Of a DNA stretch of 64,000 nucleotides, positions 1 to 64,000 are shown piece after piece. The DNA comes from Phycisphaerae bacterium (GTDB lineage: Bacteria > Planctomycetota > Phycisphaerae > UBA1845 > JAFGLZ01). Numbering within the stretch: the stretch's first letter is position 1; each line of letters starts with the position of its first letter. Where the stretch lies: NCBI GenBank assembly GCA_016927755.1, contig JAFGLZ010000262.1, positions 3,383 through 67,382 on the forward strand. Reading direction: 5' to 3'. The notes under the pieces are model-generated. The model ran no database searches and was not told the DNA's origin. It saw only the letters and a program-made list of their open reading frames with translations. The position numbers and the translations under genes were made by a program.

Positions 1-1008
1 ACGGAGCAGCAGATGGCCGACACGCTGCATTTCACGCTGCCGCAGGAGCGTCTGCATCCGGCGTTCAACGCGCTGGATCTGGCGCTTGCCAGTCGCGGGA
101 AGGGGGCGTCCGGCGCGGACGGCGAGGGGTTCCGGCTGAACATCGCCAACGCGATTTGGGGTCAGAAGGACTACGCGTTTCTGGAGGCGTACCTGGACGT
201 GCTGGCCGTCGACTATGGGGCGGGCATGCACGTGGTCGACTTCGTGACGGCGCCGGAGCCGGCGAGGCTGACGATCAACAAGTGGGTGAGCGATCGGACG
301 GAGGGCAAGATCAAGGATCTGATTCCGCAGGGCGTGATCGACGCGATGACGCGGCTGGTGCTGACGAACGCGGTCTATTTCAATGCGGCGTGGAAGCATC
401 CGTTCGAGAAGTCGAACACCAAGGACGGGACGTTCAACTTGCTGGACGGGACGCCGGTGACGACATCGATGATGTGGCAGTTGGAGGACCATCGCTACGC
501 GGCGGGTGAGGGGTATCAGGCGGTGGAGCTGCGGTATGACGGCGATGAGCTGTCGATGGTGATCTTGCTTCCGGACGCTGGGAACTTCACGACGTTCGAG
601 GGGTCGCTGGACGGGCAGAAGCTCGCGACGATTCTGGCGGGTCTGAGTTTTCGGCCGGTCAATCTGACGCTGCCGAAGTTCACGTACGAGTCGGAGTTCT
701 CGCTTGGGCAGACGCTTTCGGCGATGGGCATGGTTGACGCGTTCACGGGCGCGGCGGATCTGTCGGGGATCGACGGGATCGTGGGGAGTCTGTTCATCCA
801 GGAGGTGATCCACAAGGCGTTCGTGGCGGTTGACGAGGCGGGCACGGAGGCGGCGGCGGCGACGGCGGTGATCGTGGGCCTGACCGCGGCGCCCGATCCG
901 ACGGGGGCGGTGGAGTTCAAGGTGGATCGGCCTTTCATTTTCCTCATTCGTGACATCGAGACGGGGGGGATCGTGTTCCTCGGACGGGTGATGAGTCTGG
1001 GGGCGTAG
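1..1008 (+). CDS. Serpin (serine protease inhibitor family), 5'-truncated by window edge; canonical inhibitory hinge
   Basis: Frame is open from base 1. Motifs: ANAIW, INKWVSDRTEGKIKDL, LTNAVYFNAAW, hinge DEAGTEAAAATAV and C-terminal FKVDRPFIFLIRD..GGIVFLGRV. Confidence 0.95.
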   Translation, partial: TEQQMADTLHFTLPQERLHPAFNALDLALASRGKGASGADGEGFRLNIANAIWGQKDYAFLEAYLDVLAVDYGAGMHVVDFVTAPEPARLTINKWVSDRTEGKIKDLIPQGVIDAMTRLVLTNAVYFNAAWKHPFEKSNTKDGTFNLLDGTPVTTSMMWQLEDHRYAAGEGYQAVELRYDGDELSMVILLPDAGNFTTFEGSLDGQKLATILAGLSFRPVNLTLPKFTYESEFSLGQTLSAMGMVDAFTGAADLSGIDGIVGSLFIQEVIHKAFVAVDEAGTEAAAATAVIVGLTAAPDPTGAVEFKVDRPFIFLIRDIETGGIVFLGRVMSLGA

Positions 1009-1108
1009 GTCGCGGTGGGGATTCGGGGGGAGGTTACGGGTCGGTGAGGTCGGCCCGTGATCCTTCCCGTTGTTGGCTCCGTCAGCGTGGGATAAGATTC
1101 CGCAACGC

Positions 1109-1181
1109 AAGGGGGTCAGGCACCTTCTTTCGTGCAGCTCGGCGTTGCCTCGCTCGCACCGAAAAAGGTGCCTGACCCCTT
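1109..1181. repeat. REP-like intergenic inverted repeat
   Basis: AAGGGGGTCAGGCACCTTCTTTCG (1109-1132) and CGAAAAAGGTGCCTGACCCCTT (1160-1181) are near-perfect reverse complements. Confidence 0.75.
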
Positions 1182-1239
1182 CCCCTTCCTCGCATCGAAG
1201 AAGTAACGTGCCGCCTTTTCAGCCTGGAGGTCCGTCGAG

Positions 1240-2724
1240 ATGGCGTATTTGAGCGAGCCGCTTCGGTTTCTCGATAGCGAGGAGATGCGGCGGATTCATG
1301 CGGGGGCGCTTCGGATCCTCGAAGAGACGGGGATGTGGATCGATCATGACGAGTCGTTGGAGATTCTGCGCTCGGCGGGATGTCGGGTCGACGGGGACGC
1401 GCGGCGGGTGACGTTTCCGGTTGAGGTGGTCGAGGCGGCGGTGGTGCGGATGCGGGAGGCGTATTCGCGCCCCGACCGCGTTCCGGCTCGGATGGCGGTT
1501 CGGTACAGCCACGTGCGTTTTCGGTCGGAGCCGTATCGGATTCACTCGGACTTCACTGTGTCGACGGGCGGGTTCTGCTGCTTCTTGGTGGATCTGGAGG
1601 GGCGGAGGCGTCGGGCGACGATCGATGACGTTCGGGCATCGCTACGTCTGGCGGACGCGCTTCCGAACATCGATCTGACGGGGCTTCCGGTTTCGGCGCA
1701 GGAGGTGCCGCATCACGAGCGGCCGGTGCGGATGGCGGCGGAGCTGGTGAAGACCACGCGGAAGCTGGGGGGGATCGAGACGTTTTGCGCGCACGACGCG
1801 GGGTACATCACGAAGATCGCGGAGGTGGCGGCGGGCGGGGCCGACGCGCTGCGGCGCGAGCCGATCCTGGTGGGGTACGGCGAGGCGCGTTCGCCGCTGT
1901 GTTTCGATCGGAACATGGCGGAGATCTTCGTGGCGTACGTTCGGGCGGGTTTGCCTCAGACGCTGGACACGATGGTGAACGGCGGGGCGACGGCGCCGAT
2001 GACGCCGGCGGCGTGTCTGGCGCTGGGCATGGCCGAGACGCTGAGCGCGGTGGTTCTGGCGCAGGCGATCGACGCCGAGGCCGTCGTCGGGGTGGACCTG
2101 ATTCCGTCGTTCATGGACATGTCGAGCGGGATCTTTCGGTACGCGGGTCCGGAGCGCTGGCCGCTGTTGGGCGCGCGGCTTCAGTTGCAGCAGGAGTTCT
2201 ACGGATGTCCGGCGGGCGTTCACGGCGGGAAGACGGACGCGTGCGTGCCGGGGGTTCAGGTGGGGATCGAGAAGGCGATGAGCATGATCATGCCGGTCCT
2301 GTGCGGGGCGGTCGGGGTCGGCACGGTCGGGCATCTCGAGAACGCGGTGACGTTTTCGCCGGTGCAGCTCGTGATCGACGACGCGATCGCGGCGTACGTT
2401 CGTCGGTCGGTGCAAGGGTTGGACGTGACGGACGAGACGCTGGCGCTCGAGTCGATTCGAGAGATCGGTCCGGGTGGCGAGTTTCTGACGCATCCGACGA
2501 CGGCGGAGTGGTGTCGCGAGTCGGCGATGATGCATTCGTTATTCGAGCGGGCGCCGTGGCAGACGATTCACAACGGGGAGCTGGTGGGGATGGAGGCGCG
2601 GGCGCGGGCGGAGGCGGAGCGGCTGATGGGGCGGGAGACGGAGCGTCCGCTGACGGCGGATCAGGAATCGGCGATCGACGAGATCGTTGAGGAGGGGTGT
2701 CGGACGCATCCGCTGCGCGGGTAG
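1240..2724 (+). CDS. Trimethylamine methyltransferase (MttB) superfamily protein, non-pyrrolysine type
   Basis: 494 aa. Motifs: IHAGALRILEETGM, SPLCFD, GATAPMTPAACLA, IREIGPGGEFLTHPTT. GGAGG RBS upstream; no in-frame amber codon. Confidence 0.88.
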   Translation: MAYLSEPLRFLDSEEMRRIHAGALRILEETGMWIDHDESLEILRSAGCRVDGDARRVTFPVEVVEAAVVRMREAYSRPDRVPARMAVRYSHVRFRSEPYRIHSDFTVSTGGFCCFLVDLEGRRRRATIDDVRASLRLADALPNIDLTGLPVSAQEVPHHERPVRMAAELVKTTRKLGGIETFCAHDAGYITKIAEVAAGGADALRREPILVGYGEARSPLCFDRNMAEIFVAYVRAGLPQTLDTMVNGGATAPMTPAACLALGMAETLSAVVLAQAIDAEAVVGVDLIPSFMDMSSGIFRYAGPERWPLLGARLQLQQEFYGCPAGVHGGKTDACVPGVQVGIEKAMSMIMPVLCGAVGVGTVGHLENAVTFSPVQLVIDDAIAAYVRRSVQGLDVTDETLALESIREIGPGGEFLTHPTTAEWCRESAMMHSLFERAPWQTIHNGELVGMEARARAEAERLMGRETERPLTADQESAIDEIVEEGCRTHPLRG

Positions 2725-2807
2725 ATAGTCTTGCGGGCGCCTGAGGGCGGAGTTCAGAGAGAGCGCCGCGTGGGTTCAACCGTTGGGGGGCGCCAATGGG
2801 GGGGGGT

Positions 2808-2890
2808 GAATTCGCGTTCCCCACCGCTGAAGCGATGGGGCACCCGCCACGTACGTCTTGCCTGTGGCTCATGGGCAAGATGCCCATGCT
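2808..2890. repeat. Two adjacent REP-like palindromes (CCCACCGCTGAAGCGATGGG family and CATGGGCAAGATGCCCATG family)
   Basis: First motif recurs at 25841-25866 and 41163-41188; second recurs at 35590-35610 and 38862-38884. Confidence 0.8.
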
Positions 2891-2993
2891 GCGGGGGTCG
2901 GGCAAGGTTGCGGATTTCCTCTATAATGAGCATTTACGGTCGTTGGCGAGCGGCCATCCGAGGGTGATACAACCGGGAATCGAAGGGAGAATC

Positions 2994-4373
2994 ATGAGGC
3001 GCGTATTCGCATCGTTGGTGCTGTCGTTGTGGGTTCTTCCCACGGTGTCCGCGCGACTTGCGTGGGCGGGGGAGCCTCTTCGTGTCGCGACGTTTCAGGC
3101 GGACGTGACGCCGCCGCTGGATAGTCCGCTGTGCAACGGGTACAAGCCGTGCGCGCAGCGTGTCGACCGGCCGTTGACGGCTCGGGGCGTGGTGCTGATG
3201 GTCGGGCCGTCGCCGATCGTGTTGTGCGCGGTGGACTGGGTGGTGATTTCGAACGGGGCGTATGACGCGTGGCGGGAGGCCCTGGCGAAGGCGGCGGGCA
3301 CGACGGTCGAGCGGGTAGTGGTGCATTGCGTGCATCCGCACGACGCGCCGGGCTGCGACTTTTCCGTCGAGGAGCTGCTGAAGGCGCACGGTCTGAGCGG
3401 CAAGATGTTCAACGTCGAGTTCGCGCGGGTGGCGATTGCCAGGACGGCCGAGGCGGTTCGCGCGTCGCTGGGCAAGGCGCAACCGGTGACGCACCTGGGC
3501 ATGGGGCAGGCGAAGGTCGAGAAGGTCGCCTCGAACCGTCGGATATTGGGGCCCGACGGGAAGGTCAAGTGCAATCGGATGAGTGCCTGCGGCGATGCGA
3601 AGATCCGGGCGGAGCCGGAGGGTCTGATCGATCGGCAGCTTCGCGCGCTGAGTTTCTGGAACGGCGACAGGCCGGTCGCGTACATGAGCTACTACGCTAC
3701 ACATCCGCAGTGCAACTACGGGCGGGGCGGGATCAGCTCGGAGGTGCCGGGCGTCGCGCGGGAGATTCGGGAGCGGGCGTTGCCGGGGGTGGCGCAGATC
3801 TACTTCACGGGGGCCGCGGGCAACGTGGCGATGGGCAAGTACAACGACGGGTCGGCGGGGAATCGTCAGATCCTTGGTCGGCGGCTCGCCGAGGGCATGG
3901 CGGCTGCGAGCGAGGCGACGAAGCGCGTGCCGATTACGGCGGCGGACGTGGAGTGGCGGGTCCGGCCTGTAGCGCTGCCTCTGCCGAAGCGGCTGGAGGA
4001 CGAGGCGGATCGGGCGCGTACGCTCGGGGACGCGAAGGCCAAGCAGTCGGATCGGGTGTTTGCGGCGCGGGATTTGGCGTACCTGCGTCGCGTGAAGGCG
4101 GGCCGGAAGCTCGACGTTAGCTGCTTGCGGCTGGGACCGGCGTATGTCCTGCACATGCCGGGGGAGCTGTGCATCGAGTATCAGCTTGCGGCGCAGAAGA
4201 TGCGTCCGGACGACATGGTGTGCATGGCGGCGTACGCGGATTTGAGCCCGGGGTACATCTGCCCGAAGATCGGCTACTCGCAGGGCGGGTATGAGGCGGG
4301 GCGGGTCTCGCGCGTTTCGCCCGAGGTGGAGGGGGTGCTCATGACGGCGATGCGCGAATTGCTGCGGGACTGA
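2994..4373 (+). CDS. Secreted neutral/alkaline ceramidase-like hydrolase
   Basis: Start moved to ATG 2994 (GAAGGGAG RBS, signal peptide MRRVFASLVLSLW..AWA). Motifs: DVTPP, CVHPHDAP, YATHP, HMPGEL..EYQL, GGYE. Confidence 0.7.
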   Translation: MRRVFASLVLSLWVLPTVSARLAWAGEPLRVATFQADVTPPLDSPLCNGYKPCAQRVDRPLTARGVVLMVGPSPIVLCAVDWVVISNGAYDAWREALAKAAGTTVERVVVHCVHPHDAPGCDFSVEELLKAHGLSGKMFNVEFARVAIARTAEAVRASLGKAQPVTHLGMGQAKVEKVASNRRILGPDGKVKCNRMSACGDAKIRAEPEGLIDRQLRALSFWNGDRPVAYMSYYATHPQCNYGRGGISSEVPGVAREIRERALPGVAQIYFTGAAGNVAMGKYNDGSAGNRQILGRRLAEGMAAASEATKRVPITAADVEWRVRPVALPLPKRLEDEADRARTLGDAKAKQSDRVFAARDLAYLRRVKAGRKLDVSCLRLGPAYVLHMPGELCIEYQLAAQKMRPDDMVCMAAYADLSPGYICPKIGYSQGGYEAGRVSRVSPEVEGVLMTAMRELLRD

Positions 4374-4391
4374 GACTGGAGGTGACTTCCG

Positions 4392-6224
4392 ATGTGCCGG
4401 ACGGTTCATGGACTATGGTTGCCGGCGGCCTTTGCCGTTTTCGTGGCGGCGCATGCGATTGCGGAGGATGCTCGGTGCGTCGTTCGGGGGGAGGACACGG
4501 GGGCGGCGCTGTTGAATCCTGGGATGGGGTGGGTCCTTCACTTTTACGACAACGTGCCGGCCAACTACGGGTCTCGGTTGGCTCCGTCGGACACGGTGGA
4601 CGAGTTTCCGGGGCTGACGGTGGTCTATCTTCGGATTCCGTGGTCGTACATCGAGCCCGAGGAGGGACGATTCAACTGGGCGGTGGTCGACGGGCCGGCG
4701 CAGCGATGGATCGCCAAGGGCAAGCAGGTGGCGTTTCGATTCTCGTGCAGCGAATCGTGGATGCGTTACGCGACGCCGGAGTGGGTCAAGCGTGCCGGGG
4801 CGAAGGGATACGACTTCCGGCCGGGGGAGGGGGTGGTGGAGGGCGGGCCGTTCTGGGAGCCGGCGTACGACGATCCGGTTTTTCTGGCCAAGCTCGAGAT
4901 CTTTTTGAAGGCGGCGGCGGCGCGGTACGACGGTAATCCGGAGGTTGCGTTCTTCGACGTGGGGTCGCTGGGGGTTTGGGGCGAGGGTCACACGTGGTCG
5001 AGCACGAAGCTGCATATCTCGACCGAGACGACCATCAAGCACATCGATCTGCACTGCAGATACTTCAAGCACACGCTGCTGGCGGCGAACGACGACTTCT
5101 CGTTCGGCGGGAGCGACTCGAAGTTTCCGGCGATGGCGGCGATCCGGCACGCGGTAGAGCGCGGGCTGACGCTGCGTGACGACAGCATTCTGGTTCAGGG
5201 CGGTAAGAGCGCGTACTTCCACGCGAAGATGGCGGAGGACTTCTGGCCGAACGTGCCGGTGATCCTGGAGAGCGAGCACTACGGGGGATCGAAGGCTCGG
5301 GGGAACTGGAAGGACGAGCAGTATCTTCAGGCCGTTGAGGACTATCACGCGAGCTACGTCTCGATTCACTGGTGGCCGAGGGAGTTCCTAGAGGCGTGTC
5401 GGGGCATCATCGATCGGATCAACCCGCGGCTGGGCTATCGTCTTCAGCTCGTGGAGGCGTCGTGGCCGGCGAAGGTCCGGGTGGAGGGGCGTTTCGGGCT
5501 GACGGCCAAGTGGCGTAATGCGGGCGTAGCGCCTTGTTATCCGGGCGGGTTCCCGGCCTTGACGCTCAAGGACGACAAGGGGGGCATCGCCGGCGTGTTC
5601 GTGGACGAGGGGTTTGACGTTCGCAAGCTGCCGGTGGGGGCGCCGGGCAAGGCGGAGGCGGTCGAGCAGAAGGCCGAGTTCATGCTGCCGTTCAATCTTG
5701 CGGCCGGGAGGTATGACGCGTATGTGTCGGTCGGGACGCGCACGGGGACGCCTCGGATCGCGCTGCCGCTGCCGGGCGACGACGGTCAGCGGCGGTACCG
5801 GGCAGGTACGTTGCGGGTGACGGGGGACTATGACGTTCGCGTGGGTGAGCTTCGGCGCGAGGGGGAGGCGTGGCTGCTGCCGCTGACGTGGACGGTTCAT
5901 CGGCCGTTGCCGGGCGGGGTTCGGCCGTTCTGCCACTTCGACTCGGGCGGGGCGATTGTGTTTCAGGGGGAGCCGAAGGCGGGGTTGGCGTGCACGGCGT
6001 TGGAGAAGGCGGGGGTCGTGGAGTTGGGCTGCGTCTTCAAGATTCCTGAGAGCGCTCGGGGCAAGAAGTACTCGGTGCGGGTGGGGTTGTTTGTTCCGAG
6101 CCGGCTCGGGCGGGCAGACGAGAGGATGATCCCCGGCGGGGGCGAGCCGGATCGACGGGTTTTGGTCGGGGATCTCGCTGTGGCGCAGGACGGGGGGGTC
6201 CGGTTTGGAGCGGCGGGGCGGTGA
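4392..6224 (+). CDS. Secreted putative glycoside hydrolase (DUF4832 / beta-galactosidase-like TIM barrel)
   Basis: Signal peptide. Motifs: LLNPGMGW, YLRIPWSYIEPEEGRFNW, GSLGVWGEGH, RLGYRL, WRNAGVAPCY. Confidence 0.7.
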   Translation: MCRTVHGLWLPAAFAVFVAAHAIAEDARCVVRGEDTGAALLNPGMGWVLHFYDNVPANYGSRLAPSDTVDEFPGLTVVYLRIPWSYIEPEEGRFNWAVVDGPAQRWIAKGKQVAFRFSCSESWMRYATPEWVKRAGAKGYDFRPGEGVVEGGPFWEPAYDDPVFLAKLEIFLKAAAARYDGNPEVAFFDVGSLGVWGEGHTWSSTKLHISTETTIKHIDLHCRYFKHTLLAANDDFSFGGSDSKFPAMAAIRHAVERGLTLRDDSILVQGGKSAYFHAKMAEDFWPNVPVILESEHYGGSKARGNWKDEQYLQAVEDYHASYVSIHWWPREFLEACRGIIDRINPRLGYRLQLVEASWPAKVRVEGRFGLTAKWRNAGVAPCYPGGFPALTLKDDKGGIAGVFVDEGFDVRKLPVGAPGKAEAVEQKAEFMLPFNLAAGRYDAYVSVGTRTGTPRIALPLPGDDGQRRYRAGTLRVTGDYDVRVGELRREGEAWLLPLTWTVHRPLPGGVRPFCHFDSGGAIVFQGEPKAGLACTALEKAGVVELGCVFKIPESARGKKYSVRVGLFVPSRLGRADERMIPGGGEPDRRVLVGDLAVAQDGGVRFGAAGR

Positions 6225-6293
6225 GCTATGACCGCGTAGTGGGTTGGGTTTGGAGTGGAGTTCCTGTGGGTTCCTCTATGTGAGTCCCAGAGC

Positions 6294-6385
6294 TTCAGCC
6301 GTCGCTACGCGACTGAGACATCTGGAGGCGGCTCGGTTCCCGGGACTGAAGTCCCGGGCTATTTTCACACGGTCCCTACGGGACC
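6294..6385. repeat. Composite REP-like element (CCCGGGACTGAAGTCCCGGG core with flanking small hairpins)
   Basis: Palindromes AGCCGTCGCTACGCGACT, CCCGGGAC-TGAA-GTCCCGGG (6339-6358) and GGTCCCTACGGGACC; a degenerate relative lies at about 22684-22782. Confidence 0.7.
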
Positions 6386-6609
6386 GAAGACGTTTGGACG
6401 CGTCTGATCCGCGGGACCGAAGACGTTTGGGCGCGTCTGATCCGCGGGACCGAAGACGTTTGGACGCGTCTGATCCGCGGGACCGAAGACGTTTGGACGC
6501 GTCTGATCCGCAGGACCGAAGACGTTTGGACGCGTCTGATCCGCGGGACCGAAGACGTTTGGACGCGTCTGATCCGCGGGACCGAAGACGTTTGGGCGCG
6601 TCTCATCTA
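6379..6609. repeat. Tandem repeat, 7 x 33 bp (CGGGACCGAAGACGTTTGGACGCGTCTGATCCG)
   Basis: Units start at 6379, 6412, 6445, 6478, 6511, 6544 and 6577. Only substitutions (unit 7 is degenerate at its 3' end); no unique spacers. Confidence 0.95.
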
Positions 6610-6794
6610 CGGGAGCGGGGACGTGCGGTTGGGCGAGTTGAATCGCTCGTAGGACTTGAATCGTCCACTTCCGCAGTTCGTGTTGGCTGATCTGACGATG
6701 ACCTTCTCGCTACTGTAGCCTGCAGGCGAGATCTTGGGGTTCACCCATCGCGAGATGCCAGAGGAGCGGAGAGGAGCAGGAATCGAGGTCGATA

Positions 6795-9173
6795 ATGGCA
6801 AGAGTGTTTTGGACGGTACTGGCGGTGGTGATGGTGGCCGGGCCGGTGGCGACGGCAGAGGAGTTGGTCGTCGACGATCGGGCGGGCACGGCGAGCGAGT
6901 GGGGCTTTCGGCCGGCGGACGAATCGACGTCGGCGACCACGCCGCCGTCATTCGTTTGGAAGCCTCAGAAGAGGGCGAGAAGCTACGCGCTCCAATGCGC
7001 TCGAGACCGAGGGTTCACGGGGATTGAGTACGAGGCCTCGGGGATCGATTTGAACTGTCATTGCCCGCCGAAGGCGTTGGCGGAGGGCCAGTGGTATTGG
7101 CGATTCCGCTTCGAGCGTGAGGACGGGAAGCGATCGCAGTGGAGCCAGATCCGGCATTTCGCCATTCCCAAGGACGCGGTGGAGTTGCCGATGCCGGCGC
7201 GCGAGGAGCTGATCGCGCGGATTCCGAAGGCGCACCCTCGTCTGTTCGTTCGCCCGGAGGAGATGGCGACGCTGCGCGAGCGGGCCAAGGCGGATCTGAG
7301 GCCTCATTACGAGGCGATGGTCAAGCAGTGCGAGCGATTGCTGAAGAAGCCGCCGTCGACGGAAGAACCTCCGAAGTATCCCAAGGGCACGGTCCGCAAG
7401 GGTGAGGAGTGGCGGAAGATCTGGTGGGGCAATCGAGAGCGGACGCGTGCGGTGCTGGAGAGCGCATCCATTCTCGGGTTCACGCGGCTGCTGGGGGGCA
7501 AGGAGGAATACGGTCAACTCGCCAAGCGGCTTCTGCTGGCGGCGGCTGCGTGGGATCCGCTGGGGGCGACCGATTATCGCTACAACGACGAGGCGGGGAT
7601 GCCCTACGCGTACTACTTCTCGCGGGCGTACACGTTCGTGAACGACCTGCTGAGCGAGGCGGAGAAGGCCAAGTGTCGCGAGGTCATGCGGATTCGCGGG
7701 AAGCGGATGTACGATCATCTCTGCCCGTCGCACCTGTGGCGGCCTTACGCGAGCCATAGCAATCGGGCGTGGCACTTCCTCGGGGAGGTGGGGATCGCGT
7801 TTCTGGGCGAGATCCCGGAGGCGGAGGCGTGGACGTGGTTCGCGGTGAACGTCTTCTTCAACGTTTATCCGGTGTGGTGCGACGACGACGGGGGTTGGCA
7901 CGAGGGCGTGAGCTACTGGCGCAGCTACGTCTTCCGGTTCACGTGGTGGGCGGACGTGATGCGGGCGGCGATGGGGATCGACGCGTACAAGAAGCCGTAC
8001 TTCTCAAAGGTGGGCTACTACCCGATGTACCTGCAGCCGCCGGGGACGGTGGGCGGGGGATTCGGAGACCTGTGCGGCACGAAGCGGGCCGAGCAGAACC
8101 GGCAGCTCATGACGGTCCTGGCGGCGCAGTCGGGCAACGGTTACTGGCAGTGGTACGTGGACGCGATCGGCGGGCGCGACAGCGCCGGCGGCTACGTGGG
8201 GTTCGTCCGCGGCGTCCTGCCGAAGGTGGCGCCGAAGCCGCCGACCGACTTGCCGACGAGCCGCTGCTTCCACGGGATCGGGCAGGCGATGCTCAACACG
8301 ACGCTATTCGGGGCGAAGGACAACGTCGAGGTGATCTTCAAGTCGAGCCCGTTCGGGTCGATCAGCCACGGATACGAATCGAGCAACGCGTTCCTGTTAT
8401 ATGCATACGGCGAGCGGCTGCTGGTCAGGACGGGGCAGCGCGACGTGCACGGCAGCAAGCACCACATGCAGTGGATGCACGACACGAAGAGCGTGAACTG
8501 CATCACGATCAACGATCGGAGCCAGACGAAGCACTCGTCGGGCTCGGCGGGGCGGATCACGCAGTTCCATACGTCGGATACGTTCGACCACGTATGCGGC
8601 GAGGCGGGGGGCGCGTACGGCGATCTGGCCGAGCGATTCACGCGACATATCCTGTTCGTGAAGCCCGAGCTCATCGTCATCTACGACCGGCTCGGCACGC
8701 CCGCGCCGGCGACGTTCCAGTGGCGACTTCACGCGATGAAGGAGATGGCGGTTCGCGGTCAGGGGGACATCCAGGTCCGCAGCGGCGGGGCGGCCTGTCG
8801 CGTTTCGTTCATGGCGCCGGAGGGTCTGCGCGTCTCGCAGACGGACAAGTTCGAGCCTCCGCCCCGCGAGCGGATCAAGCTGACGCAGTACCACGTGACG
8901 GCGGGGACGTTGGAGCCGGCGAAACGGTGCGAGTTCGTCACGCTGATCCGTCCGCACCGGGTCGGTCAGGCGCCGCCGACGGGCGCGACGATCGAGAAGA
9001 CGTCGTTTGGGTATCGATTGGCTTGCGAGCTCAGCGACGGGCGGGTCGTCATCGGCCTTCGATCGACCGACGGCGTGGAGATGGCGTTCGACGGGCTCCG
9101 GGCCGGGGGCGACGTGGCGGCGATTCGCGTCGACGCGGGGGGAGGCACGCGTGGCACGTTCGCTGGACAGTAG
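6795..9173 (+). CDS. Secreted heparinase II/III-family polysaccharide lyase with DUF4962-like domain
   Basis: Signal peptide. Motifs: HPRLF, SHSNR, DGGWHEGVSYW, FGD, FKSSPFGSISHG, N-x-ITIN, FTRHILFVKP, YDRL. Confidence 0.82.
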   Translation: MARVFWTVLAVVMVAGPVATAEELVVDDRAGTASEWGFRPADESTSATTPPSFVWKPQKRARSYALQCARDRGFTGIEYEASGIDLNCHCPPKALAEGQWYWRFRFEREDGKRSQWSQIRHFAIPKDAVELPMPAREELIARIPKAHPRLFVRPEEMATLRERAKADLRPHYEAMVKQCERLLKKPPSTEEPPKYPKGTVRKGEEWRKIWWGNRERTRAVLESASILGFTRLLGGKEEYGQLAKRLLLAAAAWDPLGATDYRYNDEAGMPYAYYFSRAYTFVNDLLSEAEKAKCREVMRIRGKRMYDHLCPSHLWRPYASHSNRAWHFLGEVGIAFLGEIPEAEAWTWFAVNVFFNVYPVWCDDDGGWHEGVSYWRSYVFRFTWWADVMRAAMGIDAYKKPYFSKVGYYPMYLQPPGTVGGGFGDLCGTKRAEQNRQLMTVLAAQSGNGYWQWYVDAIGGRDSAGGYVGFVRGVLPKVAPKPPTDLPTSRCFHGIGQAMLNTTLFGAKDNVEVIFKSSPFGSISHGYESSNAFLLYAYGERLLVRTGQRDVHGSKHHMQWMHDTKSVNCITINDRSQTKHSSGSAGRITQFHTSDTFDHVCGEAGGAYGDLAERFTRHILFVKPELIVIYDRLGTPAPATFQWRLHAMKEMAVRGQGDIQVRSGGAACRVSFMAPEGLRVSQTDKFEPPPRERIKLTQYHVTAGTLEPAKRCEFVTLIRPHRVGQAPPTGATIEKTSFGYRLACELSDGRVVIGLRSTDGVEMAFDGLRAGGDVAAIRVDAGGGTRGTFAGQ

Positions 9174-9187
9174 GGCGGACGGCGGGA

Positions 9188-12100
9188 TCAGGATCGGCCC
9201 GCGGAGTCGGGCGAGTCGACCACTTGCCCGCACAGGGTCAGGAGGGCATCCAGGGAGGCCCGGAGCGACGTCATTTCTTGGGACGCGTCGAGCAGGTCCT
9301 GGACGCCGGCGGCCAGCTTGCTGACGCGGGGGAAGCCGTACCCTCCGGCGGCGCCTTTGAGCTGATGAACCAGGGTCCGAAGCGTGTCGACGTCGGCTTG
9401 CTCGAAGGCGTGGCGCATTTGGTCGACCTGTTGCGGCAACCGGCCCACGAACATGCGGACGAGCTCCTTCATCCCAGGATCGTCATCCAGGTCCGACGAA
9501 ATCGCGGTGGAGTGGGAATCCGTCGCGGCCCCGCCCGCGGTGATCTCGGGCAGATCGTCGTGGCGGAGATATCGGGCGACGAGGGCAATCAGCTTGGTCT
9601 TGTCGACGGGCTTGGCGAGGAAGTCGTCGCATCCACAGGCGAGGCATCTGCCTCTATCGACGGTCATGGCGTGGGCGGTCAGGGCGACGACCGGTCCGGT
9701 GTAGCCTCGCTTTCTGAGTTCGGAGGTGGCGGCGTAGCCGTCCAAGACCGGCATCTCCATATCCATGAGGATGAGGTCATACGATCGGCCTGGAGCGTTC
9801 GGGGAGATGGCCCTTTCCACGGCGGCGCGACCATCGCCGACGACGTCGAGCTCGGCGCCGGCTTTTGTCAGCAGCAGGGAGACGAGGCGCTGGTTGTCGA
9901 GGCCGTCCTCGGCCAGGAGTATCCGACCGACGAGGCGCGTCGACGGCGGCAGGACGGGCTCGTGGCGATCCCCCTCCGAGGTCTCGCTCTCGATGGTCGC
10001 ATCGATCATGTGAGCTTGCGTCAGGGGTCCGGTGTCGACGGTGGCCGTGAAGACGCTCCCCGCTCCGAACGTGCTCTCGGCGGTCACGTCGCCGCCCAGC
10101 ATCCTGGCGAGGCGTTTCGTGATCGCCAATCCGAGACCGGTACCGCCGAAGCGTCGCGTGGTCGAGGCGTCGGCCTGCGTGAAGGGGGAGAAGAGTCTGG
10201 ACTGGTGTTCGGCGGTGAGTCCGACGCCCGTATCGATCACGTCGAACCGGAGGAGGCCCGAATCGTCGCCGGGTATTCTCTGGAGGCTCGTCCGGAGTCG
10301 CACGCTTCCGGAGTCGGTGAACTTGACGGCATTGCTGAGGAGGTTGAGGAGGATCTGTCGGATTCGCGTCGGATCGCTGTGGATTTGCTCGGGGATAGGT
10401 CCATCGAAGTCGACGTGGAATTCCAGGTCTTTCTCGACGGCCCTGGCCCGGGTCGACGAGATGACGTCGGCGATGATTCGAACGGGCGAGCACTTGATCC
10501 GTTCGACGTCCATCTTTCCCGCCTCGATCTTGGACAGGTCCAGGATATCGTTGATGATGGCCAGGAGATGCGCGCTATTCCTGCGGATTGTCTGGATGGC
10601 CTCGGTTTGCTCCTGGGGCGACTGCTCGGGATCCAGCAGGAGTTCGGTGTAGCCCATGATCGCGGTCATGGGCGTCCGTATCTCATGGCTCATGTTGGCC
10701 AGGAATTCGCTTTTGGCCTGATTGGCCGCCTGGGCCCGGCGTTCCGCTCCCGCGAGGGCACGGTTGACGTCCTGGAGCGCTTGCTGTTGGGAGAGGAGCT
10801 GCAGGCTCCGGGTCTCGAGTTCTTGTTTGTGCACTTCCAGGGCGACGTTCTTGGTTTTGAGCAGTTCCGTATGCTCGCGGACTTCCTGCTCGGCTCGCTT
10901 CTTGTCGCTGATATCGGTGACGAACCCTTCGAGACAGAGGAGGTCGCCGTCGGCGGAGAAGACCCCCTGGCCCTGTTCCCAGACCCATTTTTCTTGTCCG
11001 GCCGCGGTATGAATCCGGTAGCTGTGCTCGAACGGCCGCTTCCCGGCCAGCGCCGCCTGGACGGCGTCCCAGACGCCCATTTGATCGTCGGGGTGGATGA
11101 GCGTGGCGTAGCTGATCCTTCGATTGCCGACGAGATCGATCGGGGAGTATCCGGTCAGAGCCGTGCACCCCTGGCTGACGAACGCCATGGTCCAGTCGGC
11201 ATCGTTCCGGCACCGATAGGCCATACCTGGGAGGTTACTCATCAGGGTAGACAGGACCCGCTGGCTTTCGCGGAGGGCCGCCTCGCGGCGCGCGAGCCCT
11301 TCCATCATGCGATTGAACTCGCGTGCCAGCATGCCCAGTTCGTCGGAGCGGTCGACGGCCAGTCTCGCGCTTAAGTCCTGGCCTCGTCCGATGGCGGCGA
11401 CGCGCGCTGTGAGCCGGGCAATGGGGCGAGTCACGGCCAGGTGGATCAAGACGAACATGACGAGCAGGACGATCACGGCGGCGGCGGCCATCGAGAGATG
11501 GACGACGCGCATGGCGTTCCTGCCACGTTTGGTGACGTCTCTGGGGATTTCGGCCCGCAGGAGGCATGCCGGCTTTCCGAAGATGTCGGTCAGGCGGGCG
11601 TAGCCTCGCAGTTGATTCTCGTCGATGGGTCTGATGATGGACGAGGCTTGCAGCGACATTTGATCGAAGACGAGTCGTTCGGCGTCCGGGATGGGAGTGC
11701 CGCCGACGGGCCAGAGCTGAAATGACACGCGAGTCTGCTTGACCAGCCTCTCGATGATGCCTGGCCCGAGGAACCGCCCCATGAGCAGTGTTCCCCGGAT
11801 CGGGCCCTTCTTGGCGGTCGTCAGTATCGGGCGGGAGGCGATCATCAAGGGTCCCCGAGACGTCATGAGGATTCCGCCAAAGCGGCTGGTCAGGTCGTCG
11901 AGCTTCAGAGCCGGATGGGTGACGGGCCAGCGATCGGTCGGAAGCTCCGCGAGCCGGATCGGCGAGGGCGCGTCGGGGACGTGCACCTGGCCCCAGACGA
12001 CGTTGCCCTTCGTGTCGAAGTAGTAGATCGCGTTGAGCTTCGATGTGATGAACGCCTCGTGCATGAGGCTGGTCTGGATGAACTGCTCGTTTCGATCCGC

Positions 12101-12331
12101 GACGAAGTGGTACGAGTCGTCCCAGTGCGCCCAGTCGCAGCACATGGTGTCCACGTCGGTCACTTGCTCGAGAACGGCCTCGACGCATCGATCGAGATCC
12201 TTGCGTGCCTCGGCGCGCTCGAGGTCGACGAAGCTCGGGAAGACGATCCACTGATGGACGACATGGTCCAAGCCCGCGTATAGGGCCACGACGACCGCGA
12301 TGAGGCCCAGGATTTTGCCTCTCAACGTCAT
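9188..12331 (-). CDS. Hybrid sensor histidine kinase: CHASE4-HAMP-PAS-HisKA-HATPase-REC-HPt
   Basis: Start at MTLRGKIL (ATGA overlap with upstream stop). Motifs: DWAHWDDSY (CHASE4), SDELG.LAR.FN (HAMP), FLANMSHEIRTPM, GGTGLGL, LMDMEMP, HQLKGAAGGYG. Confidence 0.93.
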   Translation of the reverse strand: MTLRGKILGLIAVVVALYAGLDHVVHQWIVFPSFVDLERAEARKDLDRCVEAVLEQVTDVDTMCCDWAHWDDSYHFVADRNEQFIQTSLMHEAFITSKLNAIYYFDTKGNVVWGQVHVPDAPSPIRLAELPTDRWPVTHPALKLDDLTSRFGGILMTSRGPLMIASRPILTTAKKGPIRGTLLMGRFLGPGIIERLVKQTRVSFQLWPVGGTPIPDAERLVFDQMSLQASSIIRPIDENQLRGYARLTDIFGKPACLLRAEIPRDVTKRGRNAMRVVHLSMAAAAVIVLLVMFVLIHLAVTRPIARLTARVAAIGRGQDLSARLAVDRSDELGMLAREFNRMMEGLARREAALRESQRVLSTLMSNLPGMAYRCRNDADWTMAFVSQGCTALTGYSPIDLVGNRRISYATLIHPDDQMGVWDAVQAALAGKRPFEHSYRIHTAAGQEKWVWEQGQGVFSADGDLLCLEGFVTDISDKKRAEQEVREHTELLKTKNVALEVHKQELETRSLQLLSQQQALQDVNRALAGAERRAQAANQAKSEFLANMSHEIRTPMTAIMGYTELLLDPEQSPQEQTEAIQTIRRNSAHLLAIINDILDLSKIEAGKMDVERIKCSPVRIIADVISSTRARAVEKDLEFHVDFDGPIPEQIHSDPTRIRQILLNLLSNAVKFTDSGSVRLRTSLQRIPGDDSGLLRFDVIDTGVGLTAEHQSRLFSPFTQADASTTRRFGGTGLGLAITKRLARMLGGDVTAESTFGAGSVFTATVDTGPLTQAHMIDATIESETSEGDRHEPVLPPSTRLVGRILLAEDGLDNQRLVSLLLTKAGAELDVVGDGRAAVERAISPNAPGRSYDLILMDMEMPVLDGYAATSELRKRGYTGPVVALTAHAMTVDRGRCLACGCDDFLAKPVDKTKLIALVARYLRHDDLPEITAGGAATDSHSTAISSDLDDDPGMKELVRMFVGRLPQQVDQMRHAFEQADVDTLRTLVHQLKGAAGGYGFPRVSKLAAGVQDLLDASQEMTSLRASLDALLTLCGQVVDSPDSAGRS

Positions 12332-15300
12332 ACTAGCGTGCCCTTGTTCTCTCTCGCGTCGGGCGCCGGCGGTTGGTCGGTCGATCGGCGCTCCAGTTCG
12401 CTCTCGGTCGACGGCATCGCGCGCCGGCACAGGTCAATAAGATTCTCGATGGACTGACGTGCCGCTTCCAGGTCGTTCCGCGTCCCGAGTCGCGCTTCGG
12501 CGGCAGCGGCCACTTCGGTGATTCCGGGGAACCCATACCCGCCCGCGGCCCCCTTGAGTTGGTGGATGAGATGCCGGACTCTCTCAATCCGCGAGTCACG
12601 AAGGGATTCCTGGATGGCTTGGACGCGGTCCGGGAGCGTTCTCAGGAAGGCCACCACGAGTTCTCGCATGTCGGCGTCGTCGTCGCAGCCCCCGAGGATA
12701 TCGGAGACGAGGCGCGCGGGCCGAGGCGCGTTCGGCGGCGCCGGACTGATTGGAGCCTGGCTCGGGGTCTCGGGCAGGCGGGCTTCGTCGGACGTTCTTC
12801 TTCTCGTGTAGGTGGAGGCGAGCTCGATGAGGTCCGCGCGATCGATGGGCTTGGTCACGAAGTCGTCGCACCCGATCTCGAGGCAGCGTTTTCTATCTCC
12901 AGGCATGGCGTGGGCGGTCAGTGCGACGATCGGTCCGTGGTACCCTTCTGAACGAAGCATGCTCGTGGCGGTATATCCGTCCATCTCGGGCATCTGCATA
13001 TCCATCAGGATCAGATCGAAGGGGGCACCCGCACTCAGGGCGGCGCGGGCCTTGTCGACGGCAATCGCTCCGTTCTCGGCGACGACGACCTCCGCCCCGG
13101 CCCTAGTGAGCATGAAGGCGATCAACCTCTGGTTGTCCAGACCGTCCTCGGCGAGGAGGATTCTGCCGTCGAGTCCGGCGTTATGGGAGGGAGTCGGACT
13201 GGGCGATTCAGAGGCTTCGGACTGGACGGCCTCGCGTGGGTCCATGAGCCGCGTATCGTTCAGGGGGCCGGCCTCGAGAGTCAGGACGAACCGGCTGCCC
13301 ACTTCCCGCGTGCTGTCGACTTCGATCCGGCCGCCGAGGTGTTCGGCCAAGTGCCTTGATATCGCCAGGCCGAGCCCCGTGCCGCCGAAGCGGCGCGTCG
13401 TCGAGCTGTCGGCCTGCGTGAAGGGCGTGAACAAGCGCTGGAGCTGTTGCGGGCTCATTCCGACACCGGTGTCGATCACCTCGAATCTCAGGCGGGATGG
13501 CTTTTGGCCGTCAGGAGGCTCGAATCCGACCTTGAGACGCACACGGCCGCGCTCGGTGAATTTGACGGCGTTTCCCACGAGGTTGATGAGGATCTGGCGC
13601 AGCCGGGTGGGATCGGTGACGATGGTCTCCGGGACGGGTCCGTCGTAGGTCACGTCGAACTCCAGACCCTTGTCGACCGCCCGCCCGCGTACCAACGAAT
13701 CGACCTCGGATACGAGCGGAACGAGCGAACACTCGATTCGCTCGACGGTCATCCTGCCTGCCTCGATCTTGGACAGATCCAGGATATCGTTGATGATGGC
13801 CAGCAGGTGCTGACCGTTCCTGCGGATGGTCTCGATACAGCCAAGCTGGTCTTCGGCGGACTGCTTGGGATCGAACATCAGCTCGGTGAACCCGAGAATG
13901 GCGGTCATCGGCGTGCGGATCTCGTGACTCATGTTGGCCAGGAACTCGCTTTTCGAGATATTGGCCGCTTCAGCGGCGACGGCCATTTCGCTGGCATGCG
14001 TGACGGCCTCCTCGAGCCGTTGGTTCGTGCGTTCGAGCTCCCGATTGGCCTCGACGGCTTGCGTCCGCGCCCGCTCCAGGTCGTCGAGCATGTTGAGCGT
14101 CGCGGCGCGAGCCGCCTCGAGCTCCTCGGCCCGTTGGGTCAGCTCTCGGCTGGCCTGCTCGGCCTTGCGGCGGGCCTGGACGAGCTCAGTCACGTCCAGG
14201 ACGTTCAGCAGGGCTCCTTCATACTGTCCGTCGCGGCAGATGGGTTGGACGCGAAGGATGACCTCGGCCGCACCGATCCGCCGCTGCATGATCAGGGGTT
14301 TGGCGTCCGGCTCCTCCCGGAATCTTCTCAGGACTCCCTGCAGCTTCCGCAGGATGGGCCCCTGATGAAGGTCGAACACGGTGCGATGGAGGACTTGAGC
14401 GCGAGACACGCCGACCAGACGGCAGAAGTACTCGTTGACCTCGACGATGCGCCCGTCGGCGTCGGCGAAGACGACTCCCTCTTCCATTCCGGAGATCATA
14501 GCGGAGAGCTTGGCGTTCTCTCGACGGACGGCGATCTCCATTTGCTTGCGTTCGGAGATGTCGGTAGCGATCCCACAGACGGCACAGGGCGCGCCGTGGG
14601 CATCGTAGAGGGGAAACTTGACGGACAGGTACGTGTGTATGCCGTCGGCCTGTGGAAGGAATTCCTCCAACTCCAGGGCGCGTCCGGCCTGCAACACGCG
14701 CTGGTCATTGGCGTGTATGACGTCGGCGACCTCGCGTGGGAAGACGTCGTGCGCGGTCCGCCCGACGATCTGCCGGTTGGTGAATCCGCAGAGTTCCTCG
14801 TAGCGTCGATTCGCCAGCACATAGCGACCGTCGACATCCTTGAGGCTGACCGCGGCCGGCGAGTTATCTAGGATGGCCTGGAGTCGCGTCTCGCTTTCTT
14901 GGAGCGCTTTCTCCGCCTGCTTGCGTTCGGTGATGTCGAGGACGACTCCGACGAGCCCGGCGATCCGTCCGTCCGGTTGAGAGAAAGTGGCCTTGTGGAT
15001 GATGACGGCGCGCTCCTGGCCGTTCTTGTGGCTTAGCGTCCCTTCGTAGACGTGGATTCCGCGTTGCAGGAACAATGCCTCGTCGGCCTCCTTGTACCGG
15101 TCCGCAAGGTCTTGGGAGAAGACCTCGAAGGCCGACTTTCCGACCAGTTCTTCCCGTGACCAGCCGGAAAAGGCCTCAAAGGCCTTGTTGAGGCCCAGGT
15201 AGACGCCGGCCGTGTCCTTGAAGAACAGGGGCGCGGGGATCGTATCCATCAGGTCCTGGAGGAATCCGAGCTCTTGCCCATGCGCGTGCTCCGATCGGCG

Positions 15301-16074
15301 ATTCCGGACCTCGAGGGCGACGATGCAAGCGAACACGTCGAGGATGCCGAGGTCGGCGGGGGAGAACGCCTGCTCGCCACGGCGGAAGGCATAGAGGAGG
15401 CCCCACGTGTTCCTTCCCGGCTTGACGGGGGCCACAAGGCCATGGAGCGATTCGTCCGGTTCCCGCCGGTGGCTCGAGGAGCGGAGGGACTGGATGCGTC
15501 GAATTCGGTCGTCGAGGGCCTCGGGGCGACGAATCGCCGTGATCAGTTCGGCCGAGAGCTCCGTTGCGATCCGGCGGCCGCGTCGTTCGAGCGTCTCCGA
15601 CCCGGGACTCGAGAAGGCGTGGATGCTCATTTGATCGGACCCGTCGTCCGGCACGATGATGAAGGCCACGTCGGCGGAGAGCGCCTCGCGCATCCTTGCG
15701 GAGATCAGGTCGAACGGCTGGTCCGAGTCGTCGTCATCAAGCAACGTTGCGATGCTGTTACGGATCGCGTCGAGATCGGTCGGCTCAAGGGCACGTCGAT
15801 TGGGATGCGTCTTGGGGTCTGGCGGGGCGTTCTTGTCTGGCTGACGGCTTCTCGCCGCCCCGCGGTAGCCGACATAGGCTCCCAGGCCCAGCAGCAGGAT
15901 GATGCCGAGACCCGCTTGAAGGAGGTTCGCTGTCTCGCTCGAGACGGAGACAGTGATCGGTCCGGCATCAGCGCGTGGATCGCCGGCCGCTCTGCCGATT
16001 CGACTCGCTCCCGAGAGGAGCAAGGCCGCGGCGATGGCGTACAGAAGGCGCGCGTTGGACCGGGCGCTATGCAT
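12328..16074 (-). CDS. Hybrid sensor histidine kinase: TM-GAF-3xPAS-HisKA-HATPase-REC-HPt
   Basis: PAS ends DITERKQ and DISERKQ. Motifs: FLANMSHEIRTPM, NLVGNAVKFT, GGTGLGL, LMDMQMP, HQLKGAAGGYG. Confidence 0.93.
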   Translation of the reverse strand: MHSARSNARLLYAIAAALLLSGASRIGRAAGDPRADAGPITVSVSSETANLLQAGLGIILLLGLGAYVGYRGAARSRQPDKNAPPDPKTHPNRRALEPTDLDAIRNSIATLLDDDDSDQPFDLISARMREALSADVAFIIVPDDGSDQMSIHAFSSPGSETLERRGRRIATELSAELITAIRRPEALDDRIRRIQSLRSSSHRREPDESLHGLVAPVKPGRNTWGLLYAFRRGEQAFSPADLGILDVFACIVALEVRNRRSEHAHGQELGFLQDLMDTIPAPLFFKDTAGVYLGLNKAFEAFSGWSREELVGKSAFEVFSQDLADRYKEADEALFLQRGIHVYEGTLSHKNGQERAVIIHKATFSQPDGRIAGLVGVVLDITERKQAEKALQESETRLQAILDNSPAAVSLKDVDGRYVLANRRYEELCGFTNRQIVGRTAHDVFPREVADVIHANDQRVLQAGRALELEEFLPQADGIHTYLSVKFPLYDAHGAPCAVCGIATDISERKQMEIAVRRENAKLSAMISGMEEGVVFADADGRIVEVNEYFCRLVGVSRAQVLHRTVFDLHQGPILRKLQGVLRRFREEPDAKPLIMQRRIGAAEVILRVQPICRDGQYEGALLNVLDVTELVQARRKAEQASRELTQRAEELEAARAATLNMLDDLERARTQAVEANRELERTNQRLEEAVTHASEMAVAAEAANISKSEFLANMSHEIRTPMTAILGFTELMFDPKQSAEDQLGCIETIRRNGQHLLAIINDILDLSKIEAGRMTVERIECSLVPLVSEVDSLVRGRAVDKGLEFDVTYDGPVPETIVTDPTRLRQILINLVGNAVKFTERGRVRLKVGFEPPDGQKPSRLRFEVIDTGVGMSPQQLQRLFTPFTQADSSTTRRFGGTGLGLAISRHLAEHLGGRIEVDSTREVGSRFVLTLEAGPLNDTRLMDPREAVQSEASESPSPTPSHNAGLDGRILLAEDGLDNQRLIAFMLTRAGAEVVVAENGAIAVDKARAALSAGAPFDLILMDMQMPEMDGYTATSMLRSEGYHGPIVALTAHAMPGDRKRCLEIGCDDFVTKPIDRADLIELASTYTRRRTSDEARLPETPSQAPISPAPPNAPRPARLVSDILGGCDDDADMRELVVAFLRTLPDRVQAIQESLRDSRIERVRHLIHQLKGAAGGYGFPGITEVAAAAEARLGTRNDLEAARQSIENLIDLCRRAMPSTESELERRSTDQPPAPDARENKGTLV

Positions 16075-17482
16075 TCTGGCCCTCCGAAGAGGCGCTGCCC
16101 GCGAAGCTCACGTCATACGGGGGCGGCACGCCGGCCTTGTGTGCCATCTCGTTGACCTCGCGCTTGAGTTCGATCATGCGTTGTTCTCGTCCGACGGCCA
16201 TGCGATTGAATCGCCCCAGGTCCTCGATGCTTTTCTTTATCCGCTCTTCGGAGAGTTTCTGCGCGGTCATGTCGAACAGAATACCCCTCAGGCCGGCGGG
16301 GTTACCGTCCAGGAGGATGCGCGTGCAGTGGGCGATCGCCGGGAGTCGCGTCCCGTCCTTTCGTTGGACGACGTACTCGGTCGTCTCCGGTTCCTTTCCT
16401 TCCAGCATCAATCCGACGTTTCTGACGGCTTGTTCATGGTAGTCCGGCGGCATGACGTCCAAGAGGTGGATGCCCGCTTCGAGATCCTCTTGCGTGTAGC
16501 GAAAGACCTCGAAGGCGTTCCGGTTGACCAGCGTGATCTTTCCGGAAACGTCCGTCTCGAAGACGGTCTGCGGCAGCATCTCGATGAATTCCCGGAAACG
16601 TTCCTCGCTCTTCTTGAGGGCGAGTTCGGCTTCCTTCCGTCGTTCGGTCAACTCGAGGTTATTAAGGGCGAAGGCGATGTCGTCGGCCATCTCCTGGAAC
16701 ATTCCGCGTTCGTCGTCGTCGGTCTTGAATTCGGACGGTGCGGAAGCGCTGAGGACACCGAAGACGCGGCCGCGGTATTCCAGACGGACGCTCATCACGC
16801 GTCGCCGATGGTCCTCCGGCAGGAGCTCGCAGGCGCGGCAGGTCTGTTTCGGCTCGCCGACGACGATGACGTTCGCTTTCTCGATGGCCTTTCGGGCACA
16901 GTCCGGCAACGGGCCGGTCGCAATGCGTTCCCGGAATGGTTCGGGCCATTCGTTGTCGCCCGCCGCGCTGGTTGCAAGGAACCTGCCGTCGTCATCCAGC
17001 AGCGCGATCCAGGCGTGCAGGAATCCCCGGGTCTCCACGAGATTCGCGCAGATGGCCCTGACCAGCGCGTTGCGATCTCGCACCTTGGCCGTCAACTGGC
17101 TGACGGTGCGTACCGCGCGGAGGACGGCGTTGAGATGCGCGATTCGCTTGTCGGCCTGGGCGCGTCGGAGGAGGTGCCGATTCGTTCCTCGCCAGGTGAG
17201 CCCGATGCCGACGAGGCCGAGAAGCCACAGCGAGCCGTGGGCCAGGCACAGCGCGAGTATCTCATTTCGATCGGCGCGTTCGACGGAGTCCATCGGCGCG
17301 GGGGCGCCCCGTCTTCCGGCTACCGGCTCGGGGGGCAGTTCCGCGATGCGCCGATGTTGCAGGTGAAGGTTCCACGCCACCGAGGCCGCGATGGCGATCG
17401 TCCAGAGGCCCGTCGCCGCGAGACTCGCTCGCCGCGAGCGGGATGTGTTGCTTCGATGTTCGTCGGCAGCAGCCATGATCAT
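16067..17482 (-). CDS. Membrane GAF-PAS sensor protein without kinase or output domain
   Basis: Two TM helices, GAF (LNAVLRAVR..ADDIAFAL), PAS (LPQTVFETD..GLRGILFD) and a C-terminal GREQRMIELKREVNE..PPY coil. Overlaps the downstream kinase start. Confidence 0.8.
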   Translation of the reverse strand: MIMAAADEHRSNTSRSRRASLAATGLWTIAIAASVAWNLHLQHRRIAELPPEPVAGRRGAPAPMDSVERADRNEILALCLAHGSLWLLGLVGIGLTWRGTNRHLLRRAQADKRIAHLNAVLRAVRTVSQLTAKVRDRNALVRAICANLVETRGFLHAWIALLDDDGRFLATSAAGDNEWPEPFRERIATGPLPDCARKAIEKANVIVVGEPKQTCRACELLPEDHRRRVMSVRLEYRGRVFGVLSASAPSEFKTDDDERGMFQEMADDIAFALNNLELTERRKEAELALKKSEERFREFIEMLPQTVFETDVSGKITLVNRNAFEVFRYTQEDLEAGIHLLDVMPPDYHEQAVRNVGLMLEGKEPETTEYVVQRKDGTRLPAIAHCTRILLDGNPAGLRGILFDMTAQKLSEERIKKSIEDLGRFNRMAVGREQRMIELKREVNEMAHKAGVPPPYDVSFAGSASSEGQNA

Positions 17483-17989
17483 CTGTCCCTGGGGCCGACG
17501 GGCTCAATGGCTCGCCGTTGGGAACGTTCCTGTGTCTCTCGGAGCGCCAGCTTCCGCGCTAGACGTTGACAGCGCGGGCAGGCGTCTCGGTCAGGCGCAC
17601 CGCTACGCGATCGCGCAGCGCGTCCGGCCCGCGGGGACACGCGTCGCGGATGCGGGACCGAGGTCCAGCCCGGGGGGGGTATCCGGCGGCTCGGCGCACG
17701 GAATGTCCCCGAATCAGGTCGGCTCGGCGGACCTCGGTCTTGACTAAGCCCATAGTGGCTAAAGCTCTTACCGAGGGGCCGTTGCTTCGTCAGGACGGCT
17801 CCGAAGGGGGAACCCCCTGAGCGCGTGACTGAAGGGGTATCGACAGCGATTCCGGAGTTGGGGGTTGAGACGGTCGGGACGACGAGGAGCCGTTGGAACT
17901 GCCGTGTCTCGACCGATAAGCCCACGTTGCCGATTGCCCGATAACTCCGAGGTGTGTTGTTGAAGTCGATGATTCGGGGGCGAATGAGA

Positions 17990-18074
17990 AGGGTGCGCCC
18001 GACCCAAGAAGCACGGAACTCGCGGGGGTCATACCGCGATTCCGGAGTACGTGATCAAGGGTCGGACGCACCCT
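17990..18074. repeat. REP-like inverted repeat (AGGGTGCG..ACGCACCCT type)
   Basis: AGGGTGCGCCCGACCC (17990-18005) versus GGGTCGGACGCACCCT (18059-18074): 15 of 16 bases complementary. Confidence 0.75.
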
Positions 18075-18110
18075 ATTGTTGGGCGAGGATGTGCCGGCAG
18101 GGCGGCCCGC

Positions 18111-18542
18111 TCAGAGCTCTTCCAAGATTCCCGTGAAGGTGTCGTGATGCTCTTCTTCGTCGGAGAGGATCTTCTTGAAGAGCTGTAGCGTGGTCTCGTC
18201 CTTCTCCTTTCTGGCCAGATCGATGATTTCTCGGTACATCGTGATGGCGGCTTCCTCGTCCTTGGCGTCCTGTTCGAGCATTTCCTTGAGTGACTCGCCC
18301 ACGTAGATCGGGTCTGGCTTGGTCGTCGGCGTTCCGCCGAGATAGGCCAGGCGCTCGGCGATGGCCTCGGCGTGCTTCATCTCCGCGATCGCGATGCTCT
18401 TGAGCTCATCCTTGACGGCAAAGGCCTTGACGCCTTTCCACATGACGTGCTGCCAGATGTACTGGACGCTGACCTGGATCTCCCTGGCGATGGCCTTGTT
18501 CAGCATTTCCATCAGTTTTGGTGATGCTTTCGTGATTGACAT
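18111..18542 (-). CDS. Ferritin-like / bacterioferritin-type di-iron protein
   Basis: Start MSITKAS with CAGGAGG RBS. Motifs: E..QY..Q, EMKHAE..AER..YLGG.P, DEE....Y, EEEH. 143 aa. Confidence 0.88.
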   Translation of the reverse strand: MSITKASPKLMEMLNKAIAREIQVSVQYIWQHVMWKGVKAFAVKDELKSIAIAEMKHAEAIAERLAYLGGTPTTKPDPIYVGESLKEMLEQDAKDEEAAITMYREIIDLARKEKDETTLQLFKKILSDEEEHHDTFTGILEEL

Positions 18543-18794
18543 AGGGCTTGCCTCCTGTTCCTCATGGGAATACCGGCTCGCAAGTTTTCGAATCACGTTC
18601 TCGATTGGCCCGACGGGCTCTCGTCCATGGCGGGCTGGCGAACCGTGTCGCGCGGACAGTCCGCCTGGAAGGCGCTCTTCAGCCTGTTCGGACAGAGCGG
18701 CTTGGATTCTATCCAAGGGTCGGAAGAGATGTCAAGGAGGGCTTTCGGAAGGGTGCATCGAGGAGTCCGTCGGGGAGTTCTCGGCAACCTCGTG

Positions 18795-20744
18795 CTAATC
18801 GGAGGGTGGCGGGACGTTTGAGGCGCCGGGGTCCGGGCCGGCGTATTCGGGAACGATCTCGGCGAGGCGGACGCGAATGGCCTTGGCATCGCCGCTGCAA
18901 GCCAGTTGAACGAGGTCCTCGATCGCCCGGCACACGGTGGCGTGGTCCTCGGCACGATGTCGCCAGATGCCGATCTTGGCGTGCGGGGTCGGGGCGACGT
19001 CCTCGCCGCGGATGTTGAGCTCCTCGAAGAGCTTCTCGCCGGGTCGGATGCCGGTATACCGGATCTCGATGTCCTCGTCGGGCCGGAGCCCGCTCAGCGT
19101 GATGAGTTCGCGGGCAAGATCGACGATCTTGACCGGTTCGCCCATGTCGAGCAAGAAGATCTCTCCTCCTCGACCGATGGCTCCGGCCTGGAGGGTTAGC
19201 TGGGTTGCCTCGGGGATGGTCATGAAGTAGCGGACCATGTCCGGGTGCGTAACGGTTACGGGACCGCCGGCAGCGATCTGGCGTTGGAAGACGGGGACGA
19301 CGCTCCCGCTGCTGCCGAGGACGTTTCCGAAGCGGACGGTGACGAATTGGGTGGGGCCGTCGGGGCTGAGCTGTTGGATATACATCTCGGCGACGCGCTT
19401 GGTGCATCCCATGACGCTGGACGGATTGACAGCCTTGTCTGTTGAGATCAGGACGAACTTCCGACAGCCATGGGCCAGGGCGGTGTCTGCAAGGTACTTT
19501 GTGCCCAAGATGTTGTTCTTGGCGGCCTCACCTGGATTCTCCTCCATGAGGGGGACGTGCTTGTGGGCGGCCGCGTGGAACACCACGTCGGGGGATTCCA
19601 CGTCGAAGATCTGGCGCAGCCTGGCTTCGTCGCAGACGTCGGCGATATACGCCTGGACGTCCGCATCGGGATGCGCTTCCCTCAGTTCGCGATCGACCTC
19701 AAAGAGGTTGTTCTCGGCCTGCTCGATGAGGACGAGCCGGCGCGGGGTGAACTTCAGGATCTGGCGGCACAGCTCGGAGCCGATCGACCCGCCGGCGCCG
19801 GTGACCAAGACCCGCTTGGATCGGATGTAGTGCTCGATGGTCTCGACGTCGAGCGCGACCTCCTCACGGCCGAGCAGGTCGCTGATTCGGACCTCTCGAA
19901 GCTGGCTGAGCGTCAAGTCGCCTCGAATCAACTCGTCCGGGCCTGGGACCATGCGGAAACGGACGGCGGCGCCCCGGCTGGCCTCGACGACCTTTCGGAG
20001 CTGTCTCTGGTCCGCCTCGGGAAGCGCGATGAGGACCTCATCCACGCCACGGGCCGCGCAGACCTCGCCCACCTGATCCGTCGTCCCCAACACGTCCACG
20101 CCGTGAATGCGCGCCCGTCGGAGGGCGGGGGCGTCGTCCAGGAATCCGACAACTCGATAGCGTTCCACGGGCATCCGCAGGATTTCCCGAAGGATCATTT
20201 CGCCGGCGTCGCCCGCGCCGACGATCAGGAGCTGGACGGGGCCGCCGGAGGCGACCGGTCTGAATTCCTCTCGGTAGAGGCGAACGGCGGCGCGAGCGCT
20301 GCAGACCAGTGCGATGGTCAGTCCCCAGTCAAGCACGAAGACAAGCTGAGGTCGTATTGGAACGTCCCTGGGTAGGACGTCCATGTAGTCGATGGCGAAG
20401 TAGAAGATCAGGAATGCGAGCCAACTCACGTAGCTGGCCCAGAACACGGAGACCAGATCTCGGAGTCCGACGTATCGCCACCACCCGCGATAGAGACGGA
20501 ACAGGCCGAAGACGGTCGCCTTGATCGCGATGTTGCAGGGCATCAGCGGGAGCAGATACCTGAGAAAGGCCGGTTCGCCGAAGTGGAAATTGTAGGCCAC
20601 GCCGTAGCTAAGAAGGTAGCTTGCGGTGAACAGGACCTGATAGATGAGAAACGAGAGGGCCAGCGGCTTGAAGGGGGGCCAGCGCCGCCGCCAGCCGCGA
20701 CGTCTGTGATCGGACAGGGCTTCCTCTCGAGTCGAATCGGTCAT
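18795..20744 (-). CDS. Membrane nucleoside-diphosphate-sugar 4,6-dehydratase (CapD/PglF/WbpM type)
   Basis: Four TM helices. Motifs: GAGDAG, DLLGR, VTGAGGSIGSEL, HAAAHKHVP, STDKAVNP, RFGNVLGSSGSV, MTIPEA, RPGEKL. Confidence 0.95.
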   Translation of the reverse strand: MTDSTREEALSDHRRRGWRRRWPPFKPLALSFLIYQVLFTASYLLSYGVAYNFHFGEPAFLRYLLPLMPCNIAIKATVFGLFRLYRGWWRYVGLRDLVSVFWASYVSWLAFLIFYFAIDYMDVLPRDVPIRPQLVFVLDWGLTIALVCSARAAVRLYREEFRPVASGGPVQLLIVGAGDAGEMILREILRMPVERYRVVGFLDDAPALRRARIHGVDVLGTTDQVGEVCAARGVDEVLIALPEADQRQLRKVVEASRGAAVRFRMVPGPDELIRGDLTLSQLREVRISDLLGREEVALDVETIEHYIRSKRVLVTGAGGSIGSELCRQILKFTPRRLVLIEQAENNLFEVDRELREAHPDADVQAYIADVCDEARLRQIFDVESPDVVFHAAAHKHVPLMEENPGEAAKNNILGTKYLADTALAHGCRKFVLISTDKAVNPSSVMGCTKRVAEMYIQQLSPDGPTQFVTVRFGNVLGSSGSVVPVFQRQIAAGGPVTVTHPDMVRYFMTIPEATQLTLQAGAIGRGGEIFLLDMGEPVKIVDLARELITLSGLRPDEDIEIRYTGIRPGEKLFEELNIRGEDVAPTPHAKIGIWRHRAEDHATVCRAIEDLVQLACSGDAKAIRVRLAEIVPEYAGPDPGASNVPPPSD

Positions 20745-20909
20745 CGGTTCGGCGGCGCCAATCGAGACCACACGGGAGCACGCTGCACACTTAGGCCGAC
20801 ACGCTTCTCAGACGCGGGTCTTCCGTGGCACCCACCTCGAACGAACACGAGACGCGGCCAAGACGTCCTCACCGGCTGCTCAGCCCGGGAACACGCGGTC
20901 GCCCCGGCG

Positions 20910-21995
20910 TCAGAGGGCGGGCCATTCACTTGAAGTCTTCTTGTCCTGCTTGGATTCCGACTGCTCGGTCTTTCCTTCGCCGGGCGACTCCAGCGCCTGT
21001 ATGATATTGACCCAAGCCAACTCCTGCGGCACCTCGGCAGCGGCTTGCTTGATCTGGCCGAGAGCGCGTTGACGATCCCCTTCAGTCCACGCGACGTATC
21101 CGAGCAGGACGCGAATCATCTCGCCCGCTTTGGTCGTATCGCGGATCTCATCGCGAAACCGTCGGAGGAACTCGTCATAGGCTTCCTGCGATTCGTGCCA
21201 CCTGGCGACGTCGAAGTTCCCGGAGAAGACCCGCGGCGCCGTCCTGCCCAGCAGGCCGATCATCTGTCTGGCTTTGTGGTAGTTGCCAACCATCAAGGCG
21301 ATCTGGATCAAACCGACTTGGGCGTCCGGGTTGCTCCTGTCGATTGTCCTGGCGATCGAGAAGTTGGTTCGGGCGGTGGCATAATCCTTCTTGCGTAACT
21401 GGGCTTGTCCGGCGAGCACACGGCTCGAGAGCGAGCTTTCCACCCAGGTCTCCAACTGGCGAGCTTGCGAGGTGTCCACATTCATCTGCGAGGCCAACGA
21501 CTCTGCCTCCGGGGAGGGCGGCGCCGGAAGAAGACGGAGCACGTTCCGGTTGTTGACAAGCAGGTCGACGACGCTTCGTCGAGGGGGAAGCGGATTTCCG
21601 TAGTAGGACGACAAGCCCGAGGAGAATCCTCTCGATCCGTACTGCTTAGAGCTCGAAGCCGTTCCGTAGGACCACCCACCGCCCGAGGAGAAGCCGGGCG
21701 AGGCTCCGACACCTTGATTGAACTGCCCCGGCGATACGGATTGCCCCATCGCCCCGCTGGCCCTGAGGGAATCCCCGCTCGGGCCGCGCGGCCCCCTTTG
21801 GCTTTGCCTTTGAGCGTGAACGTTAAGGCTCACGCCCGTATTGAAACTGACGCCAGTCTGGCTGGGGCGCGCGGACCAGAGACCGCCTTCGCTGCCGACT
21901 GTCAGTTGTGCCATCGCGGTTCCCGTACAGCCCGTGACGAGAAGCGCGGCAACGGCCAGACGCCTACGGTATCGAATAATGCGGGCGAACACCAT
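20910..21995 (-). CDS. Secreted TPR-like repeat protein with Gly/Ser-rich linker
   Basis: Signal peptide MVFARIIRYRRRLAVAALLV..AMA; helical TPR-like segments in the C-terminal half. Confidence 0.6.
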   Translation of the reverse strand: MVFARIIRYRRRLAVAALLVTGCTGTAMAQLTVGSEGGLWSARPSQTGVSFNTGVSLNVHAQRQSQRGPRGPSGDSLRASGAMGQSVSPGQFNQGVGASPGFSSGGGWSYGTASSSKQYGSRGFSSGLSSYYGNPLPPRRSVVDLLVNNRNVLRLLPAPPSPEAESLASQMNVDTSQARQLETWVESSLSSRVLAGQAQLRKKDYATARTNFSIARTIDRSNPDAQVGLIQIALMVGNYHKARQMIGLLGRTAPRVFSGNFDVARWHESQEAYDEFLRRFRDEIRDTTKAGEMIRVLLGYVAWTEGDRQRALGQIKQAAAEVPQELAWVNIIQALESPGEGKTEQSESKQDKKTSSEWPAL

Positions 21996-22138
21996 GGTTA
22001 GCACCTGCAAGGTCGAATCATAAAGTCTTATAGCAGGGCGACTTGACTTCAAACCGCCCTTGTCATGCCTTTGGGGCTTACGCTGTCCAGCCACGACCAC
22101 CCCAATACAAGTATATCGACTATATTGCGGTGGGACAA

Positions 22139-22660
22139 TTAAGGTCGATCTTCCGGCCGCTCGGACGCTGACGGTGGTGAGGGCGATTCGGTCTTCCCAG
22201 GGCGCGGGTCGGGGGCGATGGCGTCGGAGGGGGTGCCGCACTCGGGGCATCGGGGCTCGGTCAGGCCGCGGAGTTGGTAGCCGCATTCCACACAGATGGG
22301 CACGCCGCTCTTGGCCAATTGCTCGCGCAGCGATCGCCGGATGCTGTAGCGATAGAGCCAGGTCAGCCAGAATCCGCAAAGGGCCAATCCGAGCGGCGCT
22401 GCGAAGGGGGGGTAGTTATTGTGCGGAAACATAGCCTCAGGGGACAGAATGCCGAGGCGCTTCAGGCAATCGAAGCCGACCATGGGAACGACAGCGATCA
22501 CGGCCATAACGACGACGGACGTAGCGAACCCGAGAAGCGCCAACTTCTTCGATACCTGCTTGCGGGCAACCTTGAAGGCCTTGTCACGTTCCTCTTTGGT
22601 CTCGAAGAGCGCCAACTCAGGGAACAGTCGTTTGGAGGCAAACGGTTCTGCCGAGAACAT
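22139..22660 (-). CDS. Small membrane protein with C-terminal zinc ribbon
   Basis: Two TM helices followed by CVECGYQLRGLTEPRCPECG. The start is uncertain (22660 or 22693; the latter lies inside a REP-like element). Confidence 0.72.
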   Translation of the reverse strand: MFSAEPFASKRLFPELALFETKEERDKAFKVARKQVSKKLALLGFATSVVVMAVIAVVPMVGFDCLKRLGILSPEAMFPHNNYPPFAAPLGLALCGFWLTWLYRYSIRRSLREQLAKSGVPICVECGYQLRGLTEPRCPECGTPSDAIAPDPRPGKTESPSPPSASERPEDRP

Positions 22661-22683
22661 GGCTGTTTCCCCTGCTGGCCGGG

Positions 22684-22994
22684 TTTCAGTCATTCCTGAG
22701 GGACTTGGGGAGGGCTCGCCGTCGGTCGGCGAACCCAGGACTGAAGATCCTGGGCTATTATCAGAGCGTTCCAACAGGACGCTGGCAAGTGGCGTTTCGC
22801 TTATTCGAAGCGCGGATGTTCCGCCGATGACCGTGCCATTCGTTGGTCGCCGCCGATCTCGGGGACGATTCTTCGCCCTGCAGGCTGGAATGCGGGTCGA
22901 CGGTACGGCCCCGGACGTTCGGCCTCTCTGGATCGCTCTATCGTTGGTTTCGGCTCGCGAGGACGCTCGCCCTCCCGAAGACGCTTGCCCTTCC
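22684..22994. repeat. Intergenic REP-like elements
   Basis: CCCAGGACTGAAGATCCTGGG (22734-22754) resembles 6339-6358. GGCTCGCGAGGACGCTCGCCCTCCC (about 22952-22976) is followed by a partial copy. Confidence 0.55.
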
Positions 22995-23182
22995 GAGATT
23001 GATGGCTTATGGGTTGGGCTCACCGGGTGGGGCTATTCGCGGATGTCGGCGCCATTGTCTCGGGTTGCCGTGTCCGGTTAGGATGGTCGGGGCGGGTCTG
23101 GTCCAATTCACTACGTTTTCTGGCCCTGGCGGGGTTCGTCGATTCGACGGCGTCCGCGTCGAGGAAGCGAAAGCGGGAGGTC

Positions 23183-24739
23183 ATGAGCATGTGTGCGCAC
23201 GAACACGATTCATGTGGGAAACCGCAGTGCTGTTGCTGCCCCTCGGGGCATGAGATGTCGCGGCGGTCGTTTCTGGGCGGGGTGGGCGGGACGGCGCTCG
23301 GGAGCTTCGCGATGACCGGGCTTACCTGGACGGCGCTGGGCGCGGACGAGGCCGGTGCGGCGCCTTGTCCCGATCGCAAGCCGATCGTCGTCAAGCCCGT
23401 GTTCACGTACGGCACGTACAAGCATCGGGATCAGACGAGTTGGCGTCCGTGGGGGGGCATCGAGACGCAGAAGGACGCGGACGCGGAGATGGCGCGGATC
23501 CGAGGCGAACTAGCCAAGCTCGCCGAGACCGCCGACTTTCCGATGAAGCTCCTGCCGCTGTCCGGTCTGAAGTCCAAGGTCGAGCTCGACAAGATCGGCG
23601 ACCTCGACTCGGCCGATGCGGTGATCATTTACGCAGCGGCCGCGGGGGACGACATCTTTGACGCCATCGCGGCCAAGGGCAAGGACATCATCTTCTTCGT
23701 ACGTCACAAGTCGGGCCCCGTGTATCTGTGGTACGAGATCGTCAGCCCGCGTTATCTTCGCGCCCACACGGACCATCAGGCCAAGGCCAAGGTGACGTGC
23801 AAGGACGTGGTGGTCGACAGCCAGGACGAGATCCTCGTGCGTCTTCGGGCGTTGTGCGGGTTGAAGAACACGATCGGGGCCAAGATCGTGGCGCTCGGCG
23901 GCCCGAGCGGCTGGGCGCATCCGGAGGCGCCGGACCTGGCTCGCGAGCGGTGGAAGCTCGACATCCACACGCTCAGCTACGACGAGTTGGGCAAGTTGAT
24001 CGCCTCGGCGCGCAAGGATTCCAAGGCCATGGCCCGGGCGAAGGAGAAGACGGAGGACTACCTGAAACAGCCGGGGATCACTCTCGAGTGCAAGAAGGAG
24101 TCCGTCCAGAACGCGTACGTGATGGACGACATCTTCCGTCGGGTCATGGCGAGGGTCGGCGCGCGAGCGCTGACGCTCAACAACTGCATGGGGACGATCA
24201 TGAAGGTCTCCGACACGACGGGGTGCATGAACCTGACGTGGCTCAACGACGACGGGTTCGTGGCGTTCTGCGAGTCGGATTTCGTGGTGATCGCCTCCGG
24301 CATCCTGATGAACGGCATCTCCGGCAAGCCGCCGTTCCTGAACGACCCGACGTATCCGCACGACGGCGTCATCACGCTGGCTCACTGCACGGCCCCGCGT
24401 CGAATGAACGGGAAGGACCTCGAGCCGGCGCGGATCATGACGCATTTCGAGAGCGACTACGGGGCCGCGCCGAAGGTCGAGTTCCGAAAGGGCCAGAAGG
24501 TCACCGTCGTCGACCCGGACTTCGCCGAGCAGTGCTGGCTCGGGCTGACCGGTACGGTTGCCGACGTGCCGTTCCTGCCGATCTGCCGGTCGCAGTTCGA
24601 TCTGAAGGTGGACGGGTGCTGCGAGAAGCTGGCAGAGAAGATGCGCGGCTTCCACTGGATGGTGGTCTACGGGGACTATCTCCGCGAGATCGGCTACGCG
24701 TTGAGCAAGACGAAGATGAAGTGGGAGACGCTGGCCTAG
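23183..24739 (+). CDS. Tat-exported L-fucose/L-arabinose isomerase-like protein
   Basis: GGGAGG RBS; SRRSFL twin-arginine motif. C-terminal half has NNCM, GC..L..LNDDG..AFCESD, AHCT, THFES..G and CRSQ, motifs of the FucI/AraA-like fold. Confidence 0.72.
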   Translation: MSMCAHEHDSCGKPQCCCCPSGHEMSRRSFLGGVGGTALGSFAMTGLTWTALGADEAGAAPCPDRKPIVVKPVFTYGTYKHRDQTSWRPWGGIETQKDADAEMARIRGELAKLAETADFPMKLLPLSGLKSKVELDKIGDLDSADAVIIYAAAAGDDIFDAIAAKGKDIIFFVRHKSGPVYLWYEIVSPRYLRAHTDHQAKAKVTCKDVVVDSQDEILVRLRALCGLKNTIGAKIVALGGPSGWAHPEAPDLARERWKLDIHTLSYDELGKLIASARKDSKAMARAKEKTEDYLKQPGITLECKKESVQNAYVMDDIFRRVMARVGARALTLNNCMGTIMKVSDTTGCMNLTWLNDDGFVAFCESDFVVIASGILMNGISGKPPFLNDPTYPHDGVITLAHCTAPRRMNGKDLEPARIMTHFESDYGAAPKVEFRKGQKVTVVDPDFAEQCWLGLTGTVADVPFLPICRSQFDLKVDGCCEKLAEKMRGFHWMVVYGDYLREIGYALSKTKMKWETLA

Positions 24740-24886
24740 GGGGTGTGGATACGTTCCCGGTTTCACGCGTTCTTGGGCCGTGAGCGACCTTCTGCGCCGG
24801 GGCGTTTCGGGTCTAGGGGTTAGGGTCTAGGGGCACCATCGAGTTAGTTTCCGGATGTTCAGCCGGCCCCTTTGGAGGCCGGGCCC

Positions 24887-25696
24887 ATGAGAATCGATGG
24901 TTCGGTGATCGTTCTGACCGGCGCTTCCCGAGGGATTGGGAGGTGCCTGGCCGTGGAGTTTGCGCGCCGCGGCGGCGTGTTAGTGTTGGTGGCCCGGCAG
25001 AGCGAGGCGCTCACTGAAGCCCTATCGGCAGTGCGGGAATCGAGTCCTGACAGCATCGCGATTCCGACGGACGTGACGCAGAGGGAGGCCGTGGAGTCGA
25101 TGGTCGCCGAGGCGTTCGGCCGCTTCGGGCGGGTCGACGTCCTGGTGAACAACGCGGGGCGAGGGCATTTCGGTCCGTTTCTCGAGGTCGCGCCGGACGC
25201 GCTCGACGCGGCGATGAAGGTGAACTTCTGGGGGGCCGTCTATTGCATGAGGGCGGTCGTTCCTCACATGTTCGAACGGCGTCGCGGCGTGATTCTGAAC
25301 ATGGGGGCGGTCGACGGGAAGTTCGGTATCGCGGGGGGTACGGTCGGCTGTTCGTCGAAGTTCGCGATCGTCGGGCTGTCGGAGGCGCTGCACCTGGAGT
25401 TGAGGCCTCGCGGCGTGAAGGTTCTGTTGTTCAACCCTGGGCCCGTGGACACGGAGGCGTTTCGCGAGGAATGGGCGGGGGCTCCGGCGCGGTGGGGGAC
25501 GATGTCTCCGGAGAGGGTGTCGCGCGCGATCGTCAGGTCGATCGAGCGCGAAAGGCCGGAGGTTACGCTTCCGAGGATGCTCGGGCTTGCGGTTCGGCTT
25601 CGGCATCTTGCGCCGTCGGTGTTTCGCTGGTTCGTGGCACGGGCGGTTCCGGCTTCGGCTTGGGGGGAGGCGGATCGTTCGTTGCGGCGCGGATGA
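24887..25696 (+). CDS. SDR-family NAD(P)-binding protein with atypical active site
   Basis: TGASRGIG, DVT, VDVLVNNAG and PGPVDT are present, but YxxxK reads CSSKF. Confidence 0.85.
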   Translation: MRIDGSVIVLTGASRGIGRCLAVEFARRGGVLVLVARQSEALTEALSAVRESSPDSIAIPTDVTQREAVESMVAEAFGRFGRVDVLVNNAGRGHFGPFLEVAPDALDAAMKVNFWGAVYCMRAVVPHMFERRRGVILNMGAVDGKFGIAGGTVGCSSKFAIVGLSEALHLELRPRGVKVLLFNPGPVDTEAFREEWAGAPARWGTMSPERVSRAIVRSIERERPEVTLPRMLGLAVRLRHLAPSVFRWFVARAVPASAWGEADRSLRRG

Positions 25697-25840
25697 CAAG
25701 CAGATCCGTTGGCCTTGGGTGTTTTTGGGCGTGTACAGTGAATTGGCTGGCACGCGTTATCGAGCCGTAGCGGCGCGGCGTATGGAGAGAGGGGCTCATG
25801 AAGCTCGCAGGGCGGGTTCTGCCTGGCAGGATTCGTGTCC

Positions 25841-25866
25841 CCCACGGCTGAAGCCATGGGCCACCC
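25841..25866. repeat. REP-like palindrome CCCACGGCTGAAGCCATGGGCCACCC
   Basis: Identical to 41163-41188; variant at 2820-2845. Confidence 0.8.
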
Positions 25867-25887
25867 AGAATACGTTGGAGTGCGACG

Positions 25888-27351
25888 ATGTTTCATAAGC
25901 AAACACGGCTTCTTCTTATCGGTGTACTAAGTGTATGGGTCCCAATGGCACCCGCCAAGGAAAAGGACAAGCCATTCCGCGCCGGGGCGGCCACGAGCAA
26001 CATTACGCCGCGGCTGGGGATCAGCGTCAACGGGGGGATGTCGGATCGGTCGGCGGCTCACGTTCATGACGAGCTGCACTTTCGGTGCATCGTGCTGGAC
26101 GACGGCAAGACGCGCCTGGCGATCGGGACGATCGATAGTTGTGTCGTTCCGCGCGACGTGATCGACGCGGCCAAGCAGATCATCGAGAAGGAGACGAAGC
26201 TGCCGGCGGACCACGTCCTGATCTCGGCGACGCACACGCATTATGCGCCGACGCTGACGTCGGTGTTCCAGAGCGACCCGGACGAGGCATACCGTGGCTT
26301 CCTGGTCCGCCGGGTCGCCGACGGCGTTCGCCGGGCGATCAACAACCTCGCGCCGGCCAAGATCGGTTGGGCGGTCGGGTCCGAGCCGAACCAGGTCTTC
26401 AACCGGCGCTGGAAGCTCAAGCCTGGGACGATGCCTCCGAACCCGTTCGGCTCGACCGACGACAAGGTCAGGATGAACCCGGGGGTGGAGAACCCGAATC
26501 TCGTCGAGCCGGCCGGCCCGATCGATCCGGACGTGTCGGTCGTGGCGGTCCAATCGCGGGACGGCCGGCCGATGGCGCTGCTGGCGAACTATTCGCTGCA
26601 CTACGTCGGGGGGTGTCCGGGGGATCACATCTCGGCGGACTACTACGGGGTTTTCGCCGACCGGATCCAGCAGCTCCTGAAGGCGGACCGGCTCGCCCCG
26701 CCGTTCGTGGGCATGATGACGAACGGGACGAGCGGGGACATCAACAACATCAACTTCGGCAAGCGTCAGCCCGGCCAGCCGCCGTACGGGCAGATGAGGC
26801 TGGTGGCCGACGCCACGGCCGAGGCCGCATACAAGGCATATGAGGGGATCACGTGGCACGACTGGGTTCCGCTCGACGTTCGTCAGACGAAGGTGGAGCT
26901 TGGGGTGCGCCGGCCGAGCGAGGCCGACGTGAAGCAGGCGCAGGAGATTCTCGCCAAGGCCAAGGGTCGGGCGCTGCGAGGCATGCCGGAGATCTACGCC
27001 AACGAGACGGTGAACCTGGCCAAGTATCCACCGAAGGTCGAGGCGATTCTCCAGGCGATGCGGATCGGCGACTTGGGCATCTGCGCGATCCCGTGCGAGG
27101 TGTTCGCGGAGATCGGCCTGGAGCTGAAGAAGCAGAGCCCTTTCAAGCCGACGTTCACGATCGAGCTGGCCAACGGCTACAACGGCTACCTGCCGACGCC
27201 GGAGCAGCATGCCCTCGGCGGTTACGAGACGTGGCGGGCGCGATCGAGCTATCTGGAGGTCGACGCGTCGACGAAGATCGTGGCCAAGCTGCTTGCCCTT
27301 CTTAGAGAGTGCCATGGGACTGGACAGACGTCCGACGCCGGGCTGAAATGA
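25888..27351 (+). CDS. Secreted neutral/alkaline ceramidase N-terminal-domain protein
   Basis: Signal peptide. Motifs: NITP, HDEL, SATHTHYAP, FNRR, GPIDP, NYSLH, ISADY, PCEVF, ANGYNGYLP, GGYE. Confidence 0.82.
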   Translation: MFHKQTRLLLIGVLSVWVPMAPAKEKDKPFRAGAATSNITPRLGISVNGGMSDRSAAHVHDELHFRCIVLDDGKTRLAIGTIDSCVVPRDVIDAAKQIIEKETKLPADHVLISATHTHYAPTLTSVFQSDPDEAYRGFLVRRVADGVRRAINNLAPAKIGWAVGSEPNQVFNRRWKLKPGTMPPNPFGSTDDKVRMNPGVENPNLVEPAGPIDPDVSVVAVQSRDGRPMALLANYSLHYVGGCPGDHISADYYGVFADRIQQLLKADRLAPPFVGMMTNGTSGDINNINFGKRQPGQPPYGQMRLVADATAEAAYKAYEGITWHDWVPLDVRQTKVELGVRRPSEADVKQAQEILAKAKGRALRGMPEIYANETVNLAKYPPKVEAILQAMRIGDLGICAIPCEVFAEIGLELKKQSPFKPTFTIELANGYNGYLPTPEQHALGGYETWRARSSYLEVDASTKIVAKLLALLRECHGTGQTSDAGLK

Positions 27352-27488
27352 CTGGCGTGCAAGGCGCATCCGAAGCCTCGCGGTTGTAGAATACGATAGG
27401 AAGACAAGGCCTGAGGATTCAGACAGTGTCCAAGCGGCGCTGATGTGCTGTTGCGGTGCCGCGTGACTTCCGGTGAAGGCCCAATTCG

Positions 27489-28691
27489 ATGGCAAAGGGA
27501 CCTCCAGCGTTGGTGACAGCGCGTGTGCTGGAGTGGGCAAGAACCACTCTGGGCCTGTCGCAAGATGAAGCTTCTCGCAAGCTGAAGGTCTCGGTGGAGA
27601 GGCTTGCTCAATGGGAACACGGAGACGCCACTCCCACAGTAGCTCAGCTTCGGAAGCTGGCACACATCTACAAGCGTCCGCTTCCCGTGTTCTTCCTTCC
27701 CGAGCCGCCAGACGATCCGCGTCCTCCGAAGGACTACCGTCAACTGCCCGAGAACCTGTCAAGGGCGCTCTCTCCCCGACTTCGTTTCGAAATCAGACGC
27801 GCGCAGCTTCGTCAAAGCGTTGCCGCAGATCTGTCCGACGTCGAGGGCGCGAGAGTACTTCCTTCGCTTGGATCAGCGTCACTGGACGAGAACGTTACGG
27901 CGCTTTCGCAGCGCATCCGGGATGAGTTGGGAGTCTCACTGGGGGAACAGGCTTCCTGGCGGAATCCTGACAAGGCGTTGAGCGCCTGGATCCTAGCGTT
28001 CGAGGAACAAGGCATCCTCGTATTCCACGCCAGCCAGGTCGACGTGAATGAAATGCGAGGGATGTCTTTCCATGACCGGCGCGCTCCGGCCATCCTCTTG
28101 AATGGGTCGGATTCGCCGAACGGCAGGATCTTCACGCTCTTCCACGAATTGAGCCATCTGCTGCTGGCCGATCCAGGAATCTGCGATCTCTACGACCTTC
28201 GAGAAGGAAGGTCGACGACGAATCGCGTTGAGAGGTACTGCAATCGTTTCGCCGCAGCCTTCCTGGTCCCTGCCGAAGCGATTCGGAACCACCCGATCGT
28301 CGCGAGCCATGACCGAAGCGCTGAGTGGCGAGACGATGAGCTGATGGGGATTCGACGGTACTTCTCCGTGAGCACGGAGGTCGTCTTCAGACGCCTCGTT
28401 GACGTTCAACGTGCTTCGTGGTCTGACTACCTGCTGAGGCGCGAGTCGTTTCTGGCGGGGGCCGAGGAGTATCGGACTGCTGATGCACGGAGGAAGATCG
28501 TTGTGCCTTGGGAGCGGCGCGTGATCAAGGCGAACGGCCGTAGGTTCACCCGGCTCGTCCTTGCGGCCTATGATGACGAAGGGATCACGGGCAGCGATCT
28601 GTCCGAATACCTGTCAGTTGATCTCCGCTACCTGCCGAAGATCGAAGGTGAACTGTACAGGCCTCGACGTTCGGAAGGCTCGTTAGCATGA
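27489..28691 (+). CDS. XRE-HTH + ImmA/IrrE (DUF955) metallopeptidase fusion
   Basis: N-terminal HTH (LEWAR..GLSQ..WEHG..PT..QLRKLA..YKRP). Motifs: RIFTLFHELSH (HExxH), E.YCN.FAA.FL.P, FSVS. Confidence 0.92.
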   Translation: MAKGPPALVTARVLEWARTTLGLSQDEASRKLKVSVERLAQWEHGDATPTVAQLRKLAHIYKRPLPVFFLPEPPDDPRPPKDYRQLPENLSRALSPRLRFEIRRAQLRQSVAADLSDVEGARVLPSLGSASLDENVTALSQRIRDELGVSLGEQASWRNPDKALSAWILAFEEQGILVFHASQVDVNEMRGMSFHDRRAPAILLNGSDSPNGRIFTLFHELSHLLLADPGICDLYDLREGRSTTNRVERYCNRFAAAFLVPAEAIRNHPIVASHDRSAEWRDDELMGIRRYFSVSTEVVFRRLVDVQRASWSDYLLRRESFLAGAEEYRTADARRKIVVPWERRVIKANGRRFTRLVLAAYDDEGITGSDLSEYLSVDLRYLPKIEGELYRPRRSEGSLA

Positions 28692-29152
28692 GATTCTGCC
28701 TCGACACGAGCGCCTTCATCGGTGCCTACGAACGTCACTATCCACCCGACGTGTTCCCGACAGTGTGGGAGGAGATCGACCGTCTGATGTCCGACGGACG
28801 AATCGTCGCTCCCGAGGATGTGCTTCTCGAGATGAAGAAGAAGTCCGATGGCGTTGTGCAGCGTGTTGGCGCGCACAAGAACAGCTTCCTTCCGCTGGAC
28901 GAGAAGGTCCAGGAGTGCCTTCGTGGCATCATGAGCGACTTCCCGGAAGGATTCGTCGACCACCTGAGGAATCGCTCAGGCGCCGACGCAGTCGTCATTG
29001 CGCTCGCGCGGGCACACGGCGACGTCGTGGTCACTGAAGAGAAGCCCTCCGGCAAGGCCGGCAGGCCGAAGATCCCAGACGTATGTGTCCACTATGGGAT
29101 CGAGTGCTGCGGCCTGCTGGAAATGTTCCGGCGACTCAAGAGGGCTTTCTGA
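28688..29152 (+). CDS. PIN-like domain protein (DUF4411 type)
   Basis: Overlaps the upstream stop (ATGA). Motifs: LDTSAFI, YPPDVFP..W, AD..VIALA, VVTEE, KIPDVC. Confidence 0.88.
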   Translation: MRFCLDTSAFIGAYERHYPPDVFPTVWEEIDRLMSDGRIVAPEDVLLEMKKKSDGVVQRVGAHKNSFLPLDEKVQECLRGIMSDFPEGFVDHLRNRSGADAVVIALARAHGDVVVTEEKPSGKAGRPKIPDVCVHYGIECCGLLEMFRRLKRAF

Positions 29153-29319
29153 TGAGGGACGGCCCGCGCCAGGCTAGCGAGGCGTCACCTCCCCCGCTTG
29201 CCCCCCCTCGGCATCATGGATTACCCTGGCGGCACGTGGACGCACATCGAGAGGCGGGACGGCATCGCTCCGGCGGGTCGTGGATGAGCCGAGAGAGGTC
29301 GAGGCAGAAAGGTCATCTG

Positions 29320-30585
29320 ATGAGACGGTCGTTGATCGGCATCGCGCTGCTTTCGCTGGCGTCGGGGTGCTACAAGGAGACGACGCCGTGGGAGACGTTC
29401 GGCGCGGTCGGGCAGACGCCGCCTCCGTCGACGCAGAACGACCAGGCCGCCGACCTCAAGGCCCTCGTGGAGGGCAACACGGTCTTCGCGCTGAATCTCT
29501 ACGCCCAGCTCGCTCGGTCGGACGGGAACTTGTCGGTCTCTCCGCAGGGCGTCTCGCGAATTCTGGCCATGGCTTACGCGGGCGCGCACGGCAATACGGC
29601 CAAGGAGATCGCCAAGGTGGCTCACTTTGGCCTGCCCCCGGGGCGACTGCATCCGACGTTCGGGCGGCTGAGGTCCGAGCTGAAGGCGCTGGCGGGCAGG
29701 GGGGGCATGGAGCTGCGATACGCCGACGCGATCTGGATGCAGCGGGATCGGTCGTTCAAACCGGCGTTCCAGGAGTTGATCCAGAAGGACTACGACGCCA
29801 ACCTGAAGCGCGTGGACTTCCTGGGCGAGCACAAGGCGGTTCTCGCCGAGATCAACGCCTGGGTCGAGCAGCAGACGGGGGGAAGGATCAAGGGCTTTCT
29901 GGAAAAGGGCGACGTCGACGCCCTGACCTTGCTAGCGATCACCAACGCGATCTGCTTTCACGGTAAGTGGGCCAGGCCTTTTGACGCGCAGTGTACGCAG
30001 AACCTCGCGTTTCGGCTCTCGGCCAAGCAGGGCGCGACGGCCGCGACGATGAGCCAGTCGGGGACGTTCGGCTACATGGAGACGGGCAACCTGCAGGTGA
30101 TCGAGTTGCCCTACGCCGACGGGGAGCTGAGTATGCTCGTGCTGCTGCCCAAGAAGGCCGGGGACCTGCGGCGGGTCGAGGCGATGCTCACGCCGGCCAA
30201 CCTCAGCGCGTGGAGCGGGCGTCTGATCGAGACGAGTGCTCAGGTCTTCCTGCCCCGGTTCACCATCGGCGCCAAGTTCCGCCTTCACGACACGCTGAGC
30301 GACATGGGGATGTTCGACGCCTTCAACCTGAGCTCGGATTTCAGCGGCATCGACATCCGGCGGAAGCTGTACGTCAAGCAGTTCATGCACGCGGCGGAGG
30401 TGGCGGTCGACGAGGGCGGAAGCGCGCCCGCGGCCGAGCCGGCGGGGGAGGCTTCGGTCGTCTTCCGGGCGGATCATCCGTTCCTGTTTTTGATCCAGCA
30501 CAAACCCACGAAGGCGATTCTGTTCATGGGGCGCGTGATGAACCCGACGTCCGGGCCGGGGACCACGGCTCCCGGCGGCTCCTGA
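29320..30585 (+). CDS. Serpin-family lipoprotein, probably non-inhibitory
   Basis: Lipobox LASGC. Motifs: FALNLY, MAYAGA.G.T, INAWV..T.G.I, FRADHPFLFLI..ILFMGRV. Short, Pro-containing hinge DEGGSAPAAEP. Confidence 0.92.
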   Translation: MRRSLIGIALLSLASGCYKETTPWETFGAVGQTPPPSTQNDQAADLKALVEGNTVFALNLYAQLARSDGNLSVSPQGVSRILAMAYAGAHGNTAKEIAKVAHFGLPPGRLHPTFGRLRSELKALAGRGGMELRYADAIWMQRDRSFKPAFQELIQKDYDANLKRVDFLGEHKAVLAEINAWVEQQTGGRIKGFLEKGDVDALTLLAITNAICFHGKWARPFDAQCTQNLAFRLSAKQGATAATMSQSGTFGYMETGNLQVIELPYADGELSMLVLLPKKAGDLRRVEAMLTPANLSAWSGRLIETSAQVFLPRFTIGAKFRLHDTLSDMGMFDAFNLSSDFSGIDIRRKLYVKQFMHAAEVAVDEGGSAPAAEPAGEASVVFRADHPFLFLIQHKPTKAILFMGRVMNPTSGPGTTAPGGS

Positions 30586-30673
30586 GCGAGGGAGCGATCG
30601 ATGACGATCTCGAGGACTTGAGGGGCGGTTTCCGAACCGCCCTTTGTCGTTGGAGCGCAGAGAGGGAGCGGAC

Positions 30674-33600
30674 ATGTATCGAAGAATCTGGACGACGGTC
30701 TTGGCGGGTTGCGTTTGTCTTGTCGTCAGTGGGCGATCCGCGCGCGGGCTGACTCCGGGGGGCATCGTCTACGAGAGCGAGGCTATTTCGACGCCGAAGA
30801 CGGCGTGGCAATTGAACAAGCGGACGGGCGATCACTGGATGCTCTGGACGCAGGAGGCGGACATCGCCAAGAAGCGGTCGGGCGAGGCGGTTCTGGCCGG
30901 CCCGGTCGTCGCGGCCGATCGCGGCTCGCCGGAGGAGGGCGCCCCGCCGCTGCACAGCGTGGTGACGGATCTCGAGCCTGGGGTGTATCTGGTCTACGCG
31001 AGCAACCCCGGCCGGCCGCTCGGGTACTCGCTCGACGGCAAGACGTGGTTCAAGGGCCAGGGGCGCGAGGTCTTTCTGGGGACACATCACATCGCCGACG
31101 GGCGGTTCGAGCTGTGGGTCGACGACCGATACGCCCATCCGCCGAACAGCGCGGGCCCGGGTTATTACGACTACGTGCGGTTCGTTCGCGTGCCCGACTC
31201 GGCGTTGAACGTCGAACGGTATCCGACCTGGGGTGGGCTGGGTCGATGGCTGGAGGGCAAGGGCGGCCGGTCGATCCCGGCGATCCAGATGACCGACCGG
31301 GTCGGCTTCGAAGTCGAGGGCGCTCAGCTCAAGGGCGGCAAGACGGGCGATCGGTTCAGCTACGCCTTCGATCGGGCGGGTACGTTCTATCTCGCCGTGG
31401 AGATGGTCGACGACGGGGACGGGGTGGAGCAGCTCGCCGTTTCGCTCGACGGGAAGGAGATCGCCTGCTTCGTGGGCGATCAGCCCCGAGACGGCACGGC
31501 GCTCTACAGCGTGAAGCAGCCGATCAAGGTTGCCAAGGGCGACAAGCTGACGTTCACGTGTCGGACGCCCGTCGGTTGCTACCGGGTCCATAACTTGTTC
31601 CTTGCGGCCGGTCCGATCGTCCCGCCGCCGCCGCAGTTCGAGCACGTCGAGGCGTGGTGTCCCGAGGCCGGGTCGGTGGATGTCTGCTGGACGACGTCGA
31701 CGATCGTGGAGACCGGTCTCGTCGAGTATGGCACGGGCGGTCAGAAGACGAAGACGGAGCGCTGCACGTATCGCGGTCGAAACCATCGCGTCCAACTTCG
31801 ACATCTGGATCCGGGGGTGACGTGCGAAGCCAGGATCGTCACCGAGTATGAGGGCAAGCCGCTCGTCTCCGGGACGATTCGCTTCGAGGCTCAGCCGAAG
31901 ACGCCGCCGCTCACGCAAGCGCAGACGATCGAGCTGACCGTACCCGAACCGACTGAGCATCCGCGCAGGAGTTGGCCGGCAACGGCGGGGGTTCCGTTTG
32001 CCCGAGGCAAGCTCGCCGGGGCGGAGGACCTTCGGCTGACCGATGACAAGGGCAGGCCGGTGGCGCTTCAGGCCGAGACGTTCAGTCGGTGGCCTGATGG
32101 CAGCGTGAAGTGGGCCGTGGTGAGCTTCGTTGCGTCCGCGCCTGCCAAGGGCTATCGGCTTACCGCACAGCCGGGGCAGGCCGGGGCGAAACAGCCTGGG
32201 CCCACGGCGACGGTTCGTCGCGTGGATGGCGGCTGGCGCGTGGAGACGGACATCCTCCGATTCACGCTTGATGAGAAGGCGCCCGATCTCTTTCGGGAGC
32301 TCGGGGTCGATCTGAACGGCGACGGGGAGATCGATCAGGGGGAGACGATCGCCGCCGGGGTCGGGGGCGCCAATCTCGTCGCGACGGACGGCGACGGCGC
32401 GGCGCTAACGCTCGGTCCCACGGACGCCGGTGGTCCCAAGATCGAGGCGAGCGGCCCCGTCGCCGCGGTGGTCGCGTGGCGTGGCTCGCTGATGGCCGGG
32501 GGCAAGCCGTCGGCGTTCCGCTACGTGCTCAGGCTGAGGCTCTGGCGGGGCCGGCCGATGATGGGCGTCGACGTGACGGTCTGGAATGACCTGACGAAGC
32601 CCGCGTTCAGCGCATTGGGCTGGCTCGAGCTTCGCGTGCCCCTTGCGGGCGGCAGCGGCGTTCGGGGGTCTCTCGAGGGGCAACCGCTCGTGAGTGTCGG
32701 TGGCGAGCAGGGAATCTGGATTCTTCAGGACCGTGACAATCGATATCGACTGTGTGTCGGCGACAAGGCGACCGAGGGCAAGCGTGCCCTGGGCGTCGCG
32801 ATGGCCGAGAGCGATCGGGCTCGCGCGACGGTGTGCGTGCCCGACTTTTGGCAGACGTATCCCAGCGGCTGTGCGGTGAAGGTGGACGGCATTCACGTGC
32901 AGCTTCTGCCTCGGTTGCCTGGCGACGCCTATACGGACCCCGACAGTCAGAAGTGGTATGCCCAGCTCTACGCCTGGTGCCAGGGCGGCAAGTATCTCTT
33001 TCGCGCGGGTCAGGTGACTCGGGGCGAGGTGGTCGTTCGCTTCGATCGTCCGGGTGGCGAGAACGACGCGAGGCAATTCGCTGGATGGGTGAACCATCCG
33101 CTGCTGCCGCAGGCGAGCCCGGAGTATATGTCCGGCACGGGCGTTTTGGGCCGAGCGATCTACCCGCGGACCGCGGGCGTCTGGGACAGCTACGAGCAGA
33201 TGTTCGACCGTTGTTTCGCCAATCACCTGAAGGATCGAGAGAAGCGCCGCACCTATGGGTGGATGCACTACGGCGATTGGTTCGGCGAGCGATCGTTCAA
33301 CTACGGCAACAACGAATACGATCTGCCTTGGGCGATGGCCGTGCAGTGGATGCGGACCGGTGATCGAGCCGTCTTCGACCGGGGGGTGCAGATGGCCCGG
33401 CACTACTCGACCGTCGACACCGCCTGTGGCGCGCCGGCCAAGACGTATCGCTGTCTGGCCTGGACGCACTGCTACAACCACGTCGGTTCGGAGCGGCCCG
33501 AGGGCGAGCTGAACTTCCGCAAGGATGACAAGGCCGCGCAGACGTATCTCGAGCAATACCGCTGGGGGCTGCGGGGCGGGATGGATCCGCAGGGGCACAT

Positions 33601-34321
33601 CTACCAGCCTGGCAACTGGCTGTATGCCGCGCTAACGGGCGACGCGTGGCTGCGCGAGACGGCTGAGCGGGTCTGCACGGACCAGGCCGAACGGCTCACG
33701 CCTAACTTCAACTTCAGCATCGAGCGGTCGGGCGGGTGGCCGTTGATCAACGCGTCGATGGCGTACGCGTTCAGCGGCAATCCGTACTACCTCAACGCGG
33801 CGCGGCTGATGATCGAGCGGTGTCTCGAGCGGCAGGATCCCGAGACGGGCGGCTGGCTGCACACGCCGCCGATGAGCGAGACGGCCGGCGTTCGCGTGCG
33901 AGGGGGTAAGGCCTTTGCCGTCGGCATCCTGACGCACGGGATTCTGCGCTATCTCGACCAGGAGCCCGAGGATCGGCCGGAGGTTCGCAAGATGTTGGTC
34001 CGAGGCGTGGACTGGCTGATGACCGAGTCGTGGATTCCGGGTAAGGGGTTTCGGTACATCAGCCGCGCGCCCAACTGTCGGGATACCGGCCGGAAGGGCA
34101 TGACGTGTCTGCTCAACGCGGAGGTGGTCGCCTACGCTTGCGAGCAGACGCGCGATCCGAAGTACGTGGCGTTCTGGAAGGAGATGATGTCCGGCGTCAT
34201 GGACACGATGAGCGAGGGCATGGGCAAGGGCTTCACACAAATGGTTCGGCAGACGGTCTTCGGGCTGGACCGGATCAAGCCGTTCGGTGTGACGTCGCTG
34301 GCGTCGGAGGGACCAAGATGA
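30674..34321 (+). CDS. Large secreted multidomain protein, exo-rhamnogalacturonan lyase (YetA/PcRGLX)-like, with FN3-like domain
   Basis: Signal peptide; FN3-like W.T..VEYG..HRVQL..L.PG. Motifs: GVPFARG, RWPDGSVKW, DFWQTYP, YGWMHYGDW, NNEYD, ARH...VD. Confidence 0.68.
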   Translation: MYRRIWTTVLAGCVCLVVSGRSARGLTPGGIVYESEAISTPKTAWQLNKRTGDHWMLWTQEADIAKKRSGEAVLAGPVVAADRGSPEEGAPPLHSVVTDLEPGVYLVYASNPGRPLGYSLDGKTWFKGQGREVFLGTHHIADGRFELWVDDRYAHPPNSAGPGYYDYVRFVRVPDSALNVERYPTWGGLGRWLEGKGGRSIPAIQMTDRVGFEVEGAQLKGGKTGDRFSYAFDRAGTFYLAVEMVDDGDGVEQLAVSLDGKEIACFVGDQPRDGTALYSVKQPIKVAKGDKLTFTCRTPVGCYRVHNLFLAAGPIVPPPPQFEHVEAWCPEAGSVDVCWTTSTIVETGLVEYGTGGQKTKTERCTYRGRNHRVQLRHLDPGVTCEARIVTEYEGKPLVSGTIRFEAQPKTPPLTQAQTIELTVPEPTEHPRRSWPATAGVPFARGKLAGAEDLRLTDDKGRPVALQAETFSRWPDGSVKWAVVSFVASAPAKGYRLTAQPGQAGAKQPGPTATVRRVDGGWRVETDILRFTLDEKAPDLFRELGVDLNGDGEIDQGETIAAGVGGANLVATDGDGAALTLGPTDAGGPKIEASGPVAAVVAWRGSLMAGGKPSAFRYVLRLRLWRGRPMMGVDVTVWNDLTKPAFSALGWLELRVPLAGGSGVRGSLEGQPLVSVGGEQGIWILQDRDNRYRLCVGDKATEGKRALGVAMAESDRARATVCVPDFWQTYPSGCAVKVDGIHVQLLPRLPGDAYTDPDSQKWYAQLYAWCQGGKYLFRAGQVTRGEVVVRFDRPGGENDARQFAGWVNHPLLPQASPEYMSGTGVLGRAIYPRTAGVWDSYEQMFDRCFANHLKDREKRRTYGWMHYGDWFGERSFNYGNNEYDLPWAMAVQWMRTGDRAVFDRGVQMARHYSTVDTACGAPAKTYRCLAWTHCYNHVGSERPEGELNFRKDDKAAQTYLEQYRWGLRGGMDPQGHIYQPGNWLYAALTGDAWLRETAERVCTDQAERLTPNFNFSIERSGGWPLINASMAYAFSGNPYYLNAARLMIERCLERQDPETGGWLHTPPMSETAGVRVRGGKAFAVGILTHGILRYLDQEPEDRPEVRKMLVRGVDWLMTESWIPGKGFRYISRAPNCRDTGRKGMTCLLNAEVVAYACEQTRDPKYVAFWKEMMSGVMDTMSEGMGKGFTQMVRQTVFGLDRIKPFGVTSLASEGPR

Positions 34322-35523
34322 GACTTGGAGGCATCTGTCTTGCGTTGGCATTCTCGGCGGCGGGTTGTTCGCGAGACGCCGGGCCGGAGCCGCCGATCAC
34401 GCCGGAGAGCAAGGCCGTCGCGGAGGGCGGCAACGCCTTCGCTCTCGACCTGTACGCGAAGCTCAGTCAGACGGAGGGCAATTTGTTCTTCTCTCCGTAC
34501 AGCATCTCGGCGGCGCTGGCGATGACGTATGCCGGCGCGCGGGGCGAGACGGCCGGTCAGATGGCCAAGGTGCTGCATTTCGCGACTGACGGTGATCGGC
34601 TGCATCCTGGCTTCGCGGGGCTGGGTCGGCATCTGAACTGGCTTGGCGCGAAGGGTGACGTTACGTTGAACGTCGCCAACGCGCTCTGGGCCCAGCAGGG
34701 CCACCCCTTTCGCGAGGAGTTCCTGGGCGTTGCCAAGACGAGTTACGACGCGTCGGTGCAGCAGGTCGATTTCATCAAGTCGGCCGAACAGACACGCGGA
34801 AGGATCAACGCCTGGGTGTCGGATCGGACCAAGGGGCGGATCAAGGACCTCGTCCCGACCGGCGTCCTCGATGAGATCACGCGGCTGGTTCTGACCGACG
34901 CGATCTACTTCAAGGGGCGGTGGGACGAGCAGTTCGATAAGAAACACACGCGCGACGCGCCCTTTCACGTGACGCCGACCAAGACGGTCACCGTGCCCAT
35001 GATGACGCACAAGGCGGAGTTCGGCTACGCCGAGACGGACGGGGCGGAGATCCTCGAGATGGCGTATGAGGGCGAGAGCGTCTCGATGGTCGTCCTGCTG
35101 CCCAAGGAGGCCGATGGGTTGGCGGGGCTCGAGAAGTCGCTCAACGCGAAGGACCTGGAGGCGTGGCTCGGGCGATTGGCCAAACGGGACATTCGCGTCT
35201 TCGTTCCCCGGTTCCGGATGACGTGGCAGTTCGATCTGGCCAGGACGCTGGCGTCGATGGGCATGTCGGACGCCTTTGACGGTAAGGCCGACTTCTCGGG
35301 GATGGACGGGATGAGGGACCTGTTTATCGCCGCGGTGCTGCACAAGGCCTTCGTGGACGTCAACGAGGAGGGGACGGAGGCAGGCTCGTGGATCGGAATA
35401 ACAGTAGAGACGTTGGGAGAGCCGGAGGCTTTCCGGGCCGACCGGCCGTTCCTGTTCGTGATTCGCCATCGTCCGTCGGGCGCCATTCTGTTTCTTGGAC
35501 GACTCGTGAAGCCGAGCGAGTGA
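34318..35523 (+). CDS. Serpin-family lipoprotein
   Basis: ATGA-coupled to the upstream gene; lipobox AAGC. Motifs: NLFFSPYSIS, AIYFKGRW, VNEEGTEA, FRADRPFLFVIRH. Confidence 0.95.
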   Translation: MRLGGICLALAFSAAGCSRDAGPEPPITPESKAVAEGGNAFALDLYAKLSQTEGNLFFSPYSISAALAMTYAGARGETAGQMAKVLHFATDGDRLHPGFAGLGRHLNWLGAKGDVTLNVANALWAQQGHPFREEFLGVAKTSYDASVQQVDFIKSAEQTRGRINAWVSDRTKGRIKDLVPTGVLDEITRLVLTDAIYFKGRWDEQFDKKHTRDAPFHVTPTKTVTVPMMTHKAEFGYAETDGAEILEMAYEGESVSMVVLLPKEADGLAGLEKSLNAKDLEAWLGRLAKRDIRVFVPRFRMTWQFDLARTLASMGMSDAFDGKADFSGMDGMRDLFIAAVLHKAFVDVNEEGTEAGSWIGITVETLGEPEAFRADRPFLFVIRHRPSGAILFLGRLVKPSE

Positions 35524-35565
35524 CGCGGTTCTCGAGCGACGATGCGTGAATCCGCGCTGCCGCAT

Positions 35566-35612
35566 CACGGGCGTCTTGCCCGTGATGGTCATGGGCAAGA
35601 TGCCCATGCTAC
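35566..35612. repeat. Double REP-like hairpin between convergent genes
   Basis: CACGGGCGTCTTGCCCGTG followed by CATGGGCAAGATGCCCATGCTAC. Confidence 0.8.
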
Positions 35613-35645
35613 GTATTGGGCGACCATGCTGTAACCCGATACCTG

Positions 35646-38615
35646 TCACCTTTCCGTCAATACCACTGTTTGGTTCAGCTCCGGCGCGGTCGGGGGCCAG
35701 CAGGTTGTCTTGCCGTCGGCGGTGGCGACGCGAACGAAGTATTCGAGCATGGGTGCTGCCACCTTGTCGGTCGGCAGGGCCACCTCGTAGCAGCCCCGGG
35801 CGACGTGCTTCAGCGCGATCTGCTTGAACCCGCCGAGCGGACCCTCGGTCGGAACCGCTCGCCAGAACACATCCCCGCGAATGACTGGGTGCCTGCTTGC
35901 TATGGTCACCCTCAGCGGGAGTGCCTCGCCGCGGGTCGCGCTGGTGCGCACCGCGGCTACGAAGACGCGCGTGGGGCCTTCGTAGGCGGTGCCGGGCTGT
36001 GCGTCTTCGGGCAGCGGCGCGCCGAGGACGTCCGACAGTTCCCGGCCCGGCGCGGTCAGCACGACGGGCATCGTGTGCTGCTGCCAGTTGGTGACGGTTC
36101 CCATCGTGCCGGTGGTGTGGACGGTGGGGAGCAGGTGTCGATGCAGCTCGGCGAAGGCGGCCACGAGCTCCTTTCGGATGGGCAGGGCGGTCTTGGCGGC
36201 GAGGTCGCGGCGCTTGGCGGGGTTCTTTTCGGCCTTGACCTTGGCCATGGCGGCGTTGTATCGGGCCCAGGCGCAGTTGACCTTGGCATTGGCGCGCATG
36301 GTGCGGAACGTCTCGAGCCAGTAGTCGAGCCGGGCCAGGTTGCCCTTGCCGGTGACGTTGGGGCGGATCGCGGCCAGGTCGTCGACGAAGGCGTACTCCT
36401 TGGCGACCTGGAGCCACGGGCGCGCGTCGGGCTTGATGCCGCCGGGGCCGTTGACCCAATCGGACGGGCGAGGCAGCTTGCAGTCGATGTTCGTGAAGAC
36501 CTTGGCGACGTCGGGCCCGGCCTCGGGGCCGAAGAGGTGCGTGGCCCAGTCGAGGTAGAAATCGTCGACGTGTGGGTACTTGCGCACGGTCGGCAGGTCG
36601 GCGACGTAGTCCTTGTAGGCGGGTCCGCCGCAGTTGATCTTCTTGCTAAATCCGTCGCCCTGGATGACGATCGCGGCGACGCAGGGGAGCTCGATGACGC
36701 GGATGAAGTCGAGGTCGAGCCAGCCGTCGGTCACGTTGACGTCCTTGAAGGTGTAGTCTTTGGCGCGATCCTTACCGAACGTGGCGAACATGTCGAGCTT
36801 GTCGAGGACGGTCTTGCCCTCGAGCTTGACGCCGAAGACGCGCTTGTCTTTCTCGGCGTAGGCGGGCTCACAGAGCCTGAGCGTGACCGTGTACGTGCCG
36901 TTGGGCACTTCGAGGTAGTAGCCGTCGACGTCGTAGCGGACGGTCTGGAAGAGCGTGTCGTCGTCGGTGTCGGCGAAGTTACGCCCGGCGGACGTGGCGA
37001 TCTGTCCGCCGAGGGGTCCGGCGATCCGCGCTCGCGTGGCCCAGCCGGTTTGGTCCCAGGCGGCCTTGGCCAGGGCCGAGACGTTGGGGCCGAGGATGCG
37101 GGTTCGCCAGTGGATGCCCATGAGCCCGGTGCAGCCGTAGCGGAGCGAGTCGGCGGCGTCTTGTCGCATGCGTGCGACCCAGAGTTGCGGCGAGACCATG
37201 GCGGGGTCGTCCTCGAGCCAGGGGATGGCCCATTTCTCGCGGCCCTCTACGTGCGCGAAGCCGGGCTCGACCGGCGCGTGGCCGACCGACCGGCTGATGC
37301 AGCTCATGAACATGTCCTTCGGCAGCGTCTTGTCGAACAGGGCGCGATTGCTGGGCGGGCCGAGGACCCAGCCGCACGTGCCGAGGGTGAAGGGGTTGCC
37401 CACGTTCTTGACGGCAGCGATGGCGGCCTTGATGTCCGCGACGGTCGCGTCGATCTGCTCCTGCTTGACGCCCGACCAGGTCCAGCCCTCGGGCGTCCAG
37501 AACCAGTAGTAGTCGATGGGATAGGCCTTGGCGATTCGGGCGAACATGCCCTCATAGAGCTCTTGGATGACCCCGGGCTTGGCGGGGTCCTTGCCGAGCG
37601 ATTGGAGCCTCGCTCTGACCTCCCTGGGTACGACGAGGGGCGTCTCCGTACCGACGCACGTCTTGACGCCGAGGGCGTGGGCGTGGGCGAAGGCTTGGCG
37701 ATAGAACGCGCCCGCACGGTTGAAGACCTCGTTGCAGTGCTCGGGCGTGCGCGGCCGGGGCGTCAGGCCCTTCATGATGTCGGAGCTGTATGCGTCGCGC
37801 GGGTAGATCTTGTCCGCGCCGAACGCGTAGTCGCTCGTCCGGGTCGCCTTGAATCCCCAGCCGACGGGCAGGGCCGTGTTGTAGTAGATCGACGGGTAGC
37901 TGAACGCGACGCGGCCGTCCTCGGCGAAGTCCTGCTTTAGCCCGATCCAAACGGTGGGCTCGGCGGCGGGTCTGTCCTCGGGATAGGTGTGCAGGCCGAT
38001 GAAGTTCATGCCCAGCTTGGGGAGTTGGGAGATGATGGCCTTGTAGTTCTCGAGCTCCCACCAGTCGGGCCCTTCGGGGAAGTCGTGGAACGGCTGGATG
38101 CCTCGCAGGCCGAAGAGCGGCTTGGCGGTCTCGTCCAGGTCGGGCAGCGTCAGGGCGACGCGCCGGTCGGGGACGACGTCGCCGTGGAGGTAGAACCGCA
38201 CGCCGAGGCGTTCGGCGAATCGATAGGCGGCGTAGAGCGTTCCCGCGTCGTCACCGCCGACGATCAGGACGAGCTTCCGATCCGCCTGTCGAATCGTTTG
38301 GAGCCGGAACTGTTGGGGCCCGAGGTCGGCGGTCGGTGCGTCGCCGCGTGCGGCCTTGATGAGGGGTCGGTCCTGTCGGCCGACGACGATGAGGTTGCCT
38401 CGGAGCGGCAGCGTCGCCGACGGCGCGACGCGGATGCGCTGGCCCGTTCGCGCGTAGAGGTATCGACAGACCTCCCTGGCCGAGAGCGTTTCGGACGGCG
38501 AGGCGTCTTGCGGGCAGCAGATCATCAGGGAGGGTTTGCTCTCGGGCGCTGCGCACCCGCAGAACGGCAGCCCGGCGAGTATGACCAGCGGGAACAGTCC
38601 GTGGCGTCCCTTCAT
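35646..38615 (-). CDS. Lipoprotein putative glycoside hydrolase with GH67/GH20-like N-terminal domain and malectin domain
   Basis: Lipobox FCGC. Motifs: GGDDAGTLYAAY, RGIQPFHDFPEGPDWW, KLGMN..GLHTY; malectin-like NGTYTVTL...E..RVF.V..EG. Confidence 0.7.
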   Translation of the reverse strand: MKGRHGLFPLVILAGLPFCGCAAPESKPSLMICCPQDASPSETLSAREVCRYLYARTGQRIRVAPSATLPLRGNLIVVGRQDRPLIKAARGDAPTADLGPQQFRLQTIRQADRKLVLIVGGDDAGTLYAAYRFAERLGVRFYLHGDVVPDRRVALTLPDLDETAKPLFGLRGIQPFHDFPEGPDWWELENYKAIISQLPKLGMNFIGLHTYPEDRPAAEPTVWIGLKQDFAEDGRVAFSYPSIYYNTALPVGWGFKATRTSDYAFGADKIYPRDAYSSDIMKGLTPRPRTPEHCNEVFNRAGAFYRQAFAHAHALGVKTCVGTETPLVVPREVRARLQSLGKDPAKPGVIQELYEGMFARIAKAYPIDYYWFWTPEGWTWSGVKQEQIDATVADIKAAIAAVKNVGNPFTLGTCGWVLGPPSNRALFDKTLPKDMFMSCISRSVGHAPVEPGFAHVEGREKWAIPWLEDDPAMVSPQLWVARMRQDAADSLRYGCTGLMGIHWRTRILGPNVSALAKAAWDQTGWATRARIAGPLGGQIATSAGRNFADTDDDTLFQTVRYDVDGYYLEVPNGTYTVTLRLCEPAYAEKDKRVFGVKLEGKTVLDKLDMFATFGKDRAKDYTFKDVNVTDGWLDLDFIRVIELPCVAAIVIQGDGFSKKINCGGPAYKDYVADLPTVRKYPHVDDFYLDWATHLFGPEAGPDVAKVFTNIDCKLPRPSDWVNGPGGIKPDARPWLQVAKEYAFVDDLAAIRPNVTGKGNLARLDYWLETFRTMRANAKVNCAWARYNAAMAKVKAEKNPAKRRDLAAKTALPIRKELVAAFAELHRHLLPTVHTTGTMGTVTNWQQHTMPVVLTAPGRELSDVLGAPLPEDAQPGTAYEGPTRVFVAAVRTSATRGEALPLRVTIASRHPVIRGDVFWRAVPTEGPLGGFKQIALKHVARGCYEVALPTDKVAAPMLEYFVRVATADGKTTCWPPTAPELNQTVVLTER

Positions 38616-38710
38616 GGTGTTGTCTCCTTCGCGTACATCGGTGGTTGGCGGTATTGCACAGCGGTTGGCGGAGGGGGTCAAGGCCGGTGCGAGAGTCCTC
38701 TCTCGCACCG

Positions 38711-38745
38711 GAAGGTCGAAGGACGAAGTACGAAGGATGAAAGGG
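38711..38745. repeat. Heptamer tandem repeat (GAAGGAC-like, about 5 copies)
   Basis: GAAGGTC GAAGGAC GAAGTAC GAAGGAT GAAAGGG. Confidence 0.6.
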
Positions 38746-38835
38746 ATCGCGGGACACCGGGGGCCCTGGCCGTGTCATTCGCGCGCACTGAAGGGGCACT
38801 CGCTTGGTTTATGGTCTGGAGGCTTGCGACTCGTT

Positions 38836-38918
38836 GGGCGGGCATCTTGCTCATGGGACTTCATGGGCAAGATGCCCATGCTACGAAGAGGGACATGCAG
38901 GCTGGAAGCCTGCGTTAC
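38836..38918. repeat. REP-like palindromes
   Basis: CATGGGCAAGATGCCCATGCTAC (38862-38884) and GCAGGCTGGAAGCCTGC (about 38897-38913). Confidence 0.75.
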
Positions 38919-39943
38919 GCTTCTTGGGATTCCTCGACCGGCAACTGGCCGCGGTCTAGGAAGAGTTCGGGCAGGGAGAGGGCGAGCGTCCATGGGCGCA
39001 TGAGCATTTCGACCTCGCCGCGGCAGTTGTACCAGCAGTCGGTGCAGGTATTGCCGCGAGCGCGCTCCTTGAGGCGGCGGACGATCTCTTGTTCATGGTC
39101 GCGGTAGAGGTTCGCCACCGGGCGGTGCCGCTGCTCGACGCAGATGGCGATGTCGCCCGTCGAGTCGATGTTGCAGAAGGCCCGACCCGCCTGGCAGCCG
39201 GGCACGCCGCCGTTGAGGGCCTCGTCGAACTTGCTGAGGAAGACCGGGTGGCTGAGGAAGTTTCGGTAACGGCGCTTGAGGTCGAGCAGGCGCGGCGCGA
39301 CGGGGCCGTTATTGTGCGCGAACTTACGACTGCCTGTCTTTCGGTAGCAGTACGGCTGGACCATGAGGTACGCGCCGTGGTCGGCCGCGAGTTTGAGCAG
39401 CGGCTCCATGTGGTCGATGTTGTCGTGCATCAGCACGGTCATGACGTTGACGCGCTGCCACGGCCAACGGCGGGCAGCTCGGAAGTAGTCGAGCGCTTTG
39501 ACGGCCCGCTCAAACGCGCCCGGCATGCCGCGACGCCGGTCGTGCAGGGCCGGATCGGCATAGTCGAGGCTGACCGAGACTCCCCAGAGCTTGGCCGCGA
39601 AGAGGTCGCGGGCCAGCTCGGGCGTGGCCAGCCAGCCGTTGGTCGTCATGAAGCAGACGTGTTGGCGCGAGACCAAGCGGGCGACCTCGACGATGTCGTC
39701 GCGAAGGAGCGGCTCGCCGCCCGCCAGTGAGATGAACATCGAGCCCAGCTTGGCCAGCTTCCTGGAGCCGATGTCGAACTGTTCGAGGGTCTGTTCGGGC
39801 AGTTTGCCCATCGGATCGCGCCAGTACTGGCAGAACCCGCACCGGAAGTTGCACCGGTAGGTCACCTGCCAGGCGCACCACATCGGGTTCCGGGCGACGT
39901 ATTGCCGGAGCAGGCGCCACTTCTTTCCTGTCGATGAGATCAT
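38915..39943 (-). CDS. Radical SAM protein with C-terminal SPASM/twitch-like Cys cluster
   Basis: Motifs: CNFRCGFC, GGEPLLR, TTNG, VSLD, CQAG..C..G...C, CTDCWYNC. Start uncertain. Confidence 0.9.
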   Translation of the reverse strand: MISSTGKKWRLLRQYVARNPMWCAWQVTYRCNFRCGFCQYWRDPMGKLPEQTLEQFDIGSRKLAKLGSMFISLAGGEPLLRDDIVEVARLVSRQHVCFMTTNGWLATPELARDLFAAKLWGVSVSLDYADPALHDRRRGMPGAFERAVKALDYFRAARRWPWQRVNVMTVLMHDNIDHMEPLLKLAADHGAYLMVQPYCYRKTGSRKFAHNNGPVAPRLLDLKRRYRNFLSHPVFLSKFDEALNGGVPGCQAGRAFCNIDSTGDIAICVEQRHRPVANLYRDHEQEIVRRLKERARGNTCTDCWYNCRGEVEMLMRPWTLALSLPELFLDRGQLPVEESQEA

Positions 39944-40037
39944 AGGGCTGCCATGGTCATCATGCGGTGCGAATCGGACCCCGAAAGGCCGGAACAAGCT
40001 GTCCATGGTCTCGACACTGCGGTAGGATGTCAACAGC

Positions 40038-41054
40038 ATGTCTCCAATGGGCGCCTTCATCTCGATCTGCATGTTCCTGGCCGGTGCTGACGCCGACGTC
40101 CACCAAGGACGCCTTCAGGATCTCCCGACCATCGGGCTACAGATCGAAGTGCCCGCCCCAATGACCCCCCTACCGGTCGACACCCTGACGGACTGGGTCC
40201 GCGTGGGAGTCAAGGGCTCAGGGGAGCGCTACGACCAGATCCTGGTGCTGTCGGCCCTGCCCGAGGGCACGCGCCACAGCGCCAAGATCGCGGCGGAGGA
40301 GTCTATTCGAGATGCGGGCAAGCAGCGGGGCGAGTACCGCGTCCTGTCGCAGCGCCCCGCCGAGTGGTTGTCCGACGGTTGGGAGGTGCTGGCGACGTAT
40401 CGCGCGGAGGGCAGGCCGGTCACCAGCCTGCAGTGGTTCGGGCGACGCGAGGGCAAGCCGGCGATCATCTACATGCTCACCTATGACGTCATCGAGGGAC
40501 GGGCCGACGAGATGCGCTCGGTTGTTCAGGTCGCGGCACGCTCGTGCAAGGTCGCGCCGATTCGGCCGGCCTGCACGCAGCCGGTCCGCTTGAGTCCCTC
40601 GCGCCAACACCTGCCCAAGCTGGGAGTGTCGCTGCAGGTCCCCGAGTCGCTGAGAATGATGGTGCCGAACCGGGAGAACATGGTCCTCCGCGCCGGGGCC
40701 GTCGACTACGTCCGCGATCGGCTGGTGCCGGTGTTGACGCTGACCACCAACGACGTCAAGGCGGTCGAGACGCCTCAGGGGCGACTGAAGCGATCCATCG
40801 ACGCCCTGCTGCCGTCGCTTCGACCGATGGACGGCAAGGTGGATTCTGAAGGACCGGCCAAGATCGGCGCTCTGCCAGCCCATCAGGTGATGCTGGACCT
40901 GACGCAGCGGCGCGAGCGTATGAGGACGGGCATGCGGCTGGCGATCTGGCGACAGCGCGCGTTGGTATTGTCACTGACCTATCCGGCCGATAATGCTAAG
41001 GAGCTTACCGAGGCCTTGGAGAAGGTGTCCGCCTCGTTTCAGTTCGAGCCGTAG
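40038..41054 (+). CDS. Secreted hypothetical protein with two similar alpha/beta domains (PsbP/DcrB-like)
   Basis: Signal-like N-terminus; repeated GLQIEVP/GVSLQVP starts and 'VAARS/VSASF' ends. Confidence 0.5.
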   Translation: MSPMGAFISICMFLAGADADVHQGRLQDLPTIGLQIEVPAPMTPLPVDTLTDWVRVGVKGSGERYDQILVLSALPEGTRHSAKIAAEESIRDAGKQRGEYRVLSQRPAEWLSDGWEVLATYRAEGRPVTSLQWFGRREGKPAIIYMLTYDVIEGRADEMRSVVQVAARSCKVAPIRPACTQPVRLSPSRQHLPKLGVSLQVPESLRMMVPNRENMVLRAGAVDYVRDRLVPVLTLTTNDVKAVETPQGRLKRSIDALLPSLRPMDGKVDSEGPAKIGALPAHQVMLDLTQRRERMRTGMRLAIWRQRALVLSLTYPADNAKELTEALEKVSASFQFEP

Positions 41055-41150
41055 CGGGATGCGCGTGCGTCGCCCTTGACGGCGTGAGAGAAAGGTTGTT
41101 CCCAGTGCGTGGTCCACCTTTTTCGGAAGTGGGGGTGACGAATTCCGTCC

Positions 41151-41188
41151 GAATTCGAGTTCCCCACGGCTGAAGCCATGGGCCACCC
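41151..41188. repeat. REP-like element
   Basis: GAATTCGAGTTCCCCACGGCTGAAGCCATGGGCCACCC resembles 2808-2845 and 25830-25866. Confidence 0.8.
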
Positions 41189-41221
41189 GACTGGGGACCA
41201 TGTGACCGTCGAGATGAGAGA

Positions 41222-42631
41222 ATGAATCACCCGGGCACGTTCATGACGACCATCGCGGCCGTTCTGACCTTGACGGTTAGCCTCTTCGGCGATGCCGTCA
41301 ACGAACGCCCGCTGGACGGTCCCTGGCCGCAGTACAACGCCAATCCCTTCGTGATCAAGACGGAACTCCCGCCTCCGCCGGACTCGGCGGGGGGAATCAT
41401 CGTGGACGACGTCAATGACGACGGGCTGATCGACTATCTCGTCAGCGTCCCCGGGCACGTGGCGGCCTATCAGCATGGCGGCGCCAAGCTCTGGCTGATC
41501 AAGACGGACATCCGGGTCGGCAACGCGTCGGAGCTTTACGGCCTGCCGGGTCACAACGGGCCCGGGCTGCAGGCCGGCGACTGCGACGGCGACGGGCACA
41601 CGGAGGTCCTCTTCCTCGCGCAGGACGGCAAGCTTCATATCCTCGAGGGCGTCACCGGCAAGGAGAAGACAGTCCTGGAGATGCCCCAGCCCTACAAGGA
41701 CGGCATGGCCTGGCAGCACGTCGTCCTGTGCAATCTCCGCGGCAAGGGCGTCCGTGACGTCCTCCTCCAGACGACGAACCGGGCGGGCTACAAGATGGGG
41801 CGGTACCTGGCCGCCTACGCGCTGGACGCGCCGACCAAGCCGCTCTGGCAGACGGACGGCTACCTCGGCTGCGCGCACACCGGCGCGCGGGTGGCCGATC
41901 TGAATGGCGACGGACTCGACGAGGTGCTTGGAGCGACCGTGCTTGCGCCGGACGGCAAGCTGCTCTTCCGGCTGCCGATGAAGGACGGCCACGTCGACAG
42001 CATCTTCGTCGGCCCGGTTCTTCCGGACGTCAAGACCCTTCAGATCGTCGGCCTGCAGGAAGGCGGCGCGGACGGCGGGAACCACGTCTATCTGTGGGAC
42101 CATCAGAAGATGTACTGGCAGGCGCACCACCAGCACATCGAGCCGCAGAACGCCGCGATCGGGCGGTTCGACCCGGGTCGGAAAGGGCTGCAGATCTGGT
42201 GCCGCTCGCGCTTCGACGAGCACCAGAAGCCTTTCGTCCTCGACGCCGAGGGCAAGCTCATCAGCCAGTACGAGATGGACAAGGTCGCCCCCCAGGGCTG
42301 GACGACCAAGGGCGTCGAGGTGATCTACACGATCGATTGGACCGGGGAGCCGAAGCAGCTCGCCGCGGCCAAGGCCCGCCACGCCTCCGGCGACGTCTGC
42401 GTCTTCGACGCCGTCAGCGGCGCGTTCGTCCACGTCATCAAGACCAAGGCCGATCGCCTTTACGTCGCCGACGTCGCCGGAGATTGGCGCGAGGAGATCG
42501 TGATTCTCGCCGGCAACGAGCTGCACATCCACCATAACCCCGCCCCGAACCCCCAGCCCAACCTGCCGAGGCTGTGGCACCAGCAGTGGTACCGACGGAG
42601 CAAGATGACGCACAATTACTACTGCCCGTGA
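41222..42631 (+). CDS. Secreted FG-GAP-type beta-propeller protein (rhamnogalacturonan lyase PL11 C-terminal-like)
   Basis: Ca-binding motifs DVNDDG..D, DCDGDG.TE, DLNGDG.DE; also GHVDS and ADVAGDWREEI. Confidence 0.7.
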   Translation: MNHPGTFMTTIAAVLTLTVSLFGDAVNERPLDGPWPQYNANPFVIKTELPPPPDSAGGIIVDDVNDDGLIDYLVSVPGHVAAYQHGGAKLWLIKTDIRVGNASELYGLPGHNGPGLQAGDCDGDGHTEVLFLAQDGKLHILEGVTGKEKTVLEMPQPYKDGMAWQHVVLCNLRGKGVRDVLLQTTNRAGYKMGRYLAAYALDAPTKPLWQTDGYLGCAHTGARVADLNGDGLDEVLGATVLAPDGKLLFRLPMKDGHVDSIFVGPVLPDVKTLQIVGLQEGGADGGNHVYLWDHQKMYWQAHHQHIEPQNAAIGRFDPGRKGLQIWCRSRFDEHQKPFVLDAEGKLISQYEMDKVAPQGWTTKGVEVIYTIDWTGEPKQLAAAKARHASGDVCVFDAVSGAFVHVIKTKADRLYVADVAGDWREEIVILAGNELHIHHNPAPNPQPNLPRLWHQQWYRRSKMTHNYYCP

Positions 42632-42834
42632 CCCACGCCGTCTCCCTAGCCTACCACGAAAGAAGAACAAATCTGTTACATTGAAACTAGTATAACATAC
42701 GGCAGGACAGAGGGGCCTCACACAACTACTTATAGTAGAGGTACTTATACGCCTCAAGTCTTGGTGTTACCTATCATTCGGGGGGGCAGATGCCAATATT
42801 CAGTAGACTTTTCCTTGACCTTTGGTTTCTTGGC

Positions 42835-42863
42835 TTGCAGCAACTCCGCCTTCGTCCTATAAT
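42835..42863 (+). promoter_or_regulatory. Sigma70-like promoter
   Basis: TTGCAG-N17-TATAAT, 28 nt before GTG 42892, with a GGAGGA RBS. Confidence 0.65.
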
Positions 42864-42891
42864 CTGGGAGACGGAGTTTGGAGGATCCCCC

Positions 42892-43440
42892 GTGGAAGAC
42901 AAGGAACTTGACGCGATGGCTGCTATTACTCGTGCTCTTGGTCAGTTTGGCGAGGGCGAGTCCGACATAGTCCAACGCATCCTTCGCTGGGCCTGCGAGC
43001 GATATAGGCTTGAGTCAACTTCGGCCAGTCGTCCGGTGTCAAAATTGCATGAAGCAGACGAAGCTTTGCCCGAATACAGCTCCTCAGCTTCCAGCTCAGA
43101 GCATGGTTTTGAGGACCTTCCCGACCTCTACCACAGGATGGACCCAAGGACAGATCCAGATCGTGCACTCACGGTCGCCTACTGGTGCCAAGTTGTTGAG
43201 GGGGGCGGGACGTTCACGGGGAGAGAGGTCAACTCGAAGCTCAATGACTTGGGCCACCGGCTAGCGAACATCACTGATGCGCTCAACTCGCTGATGCGTA
43301 GGAAGCCGCAATTGGTTATCCAAGCCGCTAGGATGGGGCCTAGCAAACAATCGCACAAGAGGTATAAGCTCACTGCGGCGGGAGTGAGAGAGGCGCAATC
43401 CCGCCTAACTCATCTGGACATCTCTGAGGATGCCAATTGA
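42892..43440 (+). CDS. Hypothetical protein with predicted C-terminal winged-helix DNA-binding domain
   Basis: GTG start with RBS; N-terminal helical pair and linker, then AYW..TFTGREVN..L..LGH...NIT.AL..L and RYKLTAAG, a wing motif. Codon usage is less GC3-biased than in neighbouring genes. Confidence 0.7.
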   Translation: MEDKELDAMAAITRALGQFGEGESDIVQRILRWACERYRLESTSASRPVSKLHEADEALPEYSSSASSSEHGFEDLPDLYHRMDPRTDPDRALTVAYWCQVVEGGGTFTGREVNSKLNDLGHRLANITDALNSLMRRKPQLVIQAARMGPSKQSHKRYKLTAAGVREAQSRLTHLDISEDAN

Positions 43441-43526
43441 CTGCCGCAACAGTTGATTTCCCAGATTCGAGGCGCGGGTGAAGTGGAGAAGAACGAGCGA
43501 TCAACGACGAAGGAATCATGAGGCAC

Positions 43527-43562
43527 AAAAAACACCCCTGGCGATGGAGTCGTCCAGGGGTG
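43527..43562 (-). terminator. Intrinsic terminator (minus strand)
   Basis: Perfect CACCCCTGG/CCAGGGGTG stem, with A6 at 43527-43532 (U6 on the minus strand). Confidence 0.7.
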
Positions 43563-43590
43563 CCGGGCGCTAGCCCTGATGAATCTATGC
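43527..43590 (-). ncRNA. Candidate ~65-nt antisense small RNA
   Basis: Bounded by a minus-strand TTGACT-N17-GATAAT promoter and a 9-bp-stem/U6 intrinsic terminator. Confidence 0.55.
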
Positions 43591-43596
43591 AAATTC

Positions 43597-43625
43597 ATTA
43601 TCGGCATGGCCGTCCGGAAAGTCAA
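43597..43625 (-). promoter_or_regulatory. Sigma70-like promoter (minus strand)
   Basis: Reverse complement reads TTGACT-ttccggacggccatgcc(17)-GATAAT. Confidence 0.65.
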
Positions 43626-43649
43626 CGACTCCTTTTGGAGGATCGACCC

Positions 43650-43790
43650 ATGAAAAGGTCGAATCGACAAAGGCCGGCACCGCCCGGCCGCCGGAAGGTC
43701 TTCTGCCGATCGTTTGTCCACTACTTGACAGGGAAGCGCGTCTACCCCCGCCGGGGGAAGGCGTTCTGCTTCCACGTTCGGCACCGTTGA
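43650..43790 (+). CDS. 46-aa basic small protein
   Basis: GGAGG RBS 8 nt upstream; MKRSNRQRPAPPGRRKVFCRSFVHYLTGKRVYPRRGKAFCFHVRHR; followed directly by a terminator. Confidence 0.65.
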   Translation: MKRSNRQRPAPPGRRKVFCRSFVHYLTGKRVYPRRGKAFCFHVRHR

Positions 43791-43801
43791 CCTCCGCTGC
43801 A

Positions 43802-43837
43802 GGCTGGCTCCCCGGATTCGGGGGGCCAGCCCCTTTT
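43802..43837 (+). terminator. Intrinsic terminator
   Basis: 13-bp stem GGCTGGCTCCCCG/CGGGGGGCCAGCC followed by CCTTTT; lies between convergent genes. Confidence 0.7.
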
Positions 43838-43863
43838 CCCGATTCATGGAGATGGATGGTGTT

Positions 43864-44907
43864 TCACACCTGCTCGAACTTGCACACCTGGTCGTAAAGC
43901 TTCCCGTTTAGCCGCTTGGCGATTTCCGTATCCTTCAGCAGGGCGATCTTGAGGACGTCGCACGTGAACACGATGTGGTAGTTGCTCTCGATCGACCGTC
44001 CCATGCCTTCGAGGATGATCAGGTCGGCGTCGCGGGCGGCGTCGTTGCACGCGTCGCTGATGTCGCTCAGGTCGATCAGCGGCGCGCCACATCCGCTGGC
44101 GACCGTGGCGATGCGGTCTTCGGCCAGAAGGTTCGCCAGGACGGCATCGAGGCCCTTCAGGCGATCGAGCACGTCGTTCAGCTCGGGGAACGTGATGTCG
44201 TTCAGCGACGGCGTGGAGTTCGCCGCTAGGACGACCCGAGCGCCCCGGCGGGCCAGGTGCCGGGCCAGGGGGATGCAGCCGAGGATCAGGTCGGACCCGG
44301 CGTTGTCGACGAAGAAGAGCACATGACGGTAGGTCGGCTTGTTGAGCAGTCTGTCGGACAGTGTGTCGAAGTCGTCTACGAACCAGGGGCGGCGAGGTTG
44401 ACGCTCGCGGGTCGCGTGGAAGTCCATGCCCTCGGCGTGGTAGTTCTCGATGGTCGCCATTGACCCGAGGTCGAAGATGTTGCCCGCGAAGACGCCGCGA
44501 ATCAGGGCCTCGATGAGCCCCGGACCGTCCAGGGCGTCCAGCTCGGCGAGCACGTCGGGGTACAGCCCGATCGCCGCGTGGTTCTCGGCCTGCTTGACCT
44601 GCGCGTAGGGGTCGTCGATGCCGTGCTTGCGGAGGAGCCGCTCGCGACAGCGGTCGAAGCTGAGCACGGTCAGCGGTCCCCAGTAGGCCGGGTCGGAGCG
44701 AAGGAAGTCGAGCTCCGACAGCAGCTCCTGGCGGAAGGCCTTGATCGGCGCCTCGTCCAGTCCCTGCTTGCGGGCCAGGGCGAGCATCGTCTCGGTGTGG
44801 TGCGTGAAGTGCCCGATCCAGTAGTCGCGTCCGACCGGATCGGCCAGCAGGTCCCAGTCCGAGACCACGTACGCCTGGGGATCGGCCAACTTGCACAGAA
44901 CGGCCAT
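43864..44907 (-). CDS. Damage-control metal-dependent phosphatase, DUF89/ARMT1 family (PANK4 C-terminal-like)
   Basis: Motifs: DPY..VK..EN, AGNIFDLG, RPWFVDD, FVDNAG.D..LG, LNDIT, EGMGRSIESN. Confidence 0.9.
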   Translation of the reverse strand: MAVLCKLADPQAYVVSDWDLLADPVGRDYWIGHFTHHTETMLALARKQGLDEAPIKAFRQELLSELDFLRSDPAYWGPLTVLSFDRCRERLLRKHGIDDPYAQVKQAENHAAIGLYPDVLAELDALDGPGLIEALIRGVFAGNIFDLGSMATIENYHAEGMDFHATRERQPRRPWFVDDFDTLSDRLLNKPTYRHVLFFVDNAGSDLILGCIPLARHLARRGARVVLAANSTPSLNDITFPELNDVLDRLKGLDAVLANLLAEDRIATVASGCGAPLIDLSDISDACNDAARDADLIILEGMGRSIESNYHIVFTCDVLKIALLKDTEIAKRLNGKLYDQVCKFEQV

Positions 44908-45273
44908 GAGACCTCCTCGCCAGGGCCCTTTTCAGCTAGACAGGTTTGTGGCGGGTGGCACGGGTCCGCACAGGGGGACCATTCCGCCTGAACGAGCCAC
45001 GGGTCAGCGGGATGCACCGTTCTGAATCATGGCGGCGTTCCGCGGACCCGTGTTTCGTTCCATGTCAGAAGGCTCATCTGACGCTGACCCATGCCACCCT
45101 GAACCTGATGCGAAACCCACTCACCGAAAGGGGCACTAGCGCAATCCGCGCCGGTCGTCCGGGCCCGGGCCCCGCAGCGCGATCGAAGCGGAGAGTGTAA
45201 CCGAAAAGTCCGGCAAGAGTGCAGCGCGGCGAGGACCGACAGAGCCCGGCGTGAATTGCCCGAGACGCGTGGT

Positions 45274-46677
45274 TCACACTGAGCGGGGACTCTCGTCGAT
45301 CGTGGGATTCGTCGCCCGGCTCGATGATCGGTACGCGACCCACCACGTCACGACGATCAGGGTATCGGCGGCAAAGAGCAGCAGATTGATCCGCCCCAGG
45401 AGAGGTGGGGCCGCGTACATCGCCAGCCAGGCGATCAGCGACGCGATCCACGTCACGTACAGGATCCGCTCCGATCGCGTCCGCCGCGACCAGCCGACGT
45501 CGGGCAGCATGGCGGCGGCGATCGTGGCGATCGGCATGACCAGGACGAAACTGTGCGCCCAGGCGATTTTGCCCAACGTGTTCGAGATCAGGAACGTCGC
45601 CGCCGGCGCGACGTAGAAGGCAAGCTCGTCGCGCCGATCCCACCGACCCGGCGCCAAGAAGCACGCCAGCGCCAACTGCGCCGCGAACCAGCCCCCCAGG
45701 ATCCAGAAGAGCCGGCGTTGCGACGATGGATCGACGAAGTGTACGTCTTCGTATTCCTCGCGGTCGAACCCGATGACGAACATGCAGGCCAGCCGGTACC
45801 AGCTCTGGTTCTTGTCGGAGAACTCGTTGATGTGTGGGATGTCGCCGAAGACGTGGCCCTGGGCGTTCCGTCCGAAGTAGCCGCCCCCGACCTTGGCCCG
45901 CCACGAGGCGTAGGCCTCCAGCGTCTTGGCCGGGCCCATGACGACGACGGGCAGCACGATCATCCAGGCGGCCAGCCCGATCGCCACGCCGGCGAAGAAC
46001 CGGCCGTCGAGGAGGCGTTGTCGGATCGGCTCGTGCCGACGCCGCCGGAGGTCGCGCAGCCACATCCAGCCGCAGACGGTGACGACGAGGATGGGCATGA
46101 TCTTGATGGATGCGGCCGTGCCCAGCGCGACCCCCGCCATCAGATCCCAACGTCTCCGAAGCCCATATAGCATCAGGCACGCCATGAGCAGGACCAGCAG
46201 GTTCACCTGGCCCCGCCCGAGGGTGTCGAGCGCGGAGATTCCGGCAAAGACGGCCCCCCAGACAACGGCCTTGCCCGTCGAGCCGGGCGATTGCTCGGGC
46301 AGCGTCCGGTACAGCAGCCAGCCCGAGGCGTACCACATCCACAGCGACACGAGGAACCATAGATAGGCCGCGATCTTCGGCGGCAGACATGCCAGCGGCG
46401 CGACGAGAATGGCCAGCGCCGGGGGGTACAAGTAGGGCCAGTCGCGAATGTTGCTGACCTCGTAGATGTCCTGGCCCGCCAGGAGGGCGCATGCTGCCGA
46501 GGTGTAGACCGTGAAGTCCGTGCGGTGCTGCCGATGGGGCGACAGCACGGCGGCCTTGGGCGCCACAAAGAGCCAACCCCAGCCCAGAAGGCCCAGAAAC
46601 AGGAGGGCCAGCCCCACCCGACGGCGCCGAGGGGACCCGCTCTCGAGCGTAGCGGCATTTGCCTGAGGGGCGATCAC
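45274..46677 (-). CDS. GT87 (DUF2029) membrane glycosyltransferase
   Basis: Motifs: DFTVY, YLYPP, GQVN, IKIMP, NQS, W.H; multiple TM helices. Confidence 0.85.
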   Translation of the reverse strand: MIAPQANAATLESGSPRRRRVGLALLFLGLLGWGWLFVAPKAAVLSPHRQHRTDFTVYTSAACALLAGQDIYEVSNIRDWPYLYPPALAILVAPLACLPPKIAAYLWFLVSLWMWYASGWLLYRTLPEQSPGSTGKAVVWGAVFAGISALDTLGRGQVNLLVLLMACLMLYGLRRRWDLMAGVALGTAASIKIMPILVVTVCGWMWLRDLRRRRHEPIRQRLLDGRFFAGVAIGLAAWMIVLPVVVMGPAKTLEAYASWRAKVGGGYFGRNAQGHVFGDIPHINEFSDKNQSWYRLACMFVIGFDREEYEDVHFVDPSSQRRLFWILGGWFAAQLALACFLAPGRWDRRDELAFYVAPAATFLISNTLGKIAWAHSFVLVMPIATIAAAMLPDVGWSRRTRSERILYVTWIASLIAWLAMYAAPPLLGRINLLLFAADTLIVVTWWVAYRSSSRATNPTIDESPRSV

Positions 46678-46925
46678 GGCGGCATCATAGTCATCCGCAA
46701 GATCCCGCTCAATCGGAAGTCGGCTCCGGCGTGAGACCCACCTGGTTCATCGGTCCACCCTTGCAGGGGGTGCTGGTCGGAAGCCGTGAGCGGGAGCCGG
46801 GTGAGACGAGTATCAAGACAGTTTGGGCCCCGAGAGTACTGCGTAAGAATTGACACAAGTTCTGTCCTTGAAATGCCGACCCAGGGAATTCCCGGACTCT
46901 CCGGTCTTGGCGGGCGGTATTAAGG

Positions 46926-46954
46926 TTGCCGGTTGGGTGGTCTCCGTGTAACAT
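46926..46954 (+). promoter_or_regulatory. Possible sigma70-like promoter for the acyl-CoA synthetase operon
   Basis: TTGCCG-N17-TAACAT. Confidence 0.35.
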
Positions 46955-47066
46955 CATGGCTTTGGTGCGCCCATCGCGGCTCACCGCGTCCAGGGGGATG
47001 AAGCTGCGGCAAGCCAGACGTTCCCTGTAAGTGCTTGGGGACCTTGAACCAGGAAGACGACTCGAA

Positions 47067-49169
47067 ATGTTGGAATCACTGTTAATCCCTGACACGGTAG
47101 CGGTTATCGGTGCCTCCCGGACGCCTGGGAAGGTAGGGCATGACATCGTGTCCAACCTGATCAAGGGCGGCTTCGAGGGCAAGATCGTCCCGGTAAACCC
47201 GTCGGCCGACGAGATCCTGGGTTTGCCGTGCTGCAAGGACCTGGCCTCTTTCGGCGAGAAGATCAACATGAGCGTCATCGCGGTCCCGGTGCCGTTCGTG
47301 CGAAGCGCCGTGGAGAGTTCGATCCAGGCGGGCGCCAAGGCGATCGTCGTGATCACGGCGGGCTTCAAGGAAGTGGGGCGCGAGGGGGCCGAGCTCGAGA
47401 AGGAGATCGCGCGAATCTGCCAGGCGAGCCACGTTCGGCTGCTTGGTCCGAACTGCTTGGGGCTGATCAACAGCCATCACAAGATGAACGCGTCTTTCGC
47501 CTCGCACATGCCGAAGCCCGGGGGGATTTCGGTGATGTCGCAGTCGGGAGCGTTGTGCACGGCGATTCTCGACATGGCCGCCCACCGCCACCTGGGCCTA
47601 GCCAAGGTCATCAGCGTGGGCAACAAGGCCGACATCGACGAGACCGACCTGCTCGAGGCGCTGGCGGCGGATCCGGACACGAAGGTGATCGTTGGTTACC
47701 TGGAGAGCATCGGATCGGGGAATCAGTTCATCAAGATCGCCGAGAATGCGGCCTCGATCAAGCCGGTGATCATCCTGAAGGCGGGCACGACGTCGTCAGG
47801 CGTCAAGGCGGCCTCCAGCCACACCGGGAGTCTCGCGGGCGCCGACATCGCGTACGGAGCGGCCTTTAGGCGCGCTGGCGTGATTCGAGCGGACACGTTC
47901 GAGGCACTGTTCGATTGCGCCAAGGCGCTTTCGATGCAGCCGCTACCCAAGGGCGACCGGGTCGCGATCATCACGAACGCCGGCGGTCCCGGGATCATGG
48001 CGGCGGACGCCGTGGAGAACGCCGGGATGGAGGTCGCGGCGTTGGCGCGCGCATCGGCAACCGCGCTCAAGAAGAGGCTTCCGGCGGCGGCGAGCGTGGG
48101 CAATCCGATCGACGTTCTGGGCGACGCCGACCCGGAACGATACATTACGGCCCTGAACGCCGCGCAGGACGACTCGTCGGTGGACGCGATTATCGTGATC
48201 CTGACCCCGCAGGCGATGACGAAGCCGGCGGACACGGCGCTGGCCATGGCCAAGTGTCTACGCGGCGAGAAGCCCGTCATGGTGGCGTTCATGGGCGGGC
48301 AGGACGTCATGCCGGGGCGGGAGGAGTTGGTTGCGCACAGTCTGCCCGACTACCCCGCGCCCGAGCGGGCGGTCGCGGCGCTGCGGGCCATGTGCGACTA
48401 CGCGGCATGGCGTCGTCGACCGCCGCGTGTGGTGACTCGGTTCCCCGTGAACCGCCGCCGCGTCGAGCGGATCATCGGGCGAAACCTACGGACCAATCGC
48501 ACGCAGATCGGCGAGGTCGAGGCCAAGGAGATCCTTCGGGCGTACAACTTCACGGTCCCGGAGGGCCACCTGGCCGCAACGGCGGACGAGGGCATCGACG
48601 TGGCCGGGCGCGTCGGGTACCCCGTGGCGATGAAGATCGTCTCGCCGGACGTCGTCCACAAGTCGGATCTGGGCGGGGTTCGGCTGAACCTGGTCGACGC
48701 TGACGCGGTTCGCGACGCGTTCGACCTGATGATGCTTCGGATCCGGCGGGCGCTGCCGGAGGCGCGTCTGGACGGCGTGTACGTGGAGAAGATGTGCGCA
48801 CGGGGCAGGGAGGTCATCCTGGGCATGACCCGGGATCCCCAGTTCGGGCCGATGCTCATGTTCGGCTTGGGCGGGATCTTCGTCGAGGTGATGAAGGACG
48901 TGACGTTCCACCTGGCGCCGATCACCGCGGAAGAGGCGATGCAGATGTTGCTCGGGACGCGGTCGTATGCCCTGCTGAAGGGGGCTCGGGGTCAGTCGGG
49001 CGTCGATCTGCCGGCCATCGCGACCGGCTTGCAGCGGATCAGCCAATTGGTCACGGACTTCCCGCAGGTCGTGGAGCTGGACATCAACCCGTTTATCGTC
49101 GGGGAGGTCGGAACCGACCCGTTTGTCGCGGATGCACGGATGACGCTGTCTGAAGCTGGTAAGAAGTGA
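47067..49169 (+). CDS. ADP-forming acetate/acyl-CoA ligase (fused alpha/beta, AcdAB-type)
   Basis: Motifs: VAVIGAS, GPNCLG, SQSGA, GNKAD, SHTGSLAG (phospho-His), TNAGG.G, NPID; ATP-grasp GYPVAMKI.S..HKSD.GGV and LDINP. Confidence 0.93.
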   Translation: MLESLLIPDTVAVIGASRTPGKVGHDIVSNLIKGGFEGKIVPVNPSADEILGLPCCKDLASFGEKINMSVIAVPVPFVRSAVESSIQAGAKAIVVITAGFKEVGREGAELEKEIARICQASHVRLLGPNCLGLINSHHKMNASFASHMPKPGGISVMSQSGALCTAILDMAAHRHLGLAKVISVGNKADIDETDLLEALAADPDTKVIVGYLESIGSGNQFIKIAENAASIKPVIILKAGTTSSGVKAASSHTGSLAGADIAYGAAFRRAGVIRADTFEALFDCAKALSMQPLPKGDRVAIITNAGGPGIMAADAVENAGMEVAALARASATALKKRLPAAASVGNPIDVLGDADPERYITALNAAQDDSSVDAIIVILTPQAMTKPADTALAMAKCLRGEKPVMVAFMGGQDVMPGREELVAHSLPDYPAPERAVAALRAMCDYAAWRRRPPRVVTRFPVNRRRVERIIGRNLRTNRTQIGEVEAKEILRAYNFTVPEGHLAATADEGIDVAGRVGYPVAMKIVSPDVVHKSDLGGVRLNLVDADAVRDAFDLMMLRIRRALPEARLDGVYVEKMCARGREVILGMTRDPQFGPMLMFGLGGIFVEVMKDVTFHLAPITAEEAMQMLLGTRSYALLKGARGQSGVDLPAIATGLQRISQLVTDFPQVVELDINPFIVGEVGTDPFVADARMTLSEAGKK

Positions 49170-51052
49170 TGAGCGCGAAACACAACGTGAGCTACGATCC
49201 TCGCTGGCAGAGCAAGTACGCGAGCATGATCCAGTCGGCGGACGAGGCGGTGTCGCACATTCGCCCGGGCCAGCGGATCTTCATCGGAACCGGATGCGCG
49301 CAGCCCCAGGAGCTCGTTCACGCCTTGGCGGCGCGGGCGGGGGAGCTGGCGGATACGGAGATCCTGCATCTTCTGACGATGGGCGAAGCGCCTTACGCCG
49401 ACGCGGAGCTTTCCGAGCAATTCCGCGTGAACAGCTTCTTCATCGCGGAGAACGTGCGGAACATCATCCAAGAGGGTCTCGGCGACTACACGCCGATCTT
49501 CCTGTCTGACATTCCGCGGCTGTTCACGTCGGGGCAGCTCCCGCTGGACGTCGCGCTGATTCAGGTGGCCCCGCCCGACGAGCGGGGGATGTGCAGCCTG
49601 GGCATCTCGGTGGACATCGTCAAGAGCGCGGCCGAGAACGCCGGGCGCGTGGTTGCCGAGGTCAACCCGAGAATGCCGCGGACGCTGGGGGACAGCTTCA
49701 TTCACGTCCACGACATGGACGTGCTCGTTCCGGTCGACACGCCGCTGCTCGAGGTGGAGCCGCCGGAGACGACGGAGGTGACGCGTCGGATCGGCGAGTA
49801 CGTCGCGGCCCTGGTCGAGGACGGGTCCACGATCGAGCTGGGGATCGGGCGAATCCCTCAGTCGGTGCTCGAGTTCCTCAAGGGCAAGAAGGAACTGGGC
49901 ATTCACACCGAGATGTTCACCGACGCCATTATCGACATGGTCGAGCGCGGCGCGATTACCGGCTCCCGCAAGAGCGTCGATCGAGGGAAGATCGTCGCGA
50001 GCTTCGTCCTCGGAACGCGCCGCCTGTATGACTACATCGACAACAACCCGATGTTCTCGTTCCACCCCACGGAATACGTCAACGACCCGTTCCTGATCAG
50101 CCGGCAGCACAAGCAGATCGCCGTCAACGTGGCACTCGAGATCGACCTGACCGGACAGGTCTGCGCCGACTCGCTGGGGACGAAGTTTTACTCGGGCATC
50201 GGCGGCCAGCTCGACTTCAATCGCGGGGCCGCGCGTTCTCCCGGCGGCAAGGCCATCATCGCCCTGCCTTCGACGGCCCAGGAGGGCAGGGTATCCCGGA
50301 TCGTGGCGCGGCTGAGTCCCGGCGCCGGCGTGGTGACGACGCGCGGCGACGTTCACTACGTGGTGACCGAGTACGGCGTGGCCTACCTGCATGGCAAGAG
50401 CGTGCAGGAGCGGGCGCTGGCGCTGATCAGCATCTCTCATCCAGACTACCGCGCGGAGCTGCTCCGGCAGGCCATCGAGGCCAAGTACGTCCGCGAGGAA
50501 CTGGCGGATATCGAGAGCCGCGTCGCCATGATCGGACCGCCCGAGCTCCGCACCACGATGTTGCTTGACGACGGAACCCAGGTGAACTTCCGGGCCATTC
50601 ATCCGACCGACGAGCCGGGCATGCGCGACTTGTTCTACGCCCTGAGCCAGGAGACCATCTACTACCGGTTCATGACTTACATGAAGCGGATTCCCCAGAA
50701 GCAAGTGCAGGACTTCGTTTACGTGGATCACCGCACCGAGGTGGCCATCGTCGCGACGCTGCCGGAGGCCTACGGCGACGAGATCATCGCCATCGGACGC
50801 TACTACCTGGACCCCAAGACGAACCGGGCGGAGGTCGCCTTTGTGGTCCGCGATCAGTGGCAGAACCGCGGCATCGGCAGATTCCTGCTCAAGCACCTGA
50901 TCAACATCGCCCGACGGAACGGCATCGCGGGTTTCACGGCCGAGGTGCTCCGGGAGAACAAGGCCATGCAGCACGTGTTCAACAACAGCGACTGCAAGGT
51001 CTCGAGCCGTCTCAGCGACAACGTTTACAGCTTCCAGTTGGAGTTCGAGTAG
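49166..51052 (+). CDS. Acetyl-CoA hydrolase/CoA-transferase fused to C-terminal GNAT acetyltransferase
   Basis: CoA-transferase motifs: LGIGRIP, GIHTEM, GIGGQ.DF.RGA, VVTEYG.A.L.GK. GNAT motifs: AEVAFVVRDQWQNRGIG, VL.EN.AM. Overlaps the upstream stop. Confidence 0.93.
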   Translation: MMSAKHNVSYDPRWQSKYASMIQSADEAVSHIRPGQRIFIGTGCAQPQELVHALAARAGELADTEILHLLTMGEAPYADAELSEQFRVNSFFIAENVRNIIQEGLGDYTPIFLSDIPRLFTSGQLPLDVALIQVAPPDERGMCSLGISVDIVKSAAENAGRVVAEVNPRMPRTLGDSFIHVHDMDVLVPVDTPLLEVEPPETTEVTRRIGEYVAALVEDGSTIELGIGRIPQSVLEFLKGKKELGIHTEMFTDAIIDMVERGAITGSRKSVDRGKIVASFVLGTRRLYDYIDNNPMFSFHPTEYVNDPFLISRQHKQIAVNVALEIDLTGQVCADSLGTKFYSGIGGQLDFNRGAARSPGGKAIIALPSTAQEGRVSRIVARLSPGAGVVTTRGDVHYVVTEYGVAYLHGKSVQERALALISISHPDYRAELLRQAIEAKYVREELADIESRVAMIGPPELRTTMLLDDGTQVNFRAIHPTDEPGMRDLFYALSQETIYYRFMTYMKRIPQKQVQDFVYVDHRTEVAIVATLPEAYGDEIIAIGRYYLDPKTNRAEVAFVVRDQWQNRGIGRFLLKHLINIARRNGIAGFTAEVLRENKAMQHVFNNSDCKVSSRLSDNVYSFQLEFE

Positions 51053-51154
51053 TCGTCGGCGACGATCCGGGATTCATGAGAGGCGACACGAAAACGGGCG
51101 ACGCCCTTTTGAAAGAGGCGACGCCCGTGGTGCTTACCTGGAAGTGCGCGTGCC

Positions 51155-52336
51155 TTATTTCGACAGCGCTTCCGATCGTTCGACGCGGATTCGCGGGCTT
51201 AGTGACGGGCCGTTGATCAGTCCGCAGGCGTCGGACTCGCCCTTGAGGATGCAGTCGAAGAAGGCCACGGCATAGGCGTTGATGTACTGCTGGGCGTCGA
51301 CGGAATCCCAGTAGACGACCTCCGTTCCGTCGAAGCGTTTGCCCTTGCCGACGCCGTCGCCGTGATCGGGACTGATGCGGTGCATCTCGCTGAAGGTGAA
51401 GTGTCCGGCGTCCTTGAACTCGAGCAGCCACTTCGGGGCTCGCCAGGCCTTGTAGATCTTGAGGAACAGCTCGCTCTTGTCCTTTCCGATGGTCTTGTCC
51501 TGGTCGGCGACCATGAGCATGACGGGCGTCTCGAACGTCAGGGCCGCCGGCGCCACCCCGGCCAGCGGGATGATCGCCTTGATCCGCTTGTCCCGCGTGG
51601 CGATGGTCGTGGTGATGCCGCCGAAGCTGTGCCCGGCGCACCCGATCTTGTCCAGGTCGATCCCCTGGTAGAGGAAGCTCTTTTCGTCGCCGTTCTGGCG
51701 CGTCATCTCATCGATCAGGAAGGACATGTCGCGTGGGCGGTCCTCGACGGCGGCGATCGATCCCTTGGCGTTGATCAGGACGACGCCCTCGGGCAGGGGC
51801 GCGACGGACGCGTTTCCGGTATGGTCGCACGCCACGACGATGTACCCGTGACTGGCCAGGTGCTCGGTCAGGAAGAGCGACTGTTCGCGGATTCCGCCGT
51901 TGCCATGGCTGAACAGGATCAGGGGGAACTTGCCCTTGCGCTTCTGGGCGTCTCGAACAGCTCGAACCGCTCCGGCGAAGTTCTTCTCGATCTCGTCGAG
52001 CGCGATCTTCTCGGTGTAGCGCTTCAGTGCCGCAACCGCCTCATCGAACTTGTCGAGGAAGAACGACCGGAACGTGGCCTTGGGACCATTTCGGGCCCCG
52101 TCGGCCGCCGGATACCAGACCTCGGTGACGAGTTGGCGCTTCCGGCTCGTCGAGACGTCGACGCGGGAATCGTCGGTGAAGATGAAGGTGCGACAGCCAA
52201 CGGGATACGGGCCGGGTTTGTACCACTTGGCCGCCCGCTTGGGTGGGGCGCCGATCGCGACCGACACACATCCCCACGACAAGACAACGGCAAGCGCGCA
52301 GTGCCGAACGACGCGCGGTTTGACTGCGTGATTCAT
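51155..52336 (-). CDS. Secreted alpha/beta hydrolase (dienelactone hydrolase/PAF-acetylhydrolase-like)
   Basis: Signal peptide. Motifs: GPYPVG, VWYPA, FSHG.GG, LASHGYIV, GHSFGG, D and AGH triad residues. Confidence 0.88.
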   Translation of the reverse strand: MNHAVKPRVVRHCALAVVLSWGCVSVAIGAPPKRAAKWYKPGPYPVGCRTFIFTDDSRVDVSTSRKRQLVTEVWYPAADGARNGPKATFRSFFLDKFDEAVAALKRYTEKIALDEIEKNFAGAVRAVRDAQKRKGKFPLILFSHGNGGIREQSLFLTEHLASHGYIVVACDHTGNASVAPLPEGVVLINAKGSIAAVEDRPRDMSFLIDEMTRQNGDEKSFLYQGIDLDKIGCAGHSFGGITTTIATRDKRIKAIIPLAGVAPAALTFETPVMLMVADQDKTIGKDKSELFLKIYKAWRAPKWLLEFKDAGHFTFSEMHRISPDHGDGVGKGKRFDGTEVVYWDSVDAQQYINAYAVAFFDCILKGESDACGLINGPSLSPRIRVERSEALSK

Positions 52337-52579
52337 GACGGTATGGCCTCTCGGAATCCAGCACCCCTGTCCCAATGTAGCGGACGGGGGTCGGGACGTC
52401 CAACAGAGACCGCATAACGCCGGCGGACAGGGGCGGCGCCGGGCGGCGGCTTCCCGCGACGGACGGGCCCCAGGCGAGAATCGAAGTCTGAAGTAAGGTC
52501 CTCGCCCAGGTGTCCATCATTCGGAGGTTGTCGACGCGCCAGACCGTCGCGGATGTGCCGTCAGGCGTATCTAAACCGT

Positions 52580-52639
52580 TTGACCCGACAGGCCGATGTG
52601 ATAGAATATGACTGGAGGACGCATATGGTCAGTCGGTCA
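52580..52639 (+). promoter_or_regulatory. TetR gene promoter with probable operator half-sites
   Basis: TTGACC-N16-TAGAAT with extended -10 TG; TGACC(C)GAC ... GTCGGTCA imperfect inverted repeat. Confidence 0.55.
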
Positions 52640-53251
52640 GCCGGAACAGTCAACGGAATGCTCGACGTCCGTCAGCAGGTCATGGACGAGGCGTCCAGGC
52701 TCTTTCTCCACTATGGTTTCAAGAAGACGACCATGGACGAGATTGCTCGCCAGGTTGGTATCTCCAAGGGTGCCTTGTACCTGCATTTTGATAGTAAGGA
52801 GGCGATCTTTACTGAGATTGGCAACCAGGTTCGAACGCAGGTGCTGGGCCTCATCGCGGGCATCGCCACGGGAGACCTGCCTCCTGACGATAAGATCCGG
52901 CGGATGCACGCTGACGCGTTGCTGTTCGTGTGGGACTATTTCCATCAGGCTCCGCACGCTCCAGAGATTTGGGGCGAGGCGACGACGATGTTTAACGCGC
53001 GGAATACGGAATTCTACAAGCAGTGTCAGCGGCTGGAGGCGCAGGTGGTCGGCGAAGGCCAGAATCTGGGGATGTTTCGCCGCGACCTCGGGCCCGATCG
53101 CGTCGCCAAGCTCATGGCCCTGGCCAGTCAGGGCATGGCCCCCCCGTACCTCCGGATCTCGGAGCGACGGGAACTGATCGAGGCCCTCGATCAGATGTTC
53201 GATTTGATTCTGGACGGGCTTCGCTACGGAGCCGAGCAGCCCGCCCACTGA
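52625..53251 (+). CDS. TetR/AcrR-family transcriptional regulator
   Basis: A..LF..YGFKKTTMDEIA..VGISKGALYLHFDSKE; GGAGG RBS. Confidence 0.95.
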   Translation: MVSRSAGTVNGMLDVRQQVMDEASRLFLHYGFKKTTMDEIARQVGISKGALYLHFDSKEAIFTEIGNQVRTQVLGLIAGIATGDLPPDDKIRRMHADALLFVWDYFHQAPHAPEIWGEATTMFNARNTEFYKQCQRLEAQVVGEGQNLGMFRRDLGPDRVAKLMALASQGMAPPYLRISERRELIEALDQMFDLILDGLRYGAEQPAH

Positions 53252-53277
53252 GGGGACAAGGCAAGGGAAGTGACTCG

Positions 53278-54435
53278 ATGACTACATTGGTCAGTAATTC
53301 AGAATCCGAGACCCGCGCCAGCGGGTCGCCCAAGGCGGCTCGACGTCGTAAGACCGCCGGTGATCCGGGCCCGAAGCCCGGCCCGCGGCAGAGCTGGGCG
53401 GCCCCGGCATTCGTCCTGGGCGTCGGCGCCCTCATCACGGCCGGTGTGGCGCTCTGGCCGGCGCCCGCGGAATCGATCGCCAAGACGGAGGGCCCGCCCG
53501 CCGTTAACGTCAAGATTCAGGAATTGGTTCCGATCGACCAGTTGGACGAGATCCGTTTGCCGGCGGTGCTGGAGCCGTACCGGCGGGTGAAGGTGGCCGC
53601 GGAGGTGATGGGTCGGGTCGAGAAGCTCGGGCCGAAGGAAGGCAGCGACCTGGAGCCGAACCAGCCGCTGGCGTGGCTGAACTCGGACCTCATTCAGGCG
53701 GCTTACGATCAGGCCAAGGCCAAGCATGAGCTGGACGTTCACGAGTTGAAGCGGTACGAGACGCTGGATGATCGCGGTGTGGCCACGGACATCGAGCTGT
53801 TCCGGGCCCAAGCCGCGGCGGCGATCAGCCAGGCCGTGCTCAACGAGGCGGGCGAGCGACTGAAGCGGACCGTGATTCGGGCACCCATGGCGGGCGTGCT
53901 CAATGACATGATCATCGAGCCGGGCGAGTTCGTCAGCGCGGGCACGCCGGTGGCGGAGATTCTCGAGATCGACCGGCTCAAGGCGGTGGTGAATCTTCCG
54001 GAGCGGGACGTGGTTCACGTGAGCGTGGGCCAGAAGGCACGGATTCTCGTGGACGCCATTGACGGCTACGAACTGGCCGGCGAGGTCACGTTCATCGAGT
54101 CCTGCGGCGACGAGCGATGCCGGACGTTTCGCACGGAGATCACGGCCGACAACAAGCAGCGGCGAGCCCGTGCCGGGTTGATCGTCCGGGTCGCGTTGCG
54201 GAGGAACGTCATCGAGAAGGCGATCATGATCCCTCTCGTGGCGGTCATTCCCACCGAAGAGGGCTACCAGGTCTACGTCATCGAGGAGGGCAAGGCCCGC
54301 TCGAGGACCGTCAAGGTCGGCCTGATCGTCGGCGATCGGGTCCAGGCCAAGATCGGTCTCGAGCCCGGCGACAAGCTCATCGTCGACGGACACCGCTTGG
54401 TCGGCGACGGCGCTCCCGTCCAAGTGGTGGAGTGA
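53278..54435 (+). CDS. RND efflux periplasmic adaptor (membrane fusion protein)
   Basis: TM anchor. Motifs: V.AEV.GRV, IRAP..G, GE.V..G.P, AIMIP, GL.PGD..IVDG. Confidence 0.93.
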   Translation: MTTLVSNSESETRASGSPKAARRRKTAGDPGPKPGPRQSWAAPAFVLGVGALITAGVALWPAPAESIAKTEGPPAVNVKIQELVPIDQLDEIRLPAVLEPYRRVKVAAEVMGRVEKLGPKEGSDLEPNQPLAWLNSDLIQAAYDQAKAKHELDVHELKRYETLDDRGVATDIELFRAQAAAAISQAVLNEAGERLKRTVIRAPMAGVLNDMIIEPGEFVSAGTPVAEILEIDRLKAVVNLPERDVVHVSVGQKARILVDAIDGYELAGEVTFIESCGDERCRTFRTEITADNKQRRARAGLIVRVALRRNVIEKAIMIPLVAVIPTEEGYQVYVIEEGKARSRTVKVGLIVGDRVQAKIGLEPGDKLIVDGHRLVGDGAPVQVVE

Positions 54436-54439
54436 CGGC

Positions 54440-57400
54440 ATGATCCTCAGCGATGCCGCCATCAAGAACCGGACCACGGTCCTCGTCCTGATCATCCTGA
54501 TCATCGTGTCGGGCCTGTACAGCTACGTCGCCCTGCCGCGGGAAGCCGAACCCGAGGTACCCATTCCGTTCGTCATCGTCAGCACGCAGTACGAAGGCAT
54601 CAGTCCGGAAGACGTCGAGACGGCCGTGACGATGAAGATCGAGAAGGAGTTGCAGGGCCTTAAGTGCTTGGAGGAGATCAAGAGCTCGAGCGCCGAGGGC
54701 ATCAGCCTCATTACGATCGAATTCACGCCCGACATCGACATCGAGGACGCGCTGCAGCGGGTCCGCGACAAGGTCGACCGGGCTCGGGGCGAGCTGCCCC
54801 GCGAGATCGAGGAGCCGATGATCCGGGAGATCAACGTCTCGGACTTCCCGGTTCTGGTGATGAACCTGTACGGCCCGGTCAGCCTGGTCCACCTCAAGGA
54901 GATCGCCGAGGATCTGGAGGACATCTTCGAGGCCATCCCCGGCGTGCTCGACGCGACCGTCTCGGGGGGGCTGGAACGCGAGATCCGGCTCGAGTTCGAC
55001 CCCGATCGCCTGGTGGCCTACAAGATCAGCCTGGCCGAGCTGATCAGCCTGATCCCTTCCGAGAACGTGAATATCTCCAGCGGGAACGTGGAGTCGGCGG
55101 AGGCGAAGTTCTCCGTCCGCGTTCCGGGCGAGTTCGTCAGGCCCGACGAGGTGGATCACCTCTTGCTGACCGTTCGCGAGGGCAAGCCGATCTACCTGTC
55201 CGACGTGGCGAAGGTCCGTGACACATTCAAGGACCGCGAGGGGTACTCCCGGATCAACGGCCAAGAGTGCGTAACCCTGTCGATTCAGAAGCGGACCGGG
55301 GCGAACATCATCGAGATCGTCGACAGGATCAAGGCGGTCATGGCCAAGGCGCAGTCTCACCTGCCGACGGGGGTTTCGTACACGTTCACGCTCGACGATT
55401 CCAAGGACATCCGTCGGATGGTCAGCGAGCTGGAGAACAGCATTCTTTCCGGTCTGATCCTGGTCGTGGGGGTTCTGTTCGTGTTTCTCGGCTGGCGGAC
55501 CAGCCTGATCGTCGGCTTCGCCATTCCGCTATCGATGCTGATCAGCTTCGGCATCCTGCTGGCGATGGGCTACACGCTAAACATCGTCGTGCTGTTCAGC
55601 CTGACGCTGGCGCTGGGCATGTTGGTCGACAACGCGATCGTGATCACGGAGAACATCTACCGGCACCATCAGGAGGGCAAGCCGCTGGTCCAGGCCGGCA
55701 TGGACGGCACGGCGGAGGTCGCCTGGCCGGTGATTACCAGCACGGCCACGACGCTGGCGGCGTTCGCCCCGATGATGTTCTGGCCCGGCATCATCGGCGA
55801 GTTCATGAGTTTCCTGCCGATCACGCTGATCATCACGCTCAGCGCGTCGCTGTTCGTCGCGCTGGTGATCACGCCGATGCTGTCGACGGTCCTGATCCGG
55901 CTCAAGGCCGAACACCGAGCCGGCGTGACTGAAGGCCCCTTCCTGCGTCGTTACCGAGCGGTGCTCGAACTGGCGTTGGCGCATCGTCCGACGACGCTGA
56001 TTCTGGCGGTGATGGTGTTGGTAGGACTGACGATCGGGTACGTGCGTCACGGACACGGGGTAGAGTTCTTCCCCGAGGTGGATCCGCAACGAGCGTATAT
56101 CGATCTGAGGGGCGCTCAGGGCACCGCGTTGTCCGAGTCGGACCGGCGCGCGCGGATGATCGAAGACGTGCTGGTGGATTACTACGGCGACAACAAGGAC
56201 CGCGACCTGCGCAACTACGTGGCCAGCGTTGGCGCCGGGTCCGAGTCCGGCGCCAGGAGTCTACAGGTCGGCACCAGCGGGTCGCATCGTTCTCGGATCA
56301 ACCTCGACTTCCACGACTACCAGGACCGCCGGCGTCACAGCGCCCAGGCCCTTATGGAGATCCGCTCGAAGCTGCCGAAGCTGACGGGGGTCGAGGTCCG
56401 CGTCAAGAAGTCCGAGCACGGGCCGCCTCGCGGGGAGCCGGTGACGGTGGAGATCGCCGGCGAGGACTTCAAGGTCCTTACGCGTCTGAGCGACGAGGTG
56501 CAGCGTCGCATCATCGACGTTCCCGGGCTGGTCAACCTTCGGGAGGACTACGAGCGAGCCAAGCCGGAGCTCCAGTTCATCGTGGATCGCCAGCGGGCCA
56601 TGCTGCTGAGCGTCAACACGCAGGTCATCGGCGAGTTCCTCAAGACGGCCTTTTGGGGTAGGAAGGTCAGCACCTATCGGCAATACGACGACGAGTACGA
56701 CATCACGGTCCGGCTGCCCCGTGCCGACCGTCTGCGGATCGAGGACCTCTACCGATTGCAGGTGCCGAACCTGGCCGGTCGACCCGTTCCGCTGTCGTCG
56801 CTCGGGGAGTTCGTCTACACGGGGGGCAAGGGCACGATCGAGCGAATCGACCAGAAGCGGGTGATCACGGTTCTGGCCGAGGCAGAAGGGCGTCTCGGCA
56901 ACGACGTCCTGGCGGACGTACAGAAGCGTTTGTCGGAGCTGGATCTCCCGCCGGGGTACACGATCAAGTACGCCGGCGAGACCGAGAAGCAGGACGAATC
57001 CAGCGCGTTTCTCGAGAAGGCCTTCATCGCGGCGCTCTTGCTGATCACGCTGATCCTCGTGGCGCAGTTCAACAGCCTTCGGATCCCGTTCATCGTCATG
57101 ACGACGGTGATCCTGTCGCTGATCGGGGTGCTGGTGGGGCTGCTGGTCTTCAAGATGCCGTTCGGCGTCGTCATGACGGGGGTGGGGGTCATCAGCCTGG
57201 CCGGGGTGGTGGTCAACAACGCGATCGTGCTGCTGGACTACACGCGTCAGTTGCAGGATCGCGGGATGACGCTGGTGCAGGCGAGCGTACAGGCGGGCAT
57301 GACGCGTCTGCGCCCTGTTCTGCTGACGGCGATCACGACCGTGCTCGGGCTGATCCCGATGGCGGCGGGGATCAGCTTCAACTTCCGACAGCTTCGATGG

Positions 57401-57586
57401 GAGTTCGGCAGCGAGTCGGCGGAGTGGTGGGGCTCGATGGCGATCGCCGTGATCTTCGGCCTGACGTTCGCGACGATCCTGACCCTGGTCGTCGTGCCCA
57501 CGCTGTATTGCATGCTACATCAGCGTGGTGAACGGCTGGCGGCCGAGAGACGAGCCGCCGAGGCGGGCGAAACCTGCCTTCCTTGA
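54440..57586 (+). CDS. RND efflux permease (AcrB/HAE1 family)
   Basis: 1048 aa. Motifs: GMLVDNAIV..EN, GVVVNNAIV, RLRPVLLT, TL.VVP. Confidence 0.96.
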   Translation: MILSDAAIKNRTTVLVLIILIIVSGLYSYVALPREAEPEVPIPFVIVSTQYEGISPEDVETAVTMKIEKELQGLKCLEEIKSSSAEGISLITIEFTPDIDIEDALQRVRDKVDRARGELPREIEEPMIREINVSDFPVLVMNLYGPVSLVHLKEIAEDLEDIFEAIPGVLDATVSGGLEREIRLEFDPDRLVAYKISLAELISLIPSENVNISSGNVESAEAKFSVRVPGEFVRPDEVDHLLLTVREGKPIYLSDVAKVRDTFKDREGYSRINGQECVTLSIQKRTGANIIEIVDRIKAVMAKAQSHLPTGVSYTFTLDDSKDIRRMVSELENSILSGLILVVGVLFVFLGWRTSLIVGFAIPLSMLISFGILLAMGYTLNIVVLFSLTLALGMLVDNAIVITENIYRHHQEGKPLVQAGMDGTAEVAWPVITSTATTLAAFAPMMFWPGIIGEFMSFLPITLIITLSASLFVALVITPMLSTVLIRLKAEHRAGVTEGPFLRRYRAVLELALAHRPTTLILAVMVLVGLTIGYVRHGHGVEFFPEVDPQRAYIDLRGAQGTALSESDRRARMIEDVLVDYYGDNKDRDLRNYVASVGAGSESGARSLQVGTSGSHRSRINLDFHDYQDRRRHSAQALMEIRSKLPKLTGVEVRVKKSEHGPPRGEPVTVEIAGEDFKVLTRLSDEVQRRIIDVPGLVNLREDYERAKPELQFIVDRQRAMLLSVNTQVIGEFLKTAFWGRKVSTYRQYDDEYDITVRLPRADRLRIEDLYRLQVPNLAGRPVPLSSLGEFVYTGGKGTIERIDQKRVITVLAEAEGRLGNDVLADVQKRLSELDLPPGYTIKYAGETEKQDESSAFLEKAFIAALLLITLILVAQFNSLRIPFIVMTTVILSLIGVLVGLLVFKMPFGVVMTGVGVISLAGVVVNNAIVLLDYTRQLQDRGMTLVQASVQAGMTRLRPVLLTAITTVLGLIPMAAGISFNFRQLRWEFGSESAEWWGSMAIAVIFGLTFATILTLVVVPTLYCMLHQRGERLAAERRAAEAGETCLP

Positions 57587-57653
57587 CGCGACTCCGGCCG
57601 ATTGCTACCGTGAGGTGGGGTTAGGAACGTCGAGCCACCGGACGACCGCGTTA

Positions 57654-59078
57654 GTGCCACCTGAAATCCAACATCATTGTGGGTTATTCGGAATCTACGG
57701 CGACCCGGATGCCGTGGAGAAGACGTACTATGCGCTCTACGCCCAGCAGCATCGAGGCCAGGAGTCGGCGGGCATCTGCAGCAGCGACGGCCAGGAGATC
57801 GACCGGTACGTCGGCATGGGGCTGGTCACGGAGGTCTTCGATCGGCAGCGGCTCGAGCTGGTTCGCAACCCGATCGCCATCGGTCACGTCCGATATTCGA
57901 CGACGGGCAGCAGCGCCCACGTCAATATCCAGCCCTTGTTGGTAACGTACAGCCGCGGCCAGATGGCCATCGCCCACAACGGTAACCTGATCAACGCCAA
58001 GCTGCTCCGCGACTCGTATGAGGATGCCGGGGCGATTTTCCAGACCACGTCGGACACCGAGGTCATCGTCCACCTGATGGCCAAGCCGGACCACATCAAG
58101 CACCACGACACGCTAGCCCACGTGCTGCGGCACCTGCAGGGGGCGTTCAGCCTGCTGTTTCTCTTTCCGGACCGGGTCGTCGCGGCCCGCGATCCGTACG
58201 GGGTGCGTCCACTAAGCTTGGGCATGACGGCCCAGGGCGCGCCGGTCGTGGCGAGCGAGACGTGCGCATTCGACATCATCGACGCCCAGTACGTCCGCGA
58301 CGTCCAGCCCGGCGAGATCGTCACATTGGATCGGAAAGGCATCAGCAGCCACTACTTCGTCGAGCCCAGCGAGTGCCGTCCGGGTCACTGCATCTTCGAG
58401 CACGTGTACTTCGCCGACCCGGCCAGCTCGATCTTCAGCGAGAACGTCCACATCGTTCGGTCCGCGATGGGGCGGCAACTGGCGCGCGAGGCCCCCACCG
58501 ACGCGGACGTGGTAATCCCCGTGCCCAACTGCGCCCGGTGCGCGTCGATGGGCTACGCCAAGCAGTCGACGGTCCCGCCCGGGAGGGGATTCACGACGAG
58601 TCACTATGCCGGGCGGAGCTTCATCATGCCGAGCCAGGGTCAGCGCGATCTGGCGGTCAAGATGAAGCTCAACGTGATCAAGGAGGCGGTTCGCGGCAAG
58701 CGTCTGGTCGTGATCGAGGATTCGGTCGTCCGCGGCACGACGACGCGGGGCAAGATGGGGGCGCTCCGGGCGGCGGGGGCGAAGGAGATCCATCTCCGCG
58801 TGGCCAGCCCGCCGATCCGGCACCCGTGCTTCTACGGCATCGACTTTCCGGACCCGAACGAGCTGGTCGCCAACCAGTGCGGCAGCGTCGAGGCCATTCG
58901 CGAATACCTCGAGGTCGATTCCCTGCACTACCTCTCTCTCGAGGGGATGCTGAGTTGCGTCCGGTTCGCGCCCGACCACTACTGCACGGCGTGTTTCAGC
59001 GGTCACTACCCCATCAGCGTGGACGAGCCCGTCACCAAGTTCGCCCTCGAGCGACATCAATTGCGGATGTTCGAGTAG
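57654..59078 (+). CDS. purF: Amidophosphoribosyltransferase (Fe-S type)
   Basis: Propeptide then CGLFG. Motifs: QHRGQESAG, GHVRYSTTG, AHNGN, SDTEV, CIFEHVYF, DSVVRGTT, PCFYGID, CTACF.G.YP. Confidence 0.97.
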   Translation: MPPEIQHHCGLFGIYGDPDAVEKTYYALYAQQHRGQESAGICSSDGQEIDRYVGMGLVTEVFDRQRLELVRNPIAIGHVRYSTTGSSAHVNIQPLLVTYSRGQMAIAHNGNLINAKLLRDSYEDAGAIFQTTSDTEVIVHLMAKPDHIKHHDTLAHVLRHLQGAFSLLFLFPDRVVAARDPYGVRPLSLGMTAQGAPVVASETCAFDIIDAQYVRDVQPGEIVTLDRKGISSHYFVEPSECRPGHCIFEHVYFADPASSIFSENVHIVRSAMGRQLAREAPTDADVVIPVPNCARCASMGYAKQSTVPPGRGFTTSHYAGRSFIMPSQGQRDLAVKMKLNVIKEAVRGKRLVVIEDSVVRGTTTRGKMGALRAAGAKEIHLRVASPPIRHPCFYGIDFPDPNELVANQCGSVEAIREYLEVDSLHYLSLEGMLSCVRFAPDHYCTACFSGHYPISVDEPVTKFALERHQLRMFE

Positions 59079-59130
59079 CCTGGACGGAGCCAAGCGTCCG
59101 TGGTCGCCCTTCGAGCGATCTGCGCACACG

Positions 59131-60264
59131 TCAGATATTCTGCCCAGCGAGCATGGCGCCGGCCATGCGATCGGCCATCTGCTGGTTGGCGAAGATGAGC
59201 GGCAGTAGGAAGTGGAGGTCCGTGTTGGGCAAGCGCAGGTAGTCGGCCATGGCGGTGCGCCATCGGGCGTCGTATTCGCCTAGGACGTCCTGCGCGGTGG
59301 CGGAGGAGGCGGCGTCGGCGATGACGTCGGCGGCGATCGAGGCGGACCACATCCCGGGATAGATCCCCTCGTAGCTGATGGGCGTAACAAACCCCCCCGC
59401 GTCGCCGACGAGCAGCGAACGCTTCCCGACGTGGGTCTCCATCTCGATGGCCGCGCCGGCGGGGGTGGGCAGCGTAGCGGGCTGGGCGGGCTCGATACCT
59501 TTCGGCAGGAGTCCGGCTCGAGCCGCGTCCTCGGCGAAGATCTCGAAGTACTCGCCGATTTCCCCGGCGCCGGCCTTGCCGGCAACGCCGATCGCCAGAT
59601 GATCCGCCCGACGAAGGAGGTAGCCGATGCCCTGCTTGCCGATCAGGCCCAGGACGAAGGCCGTCTCGGTGCCGCGATCCTTGGACGGGCCGCCTCGTGA
59701 TGCAGGCAACGTCGTATCCCATTGCGCCTGCCAGTGGGCGGGCTCGGACGAGACGGCCAGCCCCAGGTGGTCGGCGACGAGGGATCGCGCCCCGTCGGCG
59801 CCCACGAGAAATCGGGCGTTCAGATCGGTTTCGTCCGACAAGGTCAGGCGGACGCTCTCCTCCTGAACGTCCACTCCCGTGACGCGGCGTCCCAGCGTCA
59901 GGGTCGCGCCCGCCGTCGTGGCCGCGTCGAGCAGCGCGTTCTCGAGGACGCCTCGGTCTGACGCGAAGGCCAGCGACGCGCCGGGCCGGGCCGTGATCTG
60001 CTTGTCGAAGGTGGCGGAGTGGAAGGTGACGGAATCGATGTCACCGGCGAGCACCGCGTCCGCATCCACGCCGCAGGCGTCGAGGATTCCTCGGACCTCC
60101 GCGTTCACCCACACGCACTGGCCTTGCGCGCGCGGACCGTCTCGGTAGTCGACGAGACCGACGGACAGTCCCTTCTTGGCGCAGAGGCAAGCCGCCGTCG
60201 CTCCGGCGGGGCCCGCTCCAACGATGATGACGTCATAGCCCGCGGCATCGCTGTCTACAGTCAT
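59131..60264 (-). CDS. Geranylgeranyl reductase-family FAD-dependent oxidoreductase
   Basis: Motifs: DVIIVGAGPAG, VGADG..S.V, LVGDAGGFV.P..EGI. Confidence 0.88.
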   Translation of the reverse strand: MTVDSDAAGYDVIIVGAGPAGATAACLCAKKGLSVGLVDYRDGPRAQGQCVWVNAEVRGILDACGVDADAVLAGDIDSVTFHSATFDKQITARPGASLAFASDRGVLENALLDAATTAGATLTLGRRVTGVDVQEESVRLTLSDETDLNARFLVGADGARSLVADHLGLAVSSEPAHWQAQWDTTLPASRGGPSKDRGTETAFVLGLIGKQGIGYLLRRADHLAIGVAGKAGAGEIGEYFEIFAEDAARAGLLPKGIEPAQPATLPTPAGAAIEMETHVGKRSLLVGDAGGFVTPISYEGIYPGMWSASIAADVIADAASSATAQDVLGEYDARWRTAMADYLRLPNTDLHFLLPLIFANQQMADRMAGAMLAGQNI

Positions 60265-60359
60265 GTATTCTCGCTCACAGTCGGGTTCTCGTCATGGCGA
60301 CACTCGCGGCCAACCGGCGTCGTCTCGCGCGGACGCCACGGGAGAGGATCGAGCCGCGG

Positions 60360-61748
60360 TCAGGGCTTGATGTTAAGCGACTTCCACAGGGCGGCCTCGG
60401 CCGCGCTGAATTTCTTGAACGTGTCCTGCAGCTCGGATCGGATCACCTTGAGCTCCGGGTCATCGACGGGCACCTTGCCTTCGCGCGATTCGGTCAATCC
60501 TTCCAGCCTGGCGGTCGCATCGTCGAGTCGCGTGGCCGCCTCGGCGAACGCGCGAGCGGCGTCGAAGATATTGAGTTCCTTGGTCTCGACGAGCGTCGGG
60601 CGATAGAGCAGCCGCCAGGGGTTGCGCCTCAGGTCCTTGGCGGCGGCGGTGAGGTGATCGCTCGTCTCCTTGAAGTTGCTGAGGATCTTGTCGAGCGTGC
60701 CCTTGTTGAGGGTCACGACCTCGTTGGTGGACTCGGTGATCTCGTTGAGATCCTTCAGCGAGGCCGTCATCAGATCCACGGACCGATGGATCTTTGCCAT
60801 CAGGCTCTTGGTGTTCTCGGCGTTCAGCTCGTCGGCGATGGTCTTGACGACGTTGTCGTTGAGCGTCCTGGTCGTTTCCTGGACGTTGTCGAGGGTGGTT
60901 TTGATCGTCGGGCGGTTCTCGGCCAGCATTCCGCTAACGTCTTGGAGCGAGTTGTTGACCGTGTCGAGGGCGATTTGCAGCTTACCGAGCAGGGCGCTGC
61001 GGGCCTTGGGGTCCATCTGATTTTGCAGTTCGCCCGTGATGACGTTGATGTGATCCATGGTCACGTGGAGCTTGGCGAGGAGGGCCTGGCCCTGCTTCGG
61101 ATCGAACTGGTCCTTGAGGCTGCCCGAGATGGTGTTGAGGTCGGTCATCGTCTGGAGGAGCTTGGCCATCAGGCTGCCTGCCTCCCGAGCGTCCAACTGG
61201 ATCTTGATCAACCCCATCAGGCTGCCCTTTTCCTGGGCGTCCAGCTCGCGAGTGAGCAGGCCACCGATCTCCGATATCTGTTCGGTGACGGCCGCGAAGC
61301 CGCCCATGCCCTGGCCCTCGACCACGTCGTTTGGACCCAGGGTCTTGTCGCTCTTGCCCTGGTCCTGAATCCGCAGCAGGCCGGCCCCGCCGAGAATCGG
61401 CCCTTCGGGAAGGATCTCGCAATCGCTTCTAAGGTCGAGGTCGCTACGGACGGTGGCCCTGACGAACAGGCACATCAGGTTTCGCTTTTCGCCCTTGGCC
61501 TTGTCCGTCAGCTCGGCCGGTGCGAGCCAGAGCTCGCTGATCCTGCCGACCTGCCGTCCGGCGAAGAGGATGGGGCTGTCTTCCTTGAGCGGCGGGAGGG
61601 CCAGCGTCGGCGCGAATCGGATCGTCATGGTTCGGGTGGGCTTGCCCCTCAGGTCGCTCGCGCCGACGTAGATGACGACGGCGATGGTCAGCGCGAGCAT
61701 CACGAGGACCGTCAGACCGACCACGAAGTTGTTCCGGCGTTTGGCCAT
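60360..61748 (-). CDS. mlaD: MCE/MlaD-family protein with long helical repeat region
   Basis: N-terminal TM, MCE-like L...SPI.FAG..VG.I, long helical region, C-terminal RRNPWRLL; operonic with mlaE and mlaF. Confidence 0.78.
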   Translation of the reverse strand: MAKRRNNFVVGLTVLVMLALTIAVVIYVGASDLRGKPTRTMTIRFAPTLALPPLKEDSPILFAGRQVGRISELWLAPAELTDKAKGEKRNLMCLFVRATVRSDLDLRSDCEILPEGPILGGAGLLRIQDQGKSDKTLGPNDVVEGQGMGGFAAVTEQISEIGGLLTRELDAQEKGSLMGLIKIQLDAREAGSLMAKLLQTMTDLNTISGSLKDQFDPKQGQALLAKLHVTMDHINVITGELQNQMDPKARSALLGKLQIALDTVNNSLQDVSGMLAENRPTIKTTLDNVQETTRTLNDNVVKTIADELNAENTKSLMAKIHRSVDLMTASLKDLNEITESTNEVVTLNKGTLDKILSNFKETSDHLTAAAKDLRRNPWRLLYRPTLVETKELNIFDAARAFAEAATRLDDATARLEGLTESREGKVPVDDPELKVIRSELQDTFKKFSAAEAALWKSLNIKP

Positions 61749-61806
61749 CTCGATTCCTCTCTTGCTCGACGTGCCCTCAGCGGCTCGCCCGCCCAACAGT
61801 AACGAG

Positions 61807-62730
61807 CTAGCCCCGGACGATGAGCTTTTCGAACTCGCTCATGCCGACTTCGTCCGTGAGCGGGCCCTCGCTGTAGCCGTTGAGGAACTGGTTCATCAGG
61901 CGTTCCTCGACGTTGGCCAGGGAATCCGGGTCGGCATCGCGCAGGGCCTCGAACTCGGATCGCGGGCCGATCTTCAGGACGCGCCCCTTGTCGAGCATGA
62001 CCATCCGGTCGGCGATACGGAACGCCGAGTCCATCTCGTGCGTGACGACGACGCTGGTGACCGCGAGCATCTTGGACAGGTTCATCATCAGCTCGTCGAT
62101 GGCCGCCGAGGTCACCGGGTCGAGCCCGGCGCTGGGCTCGTCGTAGAACAGGATCTCCGGGTCGAGGGCGGTGGCCCGCGCGAGCCCGGCTCGCTTTTTC
62201 TGGCCGCCCGAGAGCTGCGAGGGCATCTTGTCGCGGTGCTCGAGCATACGGACCTGCTGGAGCTTGAGCGTGACCACGATGTCGATGACGGACTCGTCCA
62301 CGTAGCTGTGCTCACGGAGGGGCAGGGCGACGTTTTCGGCCAGCGTCATGGAGTTGAACAGCGCGCCGCTTTGAAAGAGGATGCCGAACTTCTTTCGCAC
62401 CTCGTTCAGCTCGGCCTCACCCAGGCGGGCGATGTCGACCGGCGCGGCCATGCCGCTCGTCTTGAAGAGAATGGCACCGCCGTCCGTCTGGTACTCGGCG
62501 ATGAGGCAGTTCAGCAGCGTGCTCTTGCCGCAGCCGCTGCCGCCCATGACGACCAGGGTCTCGCCCTTGTAGACGTCGAAGGTGACCCCGTCGAGCACCG
62601 TGATTTCGTTGCCTTCGGCGTCGGAGAACCGCTTGACCAGGTCGCGGACGCTGACGGCGATCTCGGGGCGTTTGCCGCCGTCCGGACCGATCGTGGTGCC
62701 GTTCGATTCTTGGTGCGGCTGATCCGCCAC
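61807..62730 (-). CDS. mlaF: MlaF/Mkl-type ABC ATPase
   Basis: Motifs: GGSGCGKS, FQSGALFNSMT, LSGGQKKR, YDEPSAGLDP, VTHEM. Confidence 0.9.
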   Translation of the reverse strand: MADQPHQESNGTTIGPDGGKRPEIAVSVRDLVKRFSDAEGNEITVLDGVTFDVYKGETLVVMGGSGCGKSTLLNCLIAEYQTDGGAILFKTSGMAAPVDIARLGEAELNEVRKKFGILFQSGALFNSMTLAENVALPLREHSYVDESVIDIVVTLKLQQVRMLEHRDKMPSQLSGGQKKRAGLARATALDPEILFYDEPSAGLDPVTSAAIDELMMNLSKMLAVTSVVVTHEMDSAFRIADRMVMLDKGRVLKIGPRSEFEALRDADPDSLANVEERLMNQFLNGYSEGPLTDEVGMSEFEKLIVRG

Positions 62731-62805
62731 GACGTTCTCCGCGATTCGTCGCCAGGGCCCGGTGACCGGCTTGTCGGGGCGAAGGCCGGATCGCCTCGTC
62801 GCCGG

Positions 62806-63672
62806 TCATATCTCATAGACGTAGAAGATCGTCGTGAAGACGCAGTCCGTGGCGATCAGGGCCACGATGCTCTTGACGACGGTTTGGGTCGTCGCCCGCC
62901 CGACCCCCTCGGCGCCACCGCTGACGTTAAGACCTTCGTAGCAGGCGAGCATGGCGATCAGGAGGCCGAAGACGGCCGCCTTGATCAAGCCGGTGACGAA
63001 GTCCTTGTTCGTCAGGGCGTCCTGGGTCAACTGCAAATAGGTGGTCGGGTCCACGCCGAGCACGACAACGCCCGTGAACATGCCGCCGGCGACGCCGGTC
63101 ACGTCGGCCAGCACGGCGAGCCCCGTCAGCATCACCACGGTGGCCAGATATCTGGGCACGACGAGGAAATGGATCGGGTTCAGGGCGTGGGCGCGCAGGG
63201 CCTTGATCTCTTCCGACTCGACCATGGATCCGATCTCGGCCGCGATGGAGGCTCCCGCGAACCCGCTGAGAAGGATCGCCGAGATGAGCGGTCCGAGCTC
63301 ACGGAACACGGCGATCGCCACGATGATGGCCACGGTGTCGACCTGTCCGTACATCTCCAGGGTCGGCGCGATCGCCAGGGCAAGGATGACTCCGATGAAG
63401 AGCTGGACGAGCACGATGATCGGGATGGCTCGAACGCCGACGCGGACCATCTGCGCGACGACGGCGGGACGGCCGAGCTTGACCTTGGGTAGGAACGTGC
63501 CTCGCACCGTCCATCGCACGGCGTCGGCGAGCAGGTAACACAGTCCACCGAACAGACTGACTGCCCGGTGAAGGGTTCGTCCGGCCTCGAACGTGGCCTG
63601 CCCGACCGCCTCGACGTATTGCCGAGCGCGGTTGGGCGCGGCTTGCCCGGAGCCATGCGGAGGTGAGCTCAT
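62806..63672 (-). CDS. mlaE: MlaE-family ABC permease
   Basis: Motifs: RELGP, G..GASIAAEIGSM..SEEI.AL, P..FLVVPR, GAEGVGRATT..VV. Confidence 0.92.
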   Translation of the reverse strand: MSSPPHGSGQAAPNRARQYVEAVGQATFEAGRTLHRAVSLFGGLCYLLADAVRWTVRGTFLPKVKLGRPAVVAQMVRVGVRAIPIIVLVQLFIGVILALAIAPTLEMYGQVDTVAIIVAIAVFRELGPLISAILLSGFAGASIAAEIGSMVESEEIKALRAHALNPIHFLVVPRYLATVVMLTGLAVLADVTGVAGGMFTGVVVLGVDPTTYLQLTQDALTNKDFVTGLIKAAVFGLLIAMLACYEGLNVSGGAEGVGRATTQTVVKSIVALIATDCVFTTIFYVYEI

Positions 63673-64000
63673 GCCTGGAGCGCCTCATCGACGGTCAGGT
63701 GGATCGAGAAGAACTGATCGAGTCGCGTGATTTCGAACGCGTTTCGGACACGATCGTTCATTGCCACGAGGGCCATCTTGCCCTTGTAGCCGTTGACCTG
63801 CTGGAACACCTTGACGAGCGTGCCGAGGCCGCTGCTGTCCATGTACTCCACGTCCGCCAAGTCGATGATGAGGCGGGCGGGTCGTTTCTCGACTTGACTG
63901 TTGAGGACCTCCAGCAGCTTGTGGGATTGGTTGTAGTCGATCTCGCCCGCCAGCGAGACCACCAATCCGCCGTCGTGCTCCTGGATCCCTTTGACCAGCG
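63669..64000 (-). CDS. STAS-domain protein (anti-sigma factor antagonist / MlaB-like); start lies beyond window edge
   Basis: Motifs: GEID, IDLADVEYMDSSGLG.LV, FEITRL. Frame is open to the window end and overlaps the mlaE start. Confidence 0.88.
   Translation of the reverse strand, partial: LVKGIQEHDGGLVVSLAGEIDYNQSHKLLEVLNSQVEKRPARLIIDLADVEYMDSSGLGTLVKVFQQVNGYKGKMALVAMNDRVRNAFEITRLDQFFSIHLTVDEALQA

Follow-up and report, generated by a model that had tools for sequence, protein, structure and literature searches.

A conserved gene for a small basic protein and a predicted antisense RNA on its leader form a candidate type I toxin-antitoxin-like module

A 64,000-nucleotide stretch of DNA from a Phycisphaerae bacterium (the window) carries what is probably a copy of a compact module of two genes that moves horizontally, is repressed by antisense RNA, and resembles toxin-antitoxin (TA) systems of type I. 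The first gene would encode a 46-aa basic mini-protein, and the second would be a ~64-nt RNA from the opposite strand of the first gene's leader. Judged from its relatives, the 46-aa open reading frame (ORF) is a real, conserved gene, with a product that is non-hydrophobic, basic, and without a curated family. The predicted short cis-antisense RNA is its conserved partner, because promoter and hairpin recur without conservation of the leader sequence, and the module looks like a new antisense-controlled, TA-like system because gene and predicted RNA are found together again in unrelated bacteria, on plasmids, and in viral contigs. A first-pass annotation had assembled five elements here (the ORF with its ribosome-binding site and terminator, hairpins over the ribosome-binding site and the start codon, a complementary upstream loop, and a promoter and a terminator on the opposite strand), and all are present at the coordinates it gave. 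Its interpretation, an undescribed peptide system controlled by antisense RNA, type I TA-like and unlike hydrophobic toxins, stands as the best reading, and holds because the gene is conserved and the antisense promoter and terminator recur in relatives. A literature search found no description of the protein family or its RNA, which does not prove that none exists.

The small gene runs on the plus strand from an ATG at 43650 to a TGA at 43788-43790 (46 codons). It has a GGAGG Shine-Dalgarno (SD) sequence at 43637-43641, 8 nt before the ATG, and an intrinsic terminator at 43802..43839 on the same strand, consisting of a 13- to 14-bp stem (43802-43831) and then CCTTTTCC. The very basic product is rich in Arg and Lys and has neither a long uncharged stretch nor a transmembrane stretch. 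These features had been placed correctly from the letters alone, and the search for homologs that had been proposed as a check succeeded. A word-index protein search returned no relatives; they were found only by an exhaustive HMMER search of 1.84 billion representatives, which gave 18 hits at E values of 0.001 or less. Sixteen were true relatives (42 to 124 aa, E values of 2e-7 to 5e-4, 42 to 63% identity), and two spurious repeat proteins (P0013 and P0020) were excluded from the family. Further members were found in a same-phylum survey of 400 other genomes (7 matched, of which 6 were clear members and L078 was doubtful), at 6 metagenome loci, on 2 plasmids, on 5 IMG/VR contigs, and in 1 of 400 sampled genomes from the phylum of a Sneathiella (alphaproteobacterial) genome. 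Left out were L087 and L088 (Arg-rich frames) and L086 (cut at a contig end).

The family thus assembled exceeds 30 members, in which length, start, SD, and terminator are conserved. It occurs in two or more phyla as well as on plasmids and in viral contigs; among its carriers are this large environmental genome, a megaplasmid of Tistrella, and a conjugative plasmid of Pseudomonas putida. By the start codons assigned here, members are 37 to 49 aa long (N termini are longer in some database predictions), a strong SD lies at −8 to −14 in the relatives too, and a hairpin also stands at the end of their small gene. Amino acid identity is ~50% across loci with GC contents of 31 to 67%. The window's own genome held no paralogue of the protein, and the DNA at 43441-43863 had no match in 20 relatives.

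Could the ORF be a chance frame, or a decayed remnant of a ~250-aa partner gene? It does lie in a low-GC island with a third-position GC content (GC3) of 0.78, below the host's 0.90. Residues 38 to 76 of a partner protein (L037) also matched 43719-43835 by tblastn, through a stop codon, at an E value of 0.006 in a 521-nt database, and a search of 40 related genomes for the 46-aa protein gave noise alone (E values above 0.01) and no relative. Against more than 30 family members with the same length, start, SD, and terminator, this explanation retains next to no probability. The specific candidate in which the ORF is the decayed N terminus of the ~250-aa gene that follows a 182-aa gene elsewhere was ruled out by the small-protein family.

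Searches against described families and folds were largely blank. Pfam and NCBIfam searches gave no family matching the 46-aa protein. Among 23 aligned members, 12 matched phrog_30400 (best E value, 6.9e-7) and 5 matched phrog_33859; the window protein itself matched phrog_30400 weakly over residues 17 to 44 (E value of 3.6e-4, 21.5 bits, against a short profile). A tblastn search with two family members against 50,697 phage records found no match. The AlphaFold2 model of the protein is beta-stranded (pLDDT of 81). With this model, Foldseek against the PDB gave a best E value of 3.9, and VIA-align wide returned a single row (Z of 2.0, rmsd of 3.4 over 36 residues). Profile searches of the PDB yielded only short lectin and VP40 pieces at E values of 0.01 or worse, and ESM Atlas matches were hypothetical clusters (0.84 to 0.86). 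These fold-search blanks do not amount to evidence for a new fold.

On the minus strand of the leader, a predicted sigma-70-like promoter, TTGACT-17-GATAAT (10 of 12 matches), extends from 43625 down to 43597, with a −35 box at 43625-43620, a −10 box at 43602-43597, and a 17-nt spacer. With its −35 box 25 nt upstream of the ATG, it was the sole promoter-like site in a scan of both strands of 42600-44200 (shuffles average 0.4). The predicted antisense small RNA (43527..43590, minus strand, ~64 nt) has a 5′ end near 43590, deduced from the −10 box, which places its start 47 nt or more upstream of the SD, and a 3′ end formed by a hairpin at 43561-43533 and a T6 run at 43532-43527. The hairpin is a GC-rich, 9-bp stem-loop (43533..43561) in which the A6 before the stem reads as T6 on the minus strand; no T run follows the stem on the plus strand, so that it is a terminator on the minus strand only. 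Both opposite-strand elements of the earlier reading, the promoter and the stem-loop doubling as a U6 terminator, were thereby confirmed. The predicted RNA folds at −35.1 kcal/mol (z of −4.72), and an Rfam scan of the window found nothing near threshold where it sits.

Of 14 independent loci, 13 carried an antisense promoter-like element with its −35 box 20 to 45 nt before the start codon (at least 8 of 12 matches, with A2 and T6 required; L084, a near-duplicate of L085, was dropped). Shuffled sequences gave a mean of 0.93 of 14 and a maximum of 4 in 1,000 shuffles, and a binomial estimate from the in-locus background was 8e-14. Among control starts, the element was found at 5 of 29 (17%) in the 182-aa gene family and at none of the 67 window ORFs that are 200 aa or longer. 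The −45 to −20 interval and the relaxed promoter criteria were chosen after the first 15 loci had been seen, and validation used a small set of 6 out-of-sample loci with the interval fixed beforehand, of which 4 (L091, L092, L094, and L095) carried the element, L095 counting as positive only if its start is at 2992. By these criteria L093 and L096 had no antisense promoter element, and in L077 the element is at −62. The predicted promoter and terminator of the short RNA have counterparts in the same position in relatives belonging to other phyla, on plasmids, and in viral contigs.

This recurrence also bears on the simplest account of the locus, that of an ordinary small gene with a chance promoter match on its opposite strand and a T6 hairpin that ends read-through transcription of the convergent ARMT1-like gene (43864-44907, minus strand). 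One promoter-like match in 1.6 kb is not rare, given the shuffle average of 0.4, and a transcript of the ARMT1-like gene could reach 43527 because the hairpin after that gene lacks a minus-strand T run. However, loci whose neighbours differ widely keep the promoter and the hairpin at the same distances, and the strand bias in folding described below also favours the antisense strand, making this account highly improbable.

By strict criteria, 10 of 15 loci have an antisense-oriented terminator between −115 and −190 (2 of these bidirectional), and every candidate RNA had a terminal hairpin of −20 to −35 kcal/mol, 60 to 130 nt after the −10 box. When the fixed segment from −180 to −55 was folded, the antisense strand folded better in 16 of 19 loci (mean of −6.5 kcal/mol; Wilcoxon P value of 2.7e-4), and terminal hairpins contained 28 G-U pairs on the antisense strand versus 7 on the sense strand. 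The strand-bias argument rests on the relatives, because in the window it is the sense strand of the RNA body that has the slightly more stable fold (−26.0 kcal/mol, versus −23.9 kcal/mol for the antisense strand). Leader sequences could not be aligned except for L084/L085 and short blocks. A cis-antisense regulator would be expected to diverge in this way, unlike an RNA that the protein recognizes. L084 and L085 are 96% identical over 94 nt, yet the terminal hairpin has been rebuilt through compensatory changes, and RNAalifold predicted 19 pairs in 4 related RNAs, 7 of them with a compensatory change. No candidate passed an Rfam threshold at 10 loci, where the best scores were 27.9 bits for sar RNA (threshold of 43) and 23.5 bits for anti-hemB (threshold of 49.5); Rfam, reported to include ptaRNA1, gave no match to it in the window or in these 10 loci, and an RNA motif scan of viral contigs gave 0 matches. 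These comparisons establish a real gene family in which the predicted promoter, the hairpin, and the folding strand bias are conserved.

The first-pass annotation had also assigned the leader a role in hiding the SD, and this idea survived in part. In the window, the SD is in a weak, 4-bp anti-SD/SD hairpin, CTCC-TTTT-GGAG (43629..43640, plus strand), and the start codon is in a TCGACC/GGTCGA hairpin (43643-43662). The SD is paired at a probability of 0.91, 0.68 of it with the upstream partner. Pairing with an upstream partner recurs in about half of the loci (a probability of 0.95 or more in 6 of 14), which supports sequestration there; the window's own hairpin, with its 4 bp and probability of 0.68, is a weaker case. 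The local fold of 43600-43670 is unremarkable (z of −0.83; 32 of 200 shuffles fold as well), and the whole leader of the small gene has a z of −2.83.

A further proposal, that a loop switch of the IncI/IncB repZ kind activates translation, fared worse. In this pseudoknot scheme, the loop GGAGUCGU pairs with ACGACUCC and frees the SD, and the antisense RNA acts by covering the loop. Its attraction lies in GGAGTCGT (43546-43553), located in the loop of the 43533-43561 stem-loop, which is the exact reverse complement of ACGACTCC (43625-43632), and the predicted antisense RNA does span this loop. The loop/anti-SD match of 7 to 8 nt is suggestive but was picked post hoc, and a match of at least 7 nt occurs in only 2.4% of control segments taken from that leader. 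When the complementarity was checked in relatives, as the annotation had suggested, 0 of 14 other loci showed more than 3 to 5 nt, all 14 being at chance level (control fractions of 0.11 to 1.0). In the minimum-energy fold of 43441-43670, moreover, GGAGUCGU is mostly paired in an extended stem with about 3 nt free, and such a switch would have little SD to free because the competing hairpin is only 4 bp. Translation of a leader ORF from an ATG at 43518, offered as a companion to the switch, also found no support, in that relatives align from residue 1 of the 46-aa form only and GC3 is 0.43 for 43518-43649, as in noncoding DNA, versus 0.78 for the 46-aa ORF. We regard the loop switch as very unlikely.

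Each locus surrounds the small gene with different neighbours, among them IS1595 and IS200-like transposases, a DNA methylase/ParB, a CBASS gene, and a conjugative plasmid, with no rep gene among the neighbours scanned. In the window, the module lies in an island of 47 to 57% GC in a genome of 65% GC. The gene upstream (42892..43440, plus strand) encodes a 182-aa protein with a winged-helix-like C terminus and has a promoter-like TTGCAG-17-TATAAT at 42835-42863 on the plus strand. As a conserved partner it was rejected: its family profile matched 1 of 58 neighbouring ORFs (in L077, where it is convergent), and a search of viral contigs for the 182-aa family found none. It is, however, the likely source of a read-through mRNA for the small gene in the window. 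Since the antisense promoter leaves no room before the SD for a sense promoter, the mRNA must start further upstream, and in the window it would probably start at the promoter of the 182-aa gene. In the window and in about half of the loci, the 300 nt upstream contained no sense promoter-like site, and the overlap of mRNA and small RNA is accordingly deduced from geometry; some relatives have a sense promoter-like site ~200 to 245 nt upstream. With an upstream start, the small RNA would be perfectly complementary to leader positions of about −60 to −123.

From this arrangement we infer production of both RNAs, their pairing, the manner in which pairing would block translation, and harm from the protein in excess. 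An abundant small RNA would form a duplex with the leader of the 46-aa gene, and the duplex would lead to cleavage or decay or would block ribosome loading, with the local anti-SD hairpin acting as a second brake on translation. Harm from excess mini-protein would most plausibly arise through nucleic acid binding.

A protein of this kind need not be a toxin. It could be a nucleic-acid-binding regulator or mobile-element accessory whose dose is set by the antisense RNA, as in the dose tuning of phage P22 sar/ant and plasmid CopA/RepA, or it could be part of a small ribonucleoprotein. A soluble, very basic, beta-stranded product fits such roles, as do members on plasmids and viral contigs that match two PHROGs with no assigned function. 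Against them, no conserved neighbour is available for regulation, a self-contained mobile pair is typical of addiction or defence modules, and conservation of the protein but not of the RNA sequence argues against specific protein-RNA recognition. A non-toxin role is thus rather unlikely, and the TA-like reading is preferred. Its most far-reaching form is tentative, possible rather than probable: a new cross-phylum type I TA family, first seen in this copy, in which a soluble, extremely basic, beta-stranded toxin binds nucleic acid or the ribosome, is silenced in cis by an RNA antisense to its 5′ UTR, and serves as a plasmid- or phage-borne addiction or anti-phage module.

To our knowledge, the known type I toxin families are almost all small membrane peptides. 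If the TA-like reading is true, RNA-controlled toxin modules gain a wider chemistry and host range, and annotators gain a missing gene pair, of which the small gene on the P. putida plasmid is an unannotated example. Even with a non-toxic protein, the loci would offer a clean natural case of a regulatory layout conserved without sequence conservation.

Several known type I systems share this layout. In tisB/istR-1, ldr/rdl, and Helicobacter pylori aapA/isoA, the target of the antitoxin RNA is a long 5′ UTR of the toxin mRNA. Like these and zorO/orzO, the module has a gene of <60 codons (46 here) with a long structured leader, an SD within local structure, and a short antisense RNA gene with its own promoter and terminator on the opposite strand of the leader, here read from sequence signals only; it is likewise self-contained and patchily distributed. 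For zorO, OrzO pairs to a 174-nt 5′ UTR that at full length itself hinders translation (PMC5397157). The product differs from those of zorO/orzO-type systems, being highly basic, beta-stranded, soluble, and without a transmembrane helix, so that the hydrophobic membrane toxin typical of type I systems, although not universal among them, is absent. Its range differs as well. Two publications describe narrow families, with every type I family except SymE confined to a single phylum (PMC5367252) and type I systems previously found only in Proteobacteria, Firmicutes, and Tenericutes (PMC12390103), whereas the present family is found in two or more phyla, on plasmids, and in viral contigs.

SymE/SymR and RalR/RalA provide precedent for type I toxins that target nucleic acid and not the membrane. 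RalR is reported to be a DNase, and SymR overlaps the symE start region, whereas at least 47 nt separate the RNA predicted here from the SD downstream. SymE is listed as a ribonuclease regulated in cis and as present in five phyla (PMC5367252). Neither system is related to the present one by sequence or family, the Pfam, NCBIfam, and PDB profile searches being blank or noise. XCV2162/ptaRNA1 is likewise a candidate type I system described computationally and carried on plasmids, and its erratic distribution suggests horizontal transfer, but XCV2162 has a predicted membrane domain (PMC5367252). The two PHROGs match the family in sequence and carry neither a function nor a recorded RNA partner. 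The plasmid replication controls of IncI-alpha/IncB repZ (Inc RNA) and R1 (CopA/CopT) use a 60- to 90-nt antisense RNA that arises within the controlled gene's leader and is the complement of a stem-loop lying upstream of the ribosome-binding site. The RNA predicted here also comes from the leader and faces a stem-loop upstream of the ribosome-binding site, but the 46-aa product is no replication initiator, the loci are not replicon control regions, and the leader peptide and pseudoknot pairing of IncI-alpha/IncB are not conserved.

The 46-amino-acid (aa) open reading frame (ORF), which runs on the plus strand from an ATG at 43650 to a TGA at 43788 to 43790, has a GGAGG Shine-Dalgarno (SD) sequence at 43637 to 43641 and a terminator consisting of a stem (43802 to 43831) followed by CCTTTTCC. 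A sequence check found all five features of the first-pass annotation in place, including a minus-strand TTGACT-17-GATAAT promoter-like element (43625 to 43597; 10/12 matches), the sole promoter-like site detected within 42600 to 44200. A 9-bp stem at 43533 to 43561 is preceded by A6 and is therefore a terminator for the minus strand only. The predicted minus-strand RNA, about 64 nt from about 43590 to 43527, has an unusually stable fold (z −4.72).

Pfam, NCBIfam, and PADLOC hold no matching family for the 46-aa protein, a word-indexed protein search returned zero matches, its own genome and 40 related genomes contained nothing similar, and the DNA of the small-gene stretch was unmatched in 20 related genomes. 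The idea that the ORF is a remnant of an absent ~250-aa partner of the upstream 182-aa gene was briefly considered and was overturned by an exhaustive HMMER search of 1.84 billion representatives. This search returned 18 matches at E ≤ 0.001, two of them spurious repeat proteins and 16 true relatives of 42 to 124 aa (E values of 2e-7 to 5e-4) with a conserved core of ~40 residues that is 42 to 63% identical. Further members were sought with a family profile, which matched in 7 of 400 other genomes from the window's own phylum, one of them doubtful. In a sample of 400 genomes belonging to the phylum that includes a Sneathiella (alphaproteobacterial) genome, one carried a member, 6 of 8 metagenome loci returned were usable, and members were present on a Tistrella mobilis megaplasmid, a Pseudomonas putida conjugative plasmid, and five viral contigs (IMG/VR).

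Members have in common their length, a strong SD sequence, and a terminator, and alignments revealed short conserved motifs, including PAPPGYRW near the N terminus and TGKRVYPK in midprotein. Two families of unknown function, phrog_30400 and phrog_33859, were matched by 12 and 5 of 23 members, respectively (for the window protein, the phrog_30400 match has an E value of 3.6e-4). An AlphaFold2 model built from the 23-sequence alignment has a mean pLDDT of 81 and forms a small beta-sheet, for which Foldseek and VIA-align gave no informative matches. The P. putida plasmid member (NZ_CP047312.1; positions 3980 to 4108 of locus L090) is unannotated in RefSeq and sits ~60 nt upstream of an annotated CBASS cGAMP-activated phospholipase gene; a Tn3 transposase and a mer operon are nearby. 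In two other family loci, L074 (384 to 1331) and L082 (192 to 971), a same-strand upstream protein gave a weak, subthreshold match to DUF5343, with an E value of about 5e-5 and a score of 24 bits versus a cutoff of 27; besides this protein, no neighbors recurred at family loci.

Predicted opposite-strand promoters, called as consensus matches, recur across the family. For 15 family loci, a custom script scanned the upstream 300 nt on both strands, with positions numbered relative to the start codon. Under strict criteria, 5 of the 15 had an opposite-strand promoter whose −35 box started 22 to 33 nt before the start codon, and 10 had an opposite-strand terminator lying between about −115 and −190, two of these being bidirectional. 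Relaxing the promoter criteria to at least 8/12 matches, with A2 and T6, yielded a predicted antisense promoter in 13 of 14 independent loci, L084 being left out because it nearly duplicates L085. The −35 box was at −23 to −41 in these loci; in L077, the promoter-like element was at −62. Shuffled leaders gave a mean of 0.93 loci with the element and a maximum of 4 (1,000 shuffles), the binomial tail calculated from the in-locus background rate was 8e-14, and among control genes the element preceded 5 of 29 members of the 182-aa family and 0 of 67 window ORFs of at least 200 aa. Because the −45 to −20 window for the −35 box was chosen after inspection, it was checked on loci fetched later. In this small validation set, 4 of 6 loci had the predicted antisense promoter: L091 (−28), L092 (−22; 10/12 matches), L094 (−44), and, provided that its start codon is at 2992, L095 (−28). 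L093 (31% GC) and L096 failed.

Each candidate antisense RNA ends with a hairpin (−20 to −35 kcal/mol) located 60 to 130 nt past the −10 box, with a T-rich tail afterwards in most. The leaders themselves are mutually unalignable, except for L084/L085 and two short blocks common to L080 and L089. A CTGCAA or TTGCAG hexaloop is frequent in the terminal hairpin (L074, L075, L089, and L090 in the sense orientation, L083 in the antisense) and is the sole recurring sequence element besides the promoter.

Over a fixed segment from −180 to −55, 16 of 19 loci had a more stable fold for the antisense than for the sense strand, the difference averaging −6.5 kcal/mol (Wilcoxon p 2.7e-4). Terminal hairpins had 28 G-U pairs on the antisense strand versus 7 on the sense strand, a count that leans toward antisense since the hairpins were picked on that strand. 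L084 and L085 share 96% identity over the RNA's first 94 nt, and between them the terminal hairpin is rebuilt with compensatory changes; RNAalifold, run on four related RNAs only, predicted 19 pairs, 7 with compensatory change. In the window leader, the two strands are about equally stable, so the strand argument depends on the relatives.

The first-pass annotation had proposed an activating switch in which the upstream hairpin loop pairs with the anti-SD segment and frees the ribosome-binding site, and GGAGTCGT (43546 to 43553) is indeed the exact reverse complement of ACGACTCC (43625 to 43632). In the minimum-energy fold of 43441 to 43670, however, this loop is mostly paired within an extended stem. 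The upstream hairpin apex is complementary to the leader's last 50 nt over 7 to 8 nt in the window, with a control fraction of 0.024; at each of the 14 other loci this falls to 3 to 5 nt, with control fractions of 0.11 to 1.0. The 8-nt match is therefore either particular to the window copy or due to chance. SD sequestration is more general, with an upstream-partner pairing probability of at least 0.95 in 6 of 14 loci and a rank in the top 10% of own shuffles in 8 of 14, the window included. The window value is 0.68, and its CTCC-TTTT-GGAG hairpin (43629 to 43640) has only 4 bp and lies in a region of ordinary stability (z −0.83). Leader translation from the ATG at 43518, also suggested earlier, found no support; the frame is unconserved in relatives and its composition is noncoding.

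With the predicted window antisense promoter spanning about −25 to −53 and the SD sequence at −13, there is no space for a sense promoter between the two, and judging from this layout the mRNA must start upstream and overlap the predicted antisense RNA. In 7 of 19 independent loci, promoter-like sites on the sense strand cluster immediately past the antisense terminator, at −197 to −243, a pattern that is no more than suggestive. The window has no such site upstream of the small gene, and its mRNA is thus probably read-through from the 182-aa gene. The antisense RNA would form a duplex with the leader, which would then trigger cleavage or block ribosome loading, and the local anti-SD hairpin would act as a second brake. 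The self-contained, patchy, and mobile-element-linked distribution fits an addiction or defense module; from the logic of such modules and the extreme basicity of the small protein, we would guess that it is a toxin.

The small gene is within a low-GC island (~42650 to 43850; 47 to 57% GC versus 65% for the window), flanked on one side by a host FG-GAP/rhamnogalacturonan-lyase-like gene and on the other by a convergent ARMT1-like phosphatase gene. The island also contains the 182-aa gene (42892 to 43440), which encodes a winged-helix-like C terminus and has a promoter-like TTGCAG-17-TATAAT (42835 to 42863). The gene belongs to an unnamed family with relatives in 35 genomes of many phyla, and in at least 10 loci a ~250-aa gene lies directly downstream, a partner that is absent from the window. 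The ~250-aa protein has a winged-helix-like C terminus (weak Rio2_N matches) and a conserved R-N-x-R-x-x-x-H stretch, which by eye we take to be HEPN-like; Pfam, NCBIfam, and PADLOC gave no family for either protein. The 11-mer TTTGGAGGATC is identical in the SD contexts of the 182-aa (42877 to 42887) and 46-aa (43634 to 43644) genes, and by rough estimate a chance repeat of such length within 1.5 kb is not rare. Direct 14-nt repeats with one mismatch (42776 to 42789 and 43816 to 43829), 1,040 bp apart, enclose the 182-aa gene together with the small-gene module. The downstream copy is inside the small gene's terminator, and the repeats may be island ends or chance. When 28 ORFs of the window were surveyed with Pfam, ordinary chromosomal genes were found. 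Elsewhere in the window, an ARAGORN tRNA-Gly(GCC) at 18970 to 19063 spans 94 nt, long for this tRNA, and may be an odd call or insertion bearing, and two serpin genes (13 to 1005 and 29083 to 30582) lie <30 kb apart in this bacterial genome.

By analogy, the predicted layout is that of a toxin-antitoxin system of type I, such as tisB/istR-1, ldr/rdl, or aapA/isoA, in which an antitoxin RNA base pairs to the toxin transcript's long 5' untranslated region (UTR). Curated protein and RNA families include none for either part of the module, the Rfam scan gave no ptaRNA1 match, and the small-protein family is undescribed in the literature searched. An RNA directed against a long leader is also present in zorO/orzO, where the RNA pairs to a 174-nt UTR that by itself also hinders translation (PMC5397157). 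The candidate plasmid system XCV2162/ptaRNA1 differs in that its toxin has a predicted membrane domain (PMC5367252), whereas the present family is nonmembrane. Type I families are reported to be narrow in range: those other than SymE are each confined to one phylum (PMC5367252), and the known type I systems are limited to Proteobacteria, Firmicutes, and Tenericutes (PMC12390103). The antisense logic of the putative module is already familiar, and what we rate as new is a nonmembrane protein family with an unusually wide spread.
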